Notes under the pieces: generated by a model
What the model saw: the letters and a program-made list of their open reading frames with translations, nothing else
What the model was told of the DNA's origin: nothing
The model's database searches: none
From: Escherichia phage JoYop
Sequence record: OR769032.1
Length of the DNA: 64,000 nt
Strand: one strand, 5' to 3'
Shown here: positions 1-64,000 of the stretch, one piece after another
How the letters are laid out: every line of letters starts with the position of its first letter
How positions within the stretch are numbered: position 1 is the stretch's first letter
Made by a program: the position numbers and the translations under genes

Positions 1-650
1 ACATAATTCGCATGTTCACCTTCAAATTTAGCAGCACCTTGTTTACCTTTTGCCCAAAGCAGAAGTTTATAATTTCCTGGTTGCATTTTCATATTTGCCA
101 TATTGATAATGAAATTAAATGTATTTTCACCATCATAATCACCAAGAGTCAAAGAATATTTAACACGAGTCAAAGCAGAATCTTCTACTTTATTAAAACC
201 GTTAATTACGATTTTACCTTCTTTTACTGTGATAGCAATTGTATCAATCTGCAGACCACGAGATACACGCAACAGCTGTTGAAGGTCTTCAGCTTTAATT
301 TCAGTAACAACAGATGCTACCGGGAATGGAATTGGTTTATTAGGAGCAACTACTGTACTTGGATCGGCTGCTGGCCAAAAAATTGTTGAGCGGGCATCAG
401 CAATTTTAATATTTCCATCTTCTGACTGGGAAATTTCTGCATCATCATTAACTAAGGACAGAATACCAAGAAAACCGTTCAAATCGTAAATTGCTACATC
501 AAAATCAATAACGTCAGAAATATTTGCTTCCGCATAAGTTGTACCATTAACTGCGCGAGTCATAATAAATTGACCTGATTTAAGCATAATACCGGAGTTA
601 ATAGTAGCGAAATTTTTAAGCAGAGCAGTAGTATCTTTAGACAGTTTCAT
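1..650 (-). CDS. 45: DNA polymerase sliding clamp gp45 (partial; C-terminal end lies beyond window edge)
   Basis: Minus-strand translation from ATG at 648-650 reads MKLSKDTTALLKNFATINSGIMLKSGQFIMTRAV..., recognised as T4 gp45; ORF runs off position 1. Confidence 0.9.
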   Translation of the reverse strand, partial: MKLSKDTTALLKNFATINSGIMLKSGQFIMTRAVNGTTYAEANISDVIDFDVAIYDLNGFLGILSLVNDDAEISQSEDGNIKIADARSTIFWPAADPSTVVAPNKPIPFPVASVVTEIKAEDLQQLLRVSRGLQIDTIAITVKEGKIVINGFNKVEDSALTRVKYSLTLGDYDGENTFNFIINMANMKMQPGNYKLLLWAKGKQGAAKFEGEHANY

Positions 651-705
651 GTAATTTCCTTCAATTCAAATGAGATTTAATTTTATAACTAATTTAATAA
701 AGCAA

Positions 706-1095
706 TTAACGATTAAAATCAGAAGCAATTGTTTCTGCAACAATTTGAGCAGCAACAATTAGACGTTCATCTGCATTACCGCAATAATCATCTTCAAGGC
801 GTTCACCACATGAAGTCATAATAAATTTAGCACCAGCATTTAGGGATTCTGCAGTATGTTTACGCATTAGTTCAATCCATTTATCACTTACTTCACGATC
901 GATAGCTTCATAATACGCATGACGAGCTGGAGCAGATTTAATTTTATCCTGAATAATTTCCATTGCGTTTTCAGAAAGAGACAAAACCCATGCTCGACGA
1001 ATTTTATTTTGGTTTTGCGGATTTGAGTCAGAACGCACGTGTTTTGGCTGAATATCTTTTACATCAACGTTATAATTCACAGTAATTTTAGTCAT
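706..1095 (-). CDS. rpbA: RNA polymerase-binding protein RpbA-like
   Basis: 129-aa ORF with ATG start directly downstream of gene 45, matching size and position of T4 rpbA; assigned by synteny. Confidence 0.55.
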
Positions 1096-1104
1096 AATAC
1101 ACCT

Positions 1105-1293
1105 TTAGTCATAATAATCAGTAACAGTCCAAGCTTCATTTCTGTTGGACATTATTTTTGTATATTCTGATTTAAATGCATTCTTAAGCATAGATTCAGT
1201 AACTATATGCTCTTCATTAGAAAAATTATTTCTCAGAATATATCGTTTTATTTCAGGAAAAGTTAATAAATGCTGTCCAGTTGAATATTCCAT
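1105..1293 (-). CDS. hypothetical small protein (T4 45.2 position)
   Basis: 62-aa ORF, ATG start with GGAGG Shine-Dalgarno upstream. Confidence 0.45.
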   Translation of the reverse strand: MEYSTGQHLLTFPEIKRYILRNNFSNEEHIVTESMLKNAFKSEYTKIMSNRNEAWTVTDYYD

Positions 1294-1348
1294 GTTTTTC
1301 CTCCATAGAGATTATACTCTAATAAATTAAAGCATAATCTCTTGTAAA

Positions 1349-3031
1349 TTAAGCCATTACAGTAAATCGACCAACTTTCTTCATTTGAAGATGCTGACCA
1401 TATTCTTGTGGGTCATGGTCTTTATGCGAAATTATAAAAACATTAGTATTTTTCATTGAATTTATAATATTCGCTACACCTTTAATACCTTCGGCATCAA
1501 ATGACCCATCAAACACTTCATCGAGTATTAATGTACTAATACTAACACCAGATACAATAGAAGCAATATCACGCCAAGTAAATAAAAGAGCAATATCAAT
1601 TCTTGCCTTTTCACCTTCACTAAATGAAGCATAACTAAAATCTTCACGACCGCGGGATTTAATTGTCTCATTAAATTCTTCATCTAATGTAAACACATAA
1701 TCCGCTTCCATTATTTTAAGATAATGGTTAATCTGCTTATTGAATAATGGAATGTACTTTTTAATAATAGCACCTTTAATACCAGAATCTTTGAGCATAT
1801 CAGTCAAAATTCCTCGGTGGTATTTTTCCATTACTAAATTAGTTTTTGTCTTAACAATTTTATCAAGTTCTTCTTGAAGCAGTGCTATTTCATCAGCATG
1901 GTCAATAAACTCAGAAGATGCTTTTTCTATAGCCGCTTTAACCTTTTTAGCTTTATCTACCGTCGTGATTAAAGATTGCTTTTTATTGCGAATATCATTT
2001 GCCAACGACTGCTGGGTTTTAATATTATCTCGATATTCATCAACAAGAACTTTTAAATTATCACGATGTGTTGAAAGCTGTTCAAACGAATGCGTGCATT
2101 CAGAAACTTTATCTTTAATTTTAGAAACAACTTTGTCACCGGAACTTAATTGTGACAAACAGGTTGGACATAATCCACCTTCGTGATACATATTAATGAC
2201 TTTATTATACGAGTCAATTTTTGATTTAATTAAAAATGCTTCTTGACCGATTTTATTAAATGCATCAGTCGGGTCTTCATCTAAAACAATATTAACTAAT
2301 CTTTCATTAGCTTCTTCAATTTCTGATTTTAGCGTTCTAGCTTCTTTTGCTAAATCATCATACATATTCTGCAGACGAGTAAGGTTGTCACCAGTTAATT
2401 TTTTCTGGCGTTCAACGTTATCATTATATATTTTAATTTGTTGGATAATACTATCTTTTTTAACGTCAAGCACTTGGTTTTGTGAATTTAATTCACGTAT
2501 TAGTGCTTTATTAAGCTTATCCATTTCAGCTAATGTTCCTACCTCGAGCAGGTCTTCCACAAGCTTTCTTCGCGCAGGGGTCGACAAACCCATGAAAGGG
2601 GTATACCCTGCTGTACCAAGGACAACAATCTGCTTGAAACTGGCATATGACATTCCGATAAGCTGTTCAAATTCTGCTTGGAAATCTTTACTGCTGGCAG
2701 ATTCATTAAGACGTGTACCGTTAACGGTGATTTCGAAAACGTTTGGTTTTTGTCCTCTTTTGATATAGTACTTTTTCTCATCATATTCCATCCACAGTTC
2801 AACTAAAAGTTCTTTCTTATTTGTGCTGTTTATTAATTGGCCTTTCTTTACATCGCGAAATGGCTTGCCAAAAAGCCCAAATGTGATGGCTTCTAACATA
2901 GTAGACTTACCACCGCCATTTCGTCCAGTAATAAGAGTTTTTTGAACCTTATCTAATTGAATGTCAATAGGATTTTGTCCAACTGACATTATATTTTTAT
3001 ATTTTACTCTGTTAAGTTTAAAATTCTTCAC
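1349..3031 (-). CDS. 46: Recombination endonuclease subunit gp46 (Rad50/SbcC-like ATPase)
   Basis: 560 aa; Walker A GRNGGGKST, CPTC zinc-hook-like motif, long coiled-coil middle; first codon appears to be GTG. Confidence 0.9.
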   Translation of the reverse strand: MKNFKLNRVKYKNIMSVGQNPIDIQLDKVQKTLITGRNGGGKSTMLEAITFGLFGKPFRDVKKGQLINSTNKKELLVELWMEYDEKKYYIKRGQKPNVFEITVNGTRLNESASSKDFQAEFEQLIGMSYASFKQIVVLGTAGYTPFMGLSTPARRKLVEDLLEVGTLAEMDKLNKALIRELNSQNQVLDVKKDSIIQQIKIYNDNVERQKKLTGDNLTRLQNMYDDLAKEARTLKSEIEEANERLVNIVLDEDPTDAFNKIGQEAFLIKSKIDSYNKVINMYHEGGLCPTCLSQLSSGDKVVSKIKDKVSECTHSFEQLSTHRDNLKVLVDEYRDNIKTQQSLANDIRNKKQSLITTVDKAKKVKAAIEKASSEFIDHADEIALLQEELDKIVKTKTNLVMEKYHRGILTDMLKDSGIKGAIIKKYIPLFNKQINHYLKIMEADYVFTLDEEFNETIKSRGREDFSYASFSEGEKARIDIALLFTWRDIASIVSGVSISTLILDEVFDGSFDAEGIKGVANIINSMKNTNVFIISHKDHDPQEYGQHLQMKKVGRFTVMA

Positions 3032-3291
3032 AAAAGATTCCTTTTAATGTATCTTTTAGACCATTCTATCATATCATCATAATCTAAAAAGTATTCATCA
3101 AATTCAGCCATACAAACAACGCCTTGTGCTGCTTTTGATGTGATATAAATTATTCCAACATATCTAGAATCTTCTTCGGTGTAATCAATATTTGCTATGA
3201 ATTCATCATTAATGTCAAATGTCGAAAACTTCACAGTATGCATCCTTAATACAAGATACAGCCATATCTTGTAATGATTTAGGTGTATCAT
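3028..3291 (-). CDS. hypothetical protein (46.1 position); start uncertain, possibly internal ATG at 3243
   Basis: ORF between genes 46 and 47; overlaps the upstream ORF in another frame. Confidence 0.35.
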   Translation of the reverse strand: MIHLNHYKIWLYLVLRMHTVKFSTFDINDEFIANIDYTEEDSRYVGIIYITSKAAQGVVCMAEFDEYFLDYDDMIEWSKRYIKRNLL

Positions 3292-3478
3292 TATCTAAAA
3301 TGTTGAAGTTAAAAGATACAGCCCAGTCAGTGCAGACTGTAACCTTTTTAATACAATTATCTTCAACCTCTAGCGGTTCAAACCAGTATTCAATAATATC
3401 TTTATGACCAATATCATCTTTTACTTCGCATTCAAAATGCTGACTCATCATAACATTTTTAAATTCATCAAAAGTCAT
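3215..3478 (-). CDS. hypothetical protein (46.2 position)
   Basis: 87-aa ORF immediately downstream of gene 47. Confidence 0.4.
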   Translation of the reverse strand: MTFDEFKNVMMSQHFECEVKDDIGHKDIIEYWFEPLEVEDNCIKKVTVCTDWAVSFNFNILDNDTPKSLQDMAVSCIKDAYCEVFDI

Positions 3479-4494
3479 TGTGTTGCCTCTACATATAACT
3501 GATTTGCATATTGAATAAGTGCTTCACGGTCAGAATCAGTGATGTCTGGAATTGCATTAATATACTCTTCCATCAACGTCTGAAGCGATTGAACTTCAAC
3601 TTCTTCACTATCATCTGACTCGACAGAGTTATCAATCTTTGACACAACTCGTAATGAATGCACAACTTTTTCTAGCTCAGATTCGAACTTCGTCAGATTT
3701 TTGTCTACCTCAGTTACTATAACACGTACTGATAGATTTGTAAAATCTTTATAATCAATTTTTCCCTTAAATGGATATTGAATTCGACGATGCCAAGTAG
3801 TATTGTTTGGAATAAATTCCATTCGTTCTGTTTCTGTGTCAAACATCCAGAACCCACGAGGGTCATTCTCGTCACCTGCAGTTAGTGTCCATGGTGTCCC
3901 AATATATTTGACGTTTGCAGCCTCAGAAATAGTATGGAAGTGACCAGACCACACTTCTTTATAAGTCTTAAGGAAATCAGGTTCAAGACCGTGAGATTTC
4001 ATTCCTTTATAAAAATAAAATCCATTCAGTTCCCAGTGACCGACACAAAAAGAAGCAGATGAAGTTTTGATATGCTCAAGAATTTCACCAGTATTTTCTT
4101 CGCACATCCAAGGAATCAAATCAATCAAACATCCGTCAAAATCTACTGTAGTAGGCTTATCATATACTTTAACATTAGGATATTTAGCCAAAAGCTCAGT
4201 AGAGGCATTTGGAGTTAAAGTATTTTTGAAGTGCATATCATGGTTTCCTACAATAGTATGTAGGGTAATACCAGCATCATCAAGCATTTGAACTATTTCA
4301 CGAGCGAACTCCATAGTTTTATGCGTGATTGCTTTTCGCACATCAAAAATATCGCCGTATTGAATCCAGGTAGTAATTCCATTTTTCTTAGAATATTCTA
4401 TAGCTTGCTTAATTCCATCCAGCTGAATGGATTGAACCCACTCATCATCGGCTTTAACGCCTAAATGCCAATCACCTAAATTTAAAATTTTCAT
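3475..4494 (-). CDS. 47: Recombination endonuclease subunit gp47 (Mre11/SbcD-like phosphoesterase)
   Basis: 339 aa; calcineurin-like phosphoesterase motifs GDWHLG, GDIFD, GNHD; ATG start. Confidence 0.9.
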   Translation of the reverse strand: MKILNLGDWHLGVKADDEWVQSIQLDGIKQAIEYSKKNGITTWIQYGDIFDVRKAITHKTMEFAREIVQMLDDAGITLHTIVGNHDMHFKNTLTPNASTELLAKYPNVKVYDKPTTVDFDGCLIDLIPWMCEENTGEILEHIKTSSASFCVGHWELNGFYFYKGMKSHGLEPDFLKTYKEVWSGHFHTISEAANVKYIGTPWTLTAGDENDPRGFWMFDTETERMEFIPNNTTWHRRIQYPFKGKIDYKDFTNLSVRVIVTEVDKNLTKFESELEKVVHSLRVVSKIDNSVESDDSEEVEVQSLQTLMEEYINAIPDITDSDREALIQYANQLYVEATQ

Positions 4495-4629
4495 ATATCA
4501 AGAACCGTCATTGAAATGCAAAATAAAATTATTGAAATAAATCCATCTGGAGTGTTAAAAAACCCAATCCAACATGCTCTAGCGAATAGATAAAATGCAA
4601 GAAAAAGTATCACATATCCAAGAAATATC

Positions 4630-4654
4630 ATTATATCAAACTCCGTATAAAGCT
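4630..4654 (-). promoter_or_regulatory. candidate MotA-dependent middle promoter upstream of genes 47/46
   Basis: Minus strand reads AGCTTTA (MotA-box-like) then 12 nt then TATAAT. Confidence 0.35.
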
Positions 4655-4672
4655 AAAGGGCCGAAGCCCTTT
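4653..4672 (-). terminator. intrinsic terminator hairpin after a-gt
   Basis: AAGGGC-TTCG-GCCCTT stem-loop right after the a-gt stop, followed by U-rich tract. Confidence 0.5.
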
Positions 4673-5873
4673 ATTTTGTAATAATGTCAAACTGTTCTTT
4701 AAAACAGAAGCTTGAATCTTGGTGCTGATACAAAAATTCATAAGCTTTTTCACGTTCACGATCATAAAGAGCTCGGTCAGATGACAGTTCTTTAATTCGT
4801 TCAAATGTTGATTCCATGTCATTTTCATCAAACCAAACGATACCGCTATCATGCGAAATTAACGGAGTATTATCAACACGGAATTTTAAATTTTCGCCAG
4901 TAGATTTCCAAAATACCGGAATTGTTCCGCACGCACCAAGCTCGAGATGAGTATATTCTAAAGAACGTTGTAGATATTTTTTGTCCAACTTACTCAGCTG
5001 ATAACCAAATCCGGATTTACTCATGCGTTCAAGCATTTCGCTATTTACATAACGGTCAAGAATTTGCGTTGGCAAATTAGGAGCAATTTTAATTTGGTCT
5101 ACTTGATGAAGACGATAATACTCGTATGGAATTCCTTTTTCTTTAATAGGAATGAATGCCGGAGAACGTTCCAGACCTTCCATAATAGTACTTAGTCCTG
5201 CAGGTTTAAGATGTTTTTCGTGAAAATCAAACATCTGATAAAAACCTTTCCACGTAGTTGTACGACCAATCCAACGGTTGATATTCATGTTAATTTCAGA
5301 AACATCTTTCCAGTAAGTTGATCGAACCTTCGCAATATCCATAGGAGGCTGAAAGTTATATACGGTCGGTGCTTCTTCAATATCATCAAACAAAGAAACT
5401 GTTTCTGGATACCATTCTTTCATCAAAACTTTATTAAAGTCACCATTATCAGAATGACTAAAAATAACATCAGCTCGACGAACAGTTTCTTCTAATCCCA
5501 AATTTCGGCGTAAAGAAAGAGAAGAATGGTCATGTTGATAAACTACAACACGAACAGAAGGTTTAATGTTATCAATAATTTTTTTATAGTTATTAATTGT
5601 GTCTTCTTCAACTGAAGTAGCAGGAACTGAATTGATAACTAGAATATCACAATCATTTACCAGCTTAAGTGTTTTATCGTATTCTTTTGCCAATAAAACT
5701 GGAATTGAAAATGACTTATAATCATGCGCGCAATTACGAGTAAATGATTTATCTTTAGCATAAACCAAAGTTACTTCATGACCATTTTTAATAAACCAAT
5801 CACGCTGCTCAAGAGAAAATTTAGTTACGCCACAACCTTCAAGACCTCGAGCCATAAAAATGCATACTTTCAT
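4671..5873 (-). CDS. a-gt: DNA alpha-glucosyltransferase
   Basis: 400-aa ORF MKVCIFMARGLEGCGVTKFSLEQRDWFIKNGHEVTLVYAKDK... recognised as T4 alpha-glucosyltransferase; located after gene 47. Confidence 0.8.
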   Translation of the reverse strand: MKVCIFMARGLEGCGVTKFSLEQRDWFIKNGHEVTLVYAKDKSFTRNCAHDYKSFSIPVLLAKEYDKTLKLVNDCDILVINSVPATSVEEDTINNYKKIIDNIKPSVRVVVYQHDHSSLSLRRNLGLEETVRRADVIFSHSDNGDFNKVLMKEWYPETVSLFDDIEEAPTVYNFQPPMDIAKVRSTYWKDVSEINMNINRWIGRTTTWKGFYQMFDFHEKHLKPAGLSTIMEGLERSPAFIPIKEKGIPYEYYRLHQVDQIKIAPNLPTQILDRYVNSEMLERMSKSGFGYQLSKLDKKYLQRSLEYTHLELGACGTIPVFWKSTGENLKFRVDNTPLISHDSGIVWFDENDMESTFERIKELSSDRALYDREREKAYEFLYQHQDSSFCFKEQFDIITK

Positions 5874-5925
5874 TTAATATCCTCATTGTTTTGGTTTATT
5901 TTACCAAAAATTTATAAAGCAATAT

Positions 5926-5939
5926 AGGAGCCGAAGCTC
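5926..5939 (-). terminator. GC-rich hairpin (GGAGC-TTCG-GCTCC) upstream of a-gt; terminator or RNA processing structure
   Basis: Perfect inverted repeat with tetraloop in a 240-bp intergenic region. Confidence 0.3.
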
Positions 5940-6116
5940 CTATCCGCATAATACGCCATACAGAGGCTCATTAGAACTTCTAAATTTTATACGCTTATAT
6001 TTTATAGTTCCTTCTGCTTTAGCTTTATCATGAGACTCTTTAAAGCGTCTCATCATTTCTTCTTTAGAGGAACGAATTTTATTATAATCTATTTCAGAGG
6101 TCTGGGCGTTCATCTT

Positions 6117-6320
6117 TCACAGTTGCCACCATTTTTTGACTTGATAAGAATCAACCCACACTTTCATATTAGGGTCTGCTCTTACAATAGGAGGATTAAC
6201 TTCTTTAATTGAACTATCATGGTATTCTTTTTCAGAAATTTTCACACAAAGATGACCATTCAAAGATTCAGTAAATCCTGCATTAATTTTAAGACGCTTG
6301 AATTTTACGTGTGTAAGCAT
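6117..6320 (-). CDS. hypothetical small protein; weak call
   Basis: ORF track start is TTG; nearest ATG at 6320; overlaps next ORF by about 30 nt. Confidence 0.3.
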   Translation of the reverse strand: MLTHVKFKRLKINAGFTESLNGHLCVKISEKEYHDSSIKEVNPPIVRADPNMKVWVDSYQVKKWWQL

Positions 6321-6606
6321 CAATCATATCCTCAATCTGTGATCTAGTAGTCTTCCAAAGAATACTAATGAGTTCATCGTTATATGGCTGTTTAAGAATA
6401 TCCCGACTTTTCTTGATAGCATATTCGTACTGAGCAAAATTATTATTTTCAGCTGCAATCTGAGCGTGCTTGTAAAGACGGTTCAGTTCGCGTTTGTTTT
6501 TAGACAATAACTTGTTTGCTTTTCTTTCTGCTTCAAGACGGTTCTTTTCTTCAATAGAAGAAATAAGCTTTTCCACTTCATCATTAATTTCGGGTTTATC
6601 AGTCAT
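6289..6606 (-). CDS. hypothetical protein, coiled-coil rich
   Basis: 105-aa ORF, ATG start. Confidence 0.5.
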   Translation of the reverse strand: MTDKPEINDEVEKLISSIEEKNRLEAERKANKLLSKNKRELNRLYKHAQIAAENNNFAQYEYAIKKSRDILKQPYNDELISILWKTTRSQIEDMIDAYTRKIQAS

Positions 6607-6607
6607 A

Positions 6608-6826
6608 TTATTTCTCTAATATAAAATAAAAATCATCATCTGTTAAATGATACCGATAGTTTAATTCTACACCATTAGATTTAAAAGCGGTATCATACGG
6701 ATTTTCTGGGTCAATATCAATGTCAAGAGCTAAAACTTCCCTGAGATACATTTTAAGTAAATAGGGAATAGCTTCAACTTCAGGTATTTCTTCCAAGAAT
6801 CCGGAGAGGTTAATCGTTAGCCTCAT
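6608..6826 (-). CDS. hypothetical protein
   Basis: 72-aa ORF, ATG start, immediately downstream of gene 55. Confidence 0.5.
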
Positions 6827-7367
6827 ATAAAAAATCCAAACTAGGAGAATCGTCTACAACACTTTTCTTTTCAGCCCCCGGTGTTCTATAGGTTGATTCT
6901 TCGTAATGCGTCATTTTATCGTAGATATCTTGAATAAAAGTTTCATCTACTAACGCAACCATATCGTCGTCACGACTGTCATAGACATTGTGAACGAAGT
7001 AACTATATTTCTTTGCAACTTCCTTACGCTCTTTTTTAATACGTTGGACGAATGCATTAAAACAAGCTTGAGTTATATATGCATGTGGGTTTTTATATTT
7101 CGTTTCATCAAAATTATGAAGCCCCTTAATAGAAGCTTCTATACCATCTGCAATCATTTCTTGTTTCCAAGACTGGGTGTATCCTGAAAAGTTGAAACGT
7201 TTAGATAAGCCTTCTGCAATAAGCATAATGGCTAATCCGATAGTATCATTCTGACGAACTACTTTATTTGGGTCTTTATTATTTGCTAATTCTGTTTTCC
7301 AATCAATAATAGCTTGTAAAAGCTCTTTATTGTTTACGTAATTATATTTAGGCTTAGTTTCTGACAT
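6810..7367 (-). CDS. 55: Late-transcription sigma factor gp55
   Basis: Protein [33 protein letters not shown]... recognised as T4 gp55 (185 aa); track start at 7373 is GTG, true start taken as ATG at 7367 with SD. Confidence 0.9.
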
Positions 7368-7404
7368 TTTCACCTCTTAGCTCAATTCATAGATCTATTA
7401 TATC

Positions 7405-7433
7405 ATAATATTTGAAGACCTATCTTAAAGCAT
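7405..7433 (-). promoter_or_regulatory. candidate middle promoter upstream of gene 55
   Basis: Minus strand TATGCTTTA (MotA box) about 15 nt upstream of TATTAT. Confidence 0.3.
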
Positions 7434-7445
7434 AGAGGATATCAG

Positions 7446-7715
7446 TTATCTAAGTAAGCAGTATGCTTGGAACACTTTCTCCATCATCTTTTTAAATTCA
7501 TGAATATCTATATAATGACTAGTTAAATCAGCATGATATAAAAAGTCTAAAAACTTTTCATGTGTGCTAACATATTCACTTTCATTTAATTCAGAAACAT
7601 GACTTTCCCAATATCCAACACCAGTCTTATTTGGGAAAAATGAAATTTTCATGTATTGGTCAACATAGAAAATTCCATAATTTTCAATAGTAATAGAAAT
7701 ATTAATTAATTTCAT
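7446..7715 (-). CDS. hypothetical protein (55.x cluster)
   Basis: 89-aa ORF, ATG start. Confidence 0.45.
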   Translation of the reverse strand: MKLINISITIENYGIFYVDQYMKISFFPNKTGVGYWESHVSELNESEYVSTHEKFLDFLYHADLTSHYIDIHEFKKMMEKVFQAYCLLR

Positions 7716-7927
7716 GCATTCATCAACTTAGCCGCTCCAAGAGCTGCATCTAGTGAATCAAATTGGTCAACATATTCAATCAATTCGCCGTAATTGGCGT
7801 ATAACCACCATTGATTGAATTCATACTCAAGGATGAATCCATTTCCTTCAATTTGAGTTAAACCAATGCCATTTGTATTTACTTCATATCCAGCAAGGCG
7901 TAAATCGTTAATAAGAGCTTCGTTCAT
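7712..7927 (-). CDS. hypothetical protein (55.x cluster)
   Basis: 71-aa ORF, ATG start, 4-nt overlap with neighbour. Confidence 0.45.
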   Translation of the reverse strand: MNEALINDLRLAGYEVNTNGIGLTQIEGNGFILEYEFNQWWLYANYGELIEYVDQFDSLDAALGAAKLMNA

Positions 7928-7929
7928 AA

Positions 7930-8256
7930 TTATGCCTTAGTAATTTTCAGGTCTGCAAATTTTTTCTTGCGTTGATTTTTCATGCGACGAATAGTTTTAT
8001 CAGAAATTTCATGCTTTTGATAAGCTTTCGATTCTACACCAAAGGCTTTAACATCAAATTCTGACAAGATATATTGAACCAGCAATTCACGGACAGTATT
8101 GCGTCCAATCTTCTGATCATTCTGTTTCATCGTCTGATGAAGCTCTTTTTCCCAGTTATCCAAAATTTGAGGAGTTACAATATCGCCTTTTTCTAGCAAA
8201 GAAACTACTTTATCATATGCATAAGAATTAATGGCGTTTTTAATTTGAATAGTCAT
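7930..8256 (-). CDS. hypothetical protein (55.x cluster)
   Basis: 108-aa ORF, ATG start. Confidence 0.45.
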   Translation of the reverse strand: MTIQIKNAINSYAYDKVVSLLEKGDIVTPQILDNWEKELHQTMKQNDQKIGRNTVRELLVQYILSEFDVKAFGVESKAYQKHEISDKTIRRMKNQRKKKFADLKITKA

Positions 8257-8294
8257 ACATTATCCTCAATTGCGTTAAAATTTTATTATCCAAA

Positions 8295-8310
8295 AAGGGC
8301 CGAAGCCCTT
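8295..8310 (-). terminator. intrinsic terminator hairpin
   Basis: AAGGGC-TTCG-GCCCTT followed by TTTTTGG on minus strand. Confidence 0.5.
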
Positions 8311-8509
8311 AGCTAAACTGTTTGGCGCCCTTCCAGCCTTCGTACATCATTGCAGCTGATATTAATATTGCTCCTGCGCATTTTGAATATTTGTGATTCC
8401 AAAACCAGTTCAGAAAAACTTCGTCATCAATACCTTGGGCTATCATATTTTCAAAGAACTGACGACGAGCTTCGGCAATTCGTTGTGATAATTTAGATTC
8501 AGGATTCAT
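8309..8509 (-). CDS. hypothetical protein
   Basis: 66-aa ORF, ATG start. Confidence 0.45.
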   Translation of the reverse strand: MNPESKLSQRIAEARRQFFENMIAQGIDDEVFLNWFWNHKYSKCAGAILISAAMMYEGWKGAKQFS

Positions 8510-8644
8510 TTAAATTTTCCAGTTACCATTTTCATCAATAAATTTAATCCAGTCATTTACTGACCACTTAGTTGTATCACCTTTTGGAGTAACATTTAAA
8601 GTGTATAACCCCTGCTTAAAAAGCATTCGTTTGATATTCATATT
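8510..8644 (-). CDS. hypothetical small protein (44 aa)
   Basis: Track ORF 8510-8725 starts at TTG and overlaps upstream gene; first ATG with GAGGAAAAT SD is at 8644. Confidence 0.35.
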   Translation of the reverse strand, partial: NMNIKRMLFKQGLYTLNVTPKGDTTKWSVNDWIKFIDENGNWKI

Positions 8645-8648
8645 TTCC

Positions 8649-8942
8649 TCAGCTGTAACGATAACACTCGTTTGATTTACGTTTAGCAACTCGTTGAGAA
8701 GTATTATAATCAAAATCATCATCAATGTAAATTGATTTTTTCAACTTTCTTACTTCACCACGTAATTGGCGATTTAGCTCATCTTTAACTTCTGAATCAA
8801 TGCCTTTCATTCTACGCCATTTATCTGAGCGAAAAATGTTTTCAACCATATCTTTATGACTTACACCATCAGGAGCTTTACGCTTTCCGAAATAGTCATA
8901 ATCACGAACTTTCAAGTCTTTACGACGATACGTTTTACCCAT
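8649..8942 (-). CDS. hypothetical basic protein
   Basis: Track start is GTG; ATG at 8942 preceded by AAGGAAA SD. Confidence 0.4.
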   Translation of the reverse strand: MGKTYRRKDLKVRDYDYFGKRKAPDGVSHKDMVENIFRSDKWRRMKGIDSEVKDELNRQLRGEVRKLKKSIYIDDDFDYNTSQRVAKRKSNECYRYS

Positions 8943-9117
8943 GGAGTTTAATTTCCTTAGCAACTGAACTAAATACAGCACGGTCACAAATCATCTGTTT
9001 ATTTAACTTAAGTATAAGATAATAAACTTCAAAACCGTTTACATAAGTAACACGAACAACATTACCATTAATAAGATAATATTGTCCCTTTTTAATTTCT
9101 TTATCAACCACAACCAT
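8935..9117 (-). CDS. hypothetical small protein
   Basis: 60-aa ORF, ATG start, first gene downstream of an early promoter. Confidence 0.4.
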   Translation of the reverse strand: MVVVDKEIKKGQYYLINGNVVRVTYVNGFEVYYLILKLNKQMICDRAVFSSVAKEIKLHG

Positions 9118-9147
9118 ATCAATTCCTCAAAGGCAATTCATATGTTA

Positions 9148-9177
9148 ATAATACCACGGTTTGAACTCGTTGTAAAC
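9148..9177 (-). promoter_or_regulatory. T4-type early promoter
   Basis: Minus strand GTTTACA-(18 nt)-TGG-TATTAT. Confidence 0.55.
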
Positions 9178-9256
9178 AACTTTGTGAAAATTTTTAGGGA
9201 ATGATAAGAAGGGAACGATAGCTTAGAATGGTAATATACAGAATGTGAGAAAGAAA

Positions 9257-9270
9257 GGCCCAGAGGGCCC
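9257..9270 (-). terminator. intrinsic terminator after nrdH
   Basis: GGGCC-TCTG-GGCC hairpin followed by TTTCTTTCT on minus strand. Confidence 0.45.
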
Positions 9271-9273
9271 GTC

Positions 9274-9582
9274 TTAGTCTTCTATGATATCTCTATCATA
9301 TCCAAGTGAAATGAGAGTTTCTTTGAAGTGTTTAATGTTCTTTTGTCTAGAATCATTAATGAAAATGACTGGATAACGAATGTTAAGAGATGTGAATCCA
9401 GCGCGTTTAGCAAGAGATACAATCAGCGGACGATCATACTCAATCTTACCGTTATTTGTAAGAACTTTATAGAAAGTAAAAGGAGCATTAAGCTCCTTTA
9501 GAAGTTTTGTAACTGATTGACATCCAGGACAACGACCTACTTCTTCAGGGATACCATAAATCTCAATTAAGTTTTGACCCAC
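9274..9582 (-). CDS. nrdH: Glutaredoxin-like protein NrdH
   Basis: 102 aa with CPGC redox motif near N-terminus; lies next to nrdG/nrdD; start codon appears to be GTG. Confidence 0.6.
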   Translation of the reverse strand: MGQNLIEIYGIPEEVGRCPGCQSVTKLLKELNAPFTFYKVLTNNGKIEYDRPLIVSLAKRAGFTSLNIRYPVIFINDSRQKNIKHFKETLISLGYDRDIIED

Positions 9583-9874
9583 AGGAAATTACCCCCTGAT
9601 AGTTCCAGGTTTTTAGAACTTCTTCGCAAACAGCTTCTTCATCAACGGTTTCATAAGGAACATAAACCTGGATAAGGAATCCGGTATCGTCGAAGCTGAA
9701 ATAAACTGTAGGCTTAATACCATGAATCTCAGACAATGCATAGATGTCTTTAAGGTCGTCTTCTTTACCCACAAAGAACTCTGGATTCAGGTCACAATCA
9801 TGGAAATACCATTCATCACCGAACTTGTCCCATGCATTCCAGTTTGTTACAACATATTCTTCAAATCTAATCAT
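9563..9874 (-). CDS. hypothetical protein
   Basis: 103-aa ORF, ATG start. Confidence 0.45.
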   Translation of the reverse strand: MIRFEEYVVTNWNAWDKFGDEWYFHDCDLNPEFFVGKEDDLKDIYALSEIHGIKPTVYFSFDDTGFLIQVYVPYETVDEEAVCEEVLKTWNYQGVISCGSKLN

Positions 9875-9876
9875 AA

Positions 9877-10092
9877 TTAAGCCTTTTTATCAAGAACAGA
9901 ATTCAGCTTATTAGTAATTTTATCCAGACGCGCATTGAACTCGCTAGAAGACAGTCCTTTTTCTGGAGAAATCAAACTAATCACGAAAAATATAACAATA
10001 AAAGGAATAAGGAAAATAGCTCCAACTGCCATAAACAGAAAGAATGTTACAGTTGTAAGAAAATCAGCTAAACCTTTACGAAATTTATACAT
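9877..10092 (-). CDS. small hydrophobic membrane protein
   Basis: Track start is TTG; ATG at 10092 with AAGGG SD; strongly hydrophobic segment FLFMAVGAIFLIPFIVIFFVISLI. Confidence 0.4.
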   Translation of the reverse strand: MYKFRKGLADFLTTVTFFLFMAVGAIFLIPFIVIFFVISLISPEKGLSSSEFNARLDKITNKLNSVLDKKA

Positions 10093-10206
10093 ATTTACCC
10101 TTAATTGATTAACCAAGCATTGATAAGCACTAAACTATATTGTGAATAAAATTCTGGACCAAAATGAAAAATCATATCATTTATAGTATCCATAATATAA
10201 TTCAAT

Positions 10207-10677
10207 TTAATCATGTTTCCACACCCCATCGGTATTTGACCAAAGTCGCTGATTATCTGATCCTCGCCACAGCTTTTTGGTAGGAAGATTTTTCTCATAC
10301 TTCCCATCAATAATAACATCAACATATTTAAGCATTTCTAGTTGTTTAATATCTTCAAACTTATACCCTGTCCACAACCAAATGCTTTTATTGGGATAAA
10401 GATTTTTAATAGTTTGTACCACAGAGTGAATCACGTCTCTGTTATCAGGATAGAGAGGGTCTCCTCCAGTTATAGTTAATCCTTCTATATAATCATTATT
10501 CAAACATTCAATTAATTGTTCTAGTGTTTCACCAGTGAATGGAATACCGTTTCTAGCATTCCATGTTGATTTATTATAACACCCTTCGCATTTATGCAAA
10601 CATCCAGTAACAAAAAGAACGGTCCTGCACCCAGGACCATTAACAAAATCACAAGGATAAATTCTATCGTAATTCAT
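10207..10677 (-). CDS. nrdG: Anaerobic ribonucleotide reductase activating protein NrdG (radical SAM)
   Basis: 156 aa; cysteine cluster CDFVNGPGCRTVLFVTGCLHKCEGC; directly downstream of nrdD. Confidence 0.85.
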   Translation of the reverse strand: MNYDRIYPCDFVNGPGCRTVLFVTGCLHKCEGCYNKSTWNARNGIPFTGETLEQLIECLNNDYIEGLTITGGDPLYPDNRDVIHSVVQTIKNLYPNKSIWLWTGYKFEDIKQLEMLKYVDVIIDGKYEKNLPTKKLWRGSDNQRLWSNTDGVWKHD

Positions 10678-12491
10678 TGATGCTTAACCCTATGCATGAT
10701 TTCTTTATTTTTGCCGAGATTAAATCCGCGTTCATTCGGATTTCCCAAATAGCCGCATGTTCTTCTTATGGTATTCATCTTTTTAGGATCAGTTTCTCCA
10801 CAAATAGAACAAACAAATCCATTTTCAGTCGGAGTCATTTCATGGGTACTTCCGCATGTAAAACACTTATCTACTGGCATGTTAACACCAAAATAATCTA
10901 AATGCTGTGCAGCATAATCCCATACAGCCTCAAGACCTTTTAGGTTGTTTTTCATATCAGGAAGTTCAACATAAGAAATGTGACCACCTGTCGCAATGAA
11001 ATGATATGGTGCTTCACGAGAAATCTTTTCAAACGGAGTAATATTTTCTTCTACTGAAACATGGAAACTGTTAGTGTACCATCCTTTATCAGTAACATCC
11101 TTTACACTTCCATATTTTTCGGTATCGAGTTTACAGAAGCGATAACAAAGGTTTTCAGCAGGAGTAGAATACAAGCTAAAAGCAAATCCGGTTCTTTCTG
11201 TCCACTGCTTAAGACGAGCATTCATTTTAGTTAAAATTTCTTGTCCAATATCACGACCAACAAGAATATTCAATTCGTGAATACCAATGTATCCTAGGGA
11301 CACTGAACTTCTACCGTTTTTAAATAACTCAATTATATCGTCATCAGGTTTAAGACGAACCCCGAATGCACCTTCTTGGTAAAGAATAGGAGCAACAGTC
11401 GCTTTAACTCCTTTTAAGGAACTAATTCTACACATCAATGCTTCAAAACACAAATCCATTCGCTCATTGAATAATTCGGCAAATTTCTGTTCATTGAACT
11501 GTGTTCCAATATAAGAATCTAGCGCAATGCGAGGAAGATTCAGTGTTACAACACCAAGATTATTACGTCCATCAAGAATTTCATTACCAGTCGAATCTTT
11601 CCATACACTCAAGAAACTGCGGCAACCCATCGGAGAAACAGGAATAGATGAACCGGTGATAGCTTTATTATTCTTAGCTGAAATAATATCAGGATACATC
11701 CTTTTGCTTGCGCACTCTAGAGCAAGCTGCTTAATATCATAGTTCGGATCGTCTTTGTAAAGATTAACGCCTTCTTCGACGAACATAACAAGCTTAGGAA
11801 AAATAGGAGTTATCCCATCACGACCAAGACCTTTAATACGATTTTTCAGAATTGCTTTCTGAATCATTCGTTCAGTCCAGTCAGTTCCCGTACCAAATGT
11901 AATTGTTACAAAAGGCGTTTGCCCGTTTGAACTAAAGAGAGTATTTACTTCATATTCATAAGCTTGGAATGCATCGTATACGTCTTTTTCTGTTTTAGAT
12001 TGAGCATAATTCAACGCATCAGCGATTTGCCATTTTTCTGCATCCTCGATATGTTTTGCATAGGTGCGTTTAACATAAGGAGAAAGTACTTTATCTACAT
12101 TCGCAAAAGTCGTTCCGCCATATTGATGAGAAGCAACTTGTGCAGTAATTTGTGCCATAATTGCAGTAGCAACGCCAATTGATTTAGGAGTTTCAATCTG
12201 CGCATTACCAAGCTTAAATCCATTCTCAAGCATTCCTTTTAAATCTACTAAACAGCAATTAGTAAATGGAAGAGCAGGTGAATAATCAATATCATGAAAA
12301 TGGATAATTCCGCTTTCATGCGCTTTCATAATAAAAGACGGGACCATATTTTTGGCAATGTGTTTAGACACAATACCAGCCATAAGGTCCCGTTGAGTTG
12401 GAAAAACACGAGAATCTTTATTAGCATTCTCGTTTAAAAGGTCTTTATTAGTTTTATGAATTAATCCTTCAATTTCTTTTTCAATTGTCAT
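10674..12491 (-). CDS. nrdD: Anaerobic ribonucleoside-triphosphate reductase NrdD
   Basis: 605 aa; C-terminal glycyl-radical motif RRTCGYLG and Cys-rich zinc site CFTCGS...CSIC; single uninterrupted ORF. Confidence 0.9.
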   Translation of the reverse strand: MTIEKEIEGLIHKTNKDLLNENANKDSRVFPTQRDLMAGIVSKHIAKNMVPSFIMKAHESGIIHFHDIDYSPALPFTNCCLVDLKGMLENGFKLGNAQIETPKSIGVATAIMAQITAQVASHQYGGTTFANVDKVLSPYVKRTYAKHIEDAEKWQIADALNYAQSKTEKDVYDAFQAYEYEVNTLFSSNGQTPFVTITFGTGTDWTERMIQKAILKNRIKGLGRDGITPIFPKLVMFVEEGVNLYKDDPNYDIKQLALECASKRMYPDIISAKNNKAITGSSIPVSPMGCRSFLSVWKDSTGNEILDGRNNLGVVTLNLPRIALDSYIGTQFNEQKFAELFNERMDLCFEALMCRISSLKGVKATVAPILYQEGAFGVRLKPDDDIIELFKNGRSSVSLGYIGIHELNILVGRDIGQEILTKMNARLKQWTERTGFAFSLYSTPAENLCYRFCKLDTEKYGSVKDVTDKGWYTNSFHVSVEENITPFEKISREAPYHFIATGGHISYVELPDMKNNLKGLEAVWDYAAQHLDYFGVNMPVDKCFTCGSTHEMTPTENGFVCSICGETDPKKMNTIRRTCGYLGNPNERGFNLGKNKEIMHRVKHQ

Positions 12492-12961
12492 TTTAAACTC
12501 TTTCTAAGCTGCTTCTTAAATGAAGCTATTAATTGTGTTTTAGTGTCAGATTCATTATATTCAAATCCTCTTTGAAGCATCTCGGCCATCATTTCCTCTT
12601 TTCCTAAACGAGAAAATTCCTTTGATTTATCTCCAACAAAGTTAGGGTGAATATTATTTTGGGTGTAATCGGATTTTAAATAAGTGAGTAAATTTTCTAA
12701 CCATTCAAGATAATCAACGCCTTGTCCCTTTAAACCAGAACGATTAAATTTGTGCTTCATTTGACCTTCTGCAGCATTACACAGATTACATAACAATCCA
12801 CGTACCTTTCCTGCTTTCGGTCCATTTAATTCATGGTCATGATCGAGGTGATTAGCTTGAACATCAGGATTTAATTCTCGTTGGCAAATTAAGCATTTAC
12901 CATTTTGTGCATTATAAAATTTTTGTTTTTCTTCTTTGTATAATTTGCCAGTCAATAACAT
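12488..12961 (-). CDS. 49: Endonuclease VII (Holliday junction resolvase) gp49
   Basis: 157 aa MLLTGKLYKEEKQKFYNAQNGKCLICQREL... recognised as T4 endo VII. Confidence 0.9.
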   Translation of the reverse strand: MLLTGKLYKEEKQKFYNAQNGKCLICQRELNPDVQANHLDHDHELNGPKAGKVRGLLCNLCNAAEGQMKHKFNRSGLKGQGVDYLEWLENLLTYLKSDYTQNNIHPNFVGDKSKEFSRLGKEEMMAEMLQRGFEYNESDTKTQLIASFKKQLRKSLK

Positions 12962-13010
12962 AATAAAACCCTTACCTTAAATAGATAAGGGTATTTATTA
13001 TTTTCAAGTA

Positions 13011-13457
13011 TTAAAACGCTCGGTCAGAAAAAGAAATTTGAGTTTCAAGCCATTCAATGTACTCTGCAGCAGCTTGCATCAAATTTCCTTCATAGCCATC
13101 GTTATTTTCTTGTGAAGCTAATTTAGCTAATGCATATGAAATACGTTCACCTTGAAAAGCGGCTTTAGGCTTCTGGGCAGCTTGATCAATTCGTTCTACA
13201 ACTTCTTCAATTTCGCCATTTTCTGCGGATTCAGTATTCCACAAGCACCAATACGTAATTGGCTTATCATAGATGTTAATAATCTTTCCATCAGAAAGTT
13301 CAATTTCAATAATTCCAGTATCAGGTTCTATATCATCTTCACATTCTTTTGCAAGTTCACGAACTTTAAAGACAGTACCTGCACTAAGTTCCGGCCAATA
13401 ATTACACAGCCCTTTATCAGCACGATTAATTCTAAACCACTTATCTACTGCAATCAT
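13011..13457 (-). CDS. hypothetical protein; possibly Pin (Lon protease inhibitor) by position
   Basis: Track start is TTG; ATG at 13457; sits between 49 and nrdC where T4 has pin; identity not verified. Confidence 0.4.
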   Translation of the reverse strand: MIAVDKWFRINRADKGLCNYWPELSAGTVFKVRELAKECEDDIEPDTGIIEIELSDGKIINIYDKPITYWCLWNTESAENGEIEEVVERIDQAAQKPKAAFQGERISYALAKLASQENNDGYEGNLMQAAAEYIEWLETQISFSDRAF

Positions 13458-13580
13458 GTCCCATCTCCATATCAATTAAGTCATTTATTGTTGGTTCATT
13501 ATATACTGTTTCTTCATCAGTGTAAACCGGTTCTTCCGGCTCTGGCTCTACAGTTTCCCATCTAGCCGCCCACCAAGGTT

Positions 13581-13901
13581 TTATAGCGTAATCCATTCTC
13601 GTACTGTCTGAGTTACTACACGTTCACGGGGCTCGACTAATTCAACAGTCGGAACTGCATAATACCAGTCAGAATGATAAGAACCTGATCGAGATTCATT
13701 TACCGCTACATGTACATTATGTTTTGGACTAAAGTAAACACACTGACGATATTGGCATTTACCATCTTGCACCCAATCTTCTATTTCGACAGGTTTAAGA
13801 TAATCCGAAAAATCGAAATCATAATTTTCTGAAAATGCATCGTGGTCTTCAATAATTTCACTCAGAACTGCATCAACATCTAATTTATTTTCAATAGTCA
13901 T
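13581..13901 (-). CDS. hypothetical protein
   Basis: 106-aa ORF, ATG start. Confidence 0.45.
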   Translation of the reverse strand: MTIENKLDVDAVLSEIIEDHDAFSENYDFDFSDYLKPVEIEDWVQDGKCQYRQCVYFSPKHNVHVAVNESRSGSYHSDWYYAVPTVELVEPRERVVTQTVREWITL

Positions 13902-13911
13902 TTGTCACCAC

Positions 13912-14082
13912 TTAATTTCGCAATTTATTAAGTTCTTCATAATCAATCCAGGATTCTAATCCTGATGGCAAATCAGATTCAATTTCCCAAAGAAGTTCTT
14001 CAATTTTCTGAAGACGATCCAATTCTTCAGCTGGAATAGTAACCATTGCCGGAGCTCTTGCTGCACTAATATCGTAAATCAT
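13912..14082 (-). CDS. hypothetical small acidic protein
   Basis: Track start GTG; ATG at 14082 with GGGG SD. Confidence 0.35.
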   Translation of the reverse strand: MIYDISAARAPAMVTIPAEELDRLQKIEELLWEIESDLPSGLESWIDYEELNKLRN

Positions 14083-14299
14083 ATTTACCCCAGTTTGACC
14101 ATGCAATCGCCATATTTCCACTTAGAAATAGACTTTTCGTCATTAGAATAATAAACTTCGAGTTTAGCACGGTTATTTTAATTTGAATAACCTTAGCTGT
14201 CATTAAAGTTCCATACCCATAGTAAACTGCAACTTCATCACCTACATATACCGCGCTTCCGCGGTAGTCATGGATATAATCAGTTCCTTCGAGCATCAT
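14066..14299 (-). CDS. hypothetical protein
   Basis: 77-aa ORF with ATG start; ATGA-type overlap with nrdC stop. Confidence 0.35.
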   Translation of the reverse strand: MMLEGTDYIHDYRGSAVYVGDEVAVYYGYGTLMTAKVIQIKITVLNSKFIILMTKSLFLSGNMAIAWSNWGKYDLRY

Positions 14300-14559
14300 T
14301 TAAAGTATTCCCGCAATTGGTCAAATCCACCAATATGACTTCCATCAGGAGCAAATACTTGAGGCATCGTCAAGCCGATTTGAGTATCACGACCTAGTTT
14401 CGTCAGAAGCTCAGCAATTTTCTCATCATCAAAAACACCTTTTTCCGGCATAATGTTGATAAATTCAAACGGCTGCTTCTTCACGGTCAAAAGACGTTTT
14501 GCATTATCGCAATACACACATTTATGGATGTTGCTATCATAACCGTATACTTTAAACAT
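14296..14559 (-). CDS. nrdC: Thioredoxin/glutaredoxin NrdC
   Basis: 87 aa MFKVYGYDSNIHKCVYCDNAKRLL... with CVYC active site; recognised as T4 thioredoxin. Confidence 0.9.
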   Translation of the reverse strand: MFKVYGYDSNIHKCVYCDNAKRLLTVKKQPFEFINIMPEKGVFDDEKIAELLTKLGRDTQIGLTMPQVFAPDGSHIGGFDQLREYFK

Positions 14560-14560
14560 A

Positions 14561-14803
14561 TTATTCCTTAATTCCTAGTACTTGTTTAAAAGTCTCATCG
14601 TAATCAAGACTTTGGCCCGTTTGTTCTTTATGTTTGTATATAATATCACTTACTTCTGATAGCATATTTTTATATGAACGAGTTAAAGCAGATTTAAGAA
14701 CGCTGTATCTATCAGGAAATTTACCATGTTCATTATAATAAGCTATTGCTAATTCACGGACTGCCTTTTCAGCAGCCTCCATATATTCTTTACGCTTGGT
14801 CAT
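14561..14803 (-). CDS. hypothetical protein
   Basis: Track start TTG; ATG at 14803. Confidence 0.4.
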
Positions 14804-15107
14804 TTTCTTCTCGGTCAAATCGGTGTTTACAATGGCGACATTTATAACGAAGATTACTATTCTGCCAATGAACTAATTGTACCTGTTCAGTGCCGCACTT
14901 TGGGCAATTAGGAATATTCTTAGAAGCTCTTTCACGTCGTTCAACCATGGCCATAATAGCATCCCATGCTGGAGGTTTAAAATCTAAATCGTCGCAACCA
15001 TGAATCTTTCCACGCATTTCCATATCATCTTCCTCACCAGCCATAATAATTTTAATTAAACTGGAATTACTTGAAGCTGCGATGTCTTCTAATAAACGCT
15101 TTTTCAT
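14790..15107 (-). CDS. hypothetical zinc-ribbon protein
   Basis: 105 aa with CPKCG...CRHCKH four-cysteine motif. Confidence 0.45.
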
Positions 15108-16033
15108 TTCAATACCTCGATGGCATTACGTAAACCATTTGCTTTGGCGGTTAAAGCCTTAAGAACTTTAGTATGCTCTTCAATTTGTTTTTCAACTTCA
15201 GCCAAACGTATATTGAGATATTCACGTTCTTCGCTCAGATTATCAACCTTTTCTACTTTAGGTTCTTTTATAACTGACTTATATGTATTAGGGTTCTTCA
15301 GTTTAATTAGAATGCGTGAACTATATAACATTGAACCATTATCTTCGGTTTCGTCATACATTTCTACTACGTCCATGATTTTTAACATCATGCGGAGTTT
15401 ATAAGACAACGAACGAATAGTTTTGTTGTGCTTATTAATTTCTCTAGAGTTCATGGTGCCGAGATTACGTGAGTAATAATAAGGAACCTGGATATTAATT
15501 AATACTGATGAACCACCTGGCTTGTGTGTTACTTCATCAGCAATAACCCAGTCCTTAACATGAACTGTATTTGTACGATCATCGCCCGCGGTGAACAGTT
15601 TGCGAGCATGCTTAAAAAGCATATTCACTTGGTCATTGAATTGGCAAGCAAATTTATCAGCAAATTTGGTTTCAGGAATGGTAGAAAACCAATCAGCCAA
15701 ATGAGTCTTTTTAACATCATTAACAATAGTAAATTCAACCAAATCGGTTATAGATGTCTCAGATTTAATGAAGCTCGGCTTCATAAAGTTTTTAATGTTC
15801 TCATGAGCTACAGTAGAAGATAACATACGAGAACGTTTAAACCATTCAAGCAAATTGCCTAACGAATGAGAATAAGCGTTTTGAGTATCTTTACAGATAT
15901 GATTTTCCTGTCCAACATATTGAAGGAAATCACGAAGAATATTATTAACTACTGCTCTGTGTCCTATCTGATAATTGCGATGTTTAGTAATAAGACTGTC
16001 AAAATAATCAATATAATGTTTACGAGTTTTCAT
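15104..16033 (-). CDS. coiled-coil-tailed protein, member A of a four-gene tandem family
   Basis: 309 aa; N-terminus MKTRKHYIDYF; C-terminal approx 50-aa heptad-rich segment ending LRNAIEVLK. Confidence 0.55.
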   Translation of the reverse strand: MKTRKHYIDYFDSLITKHRNYQIGHRAVVNNILRDFLQYVGQENHICKDTQNAYSHSLGNLLEWFKRSRMLSSTVAHENIKNFMKPSFIKSETSITDLVEFTIVNDVKKTHLADWFSTIPETKFADKFACQFNDQVNMLFKHARKLFTAGDDRTNTVHVKDWVIADEVTHKPGGSSVLINIQVPYYYSRNLGTMNSREINKHNKTIRSLSYKLRMMLKIMDVVEMYDETEDNGSMLYSSRILIKLKNPNTYKSVIKEPKVEKVDNLSEEREYLNIRLAEVEKQIEEHTKVLKALTAKANGLRNAIEVLK

Positions 16034-16087
16034 ATTCTTCTCACTTAGTTAATGATTTATGCTCCAAGCCATCCTTGGCTTTAAATT

Positions 16088-17089
16088 TTACTTAATTAAC
16101 TGTAAAGCTTGTTCAAGACGATCAAGACGATTAACAGATTCTTCCCAAATCCTTTTAGCCTGTTCATATTCTTTCTGTGCTTTATTAGAAATTTCTAGAA
16201 CTTCTTTATAAGCTTTTTCTAGTGCAATAACTTCTGGACGAATTTCTACCGGTTCAGGTGAATCATCAAGACATTCTATTAGTTCCTCAAGAGTAGTTTC
16301 TTCTTTAGGAGTATTCACAATTTCCTCGCATTTTTGTTGATAAATTTCTTTATCAGTCGGTGAGTACGCGCATTTCACTTCACGAAGGCTAATTATAATT
16401 TTATATCCTTCCCAACCACATATATTTTTGAAAGGATACGTATGAATACTTTTTACAGTTTCCATACAGCCCAAAGCCGCCTCTAACTGATGGGTTATAG
16501 TACTAGCAATTGAGAAAAATTTATTAATATTCTTTTGGTTAACTTCCGGTGTAAAAAATCCATAATTCACAAAAATAGCTACTTTATTTTTATCAAGCTC
16601 ATATTCTTTTACGATAATCATATCAGAAGCTAAAGGATGAATTTGACGATAATCACCATAACATAATTTAGAAGCTGATTTTAAAATTTGTCCTTTAAAA
16701 AGTCTGAAATTACTAATCCAACGACGAGTAAAAATATTCTCAGGGTCTTCTTTATTATTAAGATGATAAGAATTAACATCACCGAACCAATTATATCCTA
16801 CTACATCTTTGGTTCGTTTAATTTCTTTCCCAAATTTACCAAAAATATCCCGATTAACCAAATATGAAAGAAGACGAGACCCTTTAAAGGTTTCCTTAAT
16901 ATCATCTTTATCTACACGGCTAGAAATTTTACAAACTTCATGAATAAATTTACTTGAAGAAACTATACTTGCATCAATACTATTGAGCCATTGATTGATA
17001 ATAGAAAGAACACCGTGATGACTAGACATGGGTTTAACTTTATCATCAATAACGCTATTGAATGATTTGATATATTCGTTACGAGTCAT
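16088..17089 (-). CDS. coiled-coil-tailed protein, member B
   Basis: Track start TTG lies inside the promoter; ATG at 17089 (MTRNEYIKSF) with GGAGA SD; C-terminal coiled coil ending LEQALQLIK. Confidence 0.55.
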   Translation of the reverse strand: MTRNEYIKSFNSVIDDKVKPMSSHHGVLSIINQWLNSIDASIVSSSKFIHEVCKISSRVDKDDIKETFKGSRLLSYLVNRDIFGKFGKEIKRTKDVVGYNWFGDVNSYHLNNKEDPENIFTRRWISNFRLFKGQILKSASKLCYGDYRQIHPLASDMIIVKEYELDKNKVAIFVNYGFFTPEVNQKNINKFFSIASTITHQLEAALGCMETVKSIHTYPFKNICGWEGYKIIISLREVKCAYSPTDKEIYQQKCEEIVNTPKEETTLEELIECLDDSPEPVEIRPEVIALEKAYKEVLEISNKAQKEYEQAKRIWEESVNRLDRLEQALQLIK

Positions 17090-17117
17090 AATAATCTCCT
17101 CAGTAGAAAGTAAGAAC

Positions 17118-17147
17118 ATTATACCACATTCTTGTGGCAAAGTAAAC
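17118..17147 (-). promoter_or_regulatory. T4-type early promoter between family members C and B
   Basis: Minus strand GTTTAC-(18 nt)-TGG-TATAAT, overlapping the stop codon region of the upstream gene. Confidence 0.55.
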
Positions 17148-18154
17148 TAGTTCAGTGCATTTAGTGCATTGTTCAGTTTAGAACGTTGTTTTGTCAGATT
17201 TTGAACCCTTGACTGTGCTTGTTCTAACACCTTTTCAGCTTCTAACATTTCATTAGTTGCTTTAACAAGTTCATCATCTACTGCTTTAAGAGACTTCTCA
17301 ATCGCATCGGCGTGCCATTTTTCTACAGGTTTAAAATTTGAATTTTCAGTAGGAAGAAAACTCACTTTATTAAGTTTCCATGCATCTGTACTACTTGAAC
17401 TGTACATCCAACATTTAGGATCGTTGGATGAGCGATTAGTTTGAGGTTCAGGTTTTTTCTCTTGCGTAACTTCATCCTTTCTCAAATAATCATATTTAAA
17501 TGAAACGACCATATCAAGTTCATATGTTGTCGTATCTAATTTAAATCGTTCGAAATGCTGCGAAATCTTAGACTGAACAGCGGAAACAACATCCATATAC
17601 TTAAATGCTTCTGTCAATTGTGATTTAAGGCATTCACAGATTGAAAGAGAATTTTTTGTATTAGGTTTAAAGCTAATTCGTGCAGTTCTGTTATTTTCTT
17701 TTAATGGTCTTACTTCCATCTGAAGAGTATAACCATCAAATTTCAGATTCTTTAAGTTAATGTCAGAGCCTTTTAATCGACTAGCTGTGGACAAAATTTG
17801 CTTTAGTTGTTTACGAAATAGAGCAATAAATCTCCATTCAATACGATAATGATTTGGATTGAAAAATCCAGATGATAAATCGACCTTACTTTGACCAACG
17901 CCTTGAACAAATAGAGGATTTTTATAATCAATAGTTTTACAGAAATCAACGAGTTGTTCACGAGCAGTCATTTGTGTAATATACCCCGCTTTACTAAAAT
18001 GACGTAACCATTCACTGCTATTCAGATGCTTAAAGGCATGAATGGAACAATTAACTTTACCAAGGTCTAAATTATTTTCGCACAAAAATGTCATAACATC
18101 ACGAGTATAACTGGCATTACGAACAATATCTTCAATTTGAGAACGAGTTTTCAT
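17147..18154 (-). CDS. coiled-coil-tailed protein, member C
   Basis: 335 aa; N-terminus MKTRSQIEDIV; C-terminal coiled coil ending LNNALNALN. Confidence 0.55.
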   Translation of the reverse strand: MKTRSQIEDIVRNASYTRDVMTFLCENNLDLGKVNCSIHAFKHLNSSEWLRHFSKAGYITQMTAREQLVDFCKTIDYKNPLFVQGVGQSKVDLSSGFFNPNHYRIEWRFIALFRKQLKQILSTASRLKGSDINLKNLKFDGYTLQMEVRPLKENNRTARISFKPNTKNSLSICECLKSQLTEAFKYMDVVSAVQSKISQHFERFKLDTTTYELDMVVSFKYDYLRKDEVTQEKKPEPQTNRSSNDPKCWMYSSSSTDAWKLNKVSFLPTENSNFKPVEKWHADAIEKSLKAVDDELVKATNEMLEAEKVLEQAQSRVQNLTKQRSKLNNALNALN

Positions 18155-18162
18155 AGTATTCC

Positions 18163-19053
18163 TTAAGATTTAAGTAAATCAACAATTTTAATTAACTTTT
18201 CACGCTCAGATTTAGCTTTACTACTCAATCCAGATAGTCTAAAAATTTCATCATCATATTGTTGAATAGAAATATTCAGTTCTTCAATCTGTTTATTAAA
18301 ATAATCAATTTGTTCAGAATGTTTTTCGTTACTACGAACTGGTACAGGTTTTGTAGGCAATTCAATTGAACTGGATTCATCCGGGCGATAAATTAAAATA
18401 CAACTTGAACCAATTGGGCATTTTGCACCAGATGAATATTCTAATGTTCCAGCTTCTTTTAAAACTTCAAAAGCTAAGCAGAGATGATGCCCCATATTAA
18501 CATAATCTGTAGAGCGAGCTCTAATGTAATAATCAATTCCACGAGTACTAAATTTAAAGCATTTAAGGTCTTCTGTATTATTAGTCTTAAAAATCATTTG
18601 TTTATCTAGACCTTTAGCCAATCGAGCGCCTAATGCTAATAATCGTCGTTGATTTTCCCACAAATCTGTAATCATTTGATCGAATGATAATTTCGGCATT
18701 AGTCGACCATAAAGGTCATATCCTTTATTATAATTGCGAAGGATTTCACTCGCGTTAATACGAGACAATGCTCCAATTTTATTAAGGGCTTTCATAATGC
18801 GATTAGATAAACTCATTCCAGACCCATTTGTTCGCTGTAAATGTTTTTCTAATCCAAATCCAATATCAATTTTAAATTTATCTAAAATTTCAGCATGAAC
18901 ATCTCTGTCAATAACATTCAAATCCAAAGTTGGGTTAAATCTATGAAAAAATTTATCTGGCTCTCCACGACGAAATACAGTCCATTCATTCATCATTTTT
19001 TTATTAACTAAAGATTTAATTACTGCATTGACATTATTAATTACTACTGACAT
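18163..19053 (-). CDS. coiled-coil-tailed protein, member D
   Basis: Track start GTG; ATG at 19053 with GAGGAAAAT SD; C-terminal coiled coil ending LIKIVDLLKS. Confidence 0.5.
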   Translation of the reverse strand: MSVVINNVNAVIKSLVNKKMMNEWTVFRRGEPDKFFHRFNPTLDLNVIDRDVHAEILDKFKIDIGFGLEKHLQRTNGSGMSLSNRIMKALNKIGALSRINASEILRNYNKGYDLYGRLMPKLSFDQMITDLWENQRRLLALGARLAKGLDKQMIFKTNNTEDLKCFKFSTRGIDYYIRARSTDYVNMGHHLCLAFEVLKEAGTLEYSSGAKCPIGSSCILIYRPDESSSIELPTKPVPVRSNEKHSEQIDYFNKQIEELNISIQQYDDEIFRLSGLSSKAKSEREKLIKIVDLLKS

Positions 19054-19060
19054 ATTTTCC

Positions 19061-19468
19061 TCACTCAATTTCAATTTTACTAAATACACAGAATATGATT
19101 GAACAGACTACATAAGCACCACACACAGATTGAACTAATACCATCCCAAAGAACCAAACAATATTATCAAACAGTGTCTGTTTTACGTCGAAAGGACGTA
19201 AACTTACAGTAATATTATCACCTTTTTCTATTGAAGAATACATCTCTGGGGAAATATATTCACTAAATCTATAACCGTCTTTGAGTTCATATACGGCAAT
19301 AAACGATAAACTAGACCCTTTTCCTTGTGTTCCTGTAATAGTATTAACTACAGTAACATCATAATCTTTATAATGCATATAATCATTAATAGCATAATAA
19401 CCATATGCAACTACTATACATAAACAACATATCAATAAATTCAATCTTTTAATTATCAACTGTTTCAT
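19061..19468 (-). CDS. membrane protein (N- and C-terminal hydrophobic helices)
   Basis: 135 aa; hydrophobic segments LLICCLCIVVAYGYYAI and VWFFGMVLVQSVCGAYVVCSIIF. Confidence 0.45.
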   Translation of the reverse strand: MKQLIIKRLNLLICCLCIVVAYGYYAINDYMHYKDYDVTVVNTITGTQGKGSSLSFIAVYELKDGYRFSEYISPEMYSSIEKGDNITVSLRPFDVKQTLFDNIVWFFGMVLVQSVCGAYVVCSIIFCVFSKIEIE

Positions 19469-19497
19469 AATAATCTCAATTAAAAGGGCTTAGAACC

Positions 19498-19518
19498 ATT
19501 ATACCATCCTTGGTATAA
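19498..19518 (-). promoter_or_regulatory. early-promoter-like element
   Basis: Minus strand TTTATAC-(spacer)-GATGGTATAAT. Confidence 0.4.
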
Positions 19519-19523
19519 AGCGG

Positions 19524-20051
19524 TTATGCGAGTACCGTCTTTAACCGTTCTTCAAACTTCCGAAGAGTATTTTGGCGTTCAGCTCTTTGCTTTTTGTAAG
19601 TTTCAATACGCTCTGAAATGAGAGTGTATCGTTCATTCACTGATTCTTTCATAAAATCAGGAATTTCACGAGAAGCTTTAATCTCGTCAAATTTATCAAT
19701 AACAGCTTGCTCTTCAGCAATTAAGTTATCATACATTAAAATATCTTTCTTGATGAACTCAATATCTTCTTGAGTTACACGAGATAATTTAGATGCTTTA
19801 TCCTTTTTGTACTGTTCGTTAGTATCACGAGACCAGTGTAATGTACGATTTTTATTCGTATTTTTGTAAATTTCTACAATACCAATCTCATCAATAATAA
19901 CGATCCAATTCCAACGGGATTTGTAAATCTGTCCTCCATCAACCGTAATTTCACCTCCGATTGAGATGTCATTAAAGAACTTGCTTTGTGCTTCTGACTT
20001 AAATTTACCATCGTTGTAATTTACCAGGTTGAAAATATCTTTAGCATTCAT
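19524..20051 (-). CDS. hypothetical protein with C-terminal coiled coil
   Basis: Track start at 20111 lies inside the promoter; ATG at 20051 (MNAKDIFNLV) with GGAGG SD. Confidence 0.45.
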   Translation of the reverse strand: MNAKDIFNLVNYNDGKFKSEAQSKFFNDISIGGEITVDGGQIYKSRWNWIVIIDEIGIVEIYKNTNKNRTLHWSRDTNEQYKKDKASKLSRVTQEDIEFIKKDILMYDNLIAEEQAVIDKFDEIKASREIPDFMKESVNERYTLISERIETYKKQRAERQNTLRKFEERLKTVLA

Positions 20052-20079
20052 TTTCTGTTCCTCCGTAGTTGATAGTTGT

Positions 20080-20109
20080 ATAGTACCACAGAGGAACAGT
20101 CTTGTAAAC
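20080..20109 (-). promoter_or_regulatory. T4-type early promoter
   Basis: Minus strand GTTTACA-(18 nt)-TGG-TACTAT followed by the conserved ACAACTATCAAC initial transcribed region. Confidence 0.55.
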
Positions 20110-20111
20110 AA

Positions 20112-20414
20112 CTAAAAGAAACTTCTTTCACAATTTTTTCCACTGAACCAGGCGCTCACTGCTTTCTTAGTCTCGGGAGCAGTGTTATCCATAAACCATT
20201 CAAAGGCAGCCTTTTTATGATTCTGGAGGGCTTCTCGGGCTTTAATCTGCTCACGGTCTATTAACACTAACATATGAGCCTTTCTTGTCACCATGGGCTT
20301 CTTATGATTTTTTGAATACTCCCAATCATTTGTCCATCGCATTGTCGTTGCGAATTGAAGTACAGCTTCTTTAATTTTAGTTTCGTAAATTTCACGAGCC
20401 TTTGAGTATAACAT
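20112..20414 (-). CDS. hypothetical protein
   Basis: ATG at 20414 preceded by GGAGGTAATA SD. Confidence 0.45.
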   Translation of the reverse strand: MLYSKAREIYETKIKEAVLQFATTMRWTNDWEYSKNHKKPMVTRKAHMLVLIDREQIKAREALQNHKKAAFEWFMDNTAPETKKAVSAWFSGKNCERSFF

Positions 20415-20496
20415 TATTACCTCCATTCACCAGTTTAATTCTAGTCATCTTTTCGATGGCAGTCCATATAATCTATTTCTGAACTGCCTTTTTGTC

Positions 20497-21216
20497 TTAC
20501 GATTCTTCTAAATGTCTTTTCTGAAAAGTTGATACCATACTACGATATGGTTCATTTGGATACCCGTGTTTTATAGCTTCCTTTGTAAATTTTCTCCATC
20601 CATATTTGGTTTCTTTCCAAAGCTCGAATAATTCATCTTCATATTGCCATATAGTTAAATGAGAACGCTTTGCAGCTTTAATTCCATTAATGTGCTTTTC
20701 TTTTACTGTAGGATTGCTTAGTGTCTTTTTAATAATATTACTAACTTTTCTAACAAAAGCTGGGTCCTTATATCGTTGTGAAGTTTTTATTGAAGTGTTT
20801 AATTTAGCTTCCGGCGTGGATGTGACCTCTTTCATCTTTTTCTTCATATGCTGTATATGATTAGGATTTTTCCATAAATTTATAGAATGCTTTTTACATT
20901 TTATCCTAGTTTCATCTGCAACCTTTCCTCCTTCACCCCCATATGACAGGTTAACACAGTTTTTTCCATATTTCAATTTACCTGCCATGATATATAATAT
21001 TTCAGCTTGTACCATTTTATCATAATTATCAAAAACTTCTAAAACCGTTTTTGATAATATGTGGTCATTTGACACTTTTACACGTTCTATATAATTTCCA
21101 CTACCAACATATGAATCATTGATGTTATTAGTTATATGTCGACCATAATAGTATTTCTTAATACCTGTCTTTAAATTTAATATTTCAGTTTTATAGATAG
21201 TAAAATATTTTTTCAT
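20497..21216 (-). CDS. GIY-YIG family homing endonuclease (Seg-like), free-standing
   Basis: 239 aa; N-terminal FTIYKTEILNLKTGIKKYYYG resembles the GIY...YIG motif pair; basic C-terminal half typical of Seg/Tev DNA-binding regions. Confidence 0.55.
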   Translation of the reverse strand: MKKYFTIYKTEILNLKTGIKKYYYGRHITNNINDSYVGSGNYIERVKVSNDHILSKTVLEVFDNYDKMVQAEILYIMAGKLKYGKNCVNLSYGGEGGKVADETRIKCKKHSINLWKNPNHIQHMKKKMKEVTSTPEAKLNTSIKTSQRYKDPAFVRKVSNIIKKTLSNPTVKEKHINGIKAAKRSHLTIWQYEDELFELWKETKYGWRKFTKEAIKHGYPNEPYRSMVSTFQKRHLEES

Positions 21217-22181
21217 TTTAATAATACCGTTTCAGCAATTTCTTCCCAATGGTTTTTGTCGGTCATAATAAAGTCAGCAAGATAAAGAGCAGTACGCAGT
21301 GAAACATTGCGTAAACGATTAACATTAACTTTCATCCATGATAATGCTTTATAAGTTTCTTCATCAGAAAGACCACGTTTTTGCATCATGTCAGTTGAAA
21401 GAATAACATCTTCAACCCTGACCATAATTTCTTCATTAGTGTGAACACCTAAATCTAAATAAACTGAGCGGGACACTAATGCTTGTAAATGTGGAGCAAG
21501 TTTAGTTCCACGGTCTAATTCACGGTCAATGTCAACGTTTGTGATAAAAACAATCGTTCCTTTAAATTCAAACTCACGCTCAATGCCTTTTTCTTCTAAG
21601 TAAGAAGATGCAGTGCTCCAGCAGACTTTACGGGTCTCTCCAGTGTCCAGAGCAGCTTTTAGAAGATTAAGAATGTCCATATCAGAGAAAACATCCACAT
21701 CATCAATTAAAAGGACAGAATTCTCTTCACGATTATTCCAGAGCTGCTCATAAAGACCGATACCAGAGATTTTACCATTAATGCTTTTATATTCAATGTA
21801 TCCAACATCATTTGCTTTATTTAAAGCTTTATCTAAAGAATACGTTTTACCAATACCTGCCGCACCAGAGATAATTAATGAACGAATGTTTCCGTTAATA
21901 ATACCATTCGTCATCATTCCCATAACATTAAATCTTTTATTAATGCGGGTTTTCATATCTTCATATGATTCTTTAACTTCTTCAACTTTTACACCATCAT
22001 ATGAAATATCTGATTTGTAAACCCAAACACCGCGACGCTTACCGTCAATTTCAACAAAAACTTTACCATCTCCTTGTGCATCTACCGGAGCATTATCTGG
22101 GAACCATTCACCTAAGAGCTCAAAAGTTCCAGAGATTTCTTTACCGAAGTAGATACCCTTATTGATAGTTACAGTTTTCAT
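21213..22181 (-). CDS. P-loop NTPase of unknown function
   Basis: Walker A SGAAGIGKT and Walker B VLLIDDVD; track start is TTG, ATG at 22181 with GGAGAA SD. Confidence 0.55.
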   Translation of the reverse strand: MKTVTINKGIYFGKEISGTFELLGEWFPDNAPVDAQGDGKVFVEIDGKRRGVWVYKSDISYDGVKVEEVKESYEDMKTRINKRFNVMGMMTNGIINGNIRSLIISGAAGIGKTYSLDKALNKANDVGYIEYKSINGKISGIGLYEQLWNNREENSVLLIDDVDVFSDMDILNLLKAALDTGETRKVCWSTASSYLEEKGIEREFEFKGTIVFITNVDIDRELDRGTKLAPHLQALVSRSVYLDLGVHTNEEIMVRVEDVILSTDMMQKRGLSDEETYKALSWMKVNVNRLRNVSLRTALYLADFIMTDKNHWEEIAETVLLK

Positions 22182-22215
22182 TTTGTTCTCCAAATCCGTA
22201 TCAGTTGATAGTTGT

Positions 22216-22245
22216 ATAGTACCATAAAGCTTTATGCTTGTAAAC
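22216..22245 (-). promoter_or_regulatory. T4-type early promoter
   Basis: Minus strand GTTTACA-(18 nt)-TGG-TACTAT-ACAACTATCAAC. Confidence 0.55.
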
Positions 22246-22276
22246 TGTTTTGTGAAAAATTTTTAAAAATAAAAAA

Positions 22277-22294
22277 GGGAGCCCGAAGGCTCCC
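22277..22294 (-). terminator. intrinsic terminator
   Basis: GGGAGCC-TTCG-GGCTCCC followed by TTTTTTATTTTT on minus strand. Confidence 0.6.
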
Positions 22295-22296
22295 TA

Positions 22297-23310
22297 TCAT
22301 TTATAATAACTTCGGTGGTTTTCAAGATAAACCTTCTCAAGGAAGTCATCCCAGAAACTCATGTCTACTTTTTGCTGCATACCGTTCTTAGAAGCTTCAG
22401 TAGATGCTGCTTCTACTTGATCGACCACATCTTCCAAAAACTCTTGAACCGTTTTAAACGGATGCTTACCCAACTTCACGTCGAGAATAAATGGAGCATC
22501 TTTGAGTGGATAGACCAAGTCACCAGTTTTGTAAATTTCCAATAGTTGGAGTCCACCACGACAAGCATGACTTAGTGCTTTCCAGTCAATACCTTCATTG
22601 GCTTCAGCCTTACGAGCACGTTCACCGTATTCAGCATCTAATTTGTTCAGTGACTGCTTAAGCTCAATAAGAGAAAGCGTTGTCTGATATTTACGACCCA
22701 ACACAGTGTAGAACGTTTGAGGGCCTGTTTTCTCATGATTATGGAATACCCATTCACAGAATTCGTTTTCTGGAAGACGATGCTTAATATCTTCAACCTT
22801 GGTACGACGCTGCTTAATATAACCATCTTCTTGATAGTCAACCCACTGATCAGGGATTTGATTAACTACTTTCAATACATCACGTAATGCAGCCAAACGA
22901 GAACCCTTAACGCCATATTTAGAAGCTTGCTTACGAACATATCCTAAATAGGATTTCATGTTAGTCGTATAAAAACGAGAACGGTTGTCTTGAATAAACT
23001 TCCATACGTCAGGCAAATCAGATTTAACCACTAGTTCAGGTGGAGTGTGAAGCATATCTAATGCTACAGTTTCACCATCTGCTGCTAATTTAAAGAAATA
23101 CTTAAGACTATACAATTCGTGGTCAATATCATCTTTAGTGTTTTTAGATGATGTGTTGTTAGTGTTTTTACTCATGTGCTCTTTAACGTTTCCGATAAGA
23201 ATATCACGAGCAGGAGGAACAAAAATTTCTTTAAAATCTACATCAGATTCTGGAGTAGAAGTTCCATAAAGATGACTACCAAAATAGCTTTTCATTACTG
23301 TTTTCATCAT
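22297..23310 (-). CDS. nucleotidyltransferase-fold protein of unknown function
   Basis: 337 aa; N-terminal FGSHLYGTSTPESDVDF matches the G-S...D-x-D polymerase-beta-type NTase signature. Confidence 0.5.
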   Translation of the reverse strand: MMKTVMKSYFGSHLYGTSTPESDVDFKEIFVPPARDILIGNVKEHMSKNTNNTSSKNTKDDIDHELYSLKYFFKLAADGETVALDMLHTPPELVVKSDLPDVWKFIQDNRSRFYTTNMKSYLGYVRKQASKYGVKGSRLAALRDVLKVVNQIPDQWVDYQEDGYIKQRRTKVEDIKHRLPENEFCEWVFHNHEKTGPQTFYTVLGRKYQTTLSLIELKQSLNKLDAEYGERARKAEANEGIDWKALSHACRGGLQLLEIYKTGDLVYPLKDAPFILDVKLGKHPFKTVQEFLEDVVDQVEAASTEASKNGMQQKVDMSFWDDFLEKVYLENHRSYYK

Positions 23311-23768
23311 TCAGCCTTATATTCAATAACAGGACATACTTTAGCTTTACGCGCTTTTAAAAATTCGATAATAAGAGATTTCTTGGGTTGAATAGGAGGT
23401 AAATCTTTATACGCTCTATTAATATTTTCTACGTGTAAAGCATAATCCTTTTTCCATTTATAATTTTTATATTTTTCACGCAAATGCGCAGGAATAACAA
23501 ATGAACCGATAATAAGTAAAACAACCAAAAGAGCAAGTATAAATGCCGATGGAAGAAGAGTCCATAAACTACCGAAAATAAGCCAACGTTGTAGACTTTC
23601 TGCACAAATAATTGTTAGCCCTACGAGTATAGCACACCCAAAAATAGAAACGAAAAATGTAGGGATAGCAATAGACCAAAAGTATGCACATAGTGTCTTA
23701 GGTCGTTGCCATTCGTCGTTAAACAATTTGAACAATTTATAGTGCCAGGAGTTTTCATTAATAATCAT
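23307..23768 (-). CDS. integral membrane protein (about 3 TM helices)
   Basis: 153 aa; long hydrophobic stretches (IAIPTFFVSIFGCAILVGLTIICA; LLALLVVLLIIGSFVIPA). Confidence 0.45.
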   Translation of the reverse strand: MIINENSWHYKLFKLFNDEWQRPKTLCAYFWSIAIPTFFVSIFGCAILVGLTIICAESLQRWLIFGSLWTLLPSAFILALLVVLLIIGSFVIPAHLREKYKNYKWKKDYALHVENINRAYKDLPPIQPKKSLIIEFLKARKAKVCPVIEYKAE

Positions 23769-23770
23769 AA

Positions 23771-24292
23771 TTATCCTTTCATTGAAGGTGTAACAGTTGT
23801 TAAATACTTAATCATAGCTTCAGCTTCTGATTTTGATAATGAAATTTCTCCATTGTTTTGACGAATAGAAATAAAATCCGGATGACGGTCACCACCAGCT
23901 TTTAAAACACACATATAAGTATCAGTTTCATCTTCAATATCTGAAATGATTGAAGCAGTTCCGCATGAATGCGGTTTTTGATAAATCAATACAGCTTTTC
24001 TTCCACCGTTTGACTGTTCATAAACTTTTAATACATCAAACAAATCAGTTCTTTTATCAATAGCTAAAATGTTATTTTCATCTTCAATGTTAAATCCTTC
24101 GGATACTTCATAAAGCGTTACCCATAAATCGCCAATATCAATAACAGCATTTACGTTTCCACGACTTTCAAGAGTATGACAAATTTTCTTGATTTCATCA
24201 TAACTCATTTTAATAATATCATCTCCTTGAATAAGGAAAATATCATTTTTAAATTCAACACGAATTAAACCACTTTCACTTGAAATATACAT
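23771..24292 (-). CDS. hypothetical protein, paralog 1 of a tandem pair
   Basis: 173 aa; shares GFNIE(D/S)E and C-terminal (A/E)(M/L)(I/K)(K/T)YL..V.P(S/T)M motifs with next ORF. Confidence 0.45.
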   Translation of the reverse strand: MYISSESGLIRVEFKNDIFLIQGDDIIKMSYDEIKKICHTLESRGNVNAVIDIGDLWVTLYEVSEGFNIEDENNILAIDKRTDLFDVLKVYEQSNGGRKAVLIYQKPHSCGTASIISDIEDETDTYMCVLKAGGDRHPDFISIRQNNGEISLSKSEAEAMIKYLTTVTPSMKG

Positions 24293-24298
24293 ATTTCC

Positions 24299-24844
24299 TC
24301 ACTTTGAAATCATAGTTGGAATGACAGAATCAAGATAAGTCTTTAGCGCAATAGCTTCGTCTTTGTTTAATGTAATGATATGTGATCGAAAATCGTCAAT
24401 TTGACGAATAGATACTACATCTCCCTCTTCATAGCATTTTGACACATTTAAAATAGTTTCATCATTCTGATTACAGGAGTTAGTAATAATAGCATTACAT
24501 TTTTTAAACCATTTTAAATTATGTTTTCTTTTAGTAGAATCATAAAAATATTTAATCTTAGTTATAAAATTATCCCAATTATTAATTGATAAGCATATTG
24601 ACTCGCTTTCAATGTTAAATCCTGGGCATAAAGAATAAAAATGAATTTTATGCTCATCATTAATGCTTACAATTTTATCAGTATAAGGATTTTCAATTTG
24701 GGTTAAATGAATGATTTCACTAGGCGTAAAATATAGCATATCGTCTTCTTGCGTCAAACGATACATATTATTTACTTTTTCTATAGCCAATTCACCAAAA
24801 AGTGAACTAACTTCTAATACTAATCGTTTCGCCTCTCCCATCAT
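24299..24844 (-). CDS. hypothetical protein, paralog 2 of a tandem pair
   Basis: 181 aa; motif sharing with 23771-24292. Confidence 0.45.
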   Translation of the reverse strand: MMGEAKRLVLEVSSLFGELAIEKVNNMYRLTQEDDMLYFTPSEIIHLTQIENPYTDKIVSINDEHKIHFYSLCPGFNIESESICLSINNWDNFITKIKYFYDSTKRKHNLKWFKKCNAIITNSCNQNDETILNVSKCYEEGDVVSIRQIDDFRSHIITLNKDEAIALKTYLDSVIPTMISK

Positions 24845-24976
24845 TACATACTCCTCTGAATCATATCAATAATGTTGTTCACCAAATTATAAGTAAACAT
24901 TGGGTAATTATATTGAATCATCACATACACAACAAGCAAAACTTTCATTCTCTTCTCCTTGGCAGTTGACAAGATT

Positions 24977-25006
24977 ACTATACCATAACCTTGCCAACTT
25001 GTAAAC
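24977..25006 (-). promoter_or_regulatory. T4-type early promoter
   Basis: Minus strand GTTTACA-(18 nt)-TGG-TATAGT. Confidence 0.5.
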
Positions 25007-25008
25007 CA

Positions 25009-25182
25009 TTAAATGACGTTTTCGATAAAATTCTGAAGCTTTGTGTGAGCATCAACCATGATTTTCATTTCTTCTTTGGCGAAAGCTGTACCTCTTTCCC
25101 GAGAAGAATATTCATAGTCAGAAACTGCATTAGCATATTCTTCAATTAGCTTCATTAAAAACATCTGCTTTTCAGTTTTCAT
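25009..25182 (-). CDS. hypothetical small protein (57 aa), not in ORF track
   Basis: Hand-translated MKTEKQMFLMKLIEEYANAVSDYEYSSRERGTAFAKEEMKIMVDAHTKLQNFIENVI; ATG with GGTGGAATA SD; fills an otherwise empty 330-bp gap. Confidence 0.35.
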   Translation of the reverse strand: MKTEKQMFLMKLIEEYANAVSDYEYSSRERGTAFAKEEMKIMVDAHTKLQNFIENVI

Positions 25183-25366
25183 TATTCCACCTAATCATTT
25201 CAAGATATTGAACTAACTTAGCTTTGGATTTATCCAAATCCTTTTTAGCTGCTTCTATACCGTCGTATGAATATCCTTCACAATGCTCAACTGCTAATTG
25301 GTATGAATCTATTTCAATATCACGTGCTAATTTAATGATTTTTTCAAACTGTTCACGTGTCAGCAT
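25172..25366 (-). CDS. hypothetical small protein
   Basis: 64-aa ORF, ATG start. Confidence 0.4.
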   Translation of the reverse strand: MLTREQFEKIIKLARDIEIDSYQLAVEHCEGYSYDGIEAAKKDLDKSKAKLVQYLEMIRWNNEN

Positions 25367-25368
25367 AC

Positions 25369-25572
25369 TTAAACTCTCGTATTATGATCGATAATTTCAT
25401 CAAGAAACATATCTAAAGCTTCTACAGCATTATCAACTTTAGCTTCAAATTCATCAATACCTTTATTTGCAATACCAGATGAAGCCCAAGCAAAGTCGCT
25501 AAGTTCCTCATCTGCTTTACGAATTAAAGCTACTAATTCTTTAATCTTATCCGCTTGTTCGATACTAATCAT
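25369..25572 (-). CDS. hypothetical small acidic protein
   Basis: Track start GTG; ATG at 25572 with GGTGGAATA SD. Confidence 0.4.
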   Translation of the reverse strand: MISIEQADKIKELVALIRKADEELSDFAWASSGIANKGIDEFEAKVDNAVEALDMFLDEIIDHNTRV

Positions 25573-25760
25573 TATTCCACCACATATGAAAGAGAGAATA
25601 TTGCACACGCCATGTGAGTTGCAACTTCATCACACATATTATAGCGTTTCTTAAGAAGTTCTACAAGTTCTTCACTAGTAACTTCATCCATGTCGACGAA
25701 AAAATCACCATTAATGATGACGTAGATATTTCCTTCTTGATTGAGTGCTTCAATTTTCAT
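25572..25760 (-). CDS. hypothetical small protein
   Basis: Track start lies inside promoter; ATG at 25760 with AGAGGAGAA SD. Confidence 0.4.
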
Positions 25761-25789
25761 GATGTTCTCCTCTTTATCTGATAGTTGTA

Positions 25790-25819
25790 TAGTACCACAG
25801 CTCAAACGGAAAGTAAACC
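25790..25819 (-). promoter_or_regulatory. T4-type early promoter
   Basis: Minus strand GTTTACT-(18 nt)-TGG-TACTAT-ACAACTATCAGAT. Confidence 0.55.
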
Positions 25820-25835
25820 GGTAAAATGAAAAAAG

Positions 25836-25851
25836 TCTCCCGAAGGAGACT
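25836..25851 (-). terminator. intrinsic terminator
   Basis: GTCTCC-TTCG-GGAGAC followed by TTTTTTCATTTT. Confidence 0.55.
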
Positions 25852-25855
25852 AATG

Positions 25856-26242
25856 TTATTCGAGGGAAAGAAGATATTTACTTTGATAAAACATTCCAGT
25901 AATATCATCTATCGTGCTTTGAATGGCTGGAGGCATTTCTTTATAAATGCTGTTAGATTGGTCTAGTATGTGATCAATCATTTTAATTGTATCGGTAGGA
26001 AGTTTACTAGCATCTGGAATTGAAGGAGTGTATTTTCTACCAGAATACCCCAAATACTGCTCACCAAATTTGTCAATCAAATCTGGTAACTCAGAAAAAA
26101 TAAAATCGTATGCTTTGTGTCTAGCATAGCTTTTAGTTTCAAAATGTGCAGAATGAAAATAAGCTTGTGCAGCCATTAATAAACCTAAGTATTCATCTGC
26201 CTTTGAAGGTTTTCCACTTTGTGAAAAGTCGCTGAATTTCAT
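25856..26242 (-). CDS. hypothetical protein (T4 rI.-1 position)
   Basis: 128-aa ORF immediately downstream of rI. Confidence 0.45.
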
Positions 26243-26532
26243 TCAGTCTCCAATTTAATGTTCATAATTCTAGCGTATGATTGTGCCATCTCCGCGCCTC
26301 GTTCTATACATTCAAAATCAGAAGAGCACGGGTCATTTTTATAGGTCGTTCTCATAAAACTATAGAATTGTTCAGACGATTCTACGCTTTTGTTTTCAAA
26401 AAGTGTATAAACATGTCTAATACCAGATTCCATAAATTTATCAAAATGAGGATCGACATTCGCTTCAATAGATGGAGATAAAACAAATGACAATCCTAGC
26501 ATGGCAAATAGTGCCGTTGCTTTTAAGGCCAT
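26239..26532 (-). CDS. rI: Lysis inhibition regulator rI (periplasmic, signal peptide)
   Basis: 97 aa MALKATALFAMLGLSFVLSPSIEANVDPHFDKFMESGIRHVY... recognised as T4 rI. Confidence 0.85.
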   Translation of the reverse strand: MALKATALFAMLGLSFVLSPSIEANVDPHFDKFMESGIRHVYTLFENKSVESSEQFYSFMRTTYKNDPCSSDFECIERGAEMAQSYARIMNIKLETE

Positions 26533-26544
26533 AAAGGCCTCCTA

Positions 26545-26757
26545 TCATTTTTGTCCTGTATTTACTTTATGCCGATGCACGGCCTTAACTTTATCAAGGT
26601 ATTTTTCAAAATTTCGCAATCTGGTATAGTCTGCCGGAGATTGGTTGATTGATACTTCTCGACGCAAAGCTGAAATAACATTTCCAACTTCTCTACGAAT
26701 TTCATCTAATTGAAGCACAGTAAGATTGCGAAGTTGCTTTTCAGTTAATTGTAGCAT
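26545..26757 (-). CDS. hypothetical protein (rI.1 position)
   Basis: 70-aa ORF, ATG start. Confidence 0.45.
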
Positions 26758-26799
26758 ATATACCCCTTTAGTTAGATAAACCTATTTATAACTTTTGCG

Positions 26800-27381
26800 C
26801 TAATCTAGCTTTTTAGTTAATTCGTTCCAATGTTTTCTACATAAAGATACGTAAATTTCATCACCAATACAAATTTGATCGCCTTCTTTAACTGGGGTTC
26901 CATCTTCCATTAATCGAGCGGTCATAATAGCTTTTTTACCACAGTGACAAACCGCTTTAAGCTCAATAAGTTTATCAGCAATCGCCAAAAGTTCTTTAGA
27001 ACCTTCAAATAACTTTCCTGCGAAATCAGTTCTTAATCCATAAGCCATAACAGGAACATTATATGTATCAACAATTCGGCTTAATTGGTGTACTTGTTCA
27101 GTTTTTAAAAACTGAGCTTCATCTACAAATACGCAATGAATATCTTTTTGTGCTTCAGCCCATTTATAGAACTCGAAAATATCCATATCATCCGTAATAA
27201 TATTCGCTTCCTGTTTAATTCCAATGCGAGAAACAACTTCACAAACAGAATCGCGAGTATCAATAGCAGGTTTAAGAACTAATACACCCATTCCACGTTC
27301 TTTATAATTATGCGCAGCAGTCAAAAGAGAAGCAGATTTTCCAGCATTCATTGCTGCATAAGTAAAAATTAAACTCGCCAT
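26800..27381 (-). CDS. tk: Thymidine kinase
   Basis: 193 aa; P-loop AAMNAGKS and C-terminal zinc-ribbon cysteines CHCGK...C; recognised as T4 Tk. Confidence 0.9.
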   Translation of the reverse strand: MASLIFTYAAMNAGKSASLLTAAHNYKERGMGVLVLKPAIDTRDSVCEVVSRIGIKQEANIITDDMDIFEFYKWAEAQKDIHCVFVDEAQFLKTEQVHQLSRIVDTYNVPVMAYGLRTDFAGKLFEGSKELLAIADKLIELKAVCHCGKKAIMTARLMEDGTPVKEGDQICIGDEIYVSLCRKHWNELTKKLD

Positions 27382-27390
27382 ATCACCTTC

Positions 27391-27576
27391 TTAAAGCGTA
27401 TTCACATAAGCTATTAATTCATTTTCTTTCTTATCAAACCGATCAGCAAATTCTTCCTGCTGTTCGGGAGATAGCGGGCCGTATTCATCATAAAAGGTGT
27501 TTGCTTCTGTATGCTCATCTAGAAGTTCATGGATAAGCTCAAACAATTTATCTTTTTGTTCTTTACTTAGGCTCAT
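27391..27576 (-). CDS. hypothetical small acidic protein
   Basis: 61-aa ORF, ATG start. Confidence 0.4.
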   Translation of the reverse strand: MSLSKEQKDKLFELIHELLDEHTEANTFYDEYGPLSPEQQEEFADRFDKKENELIAYVNTL

Positions 27577-27742
27577 ATATTAATTTCCAAAAGTTTTAAA
27601 ATAATTCGCTTTTGCTTAAATATTTCCATAGTTAAATGATCAGTATCTTTTTGACCAATTCCAATAGCAAAACCTTTATTAACAGCGAGTTCAATCAAAT
27701 TATCAATTTCACGCAACACTTCATATTGCATCTCAGAATTAT

Positions 27743-27949
27743 TCATTTCGGTTTGCCTTCTTTAACGAAATCTGGATAAGGATAAAACCCCGAATAAAAT
27801 CCTTCACCTTTATGATTGATGCATCCTTTATTAGAACAATAGCACCAATAATCAAAATCACAAGCCATTTCATCATTACATAAAGCAAAGACAACTGGCC
27901 ATTTACACTTTCCACAATGGGCATTTTTAAGAATACTAGTTTGGCTCAT
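27743..27949 (-). CDS. small cysteine-rich protein (possible zinc binding)
   Basis: ATG at 27949 in ATGA overlap with upstream stop; 9 Cys in 68 aa. Confidence 0.4.
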   Translation of the reverse strand: MSQTSILKNAHCGKCKWPVVFALCNDEMACDFDYWCYCSNKGCINHKGEGFYSGFYPYPDFVKEGKPK

Positions 27950-28158
27950 AACCATGTAACCTTTAAGCAATATTCTTCTACGTGTTGTTTACGACCTTTC
28001 TTATCAATAAAAGTATATTCAACGAATGTTCCAATATAGTCTTTATCTACATCATGTGGACTATTAATTGGGCATTTAGTACGGCAAATGCGTTCCCATT
28101 GACGAATAATTTCCACTTTGTTTTTAGGGTCAAATGGATGCGGGTAATGTGCTTTCAT
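27946..28158 (-). CDS. hypothetical protein
   Basis: 70-aa ORF, ATG start. Confidence 0.4.
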   Translation of the reverse strand: MKAHYPHPFDPKNKVEIIRQWERICRTKCPINSPHDVDKDYIGTFVEYTFIDKKGRKQHVEEYCLKVTWL

Positions 28159-28609
28159 AATCTACCACTATTAAATCAATATCAGGAGTAAACATGTCGA
28201 TTAATTTAGAAACCTTATCCCAATCACCGCCAGCAATACCACAACCTATACGTGGAATGTAAATTACCGGTTTAAACAAAAGGGTTTCTGCCTGCAGATT
28301 TAATTCTATCATACAGTTTACTAAAGCACCATAATCAAGATTAGGACCTGGTTCATATTGCGTATACAGGTTGTAACATATGCCAAAACCATTAGGTTTA
28401 TGTTTAAAAACTATAGACATATCACCGAGTTTTTCACGCGAACCATATTCAGTTGTAGTCTTATCTATTTCTAAAATTTTAGGATAAGCCCTTGCTAATT
28501 GACCAGCTACACCACTGCCCATCGTATGAAAACAGTTGCACCCGTGCGCAATAATATTACCTTCAAGAAAGAGGGCGACAATATCGCCCTTGATATATTT
28601 TACAATCAT
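28130..28609 (-). CDS. macro-domain-like protein (possible ADP-ribose binding or hydrolysis)
   Basis: 159 aa; GDIV...IIAHGCNC...MGSGVAG...IGCGIAGG mirrors the macro-domain GDIT / NAAN / GGGV / G-I-Y-G layout. Confidence 0.45.
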   Translation of the reverse strand: MIVKYIKGDIVALFLEGNIIAHGCNCFHTMGSGVAGQLARAYPKILEIDKTTTEYGSREKLGDMSIVFKHKPNGFGICYNLYTQYEPGPNLDYGALVNCMIELNLQAETLLFKPVIYIPRIGCGIAGGDWDKVSKLIDMFTPDIDLIVVDYESTLPASI

Positions 28610-28953
28610 CTAGTACTCAATCCTCGATTATAAGAATCTACTAAACGGTCAACCATTGAACGACAAGCGGCTTTGTCTTTTTCCTCCGCAACTGAACATT
28701 CTAAGGTATTCCACTTTTTAGCATATCGTTTTAATAATGTATCGTTTTTGTATCTACTTGTTTTATCTCTTTCTCCGTCTTTATATGCATATATTAATTT
28801 CTGCGCAAACTCAGATTGACATGCTTTATTTTTCCCACAATAATCTGCCGCAGTGCGGTTCACATACTCCCTAATTTCAGTATATGATGTATCTGCTGAC
28901 GCATAAGCAGAAAATGAAATTAATCCTATACATAAAACCAAAATTTTAGTCAT
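28606..28953 (-). CDS. secreted or periplasmic small protein
   Basis: 115 aa; N-terminal signal peptide MTKILVLCIGLISFSAYASA; 4 Cys in mature part. Confidence 0.45.
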   Translation of the reverse strand: MTKILVLCIGLISFSAYASADTSYTEIREYVNRTAADYCGKNKACQSEFAQKLIYAYKDGERDKTSRYKNDTLLKRYAKKWNTLECSVAEEKDKAACRSMVDRLVDSYNRGLSTR

Positions 28954-29491
28954 TTACTATTTCCAAAAGTTTATTATTTTTAAGGTAATTAGCCTTTTCT
29001 AGGACTTCAGAAGCATATTTAGAACCTGCTTTAACATTCCATCCCGAATTATAAGAGGATATTGCTTTTCTTATATCGCCCTTATGTATATTTAACCAAT
29101 AAGAAAGTTCAATGTACGCCCATGAAGCTGAATTGGATCGTTTATTCAACATTCTTTTTATTTCAGCATCGGTCATATTATAACCAAGTTCCTTAACTCT
29201 TGCTCTCATAGTAGGCAAATAATTTTGGAACATTCCATAAGCGTGATGCTTTGGTTTAGATTTTAAATTAACTCCGCCAGAGCTTTCTTGCCATAAAATG
29301 GCTGCCATTATATGACCTAATCCACTCTTATGAACATTTTGGTGTGTTTTATATTTTCCATCCTTAGAAAACTGTTCCCCGAATTGATACGCGTAACGCA
29401 TGTTATCGAGTTGGACATTACTGAAAGTATGCTCGGAGCTATGTGCCATCATTGAAATGGCCAATAGACCAGCGAGTAGTGCTTTTCTCAT
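28946..29491 (-). CDS. secreted lytic transglycosylase-like protein (SLT/GH23-like)
   Basis: 181 aa; signal peptide MRKALLAGLLAISMMAHS; SLT-type motifs WQESSGG and AYGMFQ, later SYNSG. Confidence 0.55.
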   Translation of the reverse strand: MRKALLAGLLAISMMAHSSEHTFSNVQLDNMRYAYQFGEQFSKDGKYKTHQNVHKSGLGHIMAAILWQESSGGVNLKSKPKHHAYGMFQNYLPTMRARVKELGYNMTDAEIKRMLNKRSNSASWAYIELSYWLNIHKGDIRKAISSYNSGWNVKAGSKYASEVLEKANYLKNNKLLEIVND

Positions 29492-29498
29492 GTTTGCC

Positions 29499-29960
29499 TC
29501 ATTGAGTTTTAATTACTGCTTTAGAAGCCTTTCCTGGTAAACGACGACTGTTGATAATTGCCATCCTGCATTGAAGTGACGGGTCTTTGAACTTCTCATT
29601 AGGTTTACAAACCGTAAATCCAAGCCAAAGATTTCCATCAGTGATTTCTAAACGTCCAGGGCGATATTCAATTCCATCGATAAAATCTTCATCAATATCA
29701 GGACGCGGAGGCATACTCAGGAATTCATTAACTTCTAAAACATGGTCTTTTATTTTATGGAATAATTCAAAAACATATGTCTCATCAATCTCCCGTTGAA
29801 TTGCACGATCAAGAAGATGCTGAGAATATTTTAGATGAAACGATGAGACCCCTGCTGCTTTTGATGCCTCACGAATCTCATTGTTAATTTGACGAAACTC
29901 CGACTCAAAGTGACGACGAAGCTTATTTCGACGGATAAAAACTTCTGTGTTGATAGTCAT
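29499..29960 (-). CDS. regB: Site-specific endoribonuclease RegB
   Basis: 153 aa MTINTEVFIRRNKLRRHFESEFRQ... recognised as T4 RegB. Confidence 0.85.
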   Translation of the reverse strand: MTINTEVFIRRNKLRRHFESEFRQINNEIREASKAAGVSSFHLKYSQHLLDRAIQREIDETYVFELFHKIKDHVLEVNEFLSMPPRPDIDEDFIDGIEYRPGRLEITDGNLWLGFTVCKPNEKFKDPSLQCRMAIINSRRLPGKASKAVIKTQ

Positions 29961-29987
29961 GTTATTCTCCTCTTAACTGATAGAAAA

Positions 29988-30017
29988 ATTATACCACAGT
30001 CAAGAGGAAAAGTAAAC
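29988..30017 (-). promoter_or_regulatory. T4-type early promoter
   Basis: Minus strand GTTTACT-(18 nt)-TGG-TATAAT. Confidence 0.55.
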
Positions 30018-30019
30018 AG

Positions 30020-30298
30020 TTATTCTTTAAATCTGATCAATTTATTCATAGACTTTGAAACTTCTGCACGAACCTCATGCAGATTTTTGAGCTGTTCAAG
30101 ACGCTGCGTATAGTAAGCAATTTCATCTTCTTCAAGACAGTCCTGCGAATCTTCTTTAAGATAGCGTGCATAATCCTGGAAAGCATTACGAATTACTTCT
30201 TGGAAGTCATCAAGACTTTGAATTTTCTTAGGAGCGGCAGATACACGACGAGGTGCAGTATAATACTCATAACCAAACCCTGCGCTTAATTGAGCCAT
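30020..30298 (-). CDS. hypothetical protein
   Basis: Track start GTG; ATG at 30298 in TAATG overlap with upstream gene. Confidence 0.4.
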
Positions 30299-30564
30299 TA
30301 GTATTTTTCCTCTGGTTGGAACACAGCACGGCAAGCCCACATACTTGCTTCTTTGAGTTTCGTTTTAGCAATAGTTAACTGATCGAGGCTTTCGGCGTAA
30401 TTCTTCGCGAGTTCATCATCTTCACAGCTATCAAATGCTTCCCAAAATTCATCGTATAAAGCATCAAAGATAAGTCCTAAACGAACTTCAGCGTCTTTGA
30501 TAGCATTTACTTTACCGATTTTTTCGTCGGTATGTGGCTTATAACCTTTAATATCTTCAATCAT
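30298..30564 (-). CDS. hypothetical acidic protein
   Basis: Track start TTG; ATG at 30564 with GAGGAAG SD. Confidence 0.4.
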
Positions 30565-30778
30565 ATTTGACTTCCTCACCAGTGCATAAATCGTATTCAA
30601 CTAAACGAATAGGTTCATGAATGCCATATCCTTGAACAGATATTTCTGTCGTAGGATAAATTCCATCAATATCACCCATATTCCACGCTTCATTAAATTG
30701 CTGTTCGCCTGAATTACTAAACCACTCGGCGAAAGCATTTAGCACATCTTTAGAACCTTCAATAATTATCTTTGCCAT
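30557..30778 (-). CDS. hypothetical protein
   Basis: 73-aa ORF, ATG start. Confidence 0.4.
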   Translation of the reverse strand: MAKIIIEGSKDVLNAFAEWFSNSGEQQFNEAWNMGDIDGIYPTTEISVQGYGIHEPIRLVEYDLCTGEEVKYD

Positions 30779-31140
30779 TACAGACTCTCGGTAAAGGTAC
30801 GAGCGATAACGTCGCGCTGCTGTTCCGGAGTCAGAGAGTTAAAGCGAACTGCATAACCTGATACACGGATGGTCAGCTGCGGATATTTTTCCGGATGCTT
30901 AACTGCATCTTCCAGAGTTTCACGACGCAGAACGTTAACGTTCAGGTGCTGACCACCTTCAATTTTAACTGTAGGCTGTGGCTCAATTTCAATTTCACGG
31001 GCATGCAAACCATAGAAAATTTCTGGGTCTACAAAAGAGTCCTCTTTAAAGGTTTTAGAAACGATAATTCGTGCTTGAATACCATCTTCAAAATAAATAG
31101 TACCTTTGTGCGTGCCTTCAAGAATTTGATATGCTTTCAT
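30778..31140 (-). CDS. Autonomous glycyl radical cofactor GrcA/YfiD-like protein
   Basis: 120 aa; C-terminal half [61 protein letters not shown] is the pyruvate formate-lyase glycyl-radical domain signature (RVSGY). Confidence 0.8.
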
Positions 31141-31147
31141 ATAAACC

Positions 31148-31477
31148 TCAATTAGAAAATAAATTTATCCAAGATTGTTCTTTAATTAAAAATGGCTCAG
31201 AATCATATGCCATTAAACTCTGGGTAATTAATCCTTTAAATGGTCCATCAATAAATTCCATTGTAAAATATGGAATTTTATTCATTAACCGTGCATTAGG
31301 AGCAGTGCACAAAACTCTGCATCCTTTGAATACGCCTTTCTGCAATTTATACTGCTTAGGATAAAATTCGCTCAAAATGTTGTTATTTGCCAAAATTTCA
31401 AAATGATTCACCAATTTATTTTTAATAGTTTTTGGCGAAAAATAAAGATATTCGAAAAGCTGTGCATCTGTCATCAT
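31148..31477 (-). CDS. hypothetical protein
   Basis: ATG at 31477 in overlapping ATGATGA junction. Confidence 0.4.
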
Positions 31478-32061
31478 TGCATTCCGATTACGAAAAACTG
31501 TGGACGAGTAATACCACCAATGCAGCATTTACTTTTACAGCAATGTTGCACAGTGTCAATATGAATGTCGTAAATCTTATCCATATCAGGAGATTTAACG
31601 GGCTCATCAATTATATACAAAATTCGTGAAAGCGATAAACCTCTGAACTTGCTTCCTTTATTACCAATAAAACTGCGCACAGAATCAGTAAATAAACGAA
31701 AACGTATATCATCGTTAGAATAACGCGAAAATTCCTTTTTAATGTTATTTGCAGAAATTTTAGCGTAAGCTGAAGTATTAGAAAGAACAATAACTGTTCC
31801 GCCATCATACAACCAATTGGCAGCAAAATTAGTCACAGCAATTGATTTACCGGATTGACGTCCACCGTCAAGTCGAAGTGTGCAGTACTGTTTAAGTAAG
31901 TCTTCAAATGGCGGGATATATTCGTTTTTACAAATTTCTTCTACTCTAGCATCAGAATGGTGTGTAAAAGCATTCATCAGGGATAGATAAGGACCAGTCA
32001 AAAATGTTCTCATTTTGTTCTCTCTAGATTTGGGCCATTCCATGGCGCATGAATTGTCCAT
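31474..32061 (-). CDS. hypothetical protein with P-loop-like motif
   Basis: 195 aa; GGRQSGKS resembles a Walker A; ATG start. Confidence 0.45.
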   Translation of the reverse strand: MDNSCAMEWPKSRENKMRTFLTGPYLSLMNAFTHHSDARVEEICKNEYIPPFEDLLKQYCTLRLDGGRQSGKSIAVTNFAANWLYDGGTVIVLSNTSAYAKISANNIKKEFSRYSNDDIRFRLFTDSVRSFIGNKGSKFRGLSLSRILYIIDEPVKSPDMDKIYDIHIDTVQHCCKSKCCIGGITRPQFFVIGMQ

Positions 32062-32093
32062 TCCTGTATTTACCCCTCCAAGTAATTATGAAT

Positions 32094-32123
32094 ATACTAT
32101 CACAATTCTAGGAGAAAGTAAAC
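32094..32123 (-). promoter_or_regulatory. T4-type early promoter
   Basis: Minus strand GTTTACT-(18 nt)-TGA-TAGTAT. Confidence 0.45.
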
Positions 32124-32125
32124 TG

Positions 32126-32428
32126 TTATTTACCTTTAATTACTTTAGCTGCTTCGATAGCCGCTTGCTGAAGGTCATCCATAGACATACCGAATTTAGA
32201 AGCAAAGTTATCAATTTTCTTTTCGACAGCATTCAAAGGCTTGGCCTGTTTACCTTCATTAGCGCCAGGAAGAGCGAGAATACGCTCTTTGTCAATATAA
32301 AGGCTTACAAGTTTCTTACGGTCTTTATCGGACAAATCATGAAATGAATGGGCCTTTTTATTTATAGCGGCTTCTAATTTACCTGCACTCACTCGCGCTT
32401 CAGTAATAAATTCTTGATAGGTTTTCAT
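32126..32428 (-). CDS. ipII: Internal protein II (capsid-targeted)
   Basis: 100 aa starting MKTYQEFITEARVSAGKLEAA, the capsid targeting sequence shared by T4 internal proteins. Confidence 0.7.
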   Translation of the reverse strand: MKTYQEFITEARVSAGKLEAAINKKAHSFHDLSDKDRKKLVSLYIDKERILALPGANEGKQAKPLNAVEKKIDNFASKFGMSMDDLQQAAIEAAKVIKGK

Positions 32429-32468
32429 ATGTTTCCTTTAATGTAAATAGATTTGAGTATTCGTTTTA

Positions 32469-33047
32469 TTAGGAATTACGGGCTGCATTAGCAACGGCGT
32501 AAGCGTACTGAATATTGACGTCTTTAAACGTACCTTTGGAGGTATCTATTTCTGCCTTAAAGCCGCCTTTAGTCATAACATCGGCAAATTCTTTACGGAA
32601 AGCCATTGCATCAAGACCTTTCCATGATGATTTATGCTTAGCAAATTCAAGACCAGCGTAGTTGACAGCCTTAGCTAATTTATTATCAATAACCCATTTA
32701 CCGGCTTTAGGTACAAACACTGGGCCTTTCTGTTTAGAGAATAGTTTTAAATTCCAACGACGAAGGTCACCGTCAGCTTTAACAAAAGCTGCGTCCAAGT
32801 TACTAGCAACAACATCTTGAATATGGCCAAATTTAAGCCCATCAACTTCAATATTTAGATCAGTACGCCAGCGAAGTCCTTCCCAAGCGAAAGCTTTAAA
32901 GTCAGAAGCTTTTGTAGCTAAGTACCGTTCAATAGGAGCCGTTTTAGGGTCAAAGCCGTTTCCCGATCGATAGGTCCACTCATCTTTATTAATGCCTTTG
33001 GCCTTTTCCACAGAAGCTTCAGCGATAAATTCTTTATACGTTTTCAT
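32469..33047 (-). CDS. ipIII: Internal protein III (capsid-targeted)
   Basis: 192 aa starting MKTYKEFIAEASVEKAK; size matches T4 IPIII. Confidence 0.65.
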   Translation of the reverse strand: MKTYKEFIAEASVEKAKGINKDEWTYRSGNGFDPKTAPIERYLATKASDFKAFAWEGLRWRTDLNIEVDGLKFGHIQDVVASNLDAAFVKADGDLRRWNLKLFSKQKGPVFVPKAGKWVIDNKLAKAVNYAGLEFAKHKSSWKGLDAMAFRKEFADVMTKGGFKAEIDTSKGTFKDVNIQYAYAVANAARNS

Positions 33048-33075
33048 GTGTTTCCTTGTTTGTTTTGATAGAGTA

Positions 33076-33105
33076 ATTATACCATATTAATACTTAAGCG
33101 TAAAC
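33076..33105 (-). promoter_or_regulatory. T4-type early promoter
   Basis: Minus strand GTTTAC-(18 nt)-TGG-TATAAT. Confidence 0.55.
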
Positions 33106-33108
33106 TGT

Positions 33109-33369
33109 TTAAGCTTTACCGCCAGAAATAATTCCGAAGTTGTTAAAATCGTATCCAATATCGTCAACATCTACTTTAGGGCTTGCTACAACATAAGCAA
33201 TTTCACTACGTTTTGCATAGGTGTTTATTTCTTTACCATCACCGCCTAGGAAAGAATACCCATTACGTTTTAATGAGCCAAAGTCTTCCGCATCACCAAT
33301 GAAAGCTTTAACTTTAAATTTAGGACCTTTGGCATCTGCTTCAGTGATAAATTCTTGATACATTTTCAT
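33109..33369 (-). CDS. additional internal-protein-like gene with CTS
   Basis: 86 aa starting MKMYQEFITEADAKG. Confidence 0.5.
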   Translation of the reverse strand: MKMYQEFITEADAKGPKFKVKAFIGDAEDFGSLKRNGYSFLGGDGKEINTYAKRSEIAYVVASPKVDVDDIGYDFNNFGIISGGKA

Positions 33370-33375
33370 TTTTCC

Positions 33376-33789
33376 TTAGTAAATTGATTTACCATAGTAT
33401 TTGTACCAAGTAGGACGTTGAGCAATTTTTTCGTCTAAGCGTGCTTGACTTATCGCAATGGACGCTTCGGACGGGACATAATTATTACGAAATTCGGCAG
33501 GGATGTCAGAAATATCCTGGACAGATGTGTCCTTGATTTTGAAACCACGTTTCAAGCATTCGGCGATTAGCTCGATTTGACGTAAACGTAAAAATTCAAG
33601 TTTGTCGTAAAAGAATGTTACATGACCTGTGCCTAAGATAAATGTTGGAGAGATTTTAAAATCCTTTACACGTTTACCGTTTTGAACATGTTTACGGACT
33701 GCACCAAATACGCGTGGTAATTCACGATACTCAGCCATAAGATGTTGGTCGGTCAGTTCAGAAACAAGTGTTAAATTGATACGAGTCAT
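33376..33789 (-). CDS. denV: Endonuclease V (pyrimidine dimer DNA glycosylase) DenV
   Basis: Track start is TTG; from ATG at 33789 the protein reads [35 protein letters not shown]..., recognised as T4 endo V. Confidence 0.9.
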
Positions 33790-33816
33790 AATTTCCTCCA
33801 AGTAGTTGATGAATGT

Positions 33817-33846
33817 ATAGTATCAAAGTCCTTGGAGGAAGTAAAC
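33817..33846 (-). promoter_or_regulatory. T4-type early promoter
   Basis: Minus strand GTTTACT-(18 nt)-TGA-TACTAT. Confidence 0.5.
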
Positions 33847-33847
33847 A

Positions 33848-34129
33848 CTATTTTTCTGAAGCGCCTGAAATATATTTTTCAAGACGTTGTTTCATCAGCG
33901 AGCCGTTCTTAGCGATTTCTTCCGGTTTATCGCACATACGCAACAAAGCTTCAAGCTTAACGATATCACTGGTACGTTCAAATTTGCGAGTATCTATCTT
34001 ACTAGCAAGTTCAGAAATACGTGCTAATAGACTTTCGGCTTCAACCAAAGCTGCACCTAGCTTAGTTGCAAATGTGTCAGTAGCTTCGTTAAGAATAGAT
34101 TCTGATAAAAATTCACTATATGTTTTCAT
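33848..34129 (-). CDS. additional internal-protein-like gene with CTS
   Basis: Track start TTG; ATG at 34129 in ATGA overlap with lysozyme stop; protein starts [16 protein letters not shown]. Confidence 0.5.
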
Positions 34130-34614
34130 ATATACGCTTTCCAAGTTCCTGTTTTAAATGTTGAGATTACGCGTTTCGCGCGATTAGGTGTCTGACGGTA
34201 CCATTTAGATTGGGCTAGATTTACTGCCGCTTCATCCCAACGTTTCTGTTGAAGCATACGAAGAGAATTAGTAAAACCAGCGACGCCTGCTACACCCATT
34301 TGGAAGACCATATTGACCAACGCACATCGACGAACTGCATCTAAAGAATCATATACCGGTTTAAGTTTAGCATTACCCAAGATTCCGCGAACGGCTTTAT
34401 CAACGTCTTCATTAAATAGCTTTTCAGCCTCATCAAGGGTAATTGTACCGTTGCATTTACGTCCGATCATTCTGTCAAGTTCAGCTTTAGCTACGGCTAA
34501 AGACGGGTTCTTTGTTACTAAATGGCCTATGCCAATCGTCCAAAAGCCTTCAGTGTCTTTGTATAAAGTCAGTCTAAGACCTTCATCTATACGTAACATT
34601 TCAAATATATTCAT
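34126..34614 (-). CDS. e: Endolysin (T4 lysozyme family)
   Basis: 162 aa [32 protein letters not shown]...; catalytic E11/D20/T26 context conserved; about 85 percent identical to recalled T4 lysozyme. Confidence 0.95.
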
Positions 34615-34627
34615 AATACCTCCTAAG

Positions 34628-34648
34628 TATTTATAGAAGGTATTTATA
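34628..34648 (-). promoter_or_regulatory. two tandem late promoters (TATAAATA) upstream of e
   Basis: Minus strand contains TATAAATA twice (plus-strand TATTTATA at about 34628-34635 and 34641-34648). Confidence 0.5.
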
Positions 34649-34650
34649 AA

Positions 34651-35091
34651 TTAAAAGAGGCTGTTCATTATTCGGTAAAGTGAAGGACCCATCACATATT
34701 GCCACTGAGTACGAGGAATAAGAGCAAAAGCGTCCATCTCTGGAATCATAACGCCATCTTTATTTTCAAAATAAGACTCACAATGGCAATTTCTGAACAT
34801 CTCATGCTCTACTGGAATCATATAATAAAATAGCTGTAAGTCTTTATTACTAGAATATTTAAATACACCTAGGTCTTCTAGAAGGTCTGGATTATAATTA
34901 CTAAAACCAGTCTCTTCTAAGCATTCTCTTCGTGCTGCATCTAGTGCGTTTAAATCAGAATTTTCTACACGGCCCTTTGGAATATCCCAACGATGTGCCA
35001 TCATTCCAGGCTTACGAGAACCAGTAACCCGACCCATAAATAAATCTTTATCTTCTGTCATAAAGATAATACCAGCTGATAATGTTTTCAT
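34651..35091 (-). CDS. nudE: Nudix hydrolase NudE-like
   Basis: Nudix box ...GRVENSDLNALDAARRECLEETGF; ATG at 35091 in ATGA overlap with upstream stop. Confidence 0.7.
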   Translation of the reverse strand: MKTLSAGIIFMTEDKDLFMGRVTGSRKPGMMAHRWDIPKGRVENSDLNALDAARRECLEETGFSNYNPDLLEDLGVFKYSSNKDLQLFYYMIPVEHEMFRNCHCESYFENKDGVMIPEMDAFALIPRTQWQYVMGPSLYRIMNSLF

Positions 35092-35576
35092 TTTAATTTC
35101 CTGCATTCAGTGATAAAGTTATTTAAATTTTGAGTATATTTCTTTTCATCAAAAATCTTTTGCTGCCTACGTAAACGCCATGGCATTTCAATGAACACGC
35201 ACCATATTCCTGATAATATTGCTGCAGTAAAAATATTAACAAATATAGTACAAAGAGCCCAATCTCCTATTCTGTCCATTGGATTTTTTCCAAAGAAGTA
35301 AAATACGAATGATGACACAGGAAGACTGATAATATACCACAGAAGCATATTCTTGTCTGTAAACCAATCAGCGTTCGTTAACTTAGCGCGACCATTATGA
35401 ATACACACGAATTTATCATCTGTTACAGTAGATGGCTTAACTGGTTGATATCCCATTCTAAACTCCCTAATTAAACAGTTTTTCATATCTTCGGAACAGC
35501 CATTCCAGTCAACTCTATCAACTGAAATGCCATCATCCCCATCATCTAAATCATACCAACGAGTTTTTAAAATCAT
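35088..35576 (-). CDS. membrane protein with soluble N-terminal domain (member of tandem C-motif family)
   Basis: Track start is ATT; ATG at 35576; hydrophobic helices then C-terminus NFITECRKLK. Confidence 0.45.
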   Translation of the reverse strand: MILKTRWYDLDDGDDGISVDRVDWNGCSEDMKNCLIREFRMGYQPVKPSTVTDDKFVCIHNGRAKLTNADWFTDKNMLLWYIISLPVSSFVFYFFGKNPMDRIGDWALCTIFVNIFTAAILSGIWCVFIEMPWRLRRQQKIFDEKKYTQNLNNFITECRKLK

Positions 35577-35935
35577 CTGATTTTCCTGCAATCACTCACA
35601 AACTCTTTCATTGATTCATTTTCAATATAAGACATGTAGCTGTTATATTCTTTTAATTGTATTTTGTAATCCTTTTTTCTTTGCCAATTTATTTTAAAAT
35701 TATCATAATGAAAATATAACATGATACCAAAGAATGAAAATGATGAAATCGCTATAGTATAATGAAGTTCACTCCAAACTTCTGTTATAATTACTGTGCC
35801 ATCGATGTTTAAAATAAAACAGTCAATTAACAATCCAATAAGACTACCCGCAAGAGCTGCAGCCAACGCCACAGCAAAAATTAAAAATGACTCAGGAAAC
35901 GAATATTTGACTTTATTTAGTTTTGGCTTTTGCAT
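35573..35935 (-). CDS. two-TM membrane protein (tandem C-motif family)
   Basis: 120 aa; hydrophobic helices; C-terminus KEFVSDCRKIR; ATG start. Confidence 0.45.
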   Translation of the reverse strand: MQKPKLNKVKYSFPESFLIFAVALAAALAGSLIGLLIDCFILNIDGTVIITEVWSELHYTIAISSFSFFGIMLYFHYDNFKINWQRKKDYKIQLKEYNSYMSYIENESMKEFVSDCRKIR

Positions 35936-36309
35936 CGTGATTCCTTAACAAATTTCATAATTTCATCAAATTCATACGCAGCAAGTTTAAGCTGGTGTTC
36001 CTTTTTAATCTTTTTACACTGTGCTTTCCAATCGCGTATGCGTTTACGATAATGTCTTCCTTGATACCAGTATCCTACCCAATTTACAGGTACTAATAAA
36101 AATGGAACTATCATTGGAAGAATTAATGTTGACGCAAATATTATATTAGATTCAATATCAGTCATAACATCTATAACTATTCCAACCCCCAGTAGAATTA
36201 CAAATGATACAGCTATTACAGGACCTATTAATACATCAGTAGAAATTAGCTGGCGCTTTAATTCATACTTCAACGGTTTACTTGGAAGATACATTGATGG
36301 CTTTGACAT
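35917..36309 (-). CDS. two-TM membrane protein (tandem C-motif family)
   Basis: Track start TTG; ATG at 36309; C-terminus KFVKESRCKSQN. Confidence 0.45.
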   Translation of the reverse strand: MSKPSMYLPSKPLKYELKRQLISTDVLIGPVIAVSFVILLGVGIVIDVMTDIESNIIFASTLILPMIVPFLLVPVNWVGYWYQGRHYRKRIRDWKAQCKKIKKEHQLKLAAYEFDEIMKFVKESRCKSQN

Positions 36310-36886
36310 ATTCTCTACATTCCTTAACAAATTTTTCTAATAATAAATCGCTTTCAAAATTAGGATTTTCCACGAATTTATCAAAAAGATCATCAACAAT
36401 GGTTAAAATATTCTTTTTGCTAAGAATACGTTTATTTTCATGCTTCGTTTCAGAATCAACTATAAGAGTAAAGAAATATTTCTTGCCACGAAATTTTACA
36501 GTAGTATCAATATAAAATAAATTTGACTTTTGTAAATTACGTTTAAACCATGCGTCACTTAAACTATAAATGCCAAGATAATCATAATCGTCATTTAAAT
36601 AACAAACTGTCCATTCAGGAGAAATGAAATCAGTAAATTCAACATCAAAATCGCATGTCAATGAATGAATTGATTCAATACTTTTAATGAGTATTCCAGG
36701 ACGTATTAAAGACTTTTTACCTCTACAAAATCTTCCAGAAAGGCTTTCATCAGTTTCATATGAAGACCCCCAATAGTAATTACGTCCTTCTGCCATGCGT
36801 TTAAGAGCATTTAGTAATTGGTCTGGAACATCAACCTGTCTTTGGAACTCTTCAAACATTGAATTGAAATCACTTTGCATTTTCAT
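36278..36886 (-). CDS. hypothetical soluble protein sharing C-terminal motif with the downstream membrane proteins
   Basis: 202 aa; C-terminal LEKFVKECREYVKAIN. Confidence 0.45.
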   Translation of the reverse strand: MKMQSDFNSMFEEFQRQVDVPDQLLNALKRMAEGRNYYWGSSYETDESLSGRFCRGKKSLIRPGILIKSIESIHSLTCDFDVEFTDFISPEWTVCYLNDDYDYLGIYSLSDAWFKRNLQKSNLFYIDTTVKFRGKKYFFTLIVDSETKHENKRILSKKNILTIVDDLFDKFVENPNFESDLLLEKFVKECREYVKAINVSSK

Positions 36887-36906
36887 TCCTATTTACTCCA
36901 AGTAAT

Positions 36907-36922
36907 AGGGGCCGAAGCCCCT
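36907..36922 (-). terminator. GC hairpin (AGGGGC-TTCG-GCCCCT), terminator or RNA structure
   Basis: Perfect inverted repeat in short intergenic gap; no clear U-tract. Confidence 0.3.
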
Positions 36923-36927
36923 TATCA

Positions 36928-37521
36928 TTATTTCAGAGAATTAATGTATTCCTGAACATCGGCAGAGGTGGTTTCAACCCCAGAAATATTACCGTTAAAG
37001 GTTTCAACTCGAGCAAGAGTATCTTCAATATCAACCTTAGTCAGTGCTGCAATTTCAACTACATCATCAGCAGTACTAATTCCAAGGGCATTCGCTGCAC
37101 GAGTTTCACGGATATATTCCAATTTAACTGCAAGTTCTTGGCGAGCATCATCTAACTCAACTACTTTCTTGGCGATTTCAATTCGCATTTCAGCATAACC
37201 ATCAGCTTTAGTAGTTAACTGTTCAGCTGTTCGACGATATAACAAGCCGAGTTTAGCATGCATTGTTACATCTTGACCTTCGGAAAGAAGCTTACGAATT
37301 TCACGCTCTTTTGATTCGGCCTGCTTATTCTTTTCGACAATAAGTTCACGAATACGTTTTTCTTCATTAATAGATTTAACAGAAGCAGTTTTTAGGTCTT
37401 TAATTTTATCAAGTAGTTTTGCTGCTGCAGCAGTATACTGTTCTTCAACAGATAGATTTTTAGCCATAGCAGAACCAAGTTTAGTGCGAATAAACTCAAC
37501 AATTTTCTTCAGTGTGTTCAT
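36928..37521 (-). CDS. PspA/IM30-like coiled-coil protein (tentative)
   Basis: 197 aa, almost entirely heptad-like with A/E/K/R-rich segments reminiscent of phage-shock protein A. Confidence 0.4.
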
Positions 37522-37564
37522 AGTATTTCCTTAGGTTAATTAAGATTTAAAATCCATGAGAGTA

Positions 37565-37741
37565 TTATACTCCGGATAGTTTGTAAACTATTTTAACATC
37601 GCCTTTTGCTGCTTTATAACCTTCAGCCCAAGATACAACCGAGTTTTTATCTGAAGATTCAAATTCTGGCATTGGGCTTTCACCAATGTTCACACAATAT
37701 GTTTCTTCATTTTCGTCGAACCAAATAGTTAAAGTAGTCAT
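37565..37741 (-). CDS. hypothetical small protein (58 aa), not in ORF track
   Basis: Hand-translated MTTLTIWFDENEETYCVNIGESPMPEFESSDKNSVVSWAEGYKAAKGDVKIVYKLSGV; ATG with GGAG SD. Confidence 0.35.
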   Translation of the reverse strand: MTTLTIWFDENEETYCVNIGESPMPEFESSDKNSVVSWAEGYKAAKGDVKIVYKLSGV

Positions 37742-37777
37742 TTATTTCTCCGTTTCTATATTTGTTTTGATAAGTCT

Positions 37778-37807
37778 ATAATAACACCGTCCTTGGTGTT
37801 TGTACAC
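37778..37807 (-). promoter_or_regulatory. early-promoter-like element
   Basis: Minus strand GTGTAC-(18 nt)-TATTAT. Confidence 0.35.
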
Positions 37808-37809
37808 AA

Positions 37810-38073
37810 TTATTTCATATTATTGAAATATTCTTCTGCGATTTCGTCGTTATCATGGTAAACTTTAGAAGACAGCTTAACATAACCTTCAGCAGTGAAC
37901 ATGTTAATCACAACCTTTACAGTATACCACTGACCGTCTTCATTACCCATTACTGCATAGGTTTCAAACATCGGATGGTCAGGACCGATAACTTTAATAT
38001 CATTCACCGTACGACCAAAATCTTCTGAAACACATTTCATAAAGAAGTTGAACAGTTCACCGTAATTATCCAT
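37810..38073 (-). CDS. hypothetical protein
   Basis: Track start TTG; ATG at 38073 (MDNYGELFNFF...). Confidence 0.45.
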   Translation of the reverse strand: MDNYGELFNFFMKCVSEDFGRTVNDIKVIGPDHPMFETYAVMGNEDGQWYTVKVVINMFTAEGYVKLSSKVYHDNDEIAEEYFNNMK

Positions 38074-38116
38074 TTCGTTCTCCAAGTTGTTTTCTGTATC
38101 AGTAGTTGATAGTTGT

Positions 38117-38146
38117 ATAGTACCACAGAAGAACAGGGATGTAAAC
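38117..38146 (-). promoter_or_regulatory. T4-type early promoter
   Basis: Minus strand GTTTACA-(18 nt)-TGG-TACTAT-ACAACTATCAAC with A/T-rich upstream element. Confidence 0.55.
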
Positions 38147-38284
38147 AGTTTTGTGAAAAAATTTTTAAAAAGTTTTGGGGAATTCTAGGGCAGGGAGGGG
38201 CAATTAAAGGATAGGATAATATATTATAAAGGGTAGAAACTAAATGATGCCTAGAGAGGCCCGGAAAGGCCTAGATATCAAAAA

Positions 38285-38304
38285 CCCCAACCTTTCGGCT
38301 GAGG
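38285..38304 (-). terminator. intrinsic terminator after internal-protein-like gene
   Basis: CCTCAGCC-GAAA-GGTTGGGG hairpin then TTTTTG on minus strand; a second GGCC...GGCC hairpin follows. Confidence 0.5.
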
Positions 38305-38313
38305 CTAAGAATG

Positions 38314-38787
38314 TTATTTGATTTGTTTAGCAGACCAAATGCGGTCTTTAATAATTTTTTGGATGTCTTCAACATACTCAAGAGAGTGAACATGCGGGTT
38401 ATCTTTGAAACTATAAGCACGAGCTAGCTTTTGGCCTTCAGTTTTGATTACTAAAAGCTCTTTAAGGATAGCTTCATATTTGGAAATAATTCCTTTAACA
38501 ATATTTTTCTCTTGTGCGACTTTAGGATCTGCTTTAGGAGCAGGTTTACCTGAAGCTTTTGCAAAAGCAGCTCCAGTAGCAACTAAACTTTTCCAAGCCA
38601 TACTAACTGCATTTCCCGTAAATCCTTCTGCTTTCATATCGCGAGCAAATTGGAATCGCGATTCATCAGAAGCATCTTTATAGGAATATTTACCCGCGGC
38701 AATGGCAGCTTTTGCGACAGCTTGAATTTCGGTGCTAGATGCTTCATTTAACACCGCTTCATTTAAAAATTGAGCATATGATTTCAT
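38314..38787 (-). CDS. additional internal-protein-like gene with CTS
   Basis: 157 aa starting MKSYAQFLNEAVLNEA; Ala/Lys-rich. Confidence 0.5.
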   Translation of the reverse strand: MKSYAQFLNEAVLNEASSTEIQAVAKAAIAAGKYSYKDASDESRFQFARDMKAEGFTGNAVSMAWKSLVATGAAFAKASGKPAPKADPKVAQEKNIVKGIISKYEAILKELLVIKTEGQKLARAYSFKDNPHVHSLEYVEDIQKIIKDRIWSAKQIK

Positions 38788-38838
38788 CTTATTTCCTGTT
38801 TTAATTCGGGGTTTTAATATACTTATTTATACTAAAAA

Positions 38839-38860
38839 GCCCCAACCTTTCGGTTGGGGC
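38839..38860 (-). terminator. intrinsic terminator closing the tRNA/stable RNA transcription unit
   Basis: GCCCCAACC-GAAA-GGTTGGGGC followed by TTTTTAG on minus strand. Confidence 0.6.
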
Positions 38861-38864
38861 TAAG

Positions 38865-39190
38865 CCTTGCGGCAACCTTGTCGGGGTTCCACCTGCTAAG
38901 GCAAGTGTTTGTACGAAACGCCGGGATTCGAACCCGGTTATCAAGCAGTTGACGCTACTCAATATTTTTAAAAGGCCATATCTCGACCATATCCGAACGT
39001 TCCGTCAAAAACGCTACTCGGCTTACGGCAAAGATATTTCCTCGAATCGATAATTCGGTGCGCCGTTTCTGCTGTGATATAAGGGAACATTAACAGATCG
39101 TAAAGATTTGTTAATGCCGGTCCTTAAACAGGGAGCATCAGTCCGACGACTTACCGGTAGCGACCCGGTTTCTTAATATTCTTTTAAAGC
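38865..39190 (-). ncRNA. candidate structured stable RNA(s), tRNA-like (cf. T4 rnaC/rnaD position)
   Basis: 326-bp ORF-free region downstream of tRNA-Arg; contains a tRNA T-arm-like CCGGG-TTCGAAT-CCCGG element and a distant complementary acceptor-like segment about 150 nt apart. Confidence 0.3.
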
Positions 39191-39196
39191 ATCAAT

Positions 39197-39523
39197 TTAT
39201 TCACAGCGTTTACGCCATAAATCAATTGCTTCATAAGCGGATTCAGCATTTCGAATTAGCCGGCATTTATGTAAAGACTTATGATTTTGATATTGTGTAG
39301 ATAATGGAATTGTATCTAAAAGGTCTTTACGATCAAAGTATTCGTAACCATCTAAACCAAATGAACGATTTTTGAGAAATTGCCAATGGCCAAATTCATT
39401 TTCAACATAAACATAATCTGCATGCTGATAAAGCAAATTAATTACGCGTTCAGAAATAACAGTATCATTATGATTAAAATAAAATGTTAAATCATGAACT
39501 ACTAAATAAACATTACCTTTCAT
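39197..39523 (-). CDS. hypothetical protein between tRNA-Arg and the stable-RNA region
   Basis: ATG at 39523 with GAGGAAAAT SD; the longer track ORF overlaps tRNA-Arg. Confidence 0.4.
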   Translation of the reverse strand: MKGNVYLVVHDLTFYFNHNDTVISERVINLLYQHADYVYVENEFGHWQFLKNRSFGLDGYEYFDRKDLLDTIPLSTQYQNHKSLHKCRLIRNAESAYEAIDLWRKRCE

Positions 39524-39541
39524 ATTTTCCTCACTTATAAT

Positions 39542-39618
<77 letters not shown>

Positions 39619-39622
39619 TATT

Positions 39623-39697
39623 TGGCGGACATGCATGGATTCGAACCATGGACCAATTGATTAACAGTCAACTGCTCTACCACTGAGCTACACATCC
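39623..39697 (-). tRNA. tRNA-Asn (anticodon GUU)
   Basis: Hand-folded: GGATGTG acceptor, D-arm GCTCAGTGGTAGAGC, anticodon loop CUGUUAA, T-loop TTCGAAT, CCA encoded. Confidence 0.65.
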
Positions 39698-39701
39698 AAA
39701 T

Positions 39702-39788
39702 TGGTGGGGAGTGATGGAGTCGAACCACCCGAGTCGCAATGACAATGGATTTACAGTCCACACCGCTACCTCTACGGGATAACTCCCC
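39702..39788 (-). tRNA. tRNA-Tyr (anticodon GUA), long variable arm
   Basis: 87 nt; anticodon stem-loop GTGGA-CUGUAAA-TCCAT; variable arm resembles bacterial tRNA-Tyr; D-arm fold less clean. Confidence 0.55.
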
Positions 39789-39801
39789 TTAATTCTTAAT
39801 T

Positions 39802-39876
39802 TGGTGGCCCTGGGTGGAATTGAACCACCATCTGGCGATTATGAGTCGCTTGCTTGAACCTTCCAGCTACAGGGCC
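39802..39876 (-). tRNA. tRNA with CAU anticodon (Ile2/lysidine-type or Met)
   Basis: Hand-folded: acceptor GGCCCTG, anticodon loop CUCAUAA; T4 has a CAU tRNA read as Ile. Confidence 0.6.
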
Positions 39877-39877
39877 T

Positions 39878-39953
39878 TGGTGCTGATTGACGGAATCGAA
39901 CCGCCGACCTTCTCATTACAAGTGAGTTGCTCTACCTACTGAGCTAAATCAGC
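39878..39953 (-). tRNA. tRNA-Thr (anticodon UGU)
   Basis: Hand-folded: D-arm GCTCAGTAGGTAGAGC, anticodon loop CUUGUAA. Confidence 0.65.
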
Positions 39954-39958
39954 AAAAC

Positions 39959-40048
39959 TGGCGGAGGCGATAGGATTTGAACCTATGAGTCGCCGGAGCG
40001 ACTGCCGGTTTTCAAGACCGGTGCATTAAACCACTCTGCCACGCCTCC
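39959..40048 (-). tRNA. tRNA-Ser (anticodon UGA), long variable arm
   Basis: 90 nt; anticodon stem-loop CCGGT-CUUGAAA-ACCGG. Confidence 0.65.
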
Positions 40049-40050
40049 AG

Positions 40051-40124
40051 TCTCCATACAAGGATTTGAACCTTGGACCTCCTGATCCCAAATCAGGCGC
40101 TCTACCAAACTGAGCTACACGGAG
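40051..40124 (-). tRNA. tRNA-Pro (anticodon UGG)
   Basis: Hand-folded: anticodon stem-loop CCTGA-UUUGGGA-TCAGG; CCA not encoded. Confidence 0.65.
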
Positions 40125-40134
40125 TAAATTAAAT

Positions 40135-40208
<74 letters not shown>

Positions 40209-40213
40209 AAATT

Positions 40214-40300
40214 TGGTGCGAGAAGTGGGACTCGAACCCACAAGGAAATCATTCCGCAGCATTTTAAGTGCTGTGCCTTTACCAATTTGACCATTCTCGC
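40214..40300 (-). tRNA. tRNA-Leu (anticodon UAA), long variable arm
   Basis: 87 nt; anticodon stem-loop CAGCA-CUUAAAA-TGCTG; T-arm GTGGG-TTCGAGT-CCCAC. Confidence 0.65.
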
Positions 40301-40306
40301 GCTATA

Positions 40307-40915
40307 TTATTTATTACGTGAAAAAGACTGTTCTATCAATTCTGGACACTTTCGTTCTATCCATTTTCTAGCTTTTTGTGGGCTTATACCTATTATTTTA
40401 GCAGCTTTACTAACCCATCCAAATTTAGAATAATCGATTTTAACTAATTCTTCGTAAATTTCATCAGTTAAAATCTTTTCATTAATATTTACCAGTAAAT
40501 GATATAATTTATTATCATTAGCAATTTTAATGAATCTTTTATAGTTTCCGCCTTTACTTAAACCTAATGAAGTAATTGCAGATGATATAGTAGCCGAATT
40601 TAATAGTGCGTTTAAAATTTCTTCATCACTAACATTATAACGCTTTTTATTATTTTTAATATTTTTACCAGCAAAAGTATCAGTTTGCGAATGGCAATTT
40701 GGACATAATAATCTTAAATTTGATTTAAGATGATTTTTGTTATTTCCATCAATATGATCTAATTGCAGAACAATATGCTTATTTTGCCATTTTGAAATTT
40801 TACAAATTGCACACTCATATGGAAAAATATTTTCTTTTATTATTTTGTCTTTCAGCTTTCCTGTACTAAAATTTGGATGTTTTCCTTCAAAAATTTCAGC
40901 TAATTTAGTATCCAT
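40307..40915 (-). CDS. HNH family homing endonuclease, free-standing, abutting the tRNA cluster
   Basis: HNH core CAICK...LQLDHIDGNNKNHLKSNLRLLCPNCHSQTD; C-terminal helix-turn-helix-like region; track start TTG, ATG at 40915. Confidence 0.65.
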   Translation of the reverse strand: MDTKLAEIFEGKHPNFSTGKLKDKIIKENIFPYECAICKISKWQNKHIVLQLDHIDGNNKNHLKSNLRLLCPNCHSQTDTFAGKNIKNNKKRYNVSDEEILNALLNSATISSAITSLGLSKGGNYKRFIKIANDNKLYHLLVNINEKILTDEIYEELVKIDYSKFGWVSKAAKIIGISPQKARKWIERKCPELIEQSFSRNK

Positions 40916-41025
40916 AATATAATTCCCAATTATTAACAAAGGCTCTCAAGCAAGAACCCTTGATGATAGAGGGTATTAATCAGTGCGATATGAGTTAATA
41001 ATAACAAATAATTCTTAAAGCATAT

Positions 41026-41313
41026 TTACCATTTATGCCGATACGTATTTACGATACATTCAAGACCCAAAGGATTCTTGAAAACATCATATTCAAGAGG
41101 ACCTTTTTCTGTTTCAATAAAGAAATCAAAATTTACTATATTAAATTTACGGTCTTCCTTTACTAATTTAACTTGAGAAGATGAACGGTCAATGTAAACC
41201 TTTTCAACTTCAAAACATGTTAAAATGCCATAATCATCAATCAAGGCTTTAGCTGCTTCTTGATCATATTTATATCCATTTTCAACGGATGATACTTTCG
41301 CATAAAGAATCAT
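41026..41313 (-). CDS. hypothetical protein
   Basis: 95-aa ORF, ATG start. Confidence 0.45.
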   Translation of the reverse strand: MILYAKVSSVENGYKYDQEAAKALIDDYGILTCFEVEKVYIDRSSSQVKLVKEDRKFNIVNFDFFIETEKGPLEYDVFKNPLGLECIVNTYRHKW

Positions 41314-41315
41314 TA

Positions 41316-41696
41316 TCAGCCTTCATCAACAATAGTGTGCGTATTGGCATTTACAATTTGCCACCAATCAAAGCGATTAGAACCATACATTGGTTTGTTC
41401 TCATTTTCTTTAATGATATCACGGAGTTCATCTTCGGTAGCAGCTTTCGCGATTAAATCGGCATATCCACCACGAGGATAATAATTATCACCTGCAAAAA
41501 GTAAAAAATTTGGTGTAATATTATTAAACTCTTCAAGAGTAATAACTGTTCCACCAGGTTGAACAATTTCTACATATTTATATCCTAATTTTTGAGCAGC
41601 ATCTACTGCTTCAAGCAGGGTATCATGGGCCCATCCAATTTGGCAATCTGGCTTTTCAGATGGATTAGCCTGATAATCCGCGTACACTTTATACAT
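41316..41696 (-). CDS. hypothetical protein
   Basis: Track start TTG; ATG at 41696 with AAGGTGAA SD. Confidence 0.45.
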   Translation of the reverse strand: MYKVYADYQANPSEKPDCQIGWAHDTLLEAVDAAQKLGYKYVEIVQPGGTVITLEEFNNITPNFLLFAGDNYYPRGGYADLIAKAATEDELRDIIKENENKPMYGSNRFDWWQIVNANTHTIVDEG

Positions 41697-41697
41697 T

Positions 41698-41883
41698 CTA
41701 TTCACCTTTAGAAATTTTATCCATAACAATAGCGATTAAACCAATTAAAAATGCTACTACAAGTGAAAAAACATTTTCTGCTGTAGTTAATAATCCGCAT
41801 ATAAATCCAACAAACATTGAAAAACTAAAAGCAGAAGCAGAAATTGCAATAGCAACATTTCGAATTAATTCACAACGTTTCAT
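41698..41883 (-). CDS. small membrane protein
   Basis: 61 aa, largely hydrophobic (AIAISASAFSFSMFVGFICGLL...VVAFLIGLIAIV). Confidence 0.4.
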   Translation of the reverse strand: MKRCELIRNVAIAISASAFSFSMFVGFICGLLTTAENVFSLVVAFLIGLIAIVMDKISKGE

Positions 41884-41911
41884 TTTATTCTCCTCGGTAG
41901 TTGATAGGGTA

Positions 41912-41941
41912 ATAGTATCACTACCCCATCTAAAAGTAAAC
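41912..41941 (-). promoter_or_regulatory. T4-type early promoter
   Basis: Minus strand GTTTACT-(18 nt)-TGA-TACTAT. Confidence 0.5.
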
Positions 41942-41951
41942 AGTTTATAAA

Positions 41952-42260
41952 CTATTTTATTCCGCGTGATGCAATTGTATTCTGTCGTTTAACACTAGTT
42001 TGTTTAAAGTCATGATTGTCGATTTGATCGGTACGAGCAACCCCGAATGATGATTTAATCTTAGCTTTAGATCCTTTAGTTATAGAAATAAACATCTCGG
42101 AAGCCCCTTTCTTAAAGTCAGAAGCGATTACTTCAACACCGTTCTTAGCAAGTGACCCCAGAATTGCCTCCGCATACTCATCGTCAAGACTAGCCTGAGT
42201 ATTAATAACGAATGTCTTTGGTGCAACTGCTTCATTGATAAATTCTTTGAAAGTTTTCAT
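41952..42260 (-). CDS. ipI: Internal protein I-like (capsid-targeted)
   Basis: 102 aa starting MKTFKEFINEAVAPK; located just upstream of 57B as T4 ipI. Confidence 0.6.
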   Translation of the reverse strand: MKTFKEFINEAVAPKTFVINTQASLDDEYAEAILGSLAKNGVEVIASDFKKGASEMFISITKGSKAKIKSSFGVARTDQIDNHDFKQTSVKRQNTIASRGIK

Positions 42261-42290
42261 TTTATTTTCCTAATTAATTTTGATGAGATA

Positions 42291-42320
42291 ATAGTATCAC
42301 TACCTCATCAGTATGTAAAC
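42291..42320 (-). promoter_or_regulatory. T4-type early promoter
   Basis: Minus strand GTTTACA-(18 nt)-TGA-TACTAT. Confidence 0.5.
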
Positions 42321-42332
42321 AACTTTGTGAAA

Positions 42333-43029
<697 letters not shown>

Positions 43030-43030
<1 letters not shown>

Positions 43031-43743
43031 TATAGTACCTTTAGTGTATTTTTAATTTTAGAAAAAAGTTCTTCAAGAGAACCATCGTTTGTAATTACTA
43101 AATCGCCATCACGAATTGGCAATCCAGCTTCTGTAATATGTGTATCATTGGATTTTTGACCAGGACGAACTACATGAATTACTGTAGCACCCATCGCCCT
43201 AGCCGCATCCATTTCATGATCTTGACGAGTATCAGGAACGATATAATAATCATAACCTGAGTTAAATTTATCAAGATAATCTAAAGCAAATAATTTTACC
43301 CAATACATGCGATCGAAGTTATTAACAATCAAATCCGTACCTAGGGCTTGCATCAGACGACGGACTGACCATTGATCTTCAATAGTATTTATAACGTCAG
43401 CAATCTTGTTAAATGCTACGAAATTAACTGCGTCATCAAAAACAAACACACCTTTAATCGGGCTTTTACTATTAAGATAGCAAAATGCTTGTTCCATAAT
43501 CGTGATTACTTCTAATTTAGTCAGATTTAAATTAGTCTCACGATCATAGTCAATTCCTTCAAACTCTTTACGAGTTAAGCAAGGATAGCCAGTGTTTGCT
43601 GCAAATACACCCCATGCATAAGCTAATGCGTCCTTAATAGGACCAGCAAGTTGGTATTTAACTGCAGAATAATTGCTCATTATAAAATCAGCAGTAGTAT
43701 CTTTTCCACTGCGCTTTACACCGCTTAAAAAGATTAGTTTCAT
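43030..43743 (-). CDS. 1: Deoxynucleoside monophosphate kinase gp1
   Basis: From ATG at 43743: MKLIFLSGVKRSGKDTTADFIMSNYS... with P-loop GVKRSGKDT; recognised as T4 gp1. Confidence 0.9.
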
Positions 43744-43792
43744 GTGTTTCTCCTCAAATTTAATTAAGATTATAACACACAAAACTGAAGCA

Positions 43793-44323
43793 TTAAACTT
43801 CTGCTATAATTTTACCATCTTTTTCTACTTGAAAATAGGTGTAAGGAATCGTTGCAGTACATACTAAAGCCGGGTCTGAATCTTCTGTGTAGCTAAATTC
43901 TACTTCAGATAGGTCAGAAACCCAAGGCTTATAAAAATTTATTGACATCACGATTTCGGTTTTGCTATTATCTAAGATGTAAAGCGTAATGTACTCAGGA
44001 CCAGTTTTTTGAGCAGTATTTTCACCTGTAAGATAGTTGCTAGTTCCTAGCATCCATTCATACATTCCTATCCATGACTTAAGTTCTTCATCAACTATAA
44101 ATCTCACGATGAGTGGATCGTATTCAAATGTAACACCTGGACGTTGTGCTCGGCCTAGTCCAAACGGCCCAGTCACGGTATCAGTAACAGGTATTCTAAT
44201 TCCTGGAATAGGAACTGACTGAGCATTTAAAGTAAAAGCAGATGTAGTATTACTATGTGGTATTGATATTACAAAGTTAGTTGTATTTGCTTGGTTAAAA
44301 ATTTGTTGCAGAGCTTGCGACAT
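43793..44323 (-). CDS. 3: Tail completion / sheath stabilizer gp3
   Basis: ATG at 44323 with GAGGAATAT SD gives 176 aa, matching T4 gp3 size and position. Confidence 0.75.
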   Translation of the reverse strand: MSQALQQIFNQANTTNFVISIPHSNTTSAFTLNAQSVPIPGIRIPVTDTVTGPFGLGRAQRPGVTFEYDPLIVRFIVDEELKSWIGMYEWMLGTSNYLTGENTAQKTGPEYITLYILDNSKTEIVMSINFYKPWVSDLSEVEFSYTEDSDPALVCTATIPYTYFQVEKDGKIIAEV

Positions 44324-44429
44324 ATATTCCTCATAATGCTTTATAACTGTTGGTGGTATAATGGGTCTAAGTCCCTTCCATTCAATTCCATTTAGAACAA
44401 ACAACAGAAAAGAATGGAAGATAATAGAA

Positions 44430-45254
44430 TTAAATATTTGACCAGACTTTGTTTGCAGAGAAACGTTTTCCTTTTGAAACGAACTGCTGAAGTGGCATCA
44501 ACACAACGTTCGCCCAGTCTTTCGGGGCGATTTCAACAAGGCTACCCATAATATTACCAGGTATATATGCCTTAATCATTTGGTCTGCACCCCTAAATCC
44601 TTTCACTTGACTCCAATCAATTTTTAATCTTGTTTTGTTAGTAATAGTAGGTGTATTTGAATATTGCTTTAAAAGCTCTTCTAGAAACTGTTGACGAGCT
44701 TTAGGTGGAATATAGTGCAAGTTCAATCCATACATTAAATTATGTTTACCTAAACCAAGGTAAATTATCAAAGGAAATTTATCCCAGTAAGGAAGAGTTT
44801 CCTTGTGTTTAGCATCATAAGCAAAAGCATATATTCGTCCCGGCTGCGGGCGAACAACTTTATGTCCTTTTACTTGCTTAATAGTTTCAGCAAACCACTT
44901 TCTGGTTTTATTATTAATTGCTGCGCCTTCATTACGAATTTTATCGCGTAATGATTGTCTGAATGAATTTATCATAAGCAGTTGTCTTTCTTGCTTATTG
45001 AGTTTATTCATTGGTTTTGATTCAAGCTTTTGAATCTTTTCGGCAGTTTTAATTCCTGAAGCATATTTTGACATTGCTGAAGTAAATGTAGAGTATTTGA
45101 TTCCTCTTTCTTCGGCAAATTGCTTTCCTGTCATTCCTTTTGCTTTGGCCTTTTTATATTCAAGACCTATCTGAATCCATTTCTTTTCGTTTAATGATTG
45201 CTTAACCTTTGGAACTTGGGGAGTGCTTTCATTAATTATCTGAAAAATAGCCAT
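44430..45254 (-). CDS. 2: DNA end protector gp2
   Basis: 274-aa basic protein [19 protein letters not shown]...; size and position match T4 gp2. Confidence 0.8.
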
Positions 45255-45706
45255 TATGCCCCCTTAAAGCCAAGAGCTCGTAATCCATCTTCTGTTAGAA
45301 TTCTAAATTTTATTCCACGCTTTTCAGCTAACGATTGTGCTGCTTTCCATTTGTCAGTGTTAACAGAATATGTATAAATTTCATTCATAAATCTTTTCTT
45401 CGCTGCGGTTGTTAGATGTGCTGGTTTAACTGGTGGTTGTGTTTCTTTTTTAGGTTTTATTTCAATAAAAAATTCTTGTCCAGAAGAATCTTTCATCCAA
45501 ATATCCATGAAGTATCTACGTTTTTTCCCTTCTGCATTACAAAAATAAGGAATTACTGCTGTTTCACTACCCCACGCAATAATTTCTGGATTTTTATCTA
45601 ACCATTCAAAAAAGAATTTTTCCCAATTTGATCTATACGTAATTTTTTTAGGGTCACCTCTATATTTTGATATATTTTTAGGAACCCATTTTCCAGAATA
45701 TGCCAT
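45254..45706 (-). CDS. 4: Head completion protein gp4
   Basis: 150 aa; size and position match T4 gp4; overlapping stop/start with gene 2. Confidence 0.8.
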
Positions 45707-45717
45707 TGGATTCTCCT

Positions 45718-45725
45718 TATAAATA
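45718..45725 (+). promoter_or_regulatory. late promoter (TATAAATA) for gene 53 and downstream baseplate genes
   Basis: TATAAATA about 29 nt upstream of gene 53 ATG. Confidence 0.55.
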
Positions 45726-45732
45726 GATAATA

Positions 45733-45740
45733 TATTTATA
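45733..45740 (-). promoter_or_regulatory. late promoter (TATAAATA) for gene 4, divergent from the gene 53 promoter
   Basis: Plus-strand TATTTATA = minus-strand TATAAATA, about 27 nt upstream of gene 4 start. Confidence 0.5.
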
Positions 45741-45753
45741 AACAGGAGGGCCC

Positions 45754-46344
45754 ATGCTCTTTACATTTTTTGACCCGATTGAATATGCGGCCAAAACGGT
45801 GAATAAAAACGCGCCGACTATTCCTATGACAGATATTTTTAGAAACTATAAAGACTATTTTAAGCGTGCTCTTGCGGGATATCGCTTACGTACTTATTAC
45901 ATTAAAGGTTCACCACGCCCGGAAGAATTAGCAAATGCTATATATGGAAATCCACAACTGTATTGGGTTTTATTGATGTGTAATGATAATTATGACCCGT
46001 ATTATGGATGGATTACTTCACAAGAAGCTGCTTATCAAGCATCTATACAAAAATACAAAAATGTAGGTGGAGACCAAATAGTATACCATGTGAATGAGAA
46101 TGGTGAAAAATTTTATAATTTAGTATCATACGATGATAATCCATATGTTTGGTATGATAAAGGTGATAAAGCAAGAAAATATCCTCAATATGAAGGAGTG
46201 CTTGCTGCGGTCGATACGTATGAAGCTGCTGTTCTTGAAAATGAAAAACTTCGTCAAATAAAAATAATAGCAAAATCAGACATCAATTCATTTATGAACG
46301 ACCTTATACGTATAATGGAGAAATCTTATGGAAATGATAAGTAA
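45754..46344 (+). CDS. 53: Baseplate wedge protein gp53
   Basis: 196 aa; position and size as T4 gp53; GGAGG SD. Confidence 0.8.
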   Translation: MLFTFFDPIEYAAKTVNKNAPTIPMTDIFRNYKDYFKRALAGYRLRTYYIKGSPRPEELANAIYGNPQLYWVLLMCNDNYDPYYGWITSQEAAYQASIQKYKNVGGDQIVYHVNENGEKFYNLVSYDDNPYVWYDKGDKARKYPQYEGVLAAVDTYEAAVLENEKLRQIKIIAKSDINSFMNDLIRIMEKSYGNDK

Positions 46345-48055
46345 TAACCTTAATTGGTTTGTTGGTGTTGTTGAAGATAGAATGGACCCATTAAAATTAG
46401 GCCGTGTTCGTGTTCGTGTAGTTGGTTTGCATCCACCTCAACGAGCGCAAGGTGATGTAATGGGTATTCCAACCGATAAATTACCATGGATGTCAGTTAT
46501 TCAACCTATAACTTCGGCAGCTATGTCTGGAATTGGAGGTTCTGTTACTGGACCAGTAGAAGGAACTAGAGTTTATGGTCATTTTTTAGACAAATGGAAA
46601 ACTAACGGAATTGTCCTTGGCACGTATGGTGGAATAGTTCGTGAGAAACCTAATAAACTTGAAGGATTTTCTGATCCAACTGGGCAATATCCTAGACGTT
46701 TAGGAAATGATACGAACGTATTAAACCAAGGCGGAGAAGTAGGATATGATTCCTCTTCTAACATTATCCAAGATAGCAACTTAGACACTGCAATAAATCC
46801 AGATGATAGACCACTATCAGAGATTCCAACTGATGATAATCCAAATATGTCAATGGCTGAAATGCTTCGCCGTGATGAAGGATTAAGACTAAAAGTTTAC
46901 TGGGATACTGAAGGATATCCAACAATTGGTATTGGTCATCTTATCATGAAGCAACCAGTTCGTGATATGACTCAAATTAATAAAGTTTTATCAAAACAAG
47001 TTGGTCGTGAAATTACTGGAAATCCTGGTTCCATTACAATGGAAGAAGCGGTAGCTTTATTTGAACGTGATTTGGCTGATATGCAACGCGACATTAAATC
47101 ACATTCTAAAGTAGGACCGGTTTGGAAAGCTGTCAACCGTTCTCGCCAAATGGCATTAGAAAATATGGCATTTCAAATGGGTGTTGGCGGTGTAGCTAAA
47201 TTTAACACAATGCTAACTGCCATGTTAGCAGGGGATTGGGAAAAAGCATATAAAGCCGGTCGTGATTCATTGTGGTATCAACAAACAAAGGGTCGTGCAT
47301 CCCGTGTTACTATGATTATTCTTACGGGAAATTTGGAATCATACGGTATTGAAGTTAAAACTCCAGCTAGGTCTTTGTCGGCAATGGCTGCTACTGTGGC
47401 GAAGTCTTCTGATCCAGCTGACCCTCCTATTCCAAATGACTCGAGAATTTTATTCAAAGAACCAGTTTCTTCGTATAAAGGCGAATATCCTTATGTGCAT
47501 ACAATGGAAACTGAGAGCGGTCATATCCAAGAATTTGATGATACTCCCGGGCAAGAACGATATAGATTAGTTCATCCTACGGGAACTTATGAAGAAGTAT
47601 CACCGTCAGGAAGAAGAACAAGAAAAACTGTCGATAATTTGTATGACATAACAAATGCTGATGGTAACTTTTTGGTAGCCGGTGATAAAAAGACTAACGT
47701 CGGTGGTTCAGAAATTTATTACAACATGGATAATCGTCTTCACCAAATAGATGGAAGCAATACAATATTTGTGCGTGGCGATGAAACTAAGACGGTTGAA
47801 GGTAATGGAACTATCCTAGTTAAAGGTAATGTTACTATTGTAGTTGAAGGTAATGCTGACATTACAGTTAAAGGAGATGCTACCACTTTAGTTGAAGGAA
47901 ATCAAACTAATACAGTAAATGGAAATCTTTCTTGGAAAGTTGCTGGGACAGTTGATTGGGATGTTGGTGGCGATTGGACAGAAAAAATGGCATCTATGAG
48001 TTCTATTTCATCTGGTCAATACACAATTGATGGATCGAGGATTGACATTGGCTAA
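46328..48055 (+). CDS. 5: Baseplate central spike / tail lysozyme gp5
   Basis: 575 aa; MEMISNNLNWFVGVVEDRMDPLKLGRVRVRVVGLHPPQRAQG N-terminus, central lysozyme domain (EGLRLKVYWDTEGYPTIGIGHL), C-terminal VxGxxxxx beta-helix repeats. Confidence 0.95.
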   Translation: MEMISNNLNWFVGVVEDRMDPLKLGRVRVRVVGLHPPQRAQGDVMGIPTDKLPWMSVIQPITSAAMSGIGGSVTGPVEGTRVYGHFLDKWKTNGIVLGTYGGIVREKPNKLEGFSDPTGQYPRRLGNDTNVLNQGGEVGYDSSSNIIQDSNLDTAINPDDRPLSEIPTDDNPNMSMAEMLRRDEGLRLKVYWDTEGYPTIGIGHLIMKQPVRDMTQINKVLSKQVGREITGNPGSITMEEAVALFERDLADMQRDIKSHSKVGPVWKAVNRSRQMALENMAFQMGVGGVAKFNTMLTAMLAGDWEKAYKAGRDSLWYQQTKGRASRVTMIILTGNLESYGIEVKTPARSLSAMAATVAKSSDPADPPIPNDSRILFKEPVSSYKGEYPYVHTMETESGHIQEFDDTPGQERYRLVHPTGTYEEVSPSGRRTRKTVDNLYDITNADGNFLVAGDKKTNVGGSEIYYNMDNRLHQIDGSNTIFVRGDETKTVEGNGTILVKGNVTIVVEGNADITVKGDATTLVEGNQTNTVNGNLSWKVAGTVDWDVGGDWTEKMASMSSISSGQYTIDGSRIDIG

Positions 48056-48065
48056 TATAATTCCA

Positions 48066-48584
48066 ATGAGCACTGATTTAGGGGAATCCATGGAAGGTTC
48101 TTCTATCGACGTCACCTTTACTGCTCAATTAGAAACAGGTGAAACGTTAGTATCTATAAATATAACTAGTTACGAAGAAACTCCGGGAGTTTCAGTAGAA
48201 GAAAACCGCTTATATGGAACGTATGAATCTGTATTTGGTTTTGGAAGTGACGCATTAAAATATCGTTTAGGCGATGAATTTAAAACTGCTTCTTCATGGG
48301 AAGAACTTCCAACTGATTCTAATACTCAGTTGTATTTATGGAAAGCTCCCCAAAACCTCCAGAAGACATTCACATATGAAGTAACATTAATATATGACTA
48401 TCAAGAACAAAGTGAATCTGGAGGTTCTGGCAGTAATTCTAGGTCATCTTCTGATACTACTGAACCGACAGACCCTCCTGCTCCAGTAAGAAAAACTCTT
48501 GTTAAAAATTATACTAAAACTATAGTTGGAAATTGGAGTCGTTGGGCTAATAAATTAAGAAGCTATGTGTATGAGAGGCCATAA
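48066..48584 (+). CDS. 5.1: hypothetical protein gp5.1-like
   Basis: ORF after gene 5; start moved to first ATG after gene 5 stop. Confidence 0.55.
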
Positions 48585-48878
48585 ATGTCAGGATTAAGTT
48601 ATGATAAATGTGTTACTGCTGGTCATGAAGCATGGCCTCCAACAGTTGTGAATGCTACACAGAGTAAAGTATTCACTGGAGGAATTGCTGTTCTCGTAGC
48701 AGGCGATCCAATTACAGAACATACAGAAATCAAAAAGCCATATGAAACACATGGCGGAGTGACACAACCTAGAACATCTAAGGTATATGTCACGGGAAAG
48801 AAAGCTGTTCAAATGGCTGATCCAATATCATGCGGCGATACTGTGGCTCAGGCATCATCTAAAGTATTCATTAAATAG
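48585..48878 (+). CDS. 5.4: PAAR-repeat spike tip protein gp5.4
   Basis: 97 aa, Gly/Val-rich with Cys/His pairs; size and position of T4 gp5.4. Confidence 0.75.
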
Positions 48879-48886
48879 GATTTAAA

Positions 48887-50869
48887 ATGGCAAATACCCC
48901 TGTAAATTATCAATTAACAAGAACAGCAAATGCTATTCCCGAGATATTCGTCGGGGGTACATTTGCTGAAATAAAACAAAACCTGATTGAATGGCTTAAT
49001 GGCCAAAATGAGTTTTTGGATTATGATTTTGAAGGCTCAAGATTAAACGTTCTGTGTGACCTTTTGGCTTATAATACATTATACATTCAGCAGTTTGGTA
49101 ATGCTGCTGTGTATGAAAGCTTCATGCGTACTGCTAACTTACGAAGTTCAGTTGTTCAGGCTGCACAAGATAACGGATATTTACCTACTTCAAAATCAGC
49201 TGCACAGACTGAAATTATGTTAACATGTACAGACGCATTGAATAGAAACTATATCACCATTCCACGTGGCACTCGTTTTTTAGCATATGCAAAAGACACT
49301 TCCGTTAATCCATATAACTTCGTTTCTACCGAAGACGTTATTGCTATTCGTGATAAAAATAACCAATATTTTCCACGTTTAAAACTTGCTCAGGGACGTA
49401 TAGTAAGAACCGAAATCATTTATGATAAATTGACACCTATTATCATTTATGATAAAAATATTGATAGAAACCAAGTTAAATTATATGTTGATGGAGCGGA
49501 ATGGATCAACTGGACAAGAAAATCAATGGTTCATGCTGGTTCTACATCAACAATTTACTACATGCGTGAAACTATTGATGGAAATACTGAATTTTATTTT
49601 GGTGAAGGTGAGATTTCCGTTAATGCGGCAGAAGGAGCTCTAACTGCTAACTATATTGGAGGTCTTAAACCTACTCAGAACTCAACTATCGTTATTGAAT
49701 ATATCAGTACTAATGGTGCAGATGCGAATGGCGCAGTCGGATTTTCATATGCAGATACATTGACAAATATAACTGTCATCAATATTAATGAAAATCCAAA
49801 TGATGACCCAGATTTTGTTGGTGCTGATGGCGGTGGTGATCCAGAAGATATTGAACGTATTCGTGAATTGGGTACTATTAAGCGTGAAACTCAGCAGCGA
49901 TGCGTAACTGCGACAGATTATGATACATTTGTCTCAGAAAGATTTGGTTCTATTATTCAAGCTGTCCAGACTTTCACTGATTCTACTAAACCTGGTTATG
50001 CATTTATTGCTGCTAAACCAAAATCAGGACTGTATTTGACTACTGTACAACGTGAAGATATTAAAAATTATCTCAAAGATTATAATTTAGCACCTATTAC
50101 ACCATCAATTATTTCTCCTAATTATCTTTTCATTAAGACTAATTTAAAAGTCACATATGCTTTAAATAAGCTGCAAGAATCTGAACAGTGGCTTGAAGGT
50201 CAAATAATTGATAAAATTGATCGCTATTATACTGAAGATGTAGAAATTTTTAACTCATCTTTCGCTAAGTCTAAGATGTTAACTTATGTAGATGATGCAG
50301 ATCATTCTATCATTGGTTCATCAGCGACTATTCAAATGGTTCGTGAAGTACAAAACTTCTATAAAACGCCTGAAGCTGGTATTAAATACAATAATCAAAT
50401 AAAAGACCGTTCTATGGAATCTAATACGTTTTCATTTAATTCTGGACGAAAAGTTGTAAATCCTGATACTGGTTTAGAAGAAGATGTATTATACGATGTT
50501 CGTATAGTATCAACAGACCGAGATTCTAAAGGAATTGGTAAAGTTATTATCGGTCCATTTGCTTCTGGCGATGTTACAGAAAATGAAAATATTCAGCCAT
50601 ACACAGGAAATGATTTTAACAAATTAGCAAACTCCACAGGACGCGACAAATACTATGTTATTGGTGAAATAAACTATCCAGCTGACACAATTTACTGGAA
50701 TATCGCTAAAATTAATTTAACATCTGAAAAATTTGAAGTTCAGACTATTGAATTATATTCTGACCCAACAGATGATGTTATCTTTACTCGCGATGGTTCA
50801 CTGATTGTATTTGAAAATGACTTACGTCCACAATACTTAACTATCGATTTGGAGCCTATATCACAATGA
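48887..50869 (+). CDS. 6: Baseplate wedge protein gp6
   Basis: 660 aa; size and order match T4 gp6. Confidence 0.85.
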   Translation: MANTPVNYQLTRTANAIPEIFVGGTFAEIKQNLIEWLNGQNEFLDYDFEGSRLNVLCDLLAYNTLYIQQFGNAAVYESFMRTANLRSSVVQAAQDNGYLPTSKSAAQTEIMLTCTDALNRNYITIPRGTRFLAYAKDTSVNPYNFVSTEDVIAIRDKNNQYFPRLKLAQGRIVRTEIIYDKLTPIIIYDKNIDRNQVKLYVDGAEWINWTRKSMVHAGSTSTIYYMRETIDGNTEFYFGEGEISVNAAEGALTANYIGGLKPTQNSTIVIEYISTNGADANGAVGFSYADTLTNITVININENPNDDPDFVGADGGGDPEDIERIRELGTIKRETQQRCVTATDYDTFVSERFGSIIQAVQTFTDSTKPGYAFIAAKPKSGLYLTTVQREDIKNYLKDYNLAPITPSIISPNYLFIKTNLKVTYALNKLQESEQWLEGQIIDKIDRYYTEDVEIFNSSFAKSKMLTYVDDADHSIIGSSATIQMVREVQNFYKTPEAGIKYNNQIKDRSMESNTFSFNSGRKVVNPDTGLEEDVLYDVRIVSTDRDSKGIGKVIIGPFASGDVTENENIQPYTGNDFNKLANSTGRDKYYVIGEINYPADTIYWNIAKINLTSEKFEVQTIELYSDPTDDVIFTRDGSLIVFENDLRPQYLTIDLEPISQ

Positions 50870-53800
50870 CAGTAAAAGCACCTTCAGTCACTAGTCTCAG
50901 AATTTCCAAGTTATCCGCAAATCAGGTGCAAGTACGCTGGGATGACGTTGGTGCTAATTTCTACTATTTTGTAGAAATCGCTGAGACAAAAACAGACTCG
51001 GGGGAAAATCTCCCGAGCGATCAATATCGTTGGATTAATTTAGGATATACAGCAAATAATAGTTTCTTTTTTGATGACGCTGATCCACTTACATCGTATG
51101 TTATTAGAGTAGCTACGGCGGCTCAAGATTTTGAGCAGTCTGACTGGATTTATACTGAAGAGTTTGAAACTTTTGCTACGAATGCTTACACATTTCAAAA
51201 TATGATTGAAATGCAATTAGCTAATAAATTCATTCAGGAAAAGTTCACTCTTAATAATTCTGATTATGTTAATTTTAATAATGACACCATAATGGCTGCA
51301 TTGATGAATGAATCGTTCCAATTCAGCCCATCGTATGTTGATGTCTCATCAATCAGTAATTTTATTATTGGCGAAAATGAGTATCATGAAATACAAGGTT
51401 CTATTCAGCAAGTATGTAAGGATATTAACCGAGTTTATTTGATGGAATCGGAAGGTATTCTATATCTTTTTGAGCGCTATCAACCCGTAGTTAAAGTATC
51501 TAATGATAAAGGACAAACCTGGAAAGCTGTAAAGCTCTTCAATGACCGTGTAGGGTATCCTTTATCTAAGACTGTATATTACCAATCTGCAAACACAACA
51601 TACGTTCTAGGATACGACAAGATTTTCTATGGCCGTAAATCGACTGACGTTAGATGGTCAGCAGATGATGTCAGATTCAGTTCACAGGATATAACATTTG
51701 CTAAATTAGGAGACCAACTTCATTTAGGATTCGATGTTGAAATCTTCGCTACTTATGCTACTTTACCAGCGAATGTATATCGTATAGCTGAGGCTATTAC
51801 TTGCACGGATGATTATATCTATGTTGTTGCCAGAGATAAAGTTAGATACATAAAAACGAGTAATGCACCCATAGATTCTGATCCATTATCTCCAACATAC
51901 TCGGAAAGACTTTTTGAACCTGACACAATGACTATAACCGGAAATCCTAAAGCAGTATGCTATAAAATGGATTCTGTCGGTGATAAAGTTTTTGCTCTTA
52001 TTATTGGTGAAGTTGAAACATTAAATGCCAATCCTAGAACATCAAAAATAATTGATTCCGCTGATAAAGGAATATATGTTTTAAACCATGATACGAAAAC
52101 ATGGAAAAGAGTTTTTGGTAATACCGAAGAAGAGAGAAGACGTATTCAACCTGGATATGCGAATATGTCAACTGATGGTAAATTAGTTTCTCTGTCTTCA
52201 AGTAATTTTAAATTTTTAAGTGATAACGTTGTTAATGACCCTGAAACTGCGGCAAAATATCAGTTAATTGGTGCTGTTAAATATGAATTTCCTCGCGAAT
52301 GGTTAGCTGATAAACATTATCACATGATGGCGTTTATAGCGGATGAAAAATCTGATTGGGAGACTTTTACTCCTCAGCCGATGAAATACTACGCAGAACC
52401 ATTCTTTAACTGGTCTAAAAAATCTAACACACGCTGTTGGATAAACAACTCTGATAGAGCTGTAGTAGTTTATGCGGATTTAAAATACACCAAAGTTATA
52501 GAAAATATTCCGGAAACATCACCAGATAGATTAGTACATGAATACTGGGATGATGGCGATTGCACTATAGTAATGCCAAATGTTAAATTCACTGGATTTA
52601 AAAAATATGCATCTGGGATGCTTTTCTATAAAGCCTCTGGCGAAATAATTTCTTATTATGATTTTAACTATCGTGTGAGAGATACAGTAGAAATTATTTG
52701 GAAGCCAACCGGGGTATTTTTAAAAGCGTTTTTACAAAATCAGGAGCATGAAACTCCTTGGTCACCGGAAGAAGAGCATGGATTAGCTGACCCTGATTTA
52801 AGACCATTAATTGGCACAATGATGCCTGATTCTTATTTGTTACAGGATTCGAATTTTGAGGCATTTTGCGAAGCATATATTCAATATCTTTCTGATGGAT
52901 ACGGAACTCAGTATAATAATTTGCGAAATTTAATTCGTAATCAGTATCCACGAGAAGAGCATGCATGGGAATATTTGTGGTCAGAGATATATAAAAGAAA
53001 CATTTATTTAAATGCTGACAAACGCGATGCTGTTGCAAGATTCTTTGAATCACGTAGTTATGATTTTTATTCTACTAAAGGAATTGAAGCATCATACAAA
53101 TTTCTTTTTAAAGTTCTTTATAATGAAGAAGTTGAAATTGAAATTGAATCGGGAGCAGGTACTGAATATGATGTAATCATTCAATCTGATTCTCTTACAG
53201 AAGATTTAGTAGGACAGACTATCTATACTGCAACCGGAAGATGCAATGTTACTTATATAGAAAGAAGTTATTCTAATGGTAAATTGCAATGGACTGTGAC
53301 TATACATAATCTTTTGGGGCGTTTAATAGCAGGACAAGAAGTTAAAGCAGAAAGACTTCCGGGATTTGAAGGCGAAATTATTCGTGGTGTTAAAGGAAAG
53401 GATTTGCTTCAAAATAATATAGACTATATTAATAGAAGTCGGTCATACTACGTAATGAAAATTAAATCCAATTTACCTTCTTCCCGCTGGAAATCTGACG
53501 TTATTCGTTTTGTTCACCCAGTAGGATTTGGATTTATAGCAATTACACTTTTAACTATGTTTATTAATGTCGGTTTAACTCTTAAACATACAGAGACAAT
53601 AATTAATAAATATAAAAACTACAAATGGGATTCTGGATTGCCTACTGAATATGCTGATAGAGTAGCTAAATTAACTCCTACCGGTGAAATTGAACACGAT
53701 TCAGTAACAGGCGAAGCAATTTATGAACCTGGTCCAATGGCTGGTGTAAAATATCCTCTTCCTGATGACTATAATGCTGAAAATAATAATTCAATGTTTC

Positions 53801-53964
53801 AAGGTCAATTGCCGTCTGAACGACGTAAATTAATGAGTCCTCTATTTGATGCATCTGGAACAACATTTGCGCAATTTAGAGATTTAGTTAATAAACGTCT
53901 AAAAGATAATATAGGAAATCCAAGAGACCCTGAAAATCCAACACAGGTTAAAATAGATGAATGA
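50866..53964 (+). CDS. 7: Baseplate wedge protein gp7
   Basis: 1032 aa; size and order match T4 gp7. Confidence 0.85.
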   Translation: MTVKAPSVTSLRISKLSANQVQVRWDDVGANFYYFVEIAETKTDSGENLPSDQYRWINLGYTANNSFFFDDADPLTSYVIRVATAAQDFEQSDWIYTEEFETFATNAYTFQNMIEMQLANKFIQEKFTLNNSDYVNFNNDTIMAALMNESFQFSPSYVDVSSISNFIIGENEYHEIQGSIQQVCKDINRVYLMESEGILYLFERYQPVVKVSNDKGQTWKAVKLFNDRVGYPLSKTVYYQSANTTYVLGYDKIFYGRKSTDVRWSADDVRFSSQDITFAKLGDQLHLGFDVEIFATYATLPANVYRIAEAITCTDDYIYVVARDKVRYIKTSNAPIDSDPLSPTYSERLFEPDTMTITGNPKAVCYKMDSVGDKVFALIIGEVETLNANPRTSKIIDSADKGIYVLNHDTKTWKRVFGNTEEERRRIQPGYANMSTDGKLVSLSSSNFKFLSDNVVNDPETAAKYQLIGAVKYEFPREWLADKHYHMMAFIADEKSDWETFTPQPMKYYAEPFFNWSKKSNTRCWINNSDRAVVVYADLKYTKVIENIPETSPDRLVHEYWDDGDCTIVMPNVKFTGFKKYASGMLFYKASGEIISYYDFNYRVRDTVEIIWKPTGVFLKAFLQNQEHETPWSPEEEHGLADPDLRPLIGTMMPDSYLLQDSNFEAFCEAYIQYLSDGYGTQYNNLRNLIRNQYPREEHAWEYLWSEIYKRNIYLNADKRDAVARFFESRSYDFYSTKGIEASYKFLFKVLYNEEVEIEIESGAGTEYDVIIQSDSLTEDLVGQTIYTATGRCNVTYIERSYSNGKLQWTVTIHNLLGRLIAGQEVKAERLPGFEGEIIRGVKGKDLLQNNIDYINRSRSYYVMKIKSNLPSSRWKSDVIRFVHPVGFGFIAITLLTMFINVGLTLKHTETIINKYKNYKWDSGLPTEYADRVAKLTPTGEIEHDSVTGEAIYEPGPMAGVKYPLPDDYNAENNNSMFQGQLPSERRKLMSPLFDASGTTFAQFRDLVNKRLKDNIGNPRDPENPTQVKIDE

Positions 53965-54961
53965 TTCAAGTGTTATCTATCGTGCGATAGTTACTTCAAA
54001 ATTTAGAACAGAAAAAATGTTGAATTTTTATAATTCAATTGGAAGTGGTCCGGATAAAAACACTATCTTTATCACATTTGGAAGATCAGAACCGTGGTCA
54101 TCAAATGAAAATGAGGCGGGCTTTGCCCCGCCTTATCCCACTGATTCTGTATTAGGTGTAACTGATATGTGGACGCATATGATGGGAACTGTAAAGGTTC
54201 TTCCATCGATGCTCGATGCAGTTATTCCTCGTCGAGATTGGGGAGATACTAGATATCCGGATCCATACACGTTTAGAATTAATGATATTGTAGTGTGTAA
54301 CTCAGCTCCTTACAATGCTACTGAATCAGGCGCGGGTTGGTTAGTGTATCGCTGTTTAGATGTTCCTGATACTGGAATGTGCTCAATAGCATCTTTAACT
54401 AATAAGGATGAATGTCTTAAATTAGGTGGAAAATGGACACCTTCTGTTAGGTCAATGACTCCTCCTGAAGGTCGAGGAGATGCTGAAGGAACAATTGAAC
54501 CCGGAGACGGATATGTGTGGGAATATCTTTTTGAGATTCCGCCTGATGTATCTATAAATAGATGCACGAATGAATATATCGTGGTTCCTTGGCCTGAGGA
54601 ATTAAAAGAAAACCCGACTAGATGGGGATATGAAGATAATCTCACTTGGCAACAAGACGATTTTGGATTAATTTATCGTGTTAAAGCTAATACAATTCGC
54701 TTTAAAGCATATTTAGACTCAGTTTATTTTCCTGAAGCTGCACTGCCAGGAAATAAAGGGTTTAGACAAATATCGATAATTACAAATCCTCTTGAAGCCA
54801 AAGCTCATCCAAATGATCCAAACGTTAAAGCTGAAAAGGACTATTATGATCCGGAAGATTTAATGAGGCATTCCGGCGAAATGATTTATATGGAAAATAG
54901 GCCACCTATTATTATGGCAATGGATCAAACAGAAGAAATCAATATTCTGTTTACATTTTAA
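53957..54961 (+). CDS. 8: Baseplate wedge protein gp8
   Basis: 334 aa MNDSSVIYRAIVTSKFRTEKMLNFYNSIGSG... recognised as T4 gp8. Confidence 0.9.
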   Translation: MNDSSVIYRAIVTSKFRTEKMLNFYNSIGSGPDKNTIFITFGRSEPWSSNENEAGFAPPYPTDSVLGVTDMWTHMMGTVKVLPSMLDAVIPRRDWGDTRYPDPYTFRINDIVVCNSAPYNATESGAGWLVYRCLDVPDTGMCSIASLTNKDECLKLGGKWTPSVRSMTPPEGRGDAEGTIEPGDGYVWEYLFEIPPDVSINRCTNEYIVVPWPEELKENPTRWGYEDNLTWQQDDFGLIYRVKANTIRFKAYLDSVYFPEAALPGNKGFRQISIITNPLEAKAHPNDPNVKAEKDYYDPEDLMRHSGEMIYMENRPPIIMAMDQTEEINILFTF

Positions 54962-54966
54962 ATTGA

Positions 54967-54984
54967 GGGAGCCCATGGGCTCCC
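54967..54984 (+). terminator. intrinsic terminator after gene 8
   Basis: GGGAGCCC-ATGGGCTCCC hairpin followed by TTTTTC. Confidence 0.55.
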
Positions 54985-54992
54985 TTTTTCTT

Positions 54993-55000
54993 TATAAATA
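54993..55000 (+). promoter_or_regulatory. late promoter (TATAAATA) for gene 9
   Basis: TATAAATA about 25 nt upstream of gene 9 ATG. Confidence 0.55.
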
Positions 55001-55024
55001 CTATAAACTCATAAGGAAACCGCT

Positions 55025-55891
55025 ATGTTCATTCAAGAACCAAAGAAATTGATTGATACCGGCGAAATTGGTAACGCTTCTACTGGTGATATCTTATTCG
55101 ACGGTGGTAATAAAATTAATAGTGATTTTAACGCAATTTATAATGCGTTTGGCGATCAACGCAAAATGGCAGTAGCAAACGGTACTGGCGCTGATGGCCA
55201 AATTATCCATGCTACTGGATATTATCAAAAACACACTATCGCAGAGTATGCAACTCCTGTAAAAGTTGGTACTAGGCATGATATTGATACTTCTACCGTA
55301 GGCGTAAAAGTTATTATTGAAAGAGGAGAACTTGGTGATTGTGTTGAATTTATTAACTCTAATGGATCAATATCAGTTACTAATCCTTTAACTATTCAAG
55401 CCATTGATTCAATTAAAGGCGTTTCAGGTAATTTAGTAGTAACTAGTCCATATAGTAAAGTTACTTTGCGTTGTATTTCATCTGATAATTCAACTTCAGT
55501 TTGGAATTATTCTATTGAAAGCATGTTTGGTCAAAAGGAATCACCAGCTGAAGGTACATGGAATATTTCTACATCTGGATCAGTTGACATTCCATTATTT
55601 CACCGTACTGAATACAATATGGCTAAATTGTTAGTTACGTGCCAATCAGTAGATGGAAGAAAAATTAAAACGGCAGAAATAAATATTCTTGTGGATACTG
55701 TTAATTCAGAAGTTATTTCTTCTGAGTATGCTGTCATGCGGGTTGGGAATGAAACAGAAGAAGACGAAATCGCTAATATTGCATTTAGTATTAAAGAAAA
55801 TTATGTAACGGCGACTATAAGTTCTTCAACTGTCGGTATGAGAGCAGCAGTTAAAGTTATCGCTACGCAGAAAATCGGGGTGGCTCAATAA
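55025..55891 (+). CDS. 9: Baseplate long-tail-fiber attachment protein gp9
   Basis: 288 aa; size and order match T4 gp9. Confidence 0.85.
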   Translation: MFIQEPKKLIDTGEIGNASTGDILFDGGNKINSDFNAIYNAFGDQRKMAVANGTGADGQIIHATGYYQKHTIAEYATPVKVGTRHDIDTSTVGVKVIIERGELGDCVEFINSNGSISVTNPLTIQAIDSIKGVSGNLVVTSPYSKVTLRCISSDNSTSVWNYSIESMFGQKESPAEGTWNISTSGSVDIPLFHRTEYNMAKLLVTCQSVDGRKIKTAEINILVDTVNSEVISSEYAVMRVGNETEEDEIANIAFSIKENYVTATISSSTVGMRAAVKVIATQKIGVAQ

Positions 55892-57699
55892 TGAAACAAA
55901 ATATTAATATCGGTAATGTTGTAGATGATGGTACCGGTGACTACCTGCGTAAAGGTGGTATAAAAATAAATGAAAACTTTGATGAGCTTTATTACGAGCT
56001 CGGTGATGGAGATGTTCCATATTCAGCTGGTGCCTGGAAAACTTATGATGCTTCATCTGGGCAAACACTAAAAGCTGAATGGGGAAAATCATACGCTATT
56101 AATACCTCTTCTGGAAGAGTGACTATAAATCTTCCAAAAGGAACAGTTAATGATTACAACAAGGTAATTAGAGCTAGAGACGTATTTGCTACATGGAACA
56201 TCAACCCAGTTACTTTAGTAGCTGCTTCCGGTGATACGATTAAAGGGTCTGCAGTACCAGTTGAAATTAATGTTCAATTTAGTGATTTAGAACTGGTGTA
56301 TTGTGCTCCAGGTCGTTGGGAATATGTCAAAAATAAGCAAATTGATAAAATTACTAGTTCAGACATTAGTAATGTAGCTCGTAAAGAATTTTTAGTCGAA
56401 GTTCAAGGACAAACAGACTTTTTAGATGTTTTCCGTGGAACTAGCTATAATGTAAATAACATCAGAGTAAAACATCGTGGTAACGAATTGTATTACGGCG
56501 ATGTATTTAGTGAAAATAGTGATTTTGGCTCTCCTGGCGAAAATGAAGGCGAATTAGTTCCTCTCGATGGATTTAATATTCGATTAAGACAGCCTTGTAA
56601 TATTGGTGACACCGTTCAAATTGAAACATTTATGGATGGTGTATCGCAGTGGAGAAGTTCATATACAAGACGTCAAATTAGATTGTTAGATTCAAAATTG
56701 ACGTCAAAAACTTCTTTAGAAGGAAGTATTTACGTTACTGATTTATCAACAATGAAATCAATTCCATTTTCAGCTTTTGGACTAATTCCAGGTGAACCTA
56801 TTAATCCTAACTCTCTTGAGGTTCGTTTTAATGGAATTTTACAAGAATTGGCTGGAACAGTTGGAATGCCGTTATTTCATTGTGTTGGTGCCGATTCAGA
56901 CGATGAAGTAGAATGTTCTGTTTTAGGTGGAACTTGGGAACAATCTCATACCGATTATTCAATTGAAACTGATGAAAACGGCATACCAGAAACATTGCAC
57001 TTCGATAGAGTATTTGAGCATGGTGACATTATCAATATCACCTGGTTTAATAATGATTTAGGTACATTATTAACAAAAGACGAGATTATTGATGAAACTG
57101 ATAATCTTTATGTATCTCAAGGACCGGGAGTAGACATTTCTGGTGACGTAAATTTAACGGACTTCGATAAAATTGGTTGGCCAAATGTAGAAGCAGTTCA
57201 ATCTTATCAACGTGAATTTAATGCTGTTTCAAATATTTTCGATACGATTTATCCTATCGGAACTATATATGAAAATGCTGTTAATCCAAATAACCCTGTT
57301 ACATATATGGGATTCGGCTCGTGGAAATTATTTGGGCAAGGAAAAGTTTTAGTTGGATGGAATGAAGATATTTCGGATCCTAACTTTGCTTTAAATAACA
57401 ATGATTTAGATTCGGGTGGAAATCCTTCGCATACTGCAGGCGGAACAGGCGGTTCTACTTCTGTTACATTGGAAAATGCTAATCTTCCTGCAACTGAGAC
57501 AGATGAAGAAGTTCTAATAGTTGATGAAAATGGATCAGTCATTGTTGGTGGATGTCAATACGATCCAGATGAGTCTGGTCCAGTTTACACGAAATATCGT
57601 GAAGCTAAAGCATCTACTAACTCTACTCACACTCCGCCAACATCAATAACTAACATTCAACCATATATTACAGTTTATCGTTGGATAAGGATTGCATAA
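55891..57699 (+). CDS. 10: Baseplate wedge / short tail fiber attachment protein gp10
   Basis: 602 aa; size and order match T4 gp10. Confidence 0.85.
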
Positions 57700-58358
57700 T
57701 GAGTTTACTTAATAACAAAGCGGGAGTTATTTCCCGCTTAGCCGATTTTCTTGGTTTTAGACCTAAAACTGGTGATATTGATGTAATGAATCGTCAATCA
57801 GTTGGGTCAGTGACAATTTCTCAATTAGCGAAAGGATTCTATGAACCGAACGTAGAATCAGCTATTAATGATGTTCATAATTTTTCTATAAAAGACGTTG
57901 GTACAATTATTACTAATAAAACCGGTGTTTCGCCTGAGGGTGTTTCTCAAACTGATTATTGGGCATTTTCGGGAACGGTAACAGACGATTCGCTTCCTCC
58001 TGGTTCTCCTGTTACTGTATTAGTATTTGGACTTCCAGTTTCAGCTACAACCGGAATGACAGCAATTGAGTTTGTTGCTAAAGTCCGTGTTGCATTACAA
58101 GAAGCTATTGCGTCATTTACTGCTATCAATTCATATAAAGACCATCCAACAGATGGTAGTAAATTAGAAGTTACTTATTTAGATAATCAAAAACATGTAT
58201 TAAGCACATATTCTACATATGGAATAACTATTTCGCAGGAAATTATTTCTGAGTCTAAGCCTGGATATGGCACGTGGAATTTGCTTGGTGCGCAAACTGT
58301 AACTTTAGATAATCAGCAGACTCCTACAGTATTTTATCATTTTGAGAGAACAGCATGA
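57699..58358 (+). CDS. 11: Baseplate wedge protein gp11
   Basis: From ATG at 57699: [29 protein letters not shown]... recognised as T4 gp11. Confidence 0.9.
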
Positions 58359-59938
58359 GTAATAATACATATCAACACGTTTCTAATGAATCTCGTTATG
58401 TAAAATTTGATCCAACCGGTACAAATTTTCCAGAAGAGATTACTAATGTTCAGGCTGCTATAGCAGCCATTTCTCCTGCTGGTGTAAATGGAGTTCCTGA
58501 TGCATCGTCAACAACAAAGGGAATTTTATTTCTTGCCACTGAACAGGAAGTTATCGATGGAACCGATAATACCAAAGCAGTTACACCAGCAACGCTGGCA
58601 ACAAGATTATCTTATCCAAACGCAACTGAAACTGTTTATGGATTAACACGATATTCAACTGACGAAGAAGCAATTGCTGGAGCTAATAATGAATCTTCTA
58701 TAACTCCTGCTAAATTTACCGTCGCCCTTAATAATGCCTTTGAAACTCGTGTTTCAACTGAATCATCAAATGGAGTTATTAAAATTTCATCTTTACCGCA
58801 AGCATTAGCTGGCGCAGATGATACGACTGCAATGACTCCATTAAAAACTCAACAGTTAGCTATTAAACTAATTGCGCAAATTGCTCCTTCTGAAACTGCA
58901 GCTACCGAATCGGCCCAAGGCGTTGTTCAATTAGCAACAGTAGCGCAAGTTCGTCAAGGAACTTTAAGAGAAGGCTATGCGATTTCTCCTTATACGTTTA
59001 TGAATTCTACTGCTACTGAAGAGTATAAAGGTGTAATTAAATTAGGAACACAGTCAGAAGTTAACTCGAATAATGCTTCAGTTGCAGTTACTGGCGCAAC
59101 TCTTAATGGCCGTGGTTCTACAACGTCAATGAGAGGCGTAGTTAAATTAACTACAACTGCCGGTTCACAAAGCGGAGGTGATGCTTCATCAGCACTAGCT
59201 TGGAATGCTGACGTTATTCACCAAAGAGGTGGTCAAACGATTAATGGAACACTCCGCATTAATAATACGCTCACAATAGCTTCAGGTGGAGCAAATATTA
59301 CCGGCACAGTTAATATGACTGGTGGTTATATTCAAGGTAAGCGTGTTGTAACGCAAAATGAAATTGATAGAACTATTCCTGTCGGAGCTATTATGATGTG
59401 GGCGGCCGATAGCCTTCCTAGTGATGCTTGGCGATTCTGTCATGGTGGAACTGTTTCAGCTTCAGATTGTCCATTATATGCTTCTAGAATTGGAACAAGA
59501 TATGGCGGAAGTTCATCAAATCCCGGATTGCCTGACATGCGTGGTCTTTTTGTTCGTGGCTCTGGTCGTGGCTCTCACTTAACGAATCCAAATGTTAATG
59601 GTAATGACCAATTTGGTAAGCCTAGATTAGGTGTAGGTTGTACCGGTGGATATGTCGGTGAAGTACAAAAACAGCAGATGTCTTATCATAAACATGCGGG
59701 CGGGTTTGGCGAGCATGATGATGCAGGAGCATTCGGTAATACTCGTAGATCAAATTTTGTTGGTACACGTAAAGGACTTGACTGGGATAACCGTTCATAC
59801 TTCACCAATGATGGATATGAAATTGACCCAGCATCACAACGAAATTCCAAATATACATTAAATCGTCCCGAATTAATTGGAAATGAAACACGTCCATGGA
59901 ACATTTCTTTAAACTACATTATTAAGGTAAAAGAATGA
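58355..59938 (+). CDS. 12: Short tail fiber protein gp12
   Basis: 527 aa; size and order match T4 gp12. Confidence 0.85.
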
Positions 59939-61398
59939 CAGATATTGTACTGAATGACTTACCATTCGTTGACGGCCCTCCTGCAGAGGGCCAGAGCCGC
60001 ATTTCCTGGATTAAAAACGGCGAAGAAATTTTAGGAGCTGACACACAGTATGGAAGTGAAGGTTCAATGAATAGACCTACAGTTTCCGTACTAAGAAATG
60101 TTGAAGTTCTCGATAAAAACATTGGAATACTTAAAACATCTTTAGAAACCGCAAATAGTGATATTAAAACAATTCAGGGCGTCTTAGATGTATCTGGTGA
60201 TATTGAAGCTTTGGCTCAAATAAGTATCAATAAAAAGGATATTTCTGACCTTAAAACGCTAACCAGTGAACATACGGAAATATTAAATGGAACTAATAGT
60301 ACGGTTGACAGCATTCTTGCTGATATTGGTCCATTTAACTCCGAAGCCAACTCTGTATATAGAACGATCAGAAATGATTTATTGTGGATTAAACGTGAAT
60401 TAGGTCAATATACAGGTCAAGATATTAATGGTCTTCCTGTTGTAGGAAATCCTAGCACAGGAATGAAGCATCGCATTATTAATAATACCGATGTCATTAC
60501 TTCACAGGGAATACGTTTAAGCGAATTAGAAACAAAATTTATTGAATCTGATGTAGGTTCTTTAACTATTGAAGTCGGTAATCTTCGCGAAGAACTTGGA
60601 CCTAGACCTCCATCATTTTCCCAAACTGTTTATAGTCGTTTAAATGAAATTGACACTAAACAGACAACAGTTGAGTCTGACATTAGTGCTATTAAGACCT
60701 CAATAGGATATCCAGGAAATAATTCGATTATCACAAGCGTTAATACAAACACTGATAATATTGCATCTATTAATTTAGAGTTAAATCAAAGTGGAGGTAT
60801 TAAACAACGTTTAACCGCTATTGAAACATCTATTGGTTCAGATGATATTCCTTCGAGTATTAAAGGCCAAATCAAAGATAATACAACTTCAATCGAAGCT
60901 CTAAACGGAATTGTAGGTGAAAACACTTCATCTGGTTTAAGAGCGAATGTTTCATGGTTAAACCAAATTGTTGGAACTGATTCTAGTGGTGGACAACCGT
61001 CTCCTCCTGGGTCTCTTTTAAACCGAGTTTCTACAATTGAAACTTCTGTTTCAAGCTTGAATAACGATGTTCAAAACCTACAGGTAGAAATTGGTAATAA
61101 TAGCACAGGAATTAAAGGGCAAGTTGTAGCGTTAAATACTTTAGTAAATGGAACTAACCCAAATGGTTCAACTGTCGAAGAACGCGGATTAACCAATTCA
61201 ATAAAAGCTAATGAAACCAACATTGCATCAGTTACACAAGAAGTGAATACCGCTAAAGGTAGTATATCTTCTCTGCAAGGTGATGTTCAAGCTCTCCAAG
61301 AAGCAGGTTATATTCCTGAAGCTCCAAAAGATGGTCAAGCTTACGTTCGTAAAGACGGCGAATGGGTATTACTTTCTACCTTTTTATCACCAGCATAA
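59935..61398 (+). CDS. wac: Fibritin (whisker antigen control)
   Basis: 487 aa coiled-coil protein ending in the foldon [30 protein letters not shown]. Confidence 0.95.
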
Positions 61399-61401
61399 CA
61401 T

Positions 61402-61417
61402 GGGGCCGCAAGGCCCC
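61402..61417 (+). terminator. terminator-like hairpin after wac
   Basis: GGGGCC-GCAA-GGCCCC immediately after wac stop. Confidence 0.45.
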
Positions 61418-61430
61418 AAAGGATTTTTAA

Positions 61431-63132
<1,702 letters not shown>

Positions 63133-63173
63133 TAAATATTATAAACTAATTAAAGCCCAGATTAGGAGAAATC

Positions 63174-63992
63174 ATGTTTGGTTATTTTTATAATTCGTCT
63201 TTTAGACGATATGCTACCTTGATGGGCGATTTGTTTTCAAATATCCAAATCAAGCGTCAGTTAGAATCTGGTGATAAGTTTATACGTGTTCCTATTACAT
63301 ATGCATCAAAGGAACACTTTATGATGAAATTAAATAAATGGACATCAATAAACTCGCAAGAAGACGTAGCCAAGGTTGAAACTATTCTACCTCGTATAAA
63401 TTTGCATTTAGTTGATTTTAGCTATAACGCTCCATTTAAAACTAACATTTTAAATCAGAATTTACTGCAAAAAGGCGCAACTTCTGTAGTATCACAGTAT
63501 AATCCATCTCCTATTAAAATGATTTATGAATTGAGTATTTTTACTCGCTATGAAGATGATATGTTTCAAATAGTTGAACAGATTCTTCCATATTTTCAAC
63601 CTCATTTTAATACGACAATGTATGAACAATTTGGAAATGATATTCCATTTAAAAGGGATATCAAAATTGTACTGATGTCTGCTGCTATAGATGAAACTAT
63701 AGATGGGGACAATTTATCTCGTCGTCGAATTGAATGGTCATTAACATTTGAAGTAAATGGCTGGATGTATCCTCCAGTAGATGATGCAGAAGGATTAATT
63801 CGTACTACTTATACAGATTTTCATGCTAACACCAGAGATTTACCCAATGGTGAAGGTGTTTTTGAATCTGTTGATAATGAAGTTGTTCCTCGAGATATTG
63901 ACCCAGAAGACTGGGATGGAACAGTAAAACAAACTTTCACTAGTAATGTAAATAGACCAACACCGCCAGAACCTCCTGGCCCAAGAACATAG
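63174..63992 (+). CDS. 15: Tail sheath stabilizer / tail terminator gp15
   Basis: 272 aa; size and order match T4 gp15. Confidence 0.85.
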   Translation: MFGYFYNSSFRRYATLMGDLFSNIQIKRQLESGDKFIRVPITYASKEHFMMKLNKWTSINSQEDVAKVETILPRINLHLVDFSYNAPFKTNILNQNLLQKGATSVVSQYNPSPIKMIYELSIFTRYEDDMFQIVEQILPYFQPHFNTTMYEQFGNDIPFKRDIKIVLMSAAIDETIDGDNLSRRRIEWSLTFEVNGWMYPPVDDAEGLIRTTYTDFHANTRDLPNGEGVFESVDNEVVPRDIDPEDWDGTVKQTFTSNVNRPTPPEPPGPRT

Positions 63993-64000
63993 AGGTTATT

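What the first reader, a model, noticed from the sequence alone, without database searches (positions are those of the whole stretch)
28606..29491. Two consecutive signal-peptide proteins including an SLT-type lytic transglycosylase
ORF 28946-29491 has a cleavable signal peptide and SLT/GH23 motifs (WQESSGG, AYGMFQ), so it is an exported peptidoglycan-cleaving enzyme distinct from the cytoplasmic endolysin e and the gp5 tail lysozyme. The neighbouring 115-aa ORF also has a signal peptide. Exported early-region muralytic proteins could act in lysis timing, superinfection or cell-wall remodelling.
Basis: partly seen in the sequence, partly recalled or inferred. Interest (0 to 1): 0.4.

Follow-up and report, generated by a model that had tools for sequence, protein, structure and literature searches.

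The report
T4 vs.1 transglycosylase and Vs pair
These are the phage T4 genes vs.1 (an exported cell-wall-cutting enzyme, already noted in the literature) and vs, which is ordinary except that Vs, labelled a modifier of a cytoplasmic enzyme, looks like a secreted protein.

Summary
The window is a Tequatrovirus genome. On the minus strand, 28946-29491 is vs.1 (181 aa, 99% identical to T4) and 28606-28953 is vs (115 aa, 97% identical); they overlap by 8 nt, between regB and tk.4.

The less expected part is Vs, annotated as a valyl-tRNA synthetase modifier. It has a textbook signal peptide in every homologue, and a lipobox in one distant homologue. It also has four invariant cysteines on a four-helix bundle. 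That implies an exported protein, which conflicts with a cytoplasmic target.

Public transposon data for T4 and Bas37 show that insertions in vs and vs.1, unlike their neighbours, are under-represented. vs is the strongest hit in minimal medium. Enzyme activity, export and any Vs-Vs.1 link remain untested.

The parts
28946..29491 (-). vs.1 CDS, 181 aa: signal peptide plus a single GH23/SLT domain
29438..29491 (-). Vs.1 predicted Sec signal peptide (residues 1-18, MRKALLAGLLAISMMAHS|S)
   Evidence: Layout is n-region MRK, 13-residue hydrophobic core, then A-H-S at -3/-1. The low-pLDDT N-terminal helix is separate from the domain. An equivalent segment is present in all 29 homologues, although its sequence varies, and in Aeromonas, Kuttervirus, Felixounavirus and Slopekvirus homologues.
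29273..29293 (-). Motif I, W67-Q-E69-S70-S-G-G73; the E69 codon is 29285-29287 (predicted catalytic acid/base)
   Evidence: E69 is invariant and S70 at least 90% conserved. hhalign places E69 on Slt70 E505 (precursor) and MltE E64. It sits at the C-terminal end of helix 59-70.
29225..29242 (-). Motif II, A84-Y-G86-M-F88-Q89 (equivalent of GLMQ)
   Evidence: G86, F88 and Q89 are invariant. The motif aligns to GLMQ of Slt70 and MltE.
29042..29053 (-). Motif III, Y147-N148-S-G150 (equivalent of AYNxG)
   Evidence: Y147, N148 and G150 are invariant.
28606..28953 (-). vs CDS, 115 aa: signal peptide plus a four-helix bundle with four conserved Cys; annotated 'valyl-tRNA synthetase modifier'
   Evidence: ORF. 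97% identical to T4 NP_049724. phrog_1256. Homologues carry PF26829. AF2 model pLDDT 83.5, helices 22-39, 43-63, 70-86 and 91-112. C39, C45, C86 and C97 are invariant.
28894..28953 (-). Vs predicted Sec signal peptide (residues 1-20, MTKILVLCIGLISFSAYASA|D)
   Evidence: Layout and A-S-A site. pLDDT below 50 for residues 1-20. The segment is kept in all 13 homologues. Distant homologue P0096 has the lipobox LSGC instead, and P0095 has an SPase I-type signal.
28946..28953 (-). 8-nt overlap of the vs.1 stop with the vs start (ATGACTAA)
   Evidence: Stop/start overlap of the two genes is also kept in distant T4-like contigs L009 and L010.
29988..30016 (-). Sigma-70-like promoter upstream of regB (TTTACT-17-TATAAT with TG), the likely start of the regB-vs.1-vs transcript
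   Evidence: Consensus scan, 10 of 12 matches; the scan alone is not evidence of function. T4 vs and vs.1 RNAs are classed as early.
29499..29960 (-). regB (context: upstream gene on the same strand)
   Evidence: Pfam REGB_T4, E 9.6e-69. The regB-vs.1 adjacency is kept in Aeromonas phage phiAS4 and in L009.
28130..28609 (-). tk.4 macro-domain gene (context: downstream, 4-nt overlap with vs)
   Evidence: Pfam Macro, E 2.4e-8. T4 Tk.4 was named AdfM, an anti-DarTG2 factor, in 10.1101/2025.11.20.689424.

Best explanation
The two ORFs are the orthologues of phage T4 vs.1 and vs. They are probably transcribed early from the regB promoter region, and vs is translated from a start that overlaps the vs.1 stop.

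Vs.1 is made as a precursor with a short Sec signal peptide. It is exported and cleaved around A16-H17-S18. The result is a basic (pI about 9.6), roughly 18.8 kDa soluble periplasmic enzyme consisting of one GH23/SLT domain. Using E69 as its single acid/base, it cleaves the MurNAc-GlcNAc bond of host peptidoglycan, most likely as a lytic transglycosylase that forms 1,6-anhydro-MurNAc.

Vs.1 is a non-essential accessory enzyme. It remodels or loosens the sacculus of the infected cell from the pre-replicative period onward and contributes measurably to phage fitness.

Vs is most likely also exported. The mature protein would be about 11.1 kDa, a four-helix bundle pinned by two disulfides.

What is shown: gene identity, domain and fold, motif conservation, signal-peptide architecture, early RNA with middle-phase protein in T4, and non-essentiality with reduced insertion counts. 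What is inferred: actual export and cleavage, enzymatic activity and product, and the biological role.
For: Identity: 99% and 97% to T4 Vs.1 and Vs, with the T4 gene order tk ... tk.4 - vs - vs.1 - regB.

Domain and fold:
- Pfam SLT scores above the gathering threshold.
- The AF2 model has pLDDT 88.6.
- The top 19 Foldseek hits are GH23 enzymes at probability 0.91-1.00 (lytic transglycosylases MltD, Slt, Slt70 and LtgA, plus a GH23 chitinase).

Catalytic apparatus:
- E69, G86, F88, Q89, Y147, N148, G150, Y159 and V163 are invariant in 29 homologues down to 40% identity; S70 is at least 90% conserved.
- E69 aligns with the catalytic Glu of Slt70 and MltE.
- No invariant Asp lies between motifs I and II, which favours a transglycosylase over a g-type lysozyme hydrolase.

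Export:
- The n-h-c architecture has a 13-residue hydrophobic core and a small-x-small site.
- It is kept in all homologues, including those in Ackermannviridae and Felixounavirus.

Expression and phenotype (published data):
- Early RNA, middle-phase protein (PMC9697503 supplement).
- Non-essential, with 46 of 52 TA sites hit.
- Mean insertion counts after growth on K-12 in LB are far lower than in neighbouring genes. In T4: vs.1 22.6 and vs 26.6, against regB 178.6, tk.4 289.6 and vs.3 652. In Bas37: 73.8 and 23.5, against 296-620.
- vs.1 is significantly depleted on isolate CFE299 (log2FC -1.20, adjusted p 0.015).
Against: - No enzymatic, localisation or cleavage data exist for Vs.1 in anything I could read.
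- The Pfam score is only 3.7 bits above the cut-off. Sequence-only searches of the PDB found nothing. The hhalign alignments to single sequences are not statistically significant on their own.
- SignalP could not be run.
- The low transposon counts in vs.1 could be a polar effect on vs rather than loss of Vs.1 itself. Count differences between genes are my reading of supplementary tables, not a claim made by the authors.
- An early, exported, active murein-cleaving enzyme must somehow be kept from lysing the cell prematurely, and nothing here shows how.
Confidence: 0.75

Rival explanations
1. Vs.1 and Vs form a periplasmic enzyme-partner module, with Vs as an inhibitor, immunity-like protein or regulator of the transglycosylase. 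This would be analogous to Spackle restraining the gp5 lysozyme, or to T6SS muramidase effector-immunity pairs. On this reading the 'ValRS modifier' label on this ORF is misassigned or reflects an indirect effect.
For: - Vs has a canonical signal peptide in all 13 homologues, a lipobox in P0096 and an SPase I-type signal in P0095.
- Four Cys are invariant, located at the hairpin ends of a predicted four-helix bundle.
- Full-length N-His Vs is insoluble in the E. coli cytoplasm (PMC8076793).
- Wherever examined, vs lies immediately downstream of vs.1 with stop/start overlap, even when Vs has diverged to 31% identity while Vs.1 stays at 64%.
- The two genes share an unusual low-insertion-count phenotype in T4 and Bas37.
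- T6SS effectors Tse3 and Tge2 appear among the structural neighbours of Vs.1.
Against: - Vs.1 occurs without Vs in about 60% of phage records that carry it (2013 against 795). In those phages the downstream neighbour varies, so a partner is not obligatory.
- Tight gene overlaps are the rule in T4 genomes; vs and tk.4 overlap too.
- No complex prediction could be run.
- Classical genetics, recalled from memory, links the vs locus to ValRS phenotypes in vivo.
- The minimal-medium phenotype of a vs deletion is naturally explained by amino-acid limitation.
Confidence: 0.25
2. Vs is, as annotated, the 10-kDa factor that binds host valyl-tRNA synthetase in the cytoplasm. Its hydrophobic N-terminus is then not used for export, or only part of the pool is exported. 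Its position next to vs.1 is coincidental.
For: - The annotation is carried by T4 and hundreds of other records and by phrog_1256 and PF26829.
- Mature or full-length sizes of 11.1 and 13.2 kDa are compatible with the reported ~10 kDa factor. That size is from my memory of Muller & Marchin 1977; only the paper's title was seen, in the reference list of PMC8076793.
- vs is the strongest conditionally required T4 gene in M9 minimal medium, and a clean deletion plaques poorly there (table).
Against: - A positively charged n-region, an 11-residue hydrophobic core and an A-x-A site predict the C-terminal domain outside the cytoplasm.
- Replacement by a lipoprotein signal in a homologue is hard to reconcile with a cytoplasmic protein.
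- Four invariant Cys suggest structural disulfides, which do not form in the cytoplasm.
- I could not find or read any paper showing how the genetic vs locus was tied to this ORF.
Confidence: 0.3
3. Vs.1 is a membrane-tethered SAR-type (signal-anchor-release) auxiliary endolysin that contributes directly to the final lysis step. On this reading it is not a constitutively soluble periplasmic enzyme.
For: - It has an N-terminal hydrophobic segment rich in Ala, Gly, Ser and Met.
- In Felixounavirus the homologue lies near rIIA, rIIB and a spanin gene.
- RI, in the same genome, uses a SAR domain (from knowledge; Antiholin Pfam hit).
Against: - The uncharged core is only about 13 residues, too short for a transmembrane SAR helix.
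- It is followed by a small-x-small cleavage site at the same alignment position in all homologues.
- Expression is early to middle, not late.
- Gene e is the essential endolysin in the same dataset (mean count 2.5 in the LB K-12 control), whereas vs.1 is non-essential.
Confidence: 0.07
4. Vs.1 is a catalytically silent peptidoglycan-binding protein or decoy, for example one that titrates host lysozyme or transglycosylase inhibitors.
For: - No activity has ever been shown.
- The family is divergent from canonical SLT domains: the Pfam score is only marginally above the cut-off and there is no sequence-level PDB hit.
Against: Every residue expected for catalysis and substrate binding in family-1 lytic transglycosylases is invariant, or at least 90% conserved, across homologues down to about 30% identity. 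A pseudo-enzyme would not be expected to keep them.
Confidence: 0.05

Closest known systems
Phage T4 Vs.1 (NP_049725, UniProt P13311)
   Same: Orthologue: 179 of 181 residues identical, with the same neighbours regB and vs. [quoted passage not shown] 2006, which also cites earlier PSI-BLAST matches to lysozyme. Homologues are named 'Transglycosylase SLT domain-containing protein' in UniRef.
   Different: Two conservative substitutions (Q51K, V53I). Nothing functional distinguishes it.
Phage T4 Vs (NP_049724, UniProt P13310; PF26829 ValRS_modifier)
   Same: Orthologue, 97% identical, in the same position.
   Different: Four substitutions. The annotated cytoplasmic function does not fit the conserved signal peptide, lipobox variant and four conserved Cys found here.
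E. coli MltE (EmtA) and the Slt70 catalytic domain (GH23, family-1 lytic transglycosylases)
   Different: About 17% identity. Vs.1 is a soluble single domain with a cleavable signal, whereas MltE is a lipoprotein and Slt70 has a large superhelical ring. Vs.1 also has an extra N-terminal helix-hairpin (residues about 20-58). It is phage-encoded and expressed early in infection.
Specialised transglycosylases of envelope-spanning machines (EtgA, IpgF, IagB, VirB1, P19)
   Different: Those genes sit inside secretion-system or conjugation clusters and act locally for machine assembly. vs.1 sits among early accessory genes with no such machine. EtgA uses an additional Asp (from knowledge), and no conserved equivalent is seen in Vs.1.
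T4 Spackle (gp61.3) with the gp5 lysozyme
   Same: Spackle is an early T4 periplasmic protein that binds a muralytic enzyme (PMC7677548 abstract). From memory, it is small and helical with a signal peptide. It is the best precedent for what an exported Vs might do.
Virion-borne phage transglycosylases (T7 gp16 N-terminal domain, phiKZ gp144)
   Different: From knowledge, those are virion or late proteins without Sec signals, and they act from outside during entry or at lysis. Vs.1 is an early, exported, non-structural protein.

Membership tests
GH23 / SLT-domain lytic transglycosylase (Pfam PF01464) | Match to the SLT profile above the curated threshold | tested here: met
   25 bits against a gathering score of 21.3, E 1.5e-5, residues 61-154. 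The margin is small.
GH23 / SLT-domain lytic transglycosylase (Pfam PF01464) | Lysozyme-like alpha-helical GH23 fold | tested here: met
GH23 / SLT-domain lytic transglycosylase (Pfam PF01464) | Catalytic Glu at the end of a helix followed by Ser (motif I), plus motifs GLMQ and AYNxG | tested here: met
   E69 is invariant and S70 at least 90% conserved. G86, F88, Q89, Y147, N148 and G150 are invariant. E69 aligns with Slt70 E505 (precursor) and MltE E64 (motif-level alignment with weak statistics).
GH23 / SLT-domain lytic transglycosylase (Pfam PF01464) | Non-hydrolytic cleavage giving 1,6-anhydro-MurNAc; no second catalytic Asp as in g-type lysozymes | not testable with these tools
   No invariant Asp lies between motifs I and II, which is consistent with a transglycosylase. 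The reaction product needs biochemistry.
Sec-exported protein with SPase I signal peptide (Vs.1 and Vs) | Basic n-region, 7-15 residue hydrophobic core, small-x-small site, conserved in homologues | tested here: met
   using heuristics only because SignalP was not available. Actual export and cleavage were not tested.
SAR (signal-anchor-release) endolysin | N-terminal weakly hydrophobic transmembrane segment of about 18-20 or more residues without a cleavage site, with late expression | tested here: not met
   The core is only 13 residues and is followed by A-H-S|S. RNA is early and protein appears in the middle period.
Specialised transglycosylases of secretion, conjugation or flagellar machines | Encoded within, and dedicated to, an envelope-spanning machine gene cluster | tested here: not met
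T4 Vs family (PF26829 ValRS_modifier, phrog_1256) | Sequence membership | tested here: met
   97% identical to T4 Vs. phrog_1256, E 5.4e-39. Homologues carry PF26829. The family has only 8 representatives at 50% identity among 1.84 billion proteins.
T4 Vs family (PF26829 ValRS_modifier, phrog_1256) | Cytoplasmic location, as required to bind valyl-tRNA synthetase | tested here: not met
   In silico only: a conserved signal peptide, a lipobox in P0096 and four invariant Cys. Binding to ValRS itself cannot be tested here.

The most novel reading that the evidence does not exclude
Vs is an exported, disulfide-bonded periplasmic protein that works on the cell envelope together with the Vs.1 transglycosylase, for example as its regulator or an immunity-like partner. 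The fitness defect of vs mutants in minimal medium would then be an envelope phenotype. The decades-old 'valyl-tRNA synthetase modifier' label on this ORF would be misassigned, or would reflect an indirect or post-lysis association.
Probability: 0.25. Interest if true: 0.65.

Novelty: already known. Interest (0 to 1): 0.3.

Why it matters
This is a near-identical copy of two named T4 genes, and the SLT-like nature of vs.1 has been in print since at least 2006, so it adds no new kind of element.

Its residual value has two parts. First, no one appears to have tested what an early, exported murein-cleaving enzyme does for a T-even phage. Yet it is conserved across Straboviridae, Ackermannviridae and Felixounavirus, and transposon data suggest that hitting it costs fitness. 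Second, the conserved export signals and cysteines of Vs contradict the function written in hundreds of genome records.

Resolving the Vs contradiction would either correct a propagated annotation or reveal how a secreted-looking protein reaches a cytoplasmic synthetase. It would also explain the strongest medium-dependent fitness gene found in T4.

Tried and rejected
- Sequence-only searches of solved structures gave nothing for either protein, and nothing for the Vs.1 profile.
- NCBIfam has no model for either protein.
- The Pfam copy available lacks PF26829, so Vs gave only noise hits there.
- An exhaustive profile search for Vs found only 8 representatives, all T4-like, so there are no cellular relatives to borrow a function from.
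- I tested whether a conserved small secreted partner follows vs.1 in phages that lack vs. The downstream genes differ (Aeromonas, Kuttervirus, Felixounavirus, Slopekvirus), so an obligatory partner is rejected.
- A lipoprotein reading of T4-type Vs (LVLC) was rejected because the -1 and -2 positions do not fit a lipobox. A SAR or transmembrane reading of Vs.1 was rejected on hydrophobic-core length.
- Literature: Miller 2003 and Muller & Marchin 1975 are not held. Searches for how vs was assigned to this ORF found nothing. Several searches failed on term length or returned irrelevant 'vs.' hits.
Full report
**What is there.**

The window is a T4-like (Tequatrovirus) genome. The 2.1 kb around the finding is 97% identical to many Escherichia, Shigella and Yersinia T-even phages. 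The gene order matches T4: tk, tk.1-tk.4, vs, vs.1, regB, vs.3 and onward, all on the minus strand.

The ORF at 28946-29491 (181 aa) is vs.1, with 179 of 181 residues identical to T4 NP_049725. The ORF at 28606-28953 (115 aa) is vs, 97% identical to T4 NP_049724, annotated 'valyl tRNA synthetase modifier'. The vs start overlaps the vs.1 stop by 8 nt (ATGACTAA), and vs overlaps the tk.4 start by 4 nt.

Differences from T4 are mostly synonymous, 8:2 and 12:4 codons. tblastn finds Vs.1 in 2013 phage records and Vs in 795.

**Vs.1 is a GH23 enzyme.**

- Pfam SLT (PF01464) matches residues 61-154 at 25 bits, against a gathering cut-off of 21.3.
- An AlphaFold2 model built on 29 homologues has mean pLDDT 88.6.
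- The top 19 Foldseek hits against the PDB are GH23 enzymes: MltD, Slt, Slt70, LtgA and a GH23 chitinase.

In the alignment of 29 homologues (down to 40% identity), E69, G86, F88, Q89, Y147, N148, G150, Y159 and V163 are invariant, and S70 is at least 90% conserved. These correspond to the E-S, GLMQ, AYNxG and Y motifs of family-1 lytic transglycosylases (established knowledge, Blackburn & Clarke classification).

Profile-to-sequence alignments put E69 on E505 of the Slt70 precursor (E478 of the mature enzyme) and on E64 of MltE, which are the known catalytic residues. They also put GMFQ on GLMQ. Those alignments are weak statistically and are used only for register.

No invariant Asp follows the Glu, which favours a transglycosylase over a hydrolytic g-type lysozyme. 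Still more distant homologues in Aeromonas Tulanevirus, Kuttervirus (Ackermannviridae), Felixounavirus and Slopekvirus keep the same motifs.

**Export.**

- Vs.1 begins MRK-ALLAGLLAISMMA-AHS|SEH: a basic n-region, a 13-residue core and a small-x-small site.
- The segment is variable in sequence but present in every homologue, and it ends about five residues before the conserved FSNxQLDN helix.
- In the model it is a detached, low-confidence helix.
- The core is too short for a SAR or transmembrane anchor, and the protein has no Cys, so it is not a lipoprotein.
- SignalP was not available. A crude filter of my own flagged 6 of 135 ORFs in the window, among them these two and the antiholin RI.
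- Mature Vs.1 would be about 18.8 kDa with pI 9.6.

**Expression and phenotype, from published data.**

A sigma-70-like promoter (TTTACT-17-TATAAT with an extended TG) lies upstream of regB. No convincing terminator precedes vs.

In T4, vs and vs.1 are classed as early RNA with proteins appearing in the middle period (PMC9697503 supplement).

In the HIDEN-SEQ transposon study (bioRxiv 10.1101/2025.11.20.689424):
- Both genes are non-essential: 30 of 32 TA sites hit in vs and 46 of 52 in vs.1.
- vs is the most depleted T4 gene in M9-glucose relative to LB (log2FC -2.19, adjusted p reported as 0), and a clean vs deletion plaques poorly on M9.
- vs.1 trends the same way (-0.87, p 0.0055, adjusted 0.155).
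- vs.1 is significantly depleted on the isolate CFE299 (-1.20, adjusted p 0.015).

My own reading of their tables: in the LB K-12 control, mean counts in vs (26.6) and vs.1 (22.6) are roughly 7- to 29-fold below the flanking genes (regB 178.6, tk.4 289.6, vs.3 652). The same holds in the independent phage Bas37, at 23.5 and 73.8 against 296-620.

So either both genes contribute to fitness, or insertions in vs.1 are polar on vs. The authors argue against widespread polarity, but this locus was not tested for it.

**The neighbour, Vs.**

- Vs starts MTK-ILVLCIGLISF-SAYASA|DTSY, a textbook SPase I signal. All 13 homologues aligned keep such a segment.
- An exhaustive profile search of 1.84 billion representatives finds only 8 family members. 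One distant member (P0096) has the lipoprotein signal LSGC, and another (P0095) has an SPase I-type signal.
- Four cysteines (C39, C45, C86, C97) are invariant. In the AF2 model (pLDDT 83.5; residues 1-20 disordered) they sit at the ends of the two helical hairpins of a four-helix bundle. Two intra-hairpin disulfides are my inference from this.
- N-terminally His-tagged full-length Vs was insoluble in the E. coli cytoplasm (PMC8076793).

All of this points to an extracytoplasmic protein, whereas valyl-tRNA synthetase is cytoplasmic. I could not find or read any paper showing how the genetically defined vs locus was tied to this ORF.

From memory only: the purified factor was about 10 kDa, which would fit the mature 11.1 kDa form, and classical genetics linked vs to valS(ts) phenotypes in vivo. 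The contradiction is therefore unresolved. The minimal-medium phenotype fits amino-acid limitation at least as well as it fits an envelope role.

**Are Vs and Vs.1 a functional pair?**

For:
- vs has been seen only directly downstream of vs.1 with overlapping stop and start. This holds in the distant contig L009, where Vs is 31% and Vs.1 64% identical to the window proteins, and in L010.
- The two genes show similar insertion-count behaviour.
- The layout resembles muramidase effector-immunity pairs and the Spackle-gp5 precedent.

Against:
- About 60% of vs.1-bearing phage records lack vs, and there the downstream genes are unrelated.
- Overlapping genes are normal in T4.
- The Vs fold is uninformative.
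- No complex prediction could be run.

I rate this reading at about 0.25.

**Verdict.**

It is the T4 vs.1 gene, and its SLT similarity was already reported (PMC1524935). Database names such as 'Transglycosylase SLT domain-containing protein' already reflect that. I therefore file it as already known and score it low.

Two things are worth carrying forward: the untested biology of an early exported murein-cleaving enzyme, and the mismatch between the secreted-protein features of Vs and its annotation.

Noticed in passing
window 28606-28953 (-): Vs, annotated everywhere as a valyl-tRNA synthetase modifier, has a conserved Sec signal peptide, a lipobox variant in a distant homologue and four invariant Cys. 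These are features of an exported protein and conflict with a cytoplasmic target.
   Followed up: partly
T4 and Bas37 orthologues of window 28606-29491 (supplementary tables of 10.1101/2025.11.20.689424): After growth on K-12 in LB, transposon insertion counts in vs and vs.1 are several-fold to more than 20-fold lower than in all flanking accessory genes. This holds in two independent T-even phages. The authors discuss only vs, in M9 medium. The cause could be a shared fitness role or a polar effect of vs.1 insertions on vs.
   Followed up: partly
L009 4324-4743 and L010 778-1185: In two distant T4-like metagenomic contigs, the gene after vs is not the tk.4 macro-domain gene. It is a 135-139 aa protein with its own signal peptide and conserved Cys, giving three consecutive secreted-looking proteins (vs.1, vs and this one).
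   Followed up: no
window 28572-28590: A perfect 8-bp GC-rich palindromic hairpin (AGGGCGATATTGTCGCCCT) lies inside the first codons of tk.4, just downstream of the vs stop. The terminator scan picked it up on both strands, and its T-tract is weak. It could be an RNA stability or attenuation element between vs and tk.4.
   Followed up: no
window 28130-28609 (-): The tk.4 macro-domain protein (Pfam Macro, E 2.4e-8). Its T4 orthologue was recently named AdfM, an anti-DarTG2 factor.
   Followed up: partly
window 30298-30564 (-): The vs.4 orthologue matches Pfam Acb2_Tad1_hairpin (E 9.4e-20), i.e. an anti-CBASS cyclic-nucleotide sponge. Together with tk.4, this makes the locus rich in counter-defence genes.
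   Followed up: partly
window 19061-19468 (-), 41698-41883 (-), 9877-10092 (-): Three further ORFs have signal- or anchor-like hydrophobic N-termini by my crude filter, and none has a Pfam match. The 135-aa ORF starts MKQLIIKRLNLLICCLCIVVA.
   Followed up: no
L005 1540-2537; several phage records: vs.1 homologues are often mislabelled 'endoribonuclease', 'RegB' or 'site-specific RNA endonuclease' in GenBank and UniRef, apparently through annotation spill-over from the adjacent regB gene.
   Followed up: no

Follow-up and report, generated by a model that had tools for sequence, protein, structure and literature searches.

Oxygen cleaves pyruvate formate-lyase (PFL) at Gly734, and, according to PMC8683613, either YfiD of Escherichia coli or Y06I of phage T4 binds the cleaved enzyme, PFL-activase puts the radical on this spare part, and PFL activity returns. 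The same source, citing Wagner 2001, recognizes only two validated spare-part proteins, and T4 Y06I, the product of gene vs.6, is among them. Residues 1–60 of YfiD are disordered, yet they are needed for PFL binding and efficient activation (PMC8683613). For vs.6 another role has also been put forward: Nolan et al. 2006 (PMC1524935) placed it among 11 conserved T4 ORFs and guessed that it takes part in nucleotide metabolism. In its evolutionary pattern, the closest analogue of vs.6 is psbA of marine cyanophages (Sullivan et al. 2006, PMC1484495), a host-derived metabolic gene of T4-like phages that carries patches of host-type sequence and composition within a phage-type gene.

Here we describe vs.6 of Escherichia phage JoYop (OR769032.1), analyzed within a stretch of 64,000 nucleotides that we call the window. 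Its product is the phage counterpart of GrcA (YfiD), an autonomous glycyl-radical cofactor, and both gene and biochemistry were already known. From the evidence set out below, we consider it highly probable that this spare part had its radical-carrying half replaced by recombination with host grcA, and that this happened at least two times at the same position.

Identity and setting of vs.6

The gene lies on the minus strand at 30778..31140, where a 120-aa ORF runs from an ATG start to a TAA stop, exactly over the interval that a sequence-only reading of this DNA had assigned to a GrcA/YfiD gene. The assignment stands: the top solved structure for the ORF is E. coli YfiD itself (6OWR, E=8.6e-42, over residues 22–120), with PFL residues 697–759 as the second structural relative (E=5e-26), and residues 61–101 match the Pfam family Gly_radical (PF01228, E=2.8e-18; 66.8 bits against a cut-off of 22.2). 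Within the C-terminal 60-residue sequence, a 17-residue glycyl-radical motif occupies residues 92–108, with the RVSGYAV fingerprint at 92–98. Alignment to 6OWR and to PFL 697–759, together with the motif position, places the predicted radical glycine at Gly95 (GGT codon, 30856..30858, minus strand), the equivalent of GrcA Gly102 and PflB Gly734; the role of this glycine is described in PMC8683613.

Family models agree with this identity and show where it thins out. PHROG 1209 matches the product end to end (E=1.2e-62, positions 1–120 of 121). On the NCBIfam GrcA equivalog model TIGR04365, over aligned residues 20–120, the product reaches 153.3 bits and stays under the cut-off of 170 because its N-terminal half is divergent, while E. 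coli GrcA scores 234 bits. The last 60 residues are 80% and 78% identical in amino acids to the C-termini of PflB and TdcE, including a shared ten-residue segment, but the PFL model TIGR01255 is covered at positions 680–744 only (88.9 bits against a cut-off of 994). The 120-aa product is small and stand-alone, without the catalytic barrel of glycyl-radical enzymes and without Cys418/Cys419. Membership among the catalytic PFL/TdcE enzymes was therefore ruled out, as the match is confined to the last ~63 residues of PFL and a ~760-aa barrel with a Cys-Cys pair is missing. An AlphaFold2 single-sequence model of the product, with a mean pLDDT of 34.9, was unusable. Functionally, the product is probably a member of the GrcA/YfiD class, an assignment for which we rely on the biochemistry cited above.

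The earlier remark that a T4 homologue of YfiD has been described is correct, and it holds to the letter: the JoYop product is 100% identical to T4 vs.6/Y06I, and the neighbours vs.7 and vs.5 are alike in both phages. Differences from the T4 reference lie elsewhere, in the nucleotide sequence of the gene (best match 98.9%), in an nrdD without an intron and in a different tRNA set. In RB32 and RB69 the gene is annotated as vs.6 and likewise sits between vs.7 and vs.5, an order that is also kept in Jiaodaviruses. By megablast, vs.6 was found in 756 phage records (744 at full length), and tblastn returned homologues in 1591 phage records, spread over T4-like genera, T5-like phages, the jumbo Asteriusvirus and Aeromonas phages.

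The genes of the vs.8–vs.3 cluster are tightly packed. Upstream of vs.6 lies vs.7, of unknown function (31148..31528, minus strand; from its ORF, synteny and PHROG 2049), and downstream lies vs.5 (73 aa; 30557..30778, minus strand; from its ORF, synteny and PHROG 1986). The Shine-Dalgarno sequence of vs.6, a GAGG at 31146..31149 (minus strand) located 5 nt before the ATG, overlaps the stop codon of vs.7. At the other end, the ATG of vs.5 overlaps the TAA of vs.6 (TAATG), which suggests translational coupling between the two genes, and a GAGAG on the minus strand at 30785–30789, 6 nt upstream of the vs.5 ATG, is plausibly the Shine-Dalgarno sequence of vs.5.

Expression from a phage operon would distinguish vs.6 from E. 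coli grcA, which has its own host promoter. A candidate early-type promoter was identified by eye upstream of vs.8 (32094..32122, minus strand; TTTACT, a 17-nt spacer and TG-n-TAGTAT), and with low confidence it could drive vs.8-vs.7-vs.6-vs.5; it has 8/12 matches, against a threshold of 9/12 in the sigma-70 scan. From 32094 down to a promoter-like site at regB (30016–29988, minus strand), the scan gave no minus-strand promoter-like site except a weak match inside a gene at 31474–31445. The scan for sigma-70 promoters and terminators returned fewer sites than shuffled sequence, with none convincing directly upstream of vs.6.

The two halves of the gene

Aligned with grcA and pflB at the nucleotide level, as the sequence-only reading had proposed, vs.6 shows anything but weak similarity to the host gene. 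Positions 30778..30962 (minus strand), which encode residues 61–120 and the stop codon, match CDS nt 200–384 of E. coli grcA at 181/185 nt, far more than chance would give. The observation that the C-terminal 60 residues are essentially those of enterobacterial GrcA proved exact, with vs.6 residues 61–120 and GrcA residues 68–127 sharing 100% amino acid identity, and all four nucleotide differences from the E. coli reference gene are synonymous (dS 0.094 over the tract). Three of the four fall within the last 13 nt, as a cluster at 30784..30790 (minus strand) that reads ACC GAG AGT in the phage and ACT GAA AGC in E. coli. The remaining core, 30791–30962, contains a single synonymous difference, at Ser94 (TCA vs TCC, window position 30859), and the tract shares an exact run of 103 nt with the grcA allele of E. 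coli O157. The GAG and AGT states are common to phage lineages that lack the host-like tract, so that the last ~10 nt are phage-ancestral and the host-type sequence is flanked by phage-ancestral sequence on both sides.

The similarity is confined to this tract. Between E. coli grcA and vs.6, nucleotide similarity is absent in the 5′ half and beyond the stop codon, and within a 24.9-kb chunk around vs.6 nothing but the tract resembles E. coli chromosomes at the level of megablast; the whole chunk matched 10833 chromosomal places, the same number as the tract used alone as a query. Every one of the 5426 complete E. coli genomes contains a matching tract, with 95–99% identity. As donors of the tract, pflB and tdcE were ruled out, since their nucleotide identities are 79.2% and 73.2% against 97.8% for grcA. 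By this gap the C-terminal half is host-derived and recent, which upholds the earlier suggestion that it was acquired from the host.

The edge of the tract is sharp. A maximum chi-square analysis placed the breakpoint just ahead of codon 61, with 49% identity to its left and 97.8% to its right, and the observed value was reached in 0/2000 permutations. Base composition changes across the same boundary: GC is 35% in the 5′ half, as in the whole window (35%), and 51% in the tract, and GC3 rises from 0.23 to 0.45, the value that E. coli grcA also has. In terms of the protein, the patch starts at the equivalent of GrcA residue 68, a few residues into the structured domain (61–127). The left edge is uniform in 752 phage records, whose match to E. 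coli grcA starts at CDS nt 200. For a host-like tract in a phage genome, assembly error or contamination has to be considered; here such an artefact is next to impossible, because the junction recurs in >740 independent phage genome records and in IMG/VR contigs, a recurrence that excludes an assembly artefact, and the ORF is intact and in frame with phage-specific states retained at its 3′ end.

Sequence identity alone gives no direction to the exchange, and one could suppose that the 3′ halves of enterobacterial grcA genes came from T4-like phages. We regard this direction as extremely improbable. The composition of the tract is that of the host (GC3 of 0.45 next to 0.23 in the adjacent half, in a window with 35% GC), and the 5′ half of E. 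coli grcA shows a divergence from Citrobacter, Salmonella and Klebsiella that is congruent with that of the 3′ half, two observations that together exclude phage-to-host transfer. In addition, grcA occupies the ung-grcA-eamB locus in all 5426 E. coli genomes.

The 5′ half of the gene (aa 1–60; 30963..31140, minus strand) is of phage type, and the statement that the N-terminal half differs from GrcA is confirmed, with an amino acid identity of ~30%. Phage and E. coli proteins are both small and stand-alone. A profile comparison of the N-terminal halves by hhalign recovered a remote homology (probability 93%, E=2.9e-7; 47 columns with 30% identity), and the phage half is 7 residues shorter. A phmmer search of the PDB with the N-terminal 60 residues alone gave a chance match only (E=1.6). 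Among T4-like proteins the N-terminal halves are conserved, as can be seen in a 28-residue stretch of this region. Comparison of JoYop with RB69 gives dS 0.68 and dN 0.048 for the 5′ half and a dS of 0.12 for the tract, and sliding identity runs at 85–88% in the 5′ half, 97–98% in the tract and 68–75% in vs.5. The resulting dN/dS of about 0.07 indicates that the phage N-terminal half is under purifying selection, and a selected N-terminal half suggests that it does more than link as a disordered segment. From these comparisons, the 5′ half is best described as an anciently diverged, AT-rich, phage-specific derivative of the GrcA N-terminal region, and vs.6 as a whole as an older, diverged phage gene that carries an internal patch of ~170–185 nt; straightforward capture of a host gene does not describe it.

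Host-type tracts across phage lineages

To place the JoYop tract among its relatives, it was compared with 82 enterobacterial and Pasteurellaceae grcA genes (a host panel without Aeromonas, Morganella and Proteus), 14 phage loci and 80 IMG/VR loci. Tracts of Tequatroviruses and Mosigviruses are 94.5–98.4% identical to Escherichia grcA, ~92% to Citrobacter and 84–88% to K. pneumoniae, and one T4-like IMG/VR contig (L098) shares an exact run of 175 nt with E. coli SK1144. Jiaodaviruses (Roth20, PSE-D1 and the KPV15-like locus L121) have vs.6 in a matching context and carry, at the same position, a tract of Klebsiella type: it is 91–97% identical to K. pneumoniae grcA and 85–87% to E. coli, it bears the Klebsiella-specific residues ETLLDAVEH, and in L121 it includes an exact run of 140 nt with K. 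pneumoniae grcA. In the phage records at large, 77 match K. pneumoniae grcA at 95–99% over CDS 199/202–374, all of them from Klebsiella/Raoultella phages, and their left edge is the same as that of the 752 E. coli-type records. In a neighbour-joining tree of the tract, the E. coli phages are nested within Escherichia (bootstrap 97%) and the Jiaodaviruses group with K. pneumoniae (bootstrap 84%). On these sequence comparisons, the tract has been replaced separately at least twice, from Escherichia into Tequatroviruses and Mosigviruses and from Klebsiella into Jiaodaviruses; these are the only two donor genera documented.

Not every lineage has been converted. Slopekvirus, Pseudotevenvirus, Krischvirus, T5-like phages, Asteriusvirus and Aeromonas phages have unconverted tracts, and within this host panel their tracking of hosts was ruled out, as they reach at most 84% to any of the 82 grcA genes, with exact runs of at most 20 nt. 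The first three of these genera and the T5-like phages have kept the protein, although their synonymous sites are saturated. The tracts of Krischvirus (76%) and of T5-like phages (72%) are unconverted even though their host is E. coli; conversion is therefore not universal. Slopekvirus retains all 60 tract residues of E. coli GrcA (60/60), at dN 0 and dS 2.3.

The Slopekvirus comparison bears on the simplest alternative, in which complete grcA was captured once, long ago, after which the disordered N-terminal half drifted and the C-terminal half was held by purifying selection, with no later exchange. That the C-terminal 60 residues are invariant even at synonymous saturation fits such a history, as does the homology of the phage and host N-terminal halves. 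Selection on the protein, however, does not reach synonymous sites, and it is at these sites that the converted tracts match their hosts, with a dS of 0.094 in JoYop, exact runs of 103–175 nt and a GC3 equal to that of the host. Moreover, Klebsiella phages hold Klebsiella-specific states at both synonymous and non-synonymous positions. The synonymous-site data exclude a single ancient capture with differential constraint, and overall we judge this history very improbable.

How the replacement came about can be sketched as follows. With the help of the T4 recombination machinery, fragments of degraded host DNA would invade the matching stretch of the phage gene, a route made plausible by the fact that T4 recombines efficiently with short homologous inserts. 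A first conversion would create near-perfect homology, and later conversions would be easier. By this reasoning, vs.6 could be a standing gene-conversion hotspot of lytic T4-like phages, in which ~175 nt of host-identical sequence let degraded host DNA repeatedly overwrite the radical half with the allele of the current host; we find reasons for belief and for doubt in this extension to be evenly balanced. The number of internal sites at which phage alleles depart from E. coli alleles lies between 0 (L098) and 7 (JK45), and phages and E. coli alleles have a G/A polymorphism in common, at CDS nt 192; the allele range and the shared polymorphism may reflect ongoing or recurrent exchange, but are suggestive only. 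In the JK45-type allele, 5/7 changes are from GC to AT, a pattern in which patchy conversion is inseparable from GC-to-AT amelioration.

A more restrained history would have exactly two rare transfers, with Escherichia as the source of the first and Klebsiella of the second, each followed by phage-phage recombination that spread the patch through co-infecting T4-like phages, and no continuing exchange with hosts. In favour of it, JoYop and RB69 are alike both in the left edge and in the phage-type 3′ end of the tract, the Krischvirus and T5-like coliphages have stayed unconverted, and Tequatroviruses from hosts other than E. coli retain the E. coli-type tract. Against it stand the span of allele differences and the polymorphism at CDS nt 192, each a weak hint at more than one event. 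This history is possible, although we think it rather unlikely.

Tequatroviruses isolated on Yersinia, Hafnia, Proteus and Pseudomonas still carry a tract of E. coli type, so that the tract reflects the history of a lineage and not every host encounter. As an observation on its own, the E. coli-type tracts on these isolates speak against ongoing exchange.

Proposed role and comparison with psbA

The sequence-only reading had credited the phage with two glycyl-radical systems, of which one half stands. Both nrdG (10207–10677, minus strand; Pfam Fer4_12/Radical_SAM) and nrdD (10674–12491, minus strand; Pfam NRDD and Gly_radical) are present in the window, and NrdD/NrdG are self-contained. Y06I, on the other hand, is not a self-contained system, as neither an activase nor a catalytic partner for it was found within the window; according to the literature, it depends on host PflA and PflB.

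In the role that we propose, the phage would express its own spare part from an early transcription unit, presumably the vs.8–vs.3 cluster. The C-terminal glycyl-radical domain of Y06I would dock into O2-damaged host PflB, host PflA would install a new radical on Gly95, and production of acetyl-CoA and formate would resume. A phage may need to supply its own copy because host genes are shut off, and host grcA would no longer be inducible after infection. The benefit would be a protected PFL-dependent supply of acetyl-CoA and ATP, and with it fermentative metabolism, in micro-oxic or anaerobic hosts such as those of the gut. The literature searched yielded no report of how a vs.6 mutant behaves in vivo.

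An alternative role is that the protein serves the phage NrdD, or nucleotide metabolism more broadly, and not host PFL. NrdD too has a Gly_radical domain, Nolan et al. 2006 (PMC1524935) put forward the nucleotide-metabolism role, and homologues of vs.6 are found near such genes, flanked by nrdD and nrdG in Asteriusvirus UE-S1 and beside nrdG/nrdC in an Aeromonas phage. In JoYop, by comparison, vs.6 is 18 kb from nrdDG within the 64-kb window. Its radical domain is identical to that of GrcA and 80% identical to the PflB C-terminus, its best structure and sequence matches are YfiD and PFL, and rescue of PFL by Y06I in vitro is reported (PMC8683613). We give a role with NrdD little credence, and since the domain is of PFL type, we read the nrdD/nrdG-adjacent homologues as members of an anaerobic gene module and not as signs of NrdD repair.

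The comparison with psbA can now be made feature by feature. As in psbA, identity and composition jump abruptly within one gene, and the patch clusters with the grcA of the phage's own host genus independently in each lineage (bootstrap 97% and 84%). The two cases differ in that the hosts of vs.6 are enterobacteria, in that vs.6 carries just one tract, ~175 nt long and with sharp limits, whose position is shared by two phage genera, and in what is exchanged, which in vs.6 is the radical-carrying spare part of a host enzyme and not a core subunit of a photosystem. The literature searched, with key subscription papers outside its coverage, yielded no description of the vs.6 mosaic at the nucleotide level. 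The gene is known, and the host-genus-specific mosaic is a modest new observation.

For the biology of these phages, vs.6 offers a clean example, simple to assay, of recombination between a virulent enterobacterial phage and the host chromosome at a defined site of ~175 nt, separately for each of two host genera. Should exchange be ongoing, the locus would provide a simple amplicon assay of rates of host-to-phage gene conversion in T4, and the tract could act as a marker, a natural recorder of the recent host genus in T4-like phages. If the hotspot reading is true, recombination would keep the spare part matched to host PflB/PflA and its codons host-optimal.

Palindrome and hairpin at the tract edge, and grcA-bearing records

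At the left edge of the vs.6 host-identical tract lie two adjoining symmetric elements, a perfect 14-bp palindrome (GAACGTTAACGTTC, 30930-30943) that codes for LNVNVL and a hairpin with a 5-bp stem (30944-30958), so that together they span 30930-30958. Both the palindrome and the adjoining hairpin are likewise present in E. coli grcA.

Several PLSDB 'plasmids' are chromosomes or chromosome fragments, such as a K. pneumoniae record of 5.37 Mb; this concerns L176 (CP125156.1) and L177 (LR134122.1) in the plasmid collection, and the K. pneumoniae grcA sequence was taken from a chromosome-type record filed there. The grcA of K. aerogenes NCTC10006 is frameshifted in its record, probably through a sequencing error. 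A 19-kb IMG/VR contig (L124, IMGVR_UViG_2706794630_000006) encodes a full host-type GrcA (MITGIQITK...), and its grcA shares 91% nucleotide identity with that of Yersinia artesiana in the tract. The contig is likely host DNA or a prophage flank rather than a lytic-phage copy of grcA.

Homologues of vs.6 in other phages

In the jumbo Asteriusvirus Escherichia phage UE-S1 (locus L009, 398-757), the vs.6 homologue sits between nrdD and nrdG, and in Aeromonas phage AsFcp_4 (locus L012, 401-784) it directly follows nrdG and precedes nrdC. Unlike in these two phages, vs.6 in T4-like coliphages is not linked to the anaerobic ribonucleotide reductase genes. In Morganella phage vB_Mm5 (locus L007, 137-1187), the homologue is annotated as a protein of 217 aa that is considerably extended at its N-terminus. 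The gene immediately 3′ of it encodes an HNH endonuclease, which might favour gene conversion between phages at this locus.

Genes near vs.6 and around denV

Two genes downstream of vs.6, vs.4 (30298-30600, minus strand) matches the Acb2/Tad1 hairpin domain (Pfam, E=1.4e-19), a family of nucleotide-sponge proteins directed against CBASS and Thoeris. In the product of vs.8 (31474-32061, minus strand), the motif GGRQSGKS resembles a P-loop, and the terminase large subunit is a weak match in PHROG (E=1e-5); these sequence features hint at an ATPase fold.

Four minus-strand ORFs (32126-32428, 32469-33047, 33109-33369 and 33848-34144) start with a leader of the MK(T/M)YQEFI..E type, which is typical of T4 internal head proteins. 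Over their span (32126-34144) they flank denV (33376-33801), an arrangement unlike that in RB32 and RB69.

nrdD, the tRNA genes and the relation to T4

The minus strand at 39542-40300 holds a cluster of nine genes for tRNAs (Arg, Asn, Tyr, Met, Thr, Ser, Pro, Gly and Leu). Some E. coli plasmid records contain a ∼90% match to the stretch with tRNA-Tyr. The nrdD gene (10674-12491, minus strand) is one unbroken ORF of 605 aa with the Pfam domains NRDD and Gly_radical, whereas in the T4 reference nrdD is split by a group I intron; JoYop nrdD therefore lacks that intron. Taken with the tRNA set, the intron-free nrdD identifies the window as a relative of T4, not T4 itself.

What the first reader, a model, noticed from the sequence alone, without database searches (positions are those of the whole stretch)
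32126..34129. Expanded set of capsid-targeted internal protein genes around denV
Four ORFs in this interval start with the capsid targeting sequence MK(T/M)Y(Q/K/S)EF(I/L).E(A/S): ipII-like (32126-32428), ipIII-like (32469-33047) and two further small CTS genes (33109-33369 and 33848-34129) flanking denV. With the ipI-like gene and another at 38314-38787, the window encodes six CTS proteins, whereas T4 is known for three. Internal proteins are injected with the DNA, and T4 IPI* is a known anti-restriction factor, so extra variable CTS cargo genes are prime candidates for injected anti-defence proteins.
Basis: partly seen in the sequence, partly recalled or inferred. Interest (0 to 1): 0.6.

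Follow-up and report, generated by a model that had tools for sequence, protein, structure and literature searches.

The report
Known T-even phage internal protein genes
This T4-like phage segment carries six genes for small proteins with the signal that loads them into the phage head for injection with the DNA; such variable sets are already documented in T4 relatives as inhibitors of host restriction enzymes, so the finding is correct but mostly ordinary.

Summary
Six minus-strand genes start with the T4 capsid targeting sequence (CTS), MK-x-[Y/F]-x-[E/Q]-F-[I/L]-x-E. About 0.005-0.05 such starts are expected by chance. All six carry the residues shown experimentally to matter for targeting (4, 7) and for cleavage by the prohead protease gp21 (8, 10).

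The identities are:
- IPII and IPIII orthologues, each 93% identical to T4.
- An 86-aa remote relative of Ip7 (phrog_2667).
- A 93-aa paralogue of Ip5 (48% identity).
- True Ip7 at the ipI locus (97% to RB15 Ip7), so it is not an IPI orthologue.
- A 157-aa protein between e.8 and the tRNA genes.

The interpretation matches published work. The literature cites more than 30 IP variants. T4 Ip1, Ip2 and Ip3 each block a different GmrSD type IV restriction enzyme, and another CTS protein blocks McrBC. The two genes flanking denV occur in 217 and 496 phage records, and RefSeq calls them "internal head protein". Shigella phage phi25-307 has seven CTS genes, so six is not exceptional.

The only mildly new point is the 157-aa gene. 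It sits in a third locus not named in the papers I read. It is labelled "hypothetical" in every record listed of 511. It is a late-promoter cassette bounded by a duplicated terminator hairpin. Packaging and targets remain untested.

The parts
32126..32428 (-). ipII orthologue (100 aa), CTS MKTYQEFITE|A
   Evidence: 93% identical to T4 IPII over the mature part; phrog_7857 'internal virion protein', E 4.5e-55
32469..33047 (-). ipIII orthologue (192 aa), CTS MKTYKEFIAE|A
   Evidence: 93% identical to T4 IPIII; phrog_5341, E 1.9e-117
33076..33104 (-). T4 early-type promoter (TTTACG-17-TATAAT with TG) upstream of ipIII
   Evidence: the same element lies upstream of gp085 in phi25-307
33109..33369 (-). 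86-aa CTS gene (MKMYQEFITE|A), remote member of the Ip7 group; its Shine-Dalgarno sequence overlaps the denV stop codon
   Evidence: phrog_2667 'internal head protein', E 2.7e-21, the same PHROG as Ip7; hhalign against Ip7 gives probability 83%; present in 217 phage records and named 'internal head protein' in RefSeq
33376..33789 (-). denV (endonuclease V), not a CTS gene; embedded between the two extra ip genes
   Evidence: Pfam Pyr_excise and phrog_1183; only 78% nucleotide identity to T4 denV, and in a different position from T4
33848..34129 (-). 93-aa CTS gene ([10 protein letters not shown]|SILNE|A), a paralogue of Ip5; its ATG overlaps the stop codon of e (ATGA)
   Evidence: 48% identity, E 1e-24, to RB14 Ip5; phrog_3499 'internal head protein', E 1.2e-46; 496 phage records, 132 of them at 99% or more; overlap with e seen
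34126..34614 (-). e (lysozyme), with two T4 late promoters (TATAAATA) at 34628-34635 and 34641-34648 that can drive late transcription into the downstream ip genes
   Evidence: T4 has the same promoter pair
38314..38787 (-). 157-aa CTS gene (MKSYAQFLNE|AVLNE|A) between e.8 and rnaC/tRNAs, a third Ip locus
   Evidence: phrog_2280 'unknown function'; 511 phage records, and 'hypothetical protein' in all 40 listed; homologues keep MKxYxEFLxE|(A/Q)S; AlphaFold2 model is all-helical, pLDDT 76.6, with no fold match
38824..38831 (-). T4 late promoter TATAAATA, 44 nt upstream of the 157-aa gene
   Evidence: conserved at -46 in the Bas37 orthologue
38835..38864 (-). Upstream copy of the terminator hairpin (AGCCCCAACCGAAAGGTTGGGGCTTTTT) bounding the 157-aa cassette
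   Evidence: T4 has a single copy at this site
38280..38309 (-). Downstream copy of the same hairpin (90% identical direct repeat, 555 nt spacing)
41952..42260 (-). Ip7 (102 aa, MKTFKEFINE|A) at the ipI locus, between the trna.4 and 57B homologues
   Evidence: 97.1% identical to RB15 Ip7 (Z35082) and 95% to T2 ip7; phrog_2667, E 4e-41
42291..42319 (-). T4 early-type promoter with overlapping stem-loop upstream of ip7; nearly identical to the element upstream of T4 ipI and RB14 Ip5

Best explanation
The window comes from a T4-like phage of the Tequatrovirus type. It is about 95% identical to RB14 and carries an alpha-glucosyltransferase gene. It encodes six internal proteins (Ips) in three hypervariable spots: four between vs.8 and e (IPII, IPIII, an Ip7-like 86-aa protein and an Ip5-like 93-aa protein, with denV among them), one between e.8 and rnaC/tRNAs (157 aa), and Ip7 at the classical ipI locus. 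Inferred mechanism, by analogy with T4: the 10-residue N-terminal CTS binds each protein to the scaffolding core of the prohead. The prohead protease gp21 cuts after Glu10, and probably also after Glu15 in the 93-aa and 157-aa proteins. The mature proteins stay in the head with the DNA and are ejected into the cell at infection. There each binds and blocks one variant of a modification-dependent (type IV) restriction enzyme of the GmrSD or McrBC kind, which would otherwise cut the glucosyl-hydroxymethylcytosine DNA. For IPII and IPIII the target can be transferred from T4: the GmrSD of E. coli ECOR21 (BrxU type) and the GmrS1/GmrSD2 pair of ECOR17. For the other four the target is unknown. The repertoire is built by cassette shuffling. 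Genes are swapped or inserted by recombination at short shared sequences: the SD+CTS-coding patch, early-promoter/stem-loop elements, and for the 157-aa gene a duplicated terminator hairpin. Shown here: the motifs, the homologies, the locus structure, the promoters and the insertion junctions. Inferred: packaging, cleavage, ejection and the anti-restriction activity of the four non-T4 proteins.
For: The CTS is present in six genes, against about 0.005-0.05 expected by chance. The residues that matter for targeting (4 = Y/F, 7 = F) and for processing (8 = I/L, 10 = E) fit the mutational map summarised in PMC9026906. [L/I]xE ends at residue 10 in all six. Mature parts are unrelated except for orthologues. 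IPII and IPIII are 93% identical to T4; Ip7 is 97% identical to RB15 Ip7; the 93-aa protein is 48% identical to Ip5; the 86-aa protein falls in phrog_2667 with Ip7. Expression signals fit virion proteins. There are two late promoters before e, the 93-aa ATG overlaps the e stop codon, the 86-aa Shine-Dalgarno sequence overlaps the denV stop codon, and the 157-aa gene has its own conserved late promoter. Function in relatives: Ip1, Ip2 and Ip3 each block one GmrSD variant (PMC12373910); IPIII is needed to infect ECOR17; Bas37_0260 blocks McrBC. Shuffling: 45-nt SD+CTS patches are 93% identical between different ip genes, and the locus is a mosaic (ipII/ipIII 91-93% to T4, denV 78%, e 83%). The 157-aa cassette is an exact insertion relative to T4, bounded by 30-nt direct repeats. 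The number of CTS genes per locus varies between T4, RB14, Bas37, mogra, phi25-307 and this window.
Against: There is no virion proteomics or cleavage data for the 86-, 93- or 157-aa proteins in anything I could reach. Silas et al. tested ip4-10 against 15 GmrSD groups and found no reproducible inhibition, so the extra Ips may target something else. The gene for gp21 lies outside the window. The Shine-Dalgarno spacing of the 86-aa gene favours the second ATG, which would remove 'MK' from the CTS in this particular allele. The AlphaFold2 model of the 86-aa protein was unusable (pLDDT 43.5). The 157-aa model has no informative fold match, so no structural support for an inhibitor role was obtained.
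Confidence: 0.8

Rival explanations
1. The extra CTS proteins are packaged and injected, but they act on targets other than type IV restriction enzymes. Candidates are other defence systems or host takeover functions, as with the packaged ADP-ribosyltransferase Alt.
For: ip4-10 gave no reproducible inhibition of 15 GmrSD groups. The mature parts have no detectable similarity to Ip1, Ip2, Ip3 or Bas37_0260. No sequence match to any solved structure for the four non-T4 proteins, and no fold match for the 157-aa model.
Against: All four CTS proteins with a known target (Ip1, Ip2, Ip3, Bas37_0260) inhibit type IV enzymes. GmrSD diversity is far larger than the panel tested. The phage carries a-gt, so its DNA is presumably glucosylated and exposed to that class of enzyme.
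Confidence: 0.3
2. They are mainly structural. In this view they are basic, DNA-associated head-filling proteins that neutralise charge or help DNA packing and ejection, with no specific anti-defence role.
For: IPII, IPIII, the 157-aa protein and Ip7 are net basic (+5, +9, +7, +4). NMR work cited in PMC3012670 found lysines of internal proteins in contact with DNA phosphates.
Against: The 86-aa and 93-aa proteins are net -1, like the McrBC inhibitor Bas37_0260. The genes vary by presence or absence between close relatives, which fits arms-race cargo better than a structural need. T4 Ips are dispensable on laboratory hosts and condition-specific on wild hosts.
Confidence: 0.1
3. The shared 5' end is only a recombination or translation-initiation cassette carried along with shuffled genes, and some of these proteins, especially the 157-aa one outside the classical loci, are not packaged at all.
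For: The Shine-Dalgarno sequence plus the first 30 nt are 93% identical between some genes and could be maintained at the DNA level. The 157-aa family is never annotated as a virion protein in the records listed.
Against: Synonymous codon differences occur at conserved residues (Thr3 uses all four codons). The functionally mapped residues 4, 7, 8 and 10 are kept in distant homologues whose DNA has diverged. The 157-aa gene has a conserved late promoter. In T4, the 10-residue CTS alone is sufficient to package foreign proteins.
Confidence: 0.07

Closest known systems
T4 internal proteins IPI*, IPII and IPIII (Ip1-3), injected inhibitors of GmrSD type IV restriction enzymes
   Same: The same 10-residue CTS with a gp21 site. 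Two of the six genes are 93% orthologues of IPII and IPIII. The same two classical loci, next to e and next to 57B. Small proteins with unrelated mature parts.
   Different: There is no IPI orthologue here; Ip7 occupies that locus. denV lies among the ip genes instead of to their left. Four of the six proteins have no known target.
Ip4-Ip10 and further variants of T-even phages (Repoila et al. 1994; 'more than 30 variants', Comeau et al. 2007 as cited in PMC2839356)
   Same: Ip7 here is 97% identical to RB15 Ip7. The 93-aa protein is an Ip5 paralogue. The 86-aa protein shares a PHROG with Ip7.
   Different: The Ip5-like and Ip7-like genes here sit at the e/denV locus, not at the ipI locus where T2 and RB14 carry ip5 and ip7. 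I could not read Repoila 1994 or Comeau 2007, so I cannot say whether these exact variants were listed.
Bas37_0260, a CTS protein at the ipI locus of phage Bas37 (KarlGJung) that inhibits McrBC
   Same: The same CTS (MKTYQEFIAE|T). It is small and slightly acidic (net -1), like the 86-aa and 93-aa proteins.
   Different: No sequence similarity beyond the CTS to any of the six proteins here; it belongs to a different PHROG (8111).
Promoter-early stem-loop (PeSL) cassettes of RB49/phi1 and the analogous IP-associated elements of T-even phages (Arbiol et al. 2010, PMC2839356)
   Same: Variable genes are flanked by short conserved promoter or stem-loop elements that can recombine. The 157-aa gene is bounded by direct repeats of a GGGG...CCCC hairpin.
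   Different: The element flanking the 157-aa gene is a terminator hairpin followed by a late promoter, not an early promoter. Recombination at it is inferred from junctions, not observed.
Phage P1 Dar proteins (packaged defence-against-restriction proteins)
   Same: Head-packaged proteins injected with the DNA to protect it from restriction (PMC12810830, abstract).
   Different: Unrelated phage. From my own knowledge, they act against type I restriction.

Membership tests
T-even internal proteins (CTS-bearing Ip class) | N-terminal 10-residue capsid targeting sequence, with the targeting determinants at residue 4 (aromatic) and residue 7 (Phe) | tested here: met
   Residue 4 is Y in five proteins and F in one; residue 7 is F in all six. 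Determinants as summarised in PMC9026906.
T-even internal proteins (CTS-bearing Ip class) | gp21 processing site L/I-x-E, with Glu (not Asp) at residue 10 | tested here: met
   [LI]xE ends at residue 10 in all six. A second site ends at residue 15 in the 93-aa and 157-aa proteins. Actual cleavage was not tested.
T-even internal proteins (CTS-bearing Ip class) | Mature parts unrelated between different Ips; only the leader is shared | tested here: met
   All-against-all BLASTP of the mature parts finds nothing significant except the T4 orthologues.
T-even internal proteins (CTS-bearing Ip class) | Location in one of the two described hypervariable IP loci (next to e/denV, or between the tRNA-side genes and 57B) | tested here: inconclusive
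   Met for five genes. Not met for the 157-aa gene, which lies between e.8 and rnaC. Position is descriptive rather than functional, so this does not exclude membership.
T-even internal proteins (CTS-bearing Ip class) | Physically present in the virion and ejected with the DNA | not testable with these tools
   Needs virion proteomics. I found no such data for the 86-, 93- or 157-aa families in the paper library.
T-even internal proteins (CTS-bearing Ip class) | The phage encodes the gp21 prohead protease and the scaffolding core (gp22, gp67, gp68) | not tested
   By the T4 gene order these genes lie beyond the end of the window. The window is about 95% identical to RB14-type Tequatrovirus genomes, and as I understand it these all carry them.
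IPII and IPIII orthologues (GmrSD inhibitors Ip2 and Ip3) | Full-length sequence identity to T4 IPII and IPIII | tested here: met
   93.3% over 90 residues and 93.4% over 182 residues.
Ip7 | Sequence identity to the RB15 and T2 Ip7 proteins, and position at the ipI locus | tested here: met
   97.1% to RB15 Ip7 (Z35082) and 95.1% to T2 ip7; located between the trna.4 and 57B homologues.
Ip5 | Full-length homology to Ip5 of RB14, T2 and PP01 | tested here: met
   48% identity over 84 residues, E 1e-24. It is a diverged paralogue at a different locus, not the orthologue.
Type IV restriction (GmrSD/McrBC) inhibitors | Demonstrated inhibition of a cognate type IV enzyme | not testable with these tools
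   Shown only for T4 Ip1-3 and Bas37_0260. ip4-10 were negative on the panel tested.

The most novel reading that the evidence does not exclude
[quoted passage not shown] It holds zero, one or two CTS genes in different phages. The 157-aa family is in 511 phage records and a 187-aa family in 165, and both are labelled 'hypothetical protein' in every record listed. The 157-aa gene is a self-contained late-promoter cassette, inserted precisely at the rnaC terminator hairpin, which is duplicated on both sides. If these proteins are packaged, they are widespread injected effectors missing from the Ip sets screened so far.
Probability: 0.4. Interest if true: 0.35.

Novelty: already known. Interest (0 to 1): 0.2.

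Why it matters
Injected internal proteins are the phage's first countermeasure against enzymes that cut its modified DNA, and they help set host range, which matters for choosing therapeutic T4-like phages. That much is established. This window adds a worked example of how the repertoire is assembled: a mosaic locus, Ip5-like and Ip7-like genes moved next to denV, and a cassette bounded by a duplicated hairpin. It also gives a concrete pointer that two CTS families between e.8 and the tRNA genes are unannotated, and they are not among the Ip loci named in the screening papers I read.

Tried and rejected
1. I tested whether any of the six proteins is related to Bas37_0260, the McrBC inhibitor, which would have transferred a function. 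Only the CTS matches, so this was rejected.

2. I tested whether the 157-aa protein is 'Ip4' of RB14, which has the same length. The sequences are unrelated, so this was rejected.

3. Sequence searches of the four non-T4 proteins against solved structures found nothing below E = 0.1.

4. The AlphaFold2 model of the 86-aa protein had pLDDT 43.5 and was unusable. The 157-aa model (pLDDT 76.6, all-helical) had no PDB match below E = 1.

5. Pfam gave only a weak DUF7412 match, below the curated cut-off, for IPII, and nothing for the other CTS proteins.

6. hhalign of the 157-aa family against the neighbouring 187-aa CTS protein of Bas37 aligned only the CTS, although both score strongly against phrog_2280. 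Their relationship is unresolved.

7. I found no virion proteomics for these families. The fHe-Yen9-01 primary paper is not held, and other searches returned nothing relevant. Repoila et al. 1994 is not held. Silas et al.'s supplements hold no ip4-10 sequences that I could match.

8. Several calls went on finding the accession of Bas37.
Full report
**What is there.**
The window is a T4-like genome segment. Its first 24 kb is about 95% identical to RB14 and related Tequatrovirus records and carries an alpha-glucosyltransferase gene. No record in the phage collection covers the flagged interval at more than about 96% identity.

On the minus strand the gene order is: vs.8 homologue, ipII (32126-32428), ipIII (32469-33047), an 86-aa gene (33109-33369), denV (33376-33789), a 93-aa gene (33848-34129), then e lysozyme (34126-34614). 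T4 has vs.8, denV, ipII, ipIII, e. So compared with T4, denV sits in a different place and two genes are extra.

Further along there is a 157-aa gene (38314-38787) between the e.8 homologue and the rnaC/rnaD/tRNA cluster. A 102-aa gene (41952-42260) lies between the trna.4 and 57B homologues, which is the classical ipI position.

**Check of the observation.**
All six proteins begin MK-x-[Y/F]-x-[E/Q]-F-[I/L]-x-E.
- Of 1119 candidate starts followed by at least 40 open codons, six match, against 0.005-0.05 expected from composition. The motif occurs nowhere else in any of the six reading frames.
- A much looser pattern adds only three unconvincing hits that lack both Phe7 and the LxE site.
- Conservation is at the protein level. 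Thr3 uses ACC, ACG, ACA and ACT, and Ile8 uses ATT and ATC.
- Five of the six genes have an AGGA Shine-Dalgarno sequence. The 93-aa gene instead has its ATG overlapping the stop codon of e (ATGA).

The capsid targeting sequence (CTS) was defined experimentally as the first 10 residues of IPIII. Residues 4 and 7 matter for targeting and residues 8 and 10 for processing. The protease gp21 cuts after L/I-x-E (PMC9026906). All six proteins satisfy all four positions, and [L/I]xE ends exactly at residue 10 in each. The 93-aa and 157-aa proteins have a second site ending at residue 15. Beyond about residue 11 the six proteins are unrelated to each other.

**Identity of each gene.**
- **IPII and IPIII.** These are 93% identical to the T4 proteins.
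- **The 102-aa protein.** It is Ip7: 97.1% identical to RB15 Ip7 (Z35082, a GenBank record deposited with the gene name ip7) and 95% to T2 ip7. It is not related to IPI beyond the leader.
- **The 93-aa protein.** It is a diverged paralogue of Ip5, with 48% identity and E 1e-24 to RB14 Ip5. It belongs to phrog_3499 'internal head protein'. It is found in 496 phage records, 132 of them at 99% identity or more.
- **The 86-aa protein.** It matches phrog_2667 'internal head protein' (E 2.7e-21), the same family that Ip7 matches at E 4e-41. hhalign against Ip7 gives 83% probability, with the alignment extending past the CTS. It is in 217 records. RefSeq annotates the 86-aa and 93-aa genes as 'internal head protein' and ipII/ipIII as 'internal virion protein', for example in Shigella phage phi25-307, where the same locus is 95% identical.
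- **The 157-aa protein.** It matches phrog_2280 'unknown function'. It is in 511 records, and it is 'hypothetical protein' in all 40 that were listed. Its homologues keep the leader. Several have exactly MK(S/T)Y(A/N)EFL(T)E followed by (A/Q)SSSD, which is the canonical 10-residue CTS. The allele here has a 5-residue insertion that creates two tandem LNE sites.

**Comparison with other phages.**
Counting CTS genes in the stretches I fetched gives T4 3, RB14 4, Bas37 at least 4, phi25-307 7, and this window 6.
- The e/denV locus holds none in Bas37, one (Ip4) in RB14, two in T4, four here and in mogra, and six in phi25-307.
- The e.8-tRNA interval holds none in T4 and phi25-307, a 187-aa CTS gene in RB14, that gene plus the 157-aa gene in Bas37 and EC.W14-2, and only the 157-aa gene here. 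The 187-aa gene is in 165 records, again 'hypothetical' in every one listed.

**How the repertoire is built.**
The e/denV locus is a mosaic. ipII and ipIII are 91-93% identical to T4 at the DNA level, denV only 78% and e 83%. 45-nt patches spanning the Shine-Dalgarno sequence and CTS codons are 93% identical between different ip genes.

T4 early-type promoters with overlapping stem-loops precede ipIII, denV and ip7. The one before ip7 is nearly the same as that before T4 ipI and RB14 Ip5. This matches the 'IP-associated elements' that Arbiol et al. attribute to Repoila et al. 1994 and propose as recombination linkers (PMC2839356).

The 157-aa gene is an exact insertion of about 520 bp relative to T4. 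It is bounded by two 30-nt copies (90% identical, 555 nt apart) of the GGGG...CCCC terminator hairpin, which T4 has once, downstream of rnaC. Bas37 and EC.W14-2 show the same duplication. The cassette carries its own late promoter TATAAATA, conserved in Bas37, which fits a virion protein. That recombination at the hairpin explains the presence or absence of the cassette is my inference.

**Mechanism.**
By analogy with T4, the CTS docks each protein onto the prohead core. gp21 then removes the leader, and the mature protein is ejected with the DNA.

In T4, Ip1, Ip2 and Ip3 each block one specific GmrSD-type enzyme with no cross-protection (PMC12373910). IPIII is needed to infect E. coli strain ECOR17. 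In phage Bas37 a different CTS protein blocks McrBC.

The IPII and IPIII orthologues here most likely have the T4 functions. For the 86-aa, 93-aa, 157-aa and Ip7 proteins, I take a type IV restriction inhibitor role to be the most likely, but it is untested, and ip4-10 gave no reproducible hits on the 15 GmrSD groups tried. No structural clue was obtained.

**Novelty and verdict.**
It is not new.
- Variable Ip sets in T-even phages were described in 1994 (Repoila et al., as cited).
- 'More than 30 known variants' are cited.
- The two genes flanking denV are common and already annotated as internal head proteins.

The one point that goes beyond the papers I could read is the third locus between e.8 and the tRNA genes. 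[quoted passage not shown] I could not read Repoila 1994 or Comeau 2007, so I cannot exclude that the 157-aa and 187-aa families were already listed there. Interest is therefore low.

Noticed in passing
window 38280-38309 and 38835-38864: The 157-aa CTS gene is bounded by two 30-nt direct repeats (90% identical) of a terminator hairpin that T4 has only once, downstream of rnaC. Relative to T4 the cassette is an exact insertion of about 520 bp. Bas37 and EC.W14-2 show the same duplication.
   Followed up: yes
window 38829-39173: This stretch is 92% identical to the T4 rnaC and rnaD small stable RNA genes. Rfam reported no family here (only tRNAs), and the mechanical ORFs 38801-38962 and 38968-39090 that overlie it are probably spurious.
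   Followed up: partly
window 39542-40300: A cluster of nine tRNA genes (Arg, Asn, Tyr, Met-CAU, Thr, Ser, Pro, Gly, Leu). It differs from the eight in T4: it has Asn and Tyr and lacks Gln. The RB14 annotators treat the CAU tRNA as tRNA-Ile. No segB-like gene interrupts the cluster, unlike in T4.
   Followed up: no
window 33376-33789 (denV) against 32093-33057 (ipII, ipIII): denV is only 78% identical to T4 denV at the DNA level, and e is 83%, while the adjacent ipII and ipIII are 91-93%. The block 86-aa gene / denV / 93-aa gene / e is about 95% identical to Mosigvirus phages (mogra, phi25-307). This suggests exchange between genera that are reported to modify their DNA differently.
   Followed up: partly
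window 33109-33369; L001 7114-7368; L009 11951-12205: Public annotations of the 86-aa gene in mogra and phi25-307 start at the second ATG (MYQEF...), which cuts 'MK' off the CTS. In this allele the Shine-Dalgarno spacing is 3 nt to the first ATG and 9 nt to the second. Orthologues with Thr at position 3 have only the first ATG.
   Followed up: partly
L009 10181-10558 (phi25-307 gp082) and window 31474-32061: phi25-307 gp082 is annotated from MDNSWAMEWSKPRENK..., but it contains a perfect CTS start (MKTYQEFITE) 16 codons in. The same MDNS.AMEW... extension heads the mechanical ORF of the vs.8 homologue in the window. Both are probably upstream read-in, not real N-termini.
   Followed up: no
L009 11573-11887 (phi25-307 gp085) and L008 13029-13592 (bas37_0243): These are further CTS genes annotated as hypothetical proteins: gp085 (104 aa, phrog_3966 'unknown function') and bas37_0243 (187 aa, phrog_2280). 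More CTS families are missing from current annotation.
   Followed up: partly
window 32359-32366 (minus strand): A T4 late-promoter octamer TATAAATA lies inside the ipII coding sequence. It may be chance, or a late promoter for the downstream vs genes.
   Followed up: no

What the first reader, a model, noticed from the sequence alone, without database searches (positions are those of the whole stretch)
35088..36886. Four tandem genes sharing a C-terminal F-(V/I)-x-(E/D)-(C/S)-R motif encoded at overlapping gene junctions
Four consecutive genes end with closely related peptides: KFVKECREYV, KFVKESRCKS, KEFVSDCRKIR and NFITECRKLK. Three of the proteins are small two-helix membrane proteins, and each gene's 3' end overlaps the next gene's start by about 20-30 nt. 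For the last member, the codons for ECRK (GAATGCAGGAAA) also provide the Shine-Dalgarno for nudE. The motif may therefore be partly forced by a duplicated junction module (3' end plus ribosome binding site plus next start), marking serial tandem duplication with translational coupling. Small membrane proteins in T-even phages include superinfection-exclusion and lysis-timing factors.
Basis: partly seen in the sequence, partly recalled or inferred. Interest (0 to 1): 0.5.

Follow-up and report, generated by a model that had tools for sequence, protein, structure and literature searches.

The report
Shared protein tail doubling as ribosome site
Four neighbouring T4-type phage genes of unknown function (e.5, e.4, e.3, e.2) end in the same short protein tail, conserved across many related phages; its codons also provide the ribosome-binding site of the next gene, which suggests the four products share one partner or complex.

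Summary
On the minus strand, T4-type genes e.5 (36278-36886), e.4 (35917-36309), e.3 (35573-35935) and e.2 (35088-35576) all end in F-[VI]-x-[ED]-[CS]-R. In about 164 kb of this phage type, no other protein has this motif at its C-terminus.

It is not just a ribosome-binding-site artefact. In the same gene array downstream of e.6 in 12 lineages, the tail persists as [FW]-[VIL]-x-x-[C/aliphatic]-R. It uses four Arg and both Cys codons. The next gene's Shine-Dalgarno (SD) sits in different registers: x-E = AAG/GAG-GAA, R-K = AGG-AAA, or downstream of the motif. Rare codons (AAG, GAG, AGG) appear exactly where they create the SD, so the coding is genuinely dual.

e.4, e.3 and e.2 look like paralogous two-helix membrane proteins with cytoplasmic tails. 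Soluble e.5 shares only the tail.

The repeated TGCAGGAAA junction has produced a precise in-frame loss of e.2 in roughly 12% of Tequatroviruses.

Function is unknown, and a published T4 knock-down screen appears to show no laboratory fitness effect. My best inference is that the tail is a common cytoplasmic docking helix joining the translationally coupled products. The conserved upstream e.6 may take part; it gives weak, inconclusive PspA/Vipp1-like matches.

The parts
36278..36886 (-). e.5 (old name msp4): soluble 202-aa protein, first gene of the array. Its tail helix ends ...LLLEKFVKECREYVKAINVSSK.
   Evidence: ORF. phrog_2607 at E=6e-108. Near-identical cluster representatives carry PF26876 Phage_T4_Y06P. 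No hydrophobic segment. AF2 mean pLDDT 61, with helix 181-196 covering the tail.
36314..36331 (-). e.5 tail motif F186-V-K-E-C-R191 (TTT GTT AAG GAA TGT AGA). The K-E codons at 36320-36325 form AAGGAA, the SD for e.4.
   Evidence: F186, E189, C190, R191, E192 and Y193 are invariant in a 4-sequence, 3-genus alignment at only 23% overall identity.
35917..36309 (-). e.4 (msp5): 130-aa two-helix membrane protein. Overlaps e.5 by 32 nt.
   Evidence: phrog_2604. Hydrophobic segments at about 20-50 and 54-80. Net charge is +4 at the N-terminus and +9 at the C-terminus, consistent with N-in/C-in topology.
35935..35952 (-). e.4 tail motif F120-V-K-E-S-R125 (TTT GTT AAG GAA TCA CGA). The K-E codons at 35941-35946 form AAGGAA, the SD for e.3. 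The A of e.3's ATG (35935) is the last base of the Arg codon.
   Evidence: The fifth motif position is S, I or V in e.4 orthologues.
35573..35935 (-). e.3 (msp6): 120-aa membrane protein, paralogue of e.4. Overlaps e.4 by 19 nt.
   Evidence: phrog_2330.
35585..35602 (-). e.3 tail motif F112-V-S-D-C-R117 (TTT GTG AGT GAT TGC AGG). The R-K codons at 35582-35587 form AGGAAA, the SD for e.2. The ATGA stop/start overlap is at 35573-35576.
   Evidence: AGG makes up 3.8% of Arg codons in this window.
35088..35576 (-). e.2 (msp7): 162 aa. A conserved N-terminal domain of about 75 aa is followed by two hydrophobic helices and the tail.
   Evidence: phrog_2203. Homologues carry PF26896 Phage_T4_Y06M. 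AF2 mean pLDDT 69; the second membrane helix runs on as one helix (103-160) to the C-terminus.
35100..35117 (-). e.2 tail motif F154-I-T-E-C-R159 (TTT ATC ACT GAA TGC AGG). The R-K codons at 35097-35102 form AGGAAA, the SD for nudE. The ATGA overlap is at 35088-35091.
   Evidence: F154, I155, E157, C158, R159 and K160 are invariant in 26 diverse e.2 homologues.
35582..35590 (-). Direct repeat copy 1, TGCAGGAAA, at the e.3/e.2 junction.
   Evidence: Crossover site of the natural e.2 deletion.
35097..35105 (-). Direct repeat copy 2, TGCAGGAAA, at the e.2/nudE junction.
   Evidence: e.2-less phages carry a chimeric e.3 tail...FVSDCRKLK*, fused by ATGA to nudE.
34651..35091 (-). nudE (Nudix hydrolase): the last cistron fed by the chain of overlapping junctions.
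   Evidence: Pfam NUDIX at E=2.6e-13. The start at ATG 35091 is preceded by AGGAAA. The alternative ATG at 35106 lacks an SD.
36928..37521 (-). e.6 (msp3): a conserved helical protein that always sits directly upstream of the array. It may be functionally linked.
   Evidence: Present in 1099 phage records. Precedes the array in all lineages sampled. Gives weak PspA/Vipp1-like matches.
36905..36925 (-). GGGGC-UUCG-GCCCC hairpin between e.6 and e.5. The old T4 record shows no promoter between here and nudE.
   Evidence: The stem_loop and promoter features of L13089 place promoters only upstream of e.8, e.7 and e.6.

Best explanation
These are the T4-type early genes e.5, e.4, e.3 and e.2, followed by nudE.

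SHOWN
1. All four proteins end in a short tail with core [F/W]-[V/I/L]-x-x-[C or aliphatic]-R. The AF2 models predict it helical for e.5 and e.2. The tail is conserved at the protein level in the same gene array downstream of e.6 in at least 12 T-even-like lineages.
2. e.4, e.3 and the C-terminal half of e.2 look like paralogous hairpin membrane proteins. Charge distribution places the tail in the cytoplasm. e.5 is a soluble protein from an unrelated family that shares only the tail.
3. The same codons are recruited as the SD and start region of the next cistron, in different registers. The rare codons AAG, GAG and AGG are chosen exactly where they make AGGA(A). The tail is therefore dual-coded, and the five cistrons form a chain of overlapping stop/start junctions.
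4. The repeated tail junctions act as short direct repeats. They have caused a precise in-frame loss of e.2. The number and order of the membrane genes vary between genera.

INFERRED
5. The tail is a common cytoplasmic docking helix. Most likely it brings the co-translated products into one inner-membrane-associated complex, or onto one shared partner; e.6 is a candidate.
6. Translational coupling then sets stoichiometry.

The module is accessory under laboratory conditions.
For: Identity and motif:
- ORFs, motif and junctions.
- The motif is unique to these four C-termini in about 164 kb.

Conservation across lineages:
- Mosigvirus FIMECR / FVKEIR / FIKECRK*.
- Gaprivervirus FIAECR / FIKEVR / FIKECKS*.
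- Dhakavirus e.2 FI[KE]ECRK*.
- Kanagawa-, Mosuguk-, Winkler-, Teguna-, Roskilde- and Biquartavirus, a Klebsiella phage, and a 28%-GC metagenomic contig.
- The tail is the best-conserved block in e.5 and in e.2.

Protein-level rather than RNA-level constraint:
- Arg is encoded by AGA, AGG, CGA and CGT; Cys by TGT and TGC.
- F is replaced by W, and C by V/I/M/L/A.
- No junction RNA structure: z-scores from -0.9 to +1.0.

Dual coding:
- When x-E forms the SD, x is AAG (7 of 7 Lys) or GAG. The window's codon usage is 22% AAG and 15% GAG.
- R is AGG (3.8% usage) in both junctions where R-K forms the SD.
- Tail length co-varies with the SD register in all e.2 and e.3 clusters.

Paralogy.
Topology and helicity.
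e.2 deletion at TGCAGGAAA.
In-frame e.4::e.2 fusion at a TCCTGT microhomology.
One transcription unit.
No apparent fitness effect of knock-down in T4: PMC11879866 supplements.
Against: - There is no direct evidence for any interaction.
- The Biquartavirus array has an e.5-like tail (FIDYCR) with no adjacent membrane partners. This argues against an obligate e.5-membrane protein complex and for an outside partner.
- e.2 is often lost, truncated or fused, including in the T4 reference. Not every member is needed.
- The Cys is not conserved in the e.4 lineage.
- Amphipathicity of the tails is only modestly above shuffles (p = 0.03-0.16).
- SD constraint inflates conservation at the x-E and R-K positions.
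- Cross-family BLAST links between membrane proteins may be helped by compositional bias.
Confidence: 0.7

Rival explanations
1. The motif is a by-product of a duplicated junction module (3' end plus SD plus start). The peptide itself has no function, and its conservation reflects RNA-level needs of translation initiation.
For: The SD of every downstream gene lies within or next to the motif. Rare SD-forming codons are selected there. The junctions fall into two near-identical nucleotide pairs.
Against: - The SD register differs between junctions: x-E, R-K, or downstream of the motif.
- In Gaprivervirus e.5 and the metagenomic e.5a, the SD lies wholly outside the motif, yet F-[VI]-x-x-C-R is kept.
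- F, [VI] and C are never part of the SD.
- Four Arg codons and two Cys codons are used.
- F->W and C->V/I/M/L/A substitutions preserve residue character, not sequence.
Confidence: 0.07
2. The tail is a docking peptide for one external partner rather than a device for mutual assembly. The partner could be a host cytoplasmic or membrane-associated factor, or a phage protein encoded elsewhere. Each protein would then use the tail independently.
For: - An e.5-like protein with the tail exists without adjacent membrane partners in Biquartavirus.
- e.2 can be lost without loss of the others.
- The members have diverse bodies but the same tail.
Against: - No candidate partner is identified.
- The strict co-linearity, stop/start overlap, and co-occurrence of a soluble protein with 1-3 hairpin proteins in 10 of 12 lineages fit a joint complex better.
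Confidence: 0.25
3. The tail is an inherited structural helix of a paralogous family with no shared interaction role. e.5 acquired it once by illegitimate recombination at a junction.
For: - The membrane proteins appear paralogous.
- The e.2 deletion shows that tails can be swapped by junction recombination.
Against: The tail is the most conserved segment in each family across deep divergence, including unrelated e.5, where C-R is invariant in all lineages sampled. A relic would have decayed.
Confidence: 0.1
4. The resemblance is a chance similarity of four C-termini.
For: The motif was defined after seeing it.
Against: The motif has no other C-terminal occurrence in about 164 kb. It is conserved in orthologues of 12 lineages.
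Confidence: 0.01

Closest known systems
Translationally coupled, overlapping cistrons (ATGA-type stop/start overlaps with the SD inside the upstream gene), common in T4 and in bacterial operons
   Same: e.3/e.2 and e.2/nudE overlap by ATGA. e.5/e.4 and e.4/e.3 overlap by 32 and 19 nt. Every SD lies inside the upstream coding sequence.
   Different: Here the SD-bearing codons sit inside a conserved peptide motif that recurs at four successive gene ends, and the SD register shifts between lineages. Coupling itself was not measured.
PeSL (promoter-early stem-loop) cassettes that mediate modular shuffling in T4-type genomes (PMC2839356, PMC4122927)
   Same: Short conserved sequences at gene borders in a variable region. 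Gene gain, loss and re-ordering occur exactly at those borders: the e.2 deletion, and different neighbours after e.3 and e.2 in different genera.
   Different: PeSLs are intergenic promoter-plus-terminator motifs. These junctions are coding, have no intergenic space, no promoter in the old T4 annotation and no significant hairpin. The recombining repeat is only 9 nt.
Psp system of E. coli: PspA (peripheral coiled-coil, ESCRT-III superfamily) with the small inner-membrane proteins PspB and PspC
   Same: A conserved helical protein of about 200 aa (e.6) is followed in the same transcription unit by small inner-membrane proteins with cytoplasmic C-terminal helices. e.6 gives co-linear sub-threshold matches to Vipp1/PspA.
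   Different: None of the e.6 matches is significant: E=0.024, 20.4 bits against a cut-off of 33.9, and hhalign probability 4%. e.4, e.3 and e.2 have two membrane helices and no detectable similarity to PspB or PspC. This is an analogy only.
Pfam families Phage_T4_Y06M (PF26896, e.2), Phage_T4_Y06P (PF26876, e.5), PF26873 (e.4), and PHROGs 2203 / 2330 / 2604 / 2607
   Same: The four genes are members, so the genes themselves are catalogued.
   Different: These entries record families of unknown function. As far as I could find, nothing records the shared tail, its dual coding or the array architecture.
T4 small membrane or periplasmic proteins Imm, Sp, RI, RIII and the holin T
   Same: Small early or accessory phage proteins associated with the inner membrane.
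   Different: No sequence or profile similarity. No functional data link them.

Membership tests
PHROG families of T4 e.5 / e.4 / e.3 / e.2 (phrog_2607, 2604, 2330, 2203) | Full-length profile match. | tested here: met
   E-values 6e-108, 3e-69, 6e-59 and 7e-78, each covering the whole protein.
Pfam Phage_T4_Y06M (PF26896) for e.2 and Phage_T4_Y06P (PF26876) for e.5 | Pfam hit above threshold. | tested here: inconclusive
   The local Pfam-A scan gave no hit for any of the four proteins. However, cluster representatives 94-98% identical to the window proteins carry these precomputed domains. Membership is therefore indirect but very likely.
Translationally coupled overlapping cistrons | The stop of the upstream gene overlaps or abuts the start of the downstream gene, with the SD inside the upstream gene. 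| tested here: met
   Overlaps of 32, 19, 4 and 4 nt. AAGGAA or AGGAAA lies 5-10 nt upstream of each ATG.
Translationally coupled overlapping cistrons | Downstream translation depends on upstream translation. | not testable with these tools
   Needs reporter fusions or ribosome profiling. No RBS-sequestering hairpin is predicted.
PeSL mobile regulatory cassettes | An intergenic early promoter plus stem-loop terminator flanking the variable gene. | tested here: not met
   There is no intergenic space at the four junctions. Folding z-scores range from -0.9 to +1.0. The promoter scan is no better than shuffles: 22 sites against 16.8 +/- 4.5. The old T4 annotation places promoters only upstream of e.8, e.7 and e.6.
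Tandem paralogue array (e.4, e.3, e.2 C-terminal half) | Detectable homology beyond the motif, and the same architecture. | tested here: met
   e.3 against e.4 over the full length, E=7e-4. hhalign gives 81.5% over 41 columns and 84.9% over 20 columns. Transitive BLASTP links include Dha_e2-Gap_e3 at 1e-4, Dha_e2-PM2_3 at 2e-4 and Gap_e4-Gap_e3 at 4e-3. Compositional bias in membrane segments is a caveat.
Tandem paralogue array including e.5 | Homology of e.5 to the membrane proteins beyond the tail. | tested here: not met
   BLASTP of e.5 against e.4 finds nothing. The only cross-link is a 25-residue tail match (Teg_3 against Win_1, E=0.007).
Sulfurtransferase (database label on e.3 / e.4 in several records) | A rhodanese, TusA or other sulfurtransferase domain. 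| tested here: not met
   No Pfam or NCBIfam hit. These proteins are 120-130 aa and largely membrane-embedded.
Bfi1 family immunity protein (NF053699) | Score above the curated cut-off of 100 bits. | tested here: not met
   e.4 scores 19.2 bits, E=9e-4, over its membrane segments.
PspA / IM30 / Vipp1 (ESCRT-III superfamily), for the neighbouring e.6 | Significant profile match or shared fold. | tested here: inconclusive
   - e.6 profile against PDB: Vipp1 chains are the top hits, E=0.024, co-linear 9-140 against 8-141.
- GAP161 orthologue against PF04012: E=4.2e-4, 20.4 bits, below the 33.9 cut-off.
- hhalign against a 3-sequence PspA alignment: E=0.01 but probability 4%.
- Against E. coli PspA alone: not significant.
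Superinfection-exclusion or lysis-timing proteins (Imm, Sp, RI, RIII, T) | Sequence or profile similarity to those families. | tested here: not met
   No such Pfam or PHROG hits. Function was not tested.

The most novel reading that the evidence does not exclude
e.6 through e.2 form a conserved, previously unrecognised T-even inner-membrane module. A PspA/Vipp1-like protein (e.6) and a soluble subunit (e.5) would be recruited to paralogous hairpin membrane proteins (e.4, e.3, e.2) through the shared [FW]-[VIL]-x-x-Phi-R tail. Dual-coded, translationally coupled junctions would enforce co-synthesis. This would amount to a phage-encoded Psp-like system for membrane stress or remodelling.
Probability: 0.15. 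Interest if true: 0.8.

Novelty: new variant of a known kind. Interest (0 to 1): 0.5.

Why it matters
T4 is the best-studied large phage, yet about half its genes have no known function. The e.2-e.6 block is one of those blanks.

A shared tail conserved across many genera gives a concrete handle on it. It predicts one partner or one complex for four orphan proteins. It defines point mutants to test (F, Phi, R). It also points to e.6 as a candidate hub.

The locus is a clean natural example of dual coding. A functional peptide motif and a ribosome-binding site share the same codons, with visible selection for rare synonymous codons and a register that has shifted during evolution.

Finally, it shows how such repeated dual-use junctions make a gene array prone to exact, in-frame loss or fusion of cassettes.

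Tried and rejected
1. RNA structure at the junctions: folding of four 101-nt junction segments gave z-scores from -0.9 to +1.0. Rejected.

2. Function from profiles: Pfam, NCBIfam and PDB sequence searches of the four proteins gave nothing meaningful.

4. Structure of e.2: mean pLDDT 69, with the N-terminal domain poorly predicted. No fold search was attempted.

5. Exhaustive HMM search of the e.5 profile in 1.84 billion representatives: only 6 hits, all phage relatives. This did lead to the informative metagenomic contig L022.

6. Scan of IMG/VR for the archetypal junction TTYRTHAARGARTGYMGNAARTGA: 6 loci, consisting of known relatives plus two short probable chance matches. There is no evidence that the junction is a mobile module in other phage groups.

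7. Whether the e.2 deletion is recurrent: the two e.2-less phages examined are closest to each other in e.3 (97.8%) but not in nudE (95.5%). With T4-type mosaicism this cannot separate one event from several.

8. Literature: gene-name searches were noisy. The Miller 2003 review is not held. No paper on the motif, or on e.6 as PspA-like, was found.

9. e.6 as a loose member of the tail set (YINSLK*): the loosest pattern matches 12 of 250 ORFs, so it is not compelling.

10. tblastn of E. coli PspA against phages: no T4-like hit.
Full report
WHAT THE WINDOW IS

The 2-kb region is 98% identical to Escherichia phage PaulHMueller and about 93% identical to T4. It matches 509 Tequatrovirus-type records. 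Annotated relatives name the genes e.6, e.5, e.4, e.3, e.2 and nudE. An old T4 record calls them msp3 to msp8. That record places promoters only upstream of e.8, e.7 and e.6, with a stem-loop after e.6. All genes are on the minus strand.

CHECKING THE OBSERVATION

- e.5: 36278-36886, ...EKFVKECREYVKAINVSSK*
- e.4: 35917-36309, ...MKFVKESRCKSQN*
- e.3: 35573-35935, ...KEFVSDCRKIR*
- e.2: 35088-35576, ...NNFITECRKLK*

The strict motif F[VI].[ED][CS]R occurs five times in all six-frame segments of the 64-kb window. Four are these C-termini and one is an internal NrdH site. It does not occur in a further 100 kb of the closest relative's genome. A broader pattern, [FW][VIL]..[CVIMLA]R in the last 18 residues, also picks out only this cluster among about 250 ORFs. 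The 30-nt motif segments share 14-21 identities against a background of 8.8 +/- 2.6.

Two details need correction. The overlaps are 32 and 19 nt for e.5/e.4 and e.4/e.3. They are only ATGA (4 nt) for e.3/e.2 and e.2/nudE when the ATGs preceded by an SD are used. In e.5 the motif ends 11 residues before the stop.

ANATOMY OF THE JUNCTIONS

Two junction types exist in the window.
- In e.5/e.4 and e.4/e.3, the shared string AAATTTGTTAAGGAAT places the SD (AAGGAA) in the K-E codons of the motif.
- In e.3/e.2 and e.2/nudE, the shared string TGCAGGAAA-N5-ATGA places the SD (AGGAAA) in the R-K codons. The tail is two codons longer.

In Mosigvirus e.3, Gaprivervirus e.3 and Dhakavirus e.2, the tail is F-I-K-E-C-R-K* or a close variant (Gaprivervirus: F-I-K-E-C-K-S*). 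It is encoded TTT ATT AAG GAA TGY MGN AAA TGA (Gaprivervirus...TGT AAA TCA TGA): SD, 8-nt spacer and ATGA in one stretch. I predicted that the common Dhakavirus variant F-I-E-E-C-R-K* would use GAG for the first Glu, making GAGGAA. It does.

In the window's long ORFs, AAG is 22% of Lys codons, GAG is 15% of Glu codons and AGG is 3.8% of Arg codons. Yet AAG is used in 7 of 7 SD-forming Lys positions, and AGG in both SD-forming Arg positions. In all e.2 and e.3 protein clusters, short tails (..CRK*) go with K or E at position 3, and long tails (..CRK[LI][KR]*) go with T, S, N or I. So synonymous sites are selected for the SD.

No junction shows unusual RNA structure.

THE MOTIF IS A PROTEIN FEATURE

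Across the junctions, Arg is encoded by AGA, AGG, CGA and CGT, and Cys by TGT and TGC.

Using the well-conserved e.6 (1099 phage records) as an anchor, I read the genes downstream of it in eight more lineages and in a 28%-GC metagenomic contig found through the e.5 profile search.

In all but Pseudotevenvirus, the gene after e.6 is a soluble e.5-family protein of 93-299 aa ending in F-[VI]-x-x-C-R. The variants seen are FVDQCR, FVESCR, FIKYCR, FVKMCR, FIDQCR, FIDYCR, FINMCR, and FVEYCR plus FVKYCR in a tandem pair.

In all of those lineages except Biquartavirus, it is followed by one to three small two-helix proteins. In the Klebsiella phage Roth67 an e.2-like fourth small protein also follows. 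Their tails read FIKNVR, FIDDCR, FIESAR, FIKNMR, FVKEVR, WIRSCR, WIKEMK, FIKECR, FISECR, FVTYCR, WVKQLR, FLKEIR, WVGDIR and FAQEVR.

F->W and C->V/I/M/L/A keep residue character, not nucleotide sequence. In several of these junctions the SD lies downstream of the motif.

The tail is the best-conserved block of e.5 at 23% overall identity. It is invariant in 26 diverse e.2 homologues. The dual use of the codons is.

RELATIONSHIPS AMONG THE FOUR PROTEINS

- e.3 and e.4 align over their full length (E=7e-4).
- Profile comparisons align the last 41 residues (e.3/e.4) and the last 20 residues (e.2/e.3) at 81-85% probability.
- An all-against-all BLASTP of 38 array proteins links e.2's C-terminal half to e.3-type proteins, and e.4 to e.3, through intermediates. 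It unites the e.5-like proteins into one divergent family.
- e.5 shares only the tail with the others.
- Hydropathy and charge suggest N-in/C-in hairpins with cytoplasmic tails.
- The AF2 models are low-confidence. They predict the tail as a helix in e.5 (residues 181-196) and as a continuation of the second membrane helix in e.2.
- The conserved residues fall on an a/d-type spacing, [LM]-x-x-F-[VI]-x-x-[C/Phi]. This is my own reading of the sequences.

EVOLUTIONARY BEHAVIOUR

About 60 of roughly 500 Tequatrovirus records lack e.2 exactly. These include UFV-AREG1, a Yersinia phage and the T2 records. In them e.3 ends ...FVSDCRKLK*, and its stop overlaps nudE's ATG. The crossover therefore lies inside the 9-nt repeat TGCAGGAAA, producing a chimeric but motif-preserving tail.

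Phage UFV05 (and, judging from a partial e.2 match, probably UFV10) carries an in-frame e.4-N::e.2-C fusion at a TCCTGT microhomology. In the T4 reference, e.2 is only 309 nt.

Gene order differs between genera: in phage PM2 it is e.5, e.3-like, e.3-like, e.4-like. The genes that follow e.3 or e.2 also differ between genera. The Klebsiella phage keeps the contiguous order e.5-e.4-e.3-e.2-orf78-nudE, so the absence of e.2 elsewhere is probably derived.

Whether the deletion arose once or repeatedly could not be decided.

FUNCTION

In the CRISPRi-ART screen of T4, the genes are listed as of unknown function. The guides displayed for nudE and e.2-e.6 are labelled 'Not Fit' (PMC11879866 supplements). 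I read this as no significant fitness effect in the laboratory.

My best inference is that the tail is a shared cytoplasmic docking helix. It would either assemble the co-translated products into one membrane-associated complex or bind one common partner. The Biquartavirus case, with an e.5-like tail but no membrane partners, favours an external or e.6 partner.

e.6 gives three co-linear but sub-threshold matches to PspA / IM30 / Vipp1. It gives none against E. coli PspA alone. This is a lead, not a finding. If true, the block would resemble PspA with PspB and PspC.

VERDICT

The feature is real, conserved and dual-coded. The genes are catalogued orphans, and I found no description of the shared tail or its coding arrangement. 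It is a new variant of known themes: tandem paralogues, overlapping coupled cistrons, and border-mediated shuffling. Interest is moderate.

Noticed in passing
window 36928-37521 (minus), e.6: e.6 always sits directly upstream of the array and is much better conserved than it (1099 phage records). It gives co-linear but sub-threshold matches to PspA / IM30 / Vipp1: PDB profile E=0.024; PF04012 E=4.2e-4 for the GAP161 orthologue; hhalign E=0.01 with probability 4%. Its own C-terminus, ..EYINSLK*, loosely fits the tail pattern, but 12 of 250 ORFs do too.
   Followed up: partly
L004 2857-3651; L007 3191-4453; L027 4710-5545; L028 5407-5718; L030 4832-5391; L031 4553-5060: In Mosig-, Gapriver-, Kanagawa-, Mosuguk-, Winkler- and Tegunavirus, the gene after the last tail-motif gene starts a second tandem family of small soluble proteins (74-105 aa). 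All end in G-x-W-[VI]-S-S-S-x-x-C* or ..PSSC*. The family is absent from the window and from 100 kb of its closest relative.
   Followed up: partly
L005 2501-2821 (phage UFV05): A natural in-frame fusion of the e.4 N-terminus to the e.2 C-terminal half, deleting e.3. The join is at a 6-nt microhomology (TCCTGT) in the first membrane helix.
   Followed up: yes
L001 1589-2076; L026 2927-3235 (T4): In T4 itself e.2 is annotated as only 309 nt (102 aa). The rest sits in another frame, so the reference phage seems to carry a broken e.2, whereas the window's e.2 is intact (162 aa).
   Followed up: partly
L022 507-1662 (metagenomic contig, 28% GC): Two e.5-family paralogues in tandem (195 and 188 aa, 30% identical). 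Both end in F-V-x-Y-C-R. They are followed by two hairpin proteins with FAQEVR and FIESARK* tails.
   Followed up: yes
window 36905-36925 and 36896-36899: A GGGGC-UUCG-GCCCC tetraloop hairpin lies between e.6 and e.5. The e.5 leader also contains GGAG. From my own knowledge, not tested here, GGAG is the motif cut by T4 RegB in early-gene ribosome sites.
   Followed up: no
window 35091 vs 35106 (nudE), 35576 vs 35591 (e.2), 36886 vs 36880 (e.5): The start codons are ambiguous. Public annotations differ: nudE is 146 or 151 aa, and e.5 is 199-204 aa. In each case only one candidate start has a well-spaced SD.
   Followed up: partly
public records of e.3, e.4, e.5 and e.6 homologues: The product names 'sulfurtransferase' (e.3, e.4), 'putative phosphoserine phosphatase' (e.5), 'host specificity protein' (e.6) and 'DNA primase' (one e.3) are not supported by any profile search run here. 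They look like propagated mis-annotations.
   Followed up: partly
L016 1526-1549 (minus; 222-kb IMG/VR contig): An exact FIKECRK*-ATG junction sits upstream of a 509-aa gene, but its upstream reading frame is only 12 codons long. It could be a relic or chance.
   Followed up: no
L013 3492-3728; L019 4591-4827; L029 5195-5431: A 78-aa acidic protein (MSIAIYIKSE... in Dhakavirus) lies between e.2 and nudE in Dhakavirus and the Klebsiella phage. It is absent in Tequatrovirus, where e.2 abuts nudE directly.
   Followed up: no
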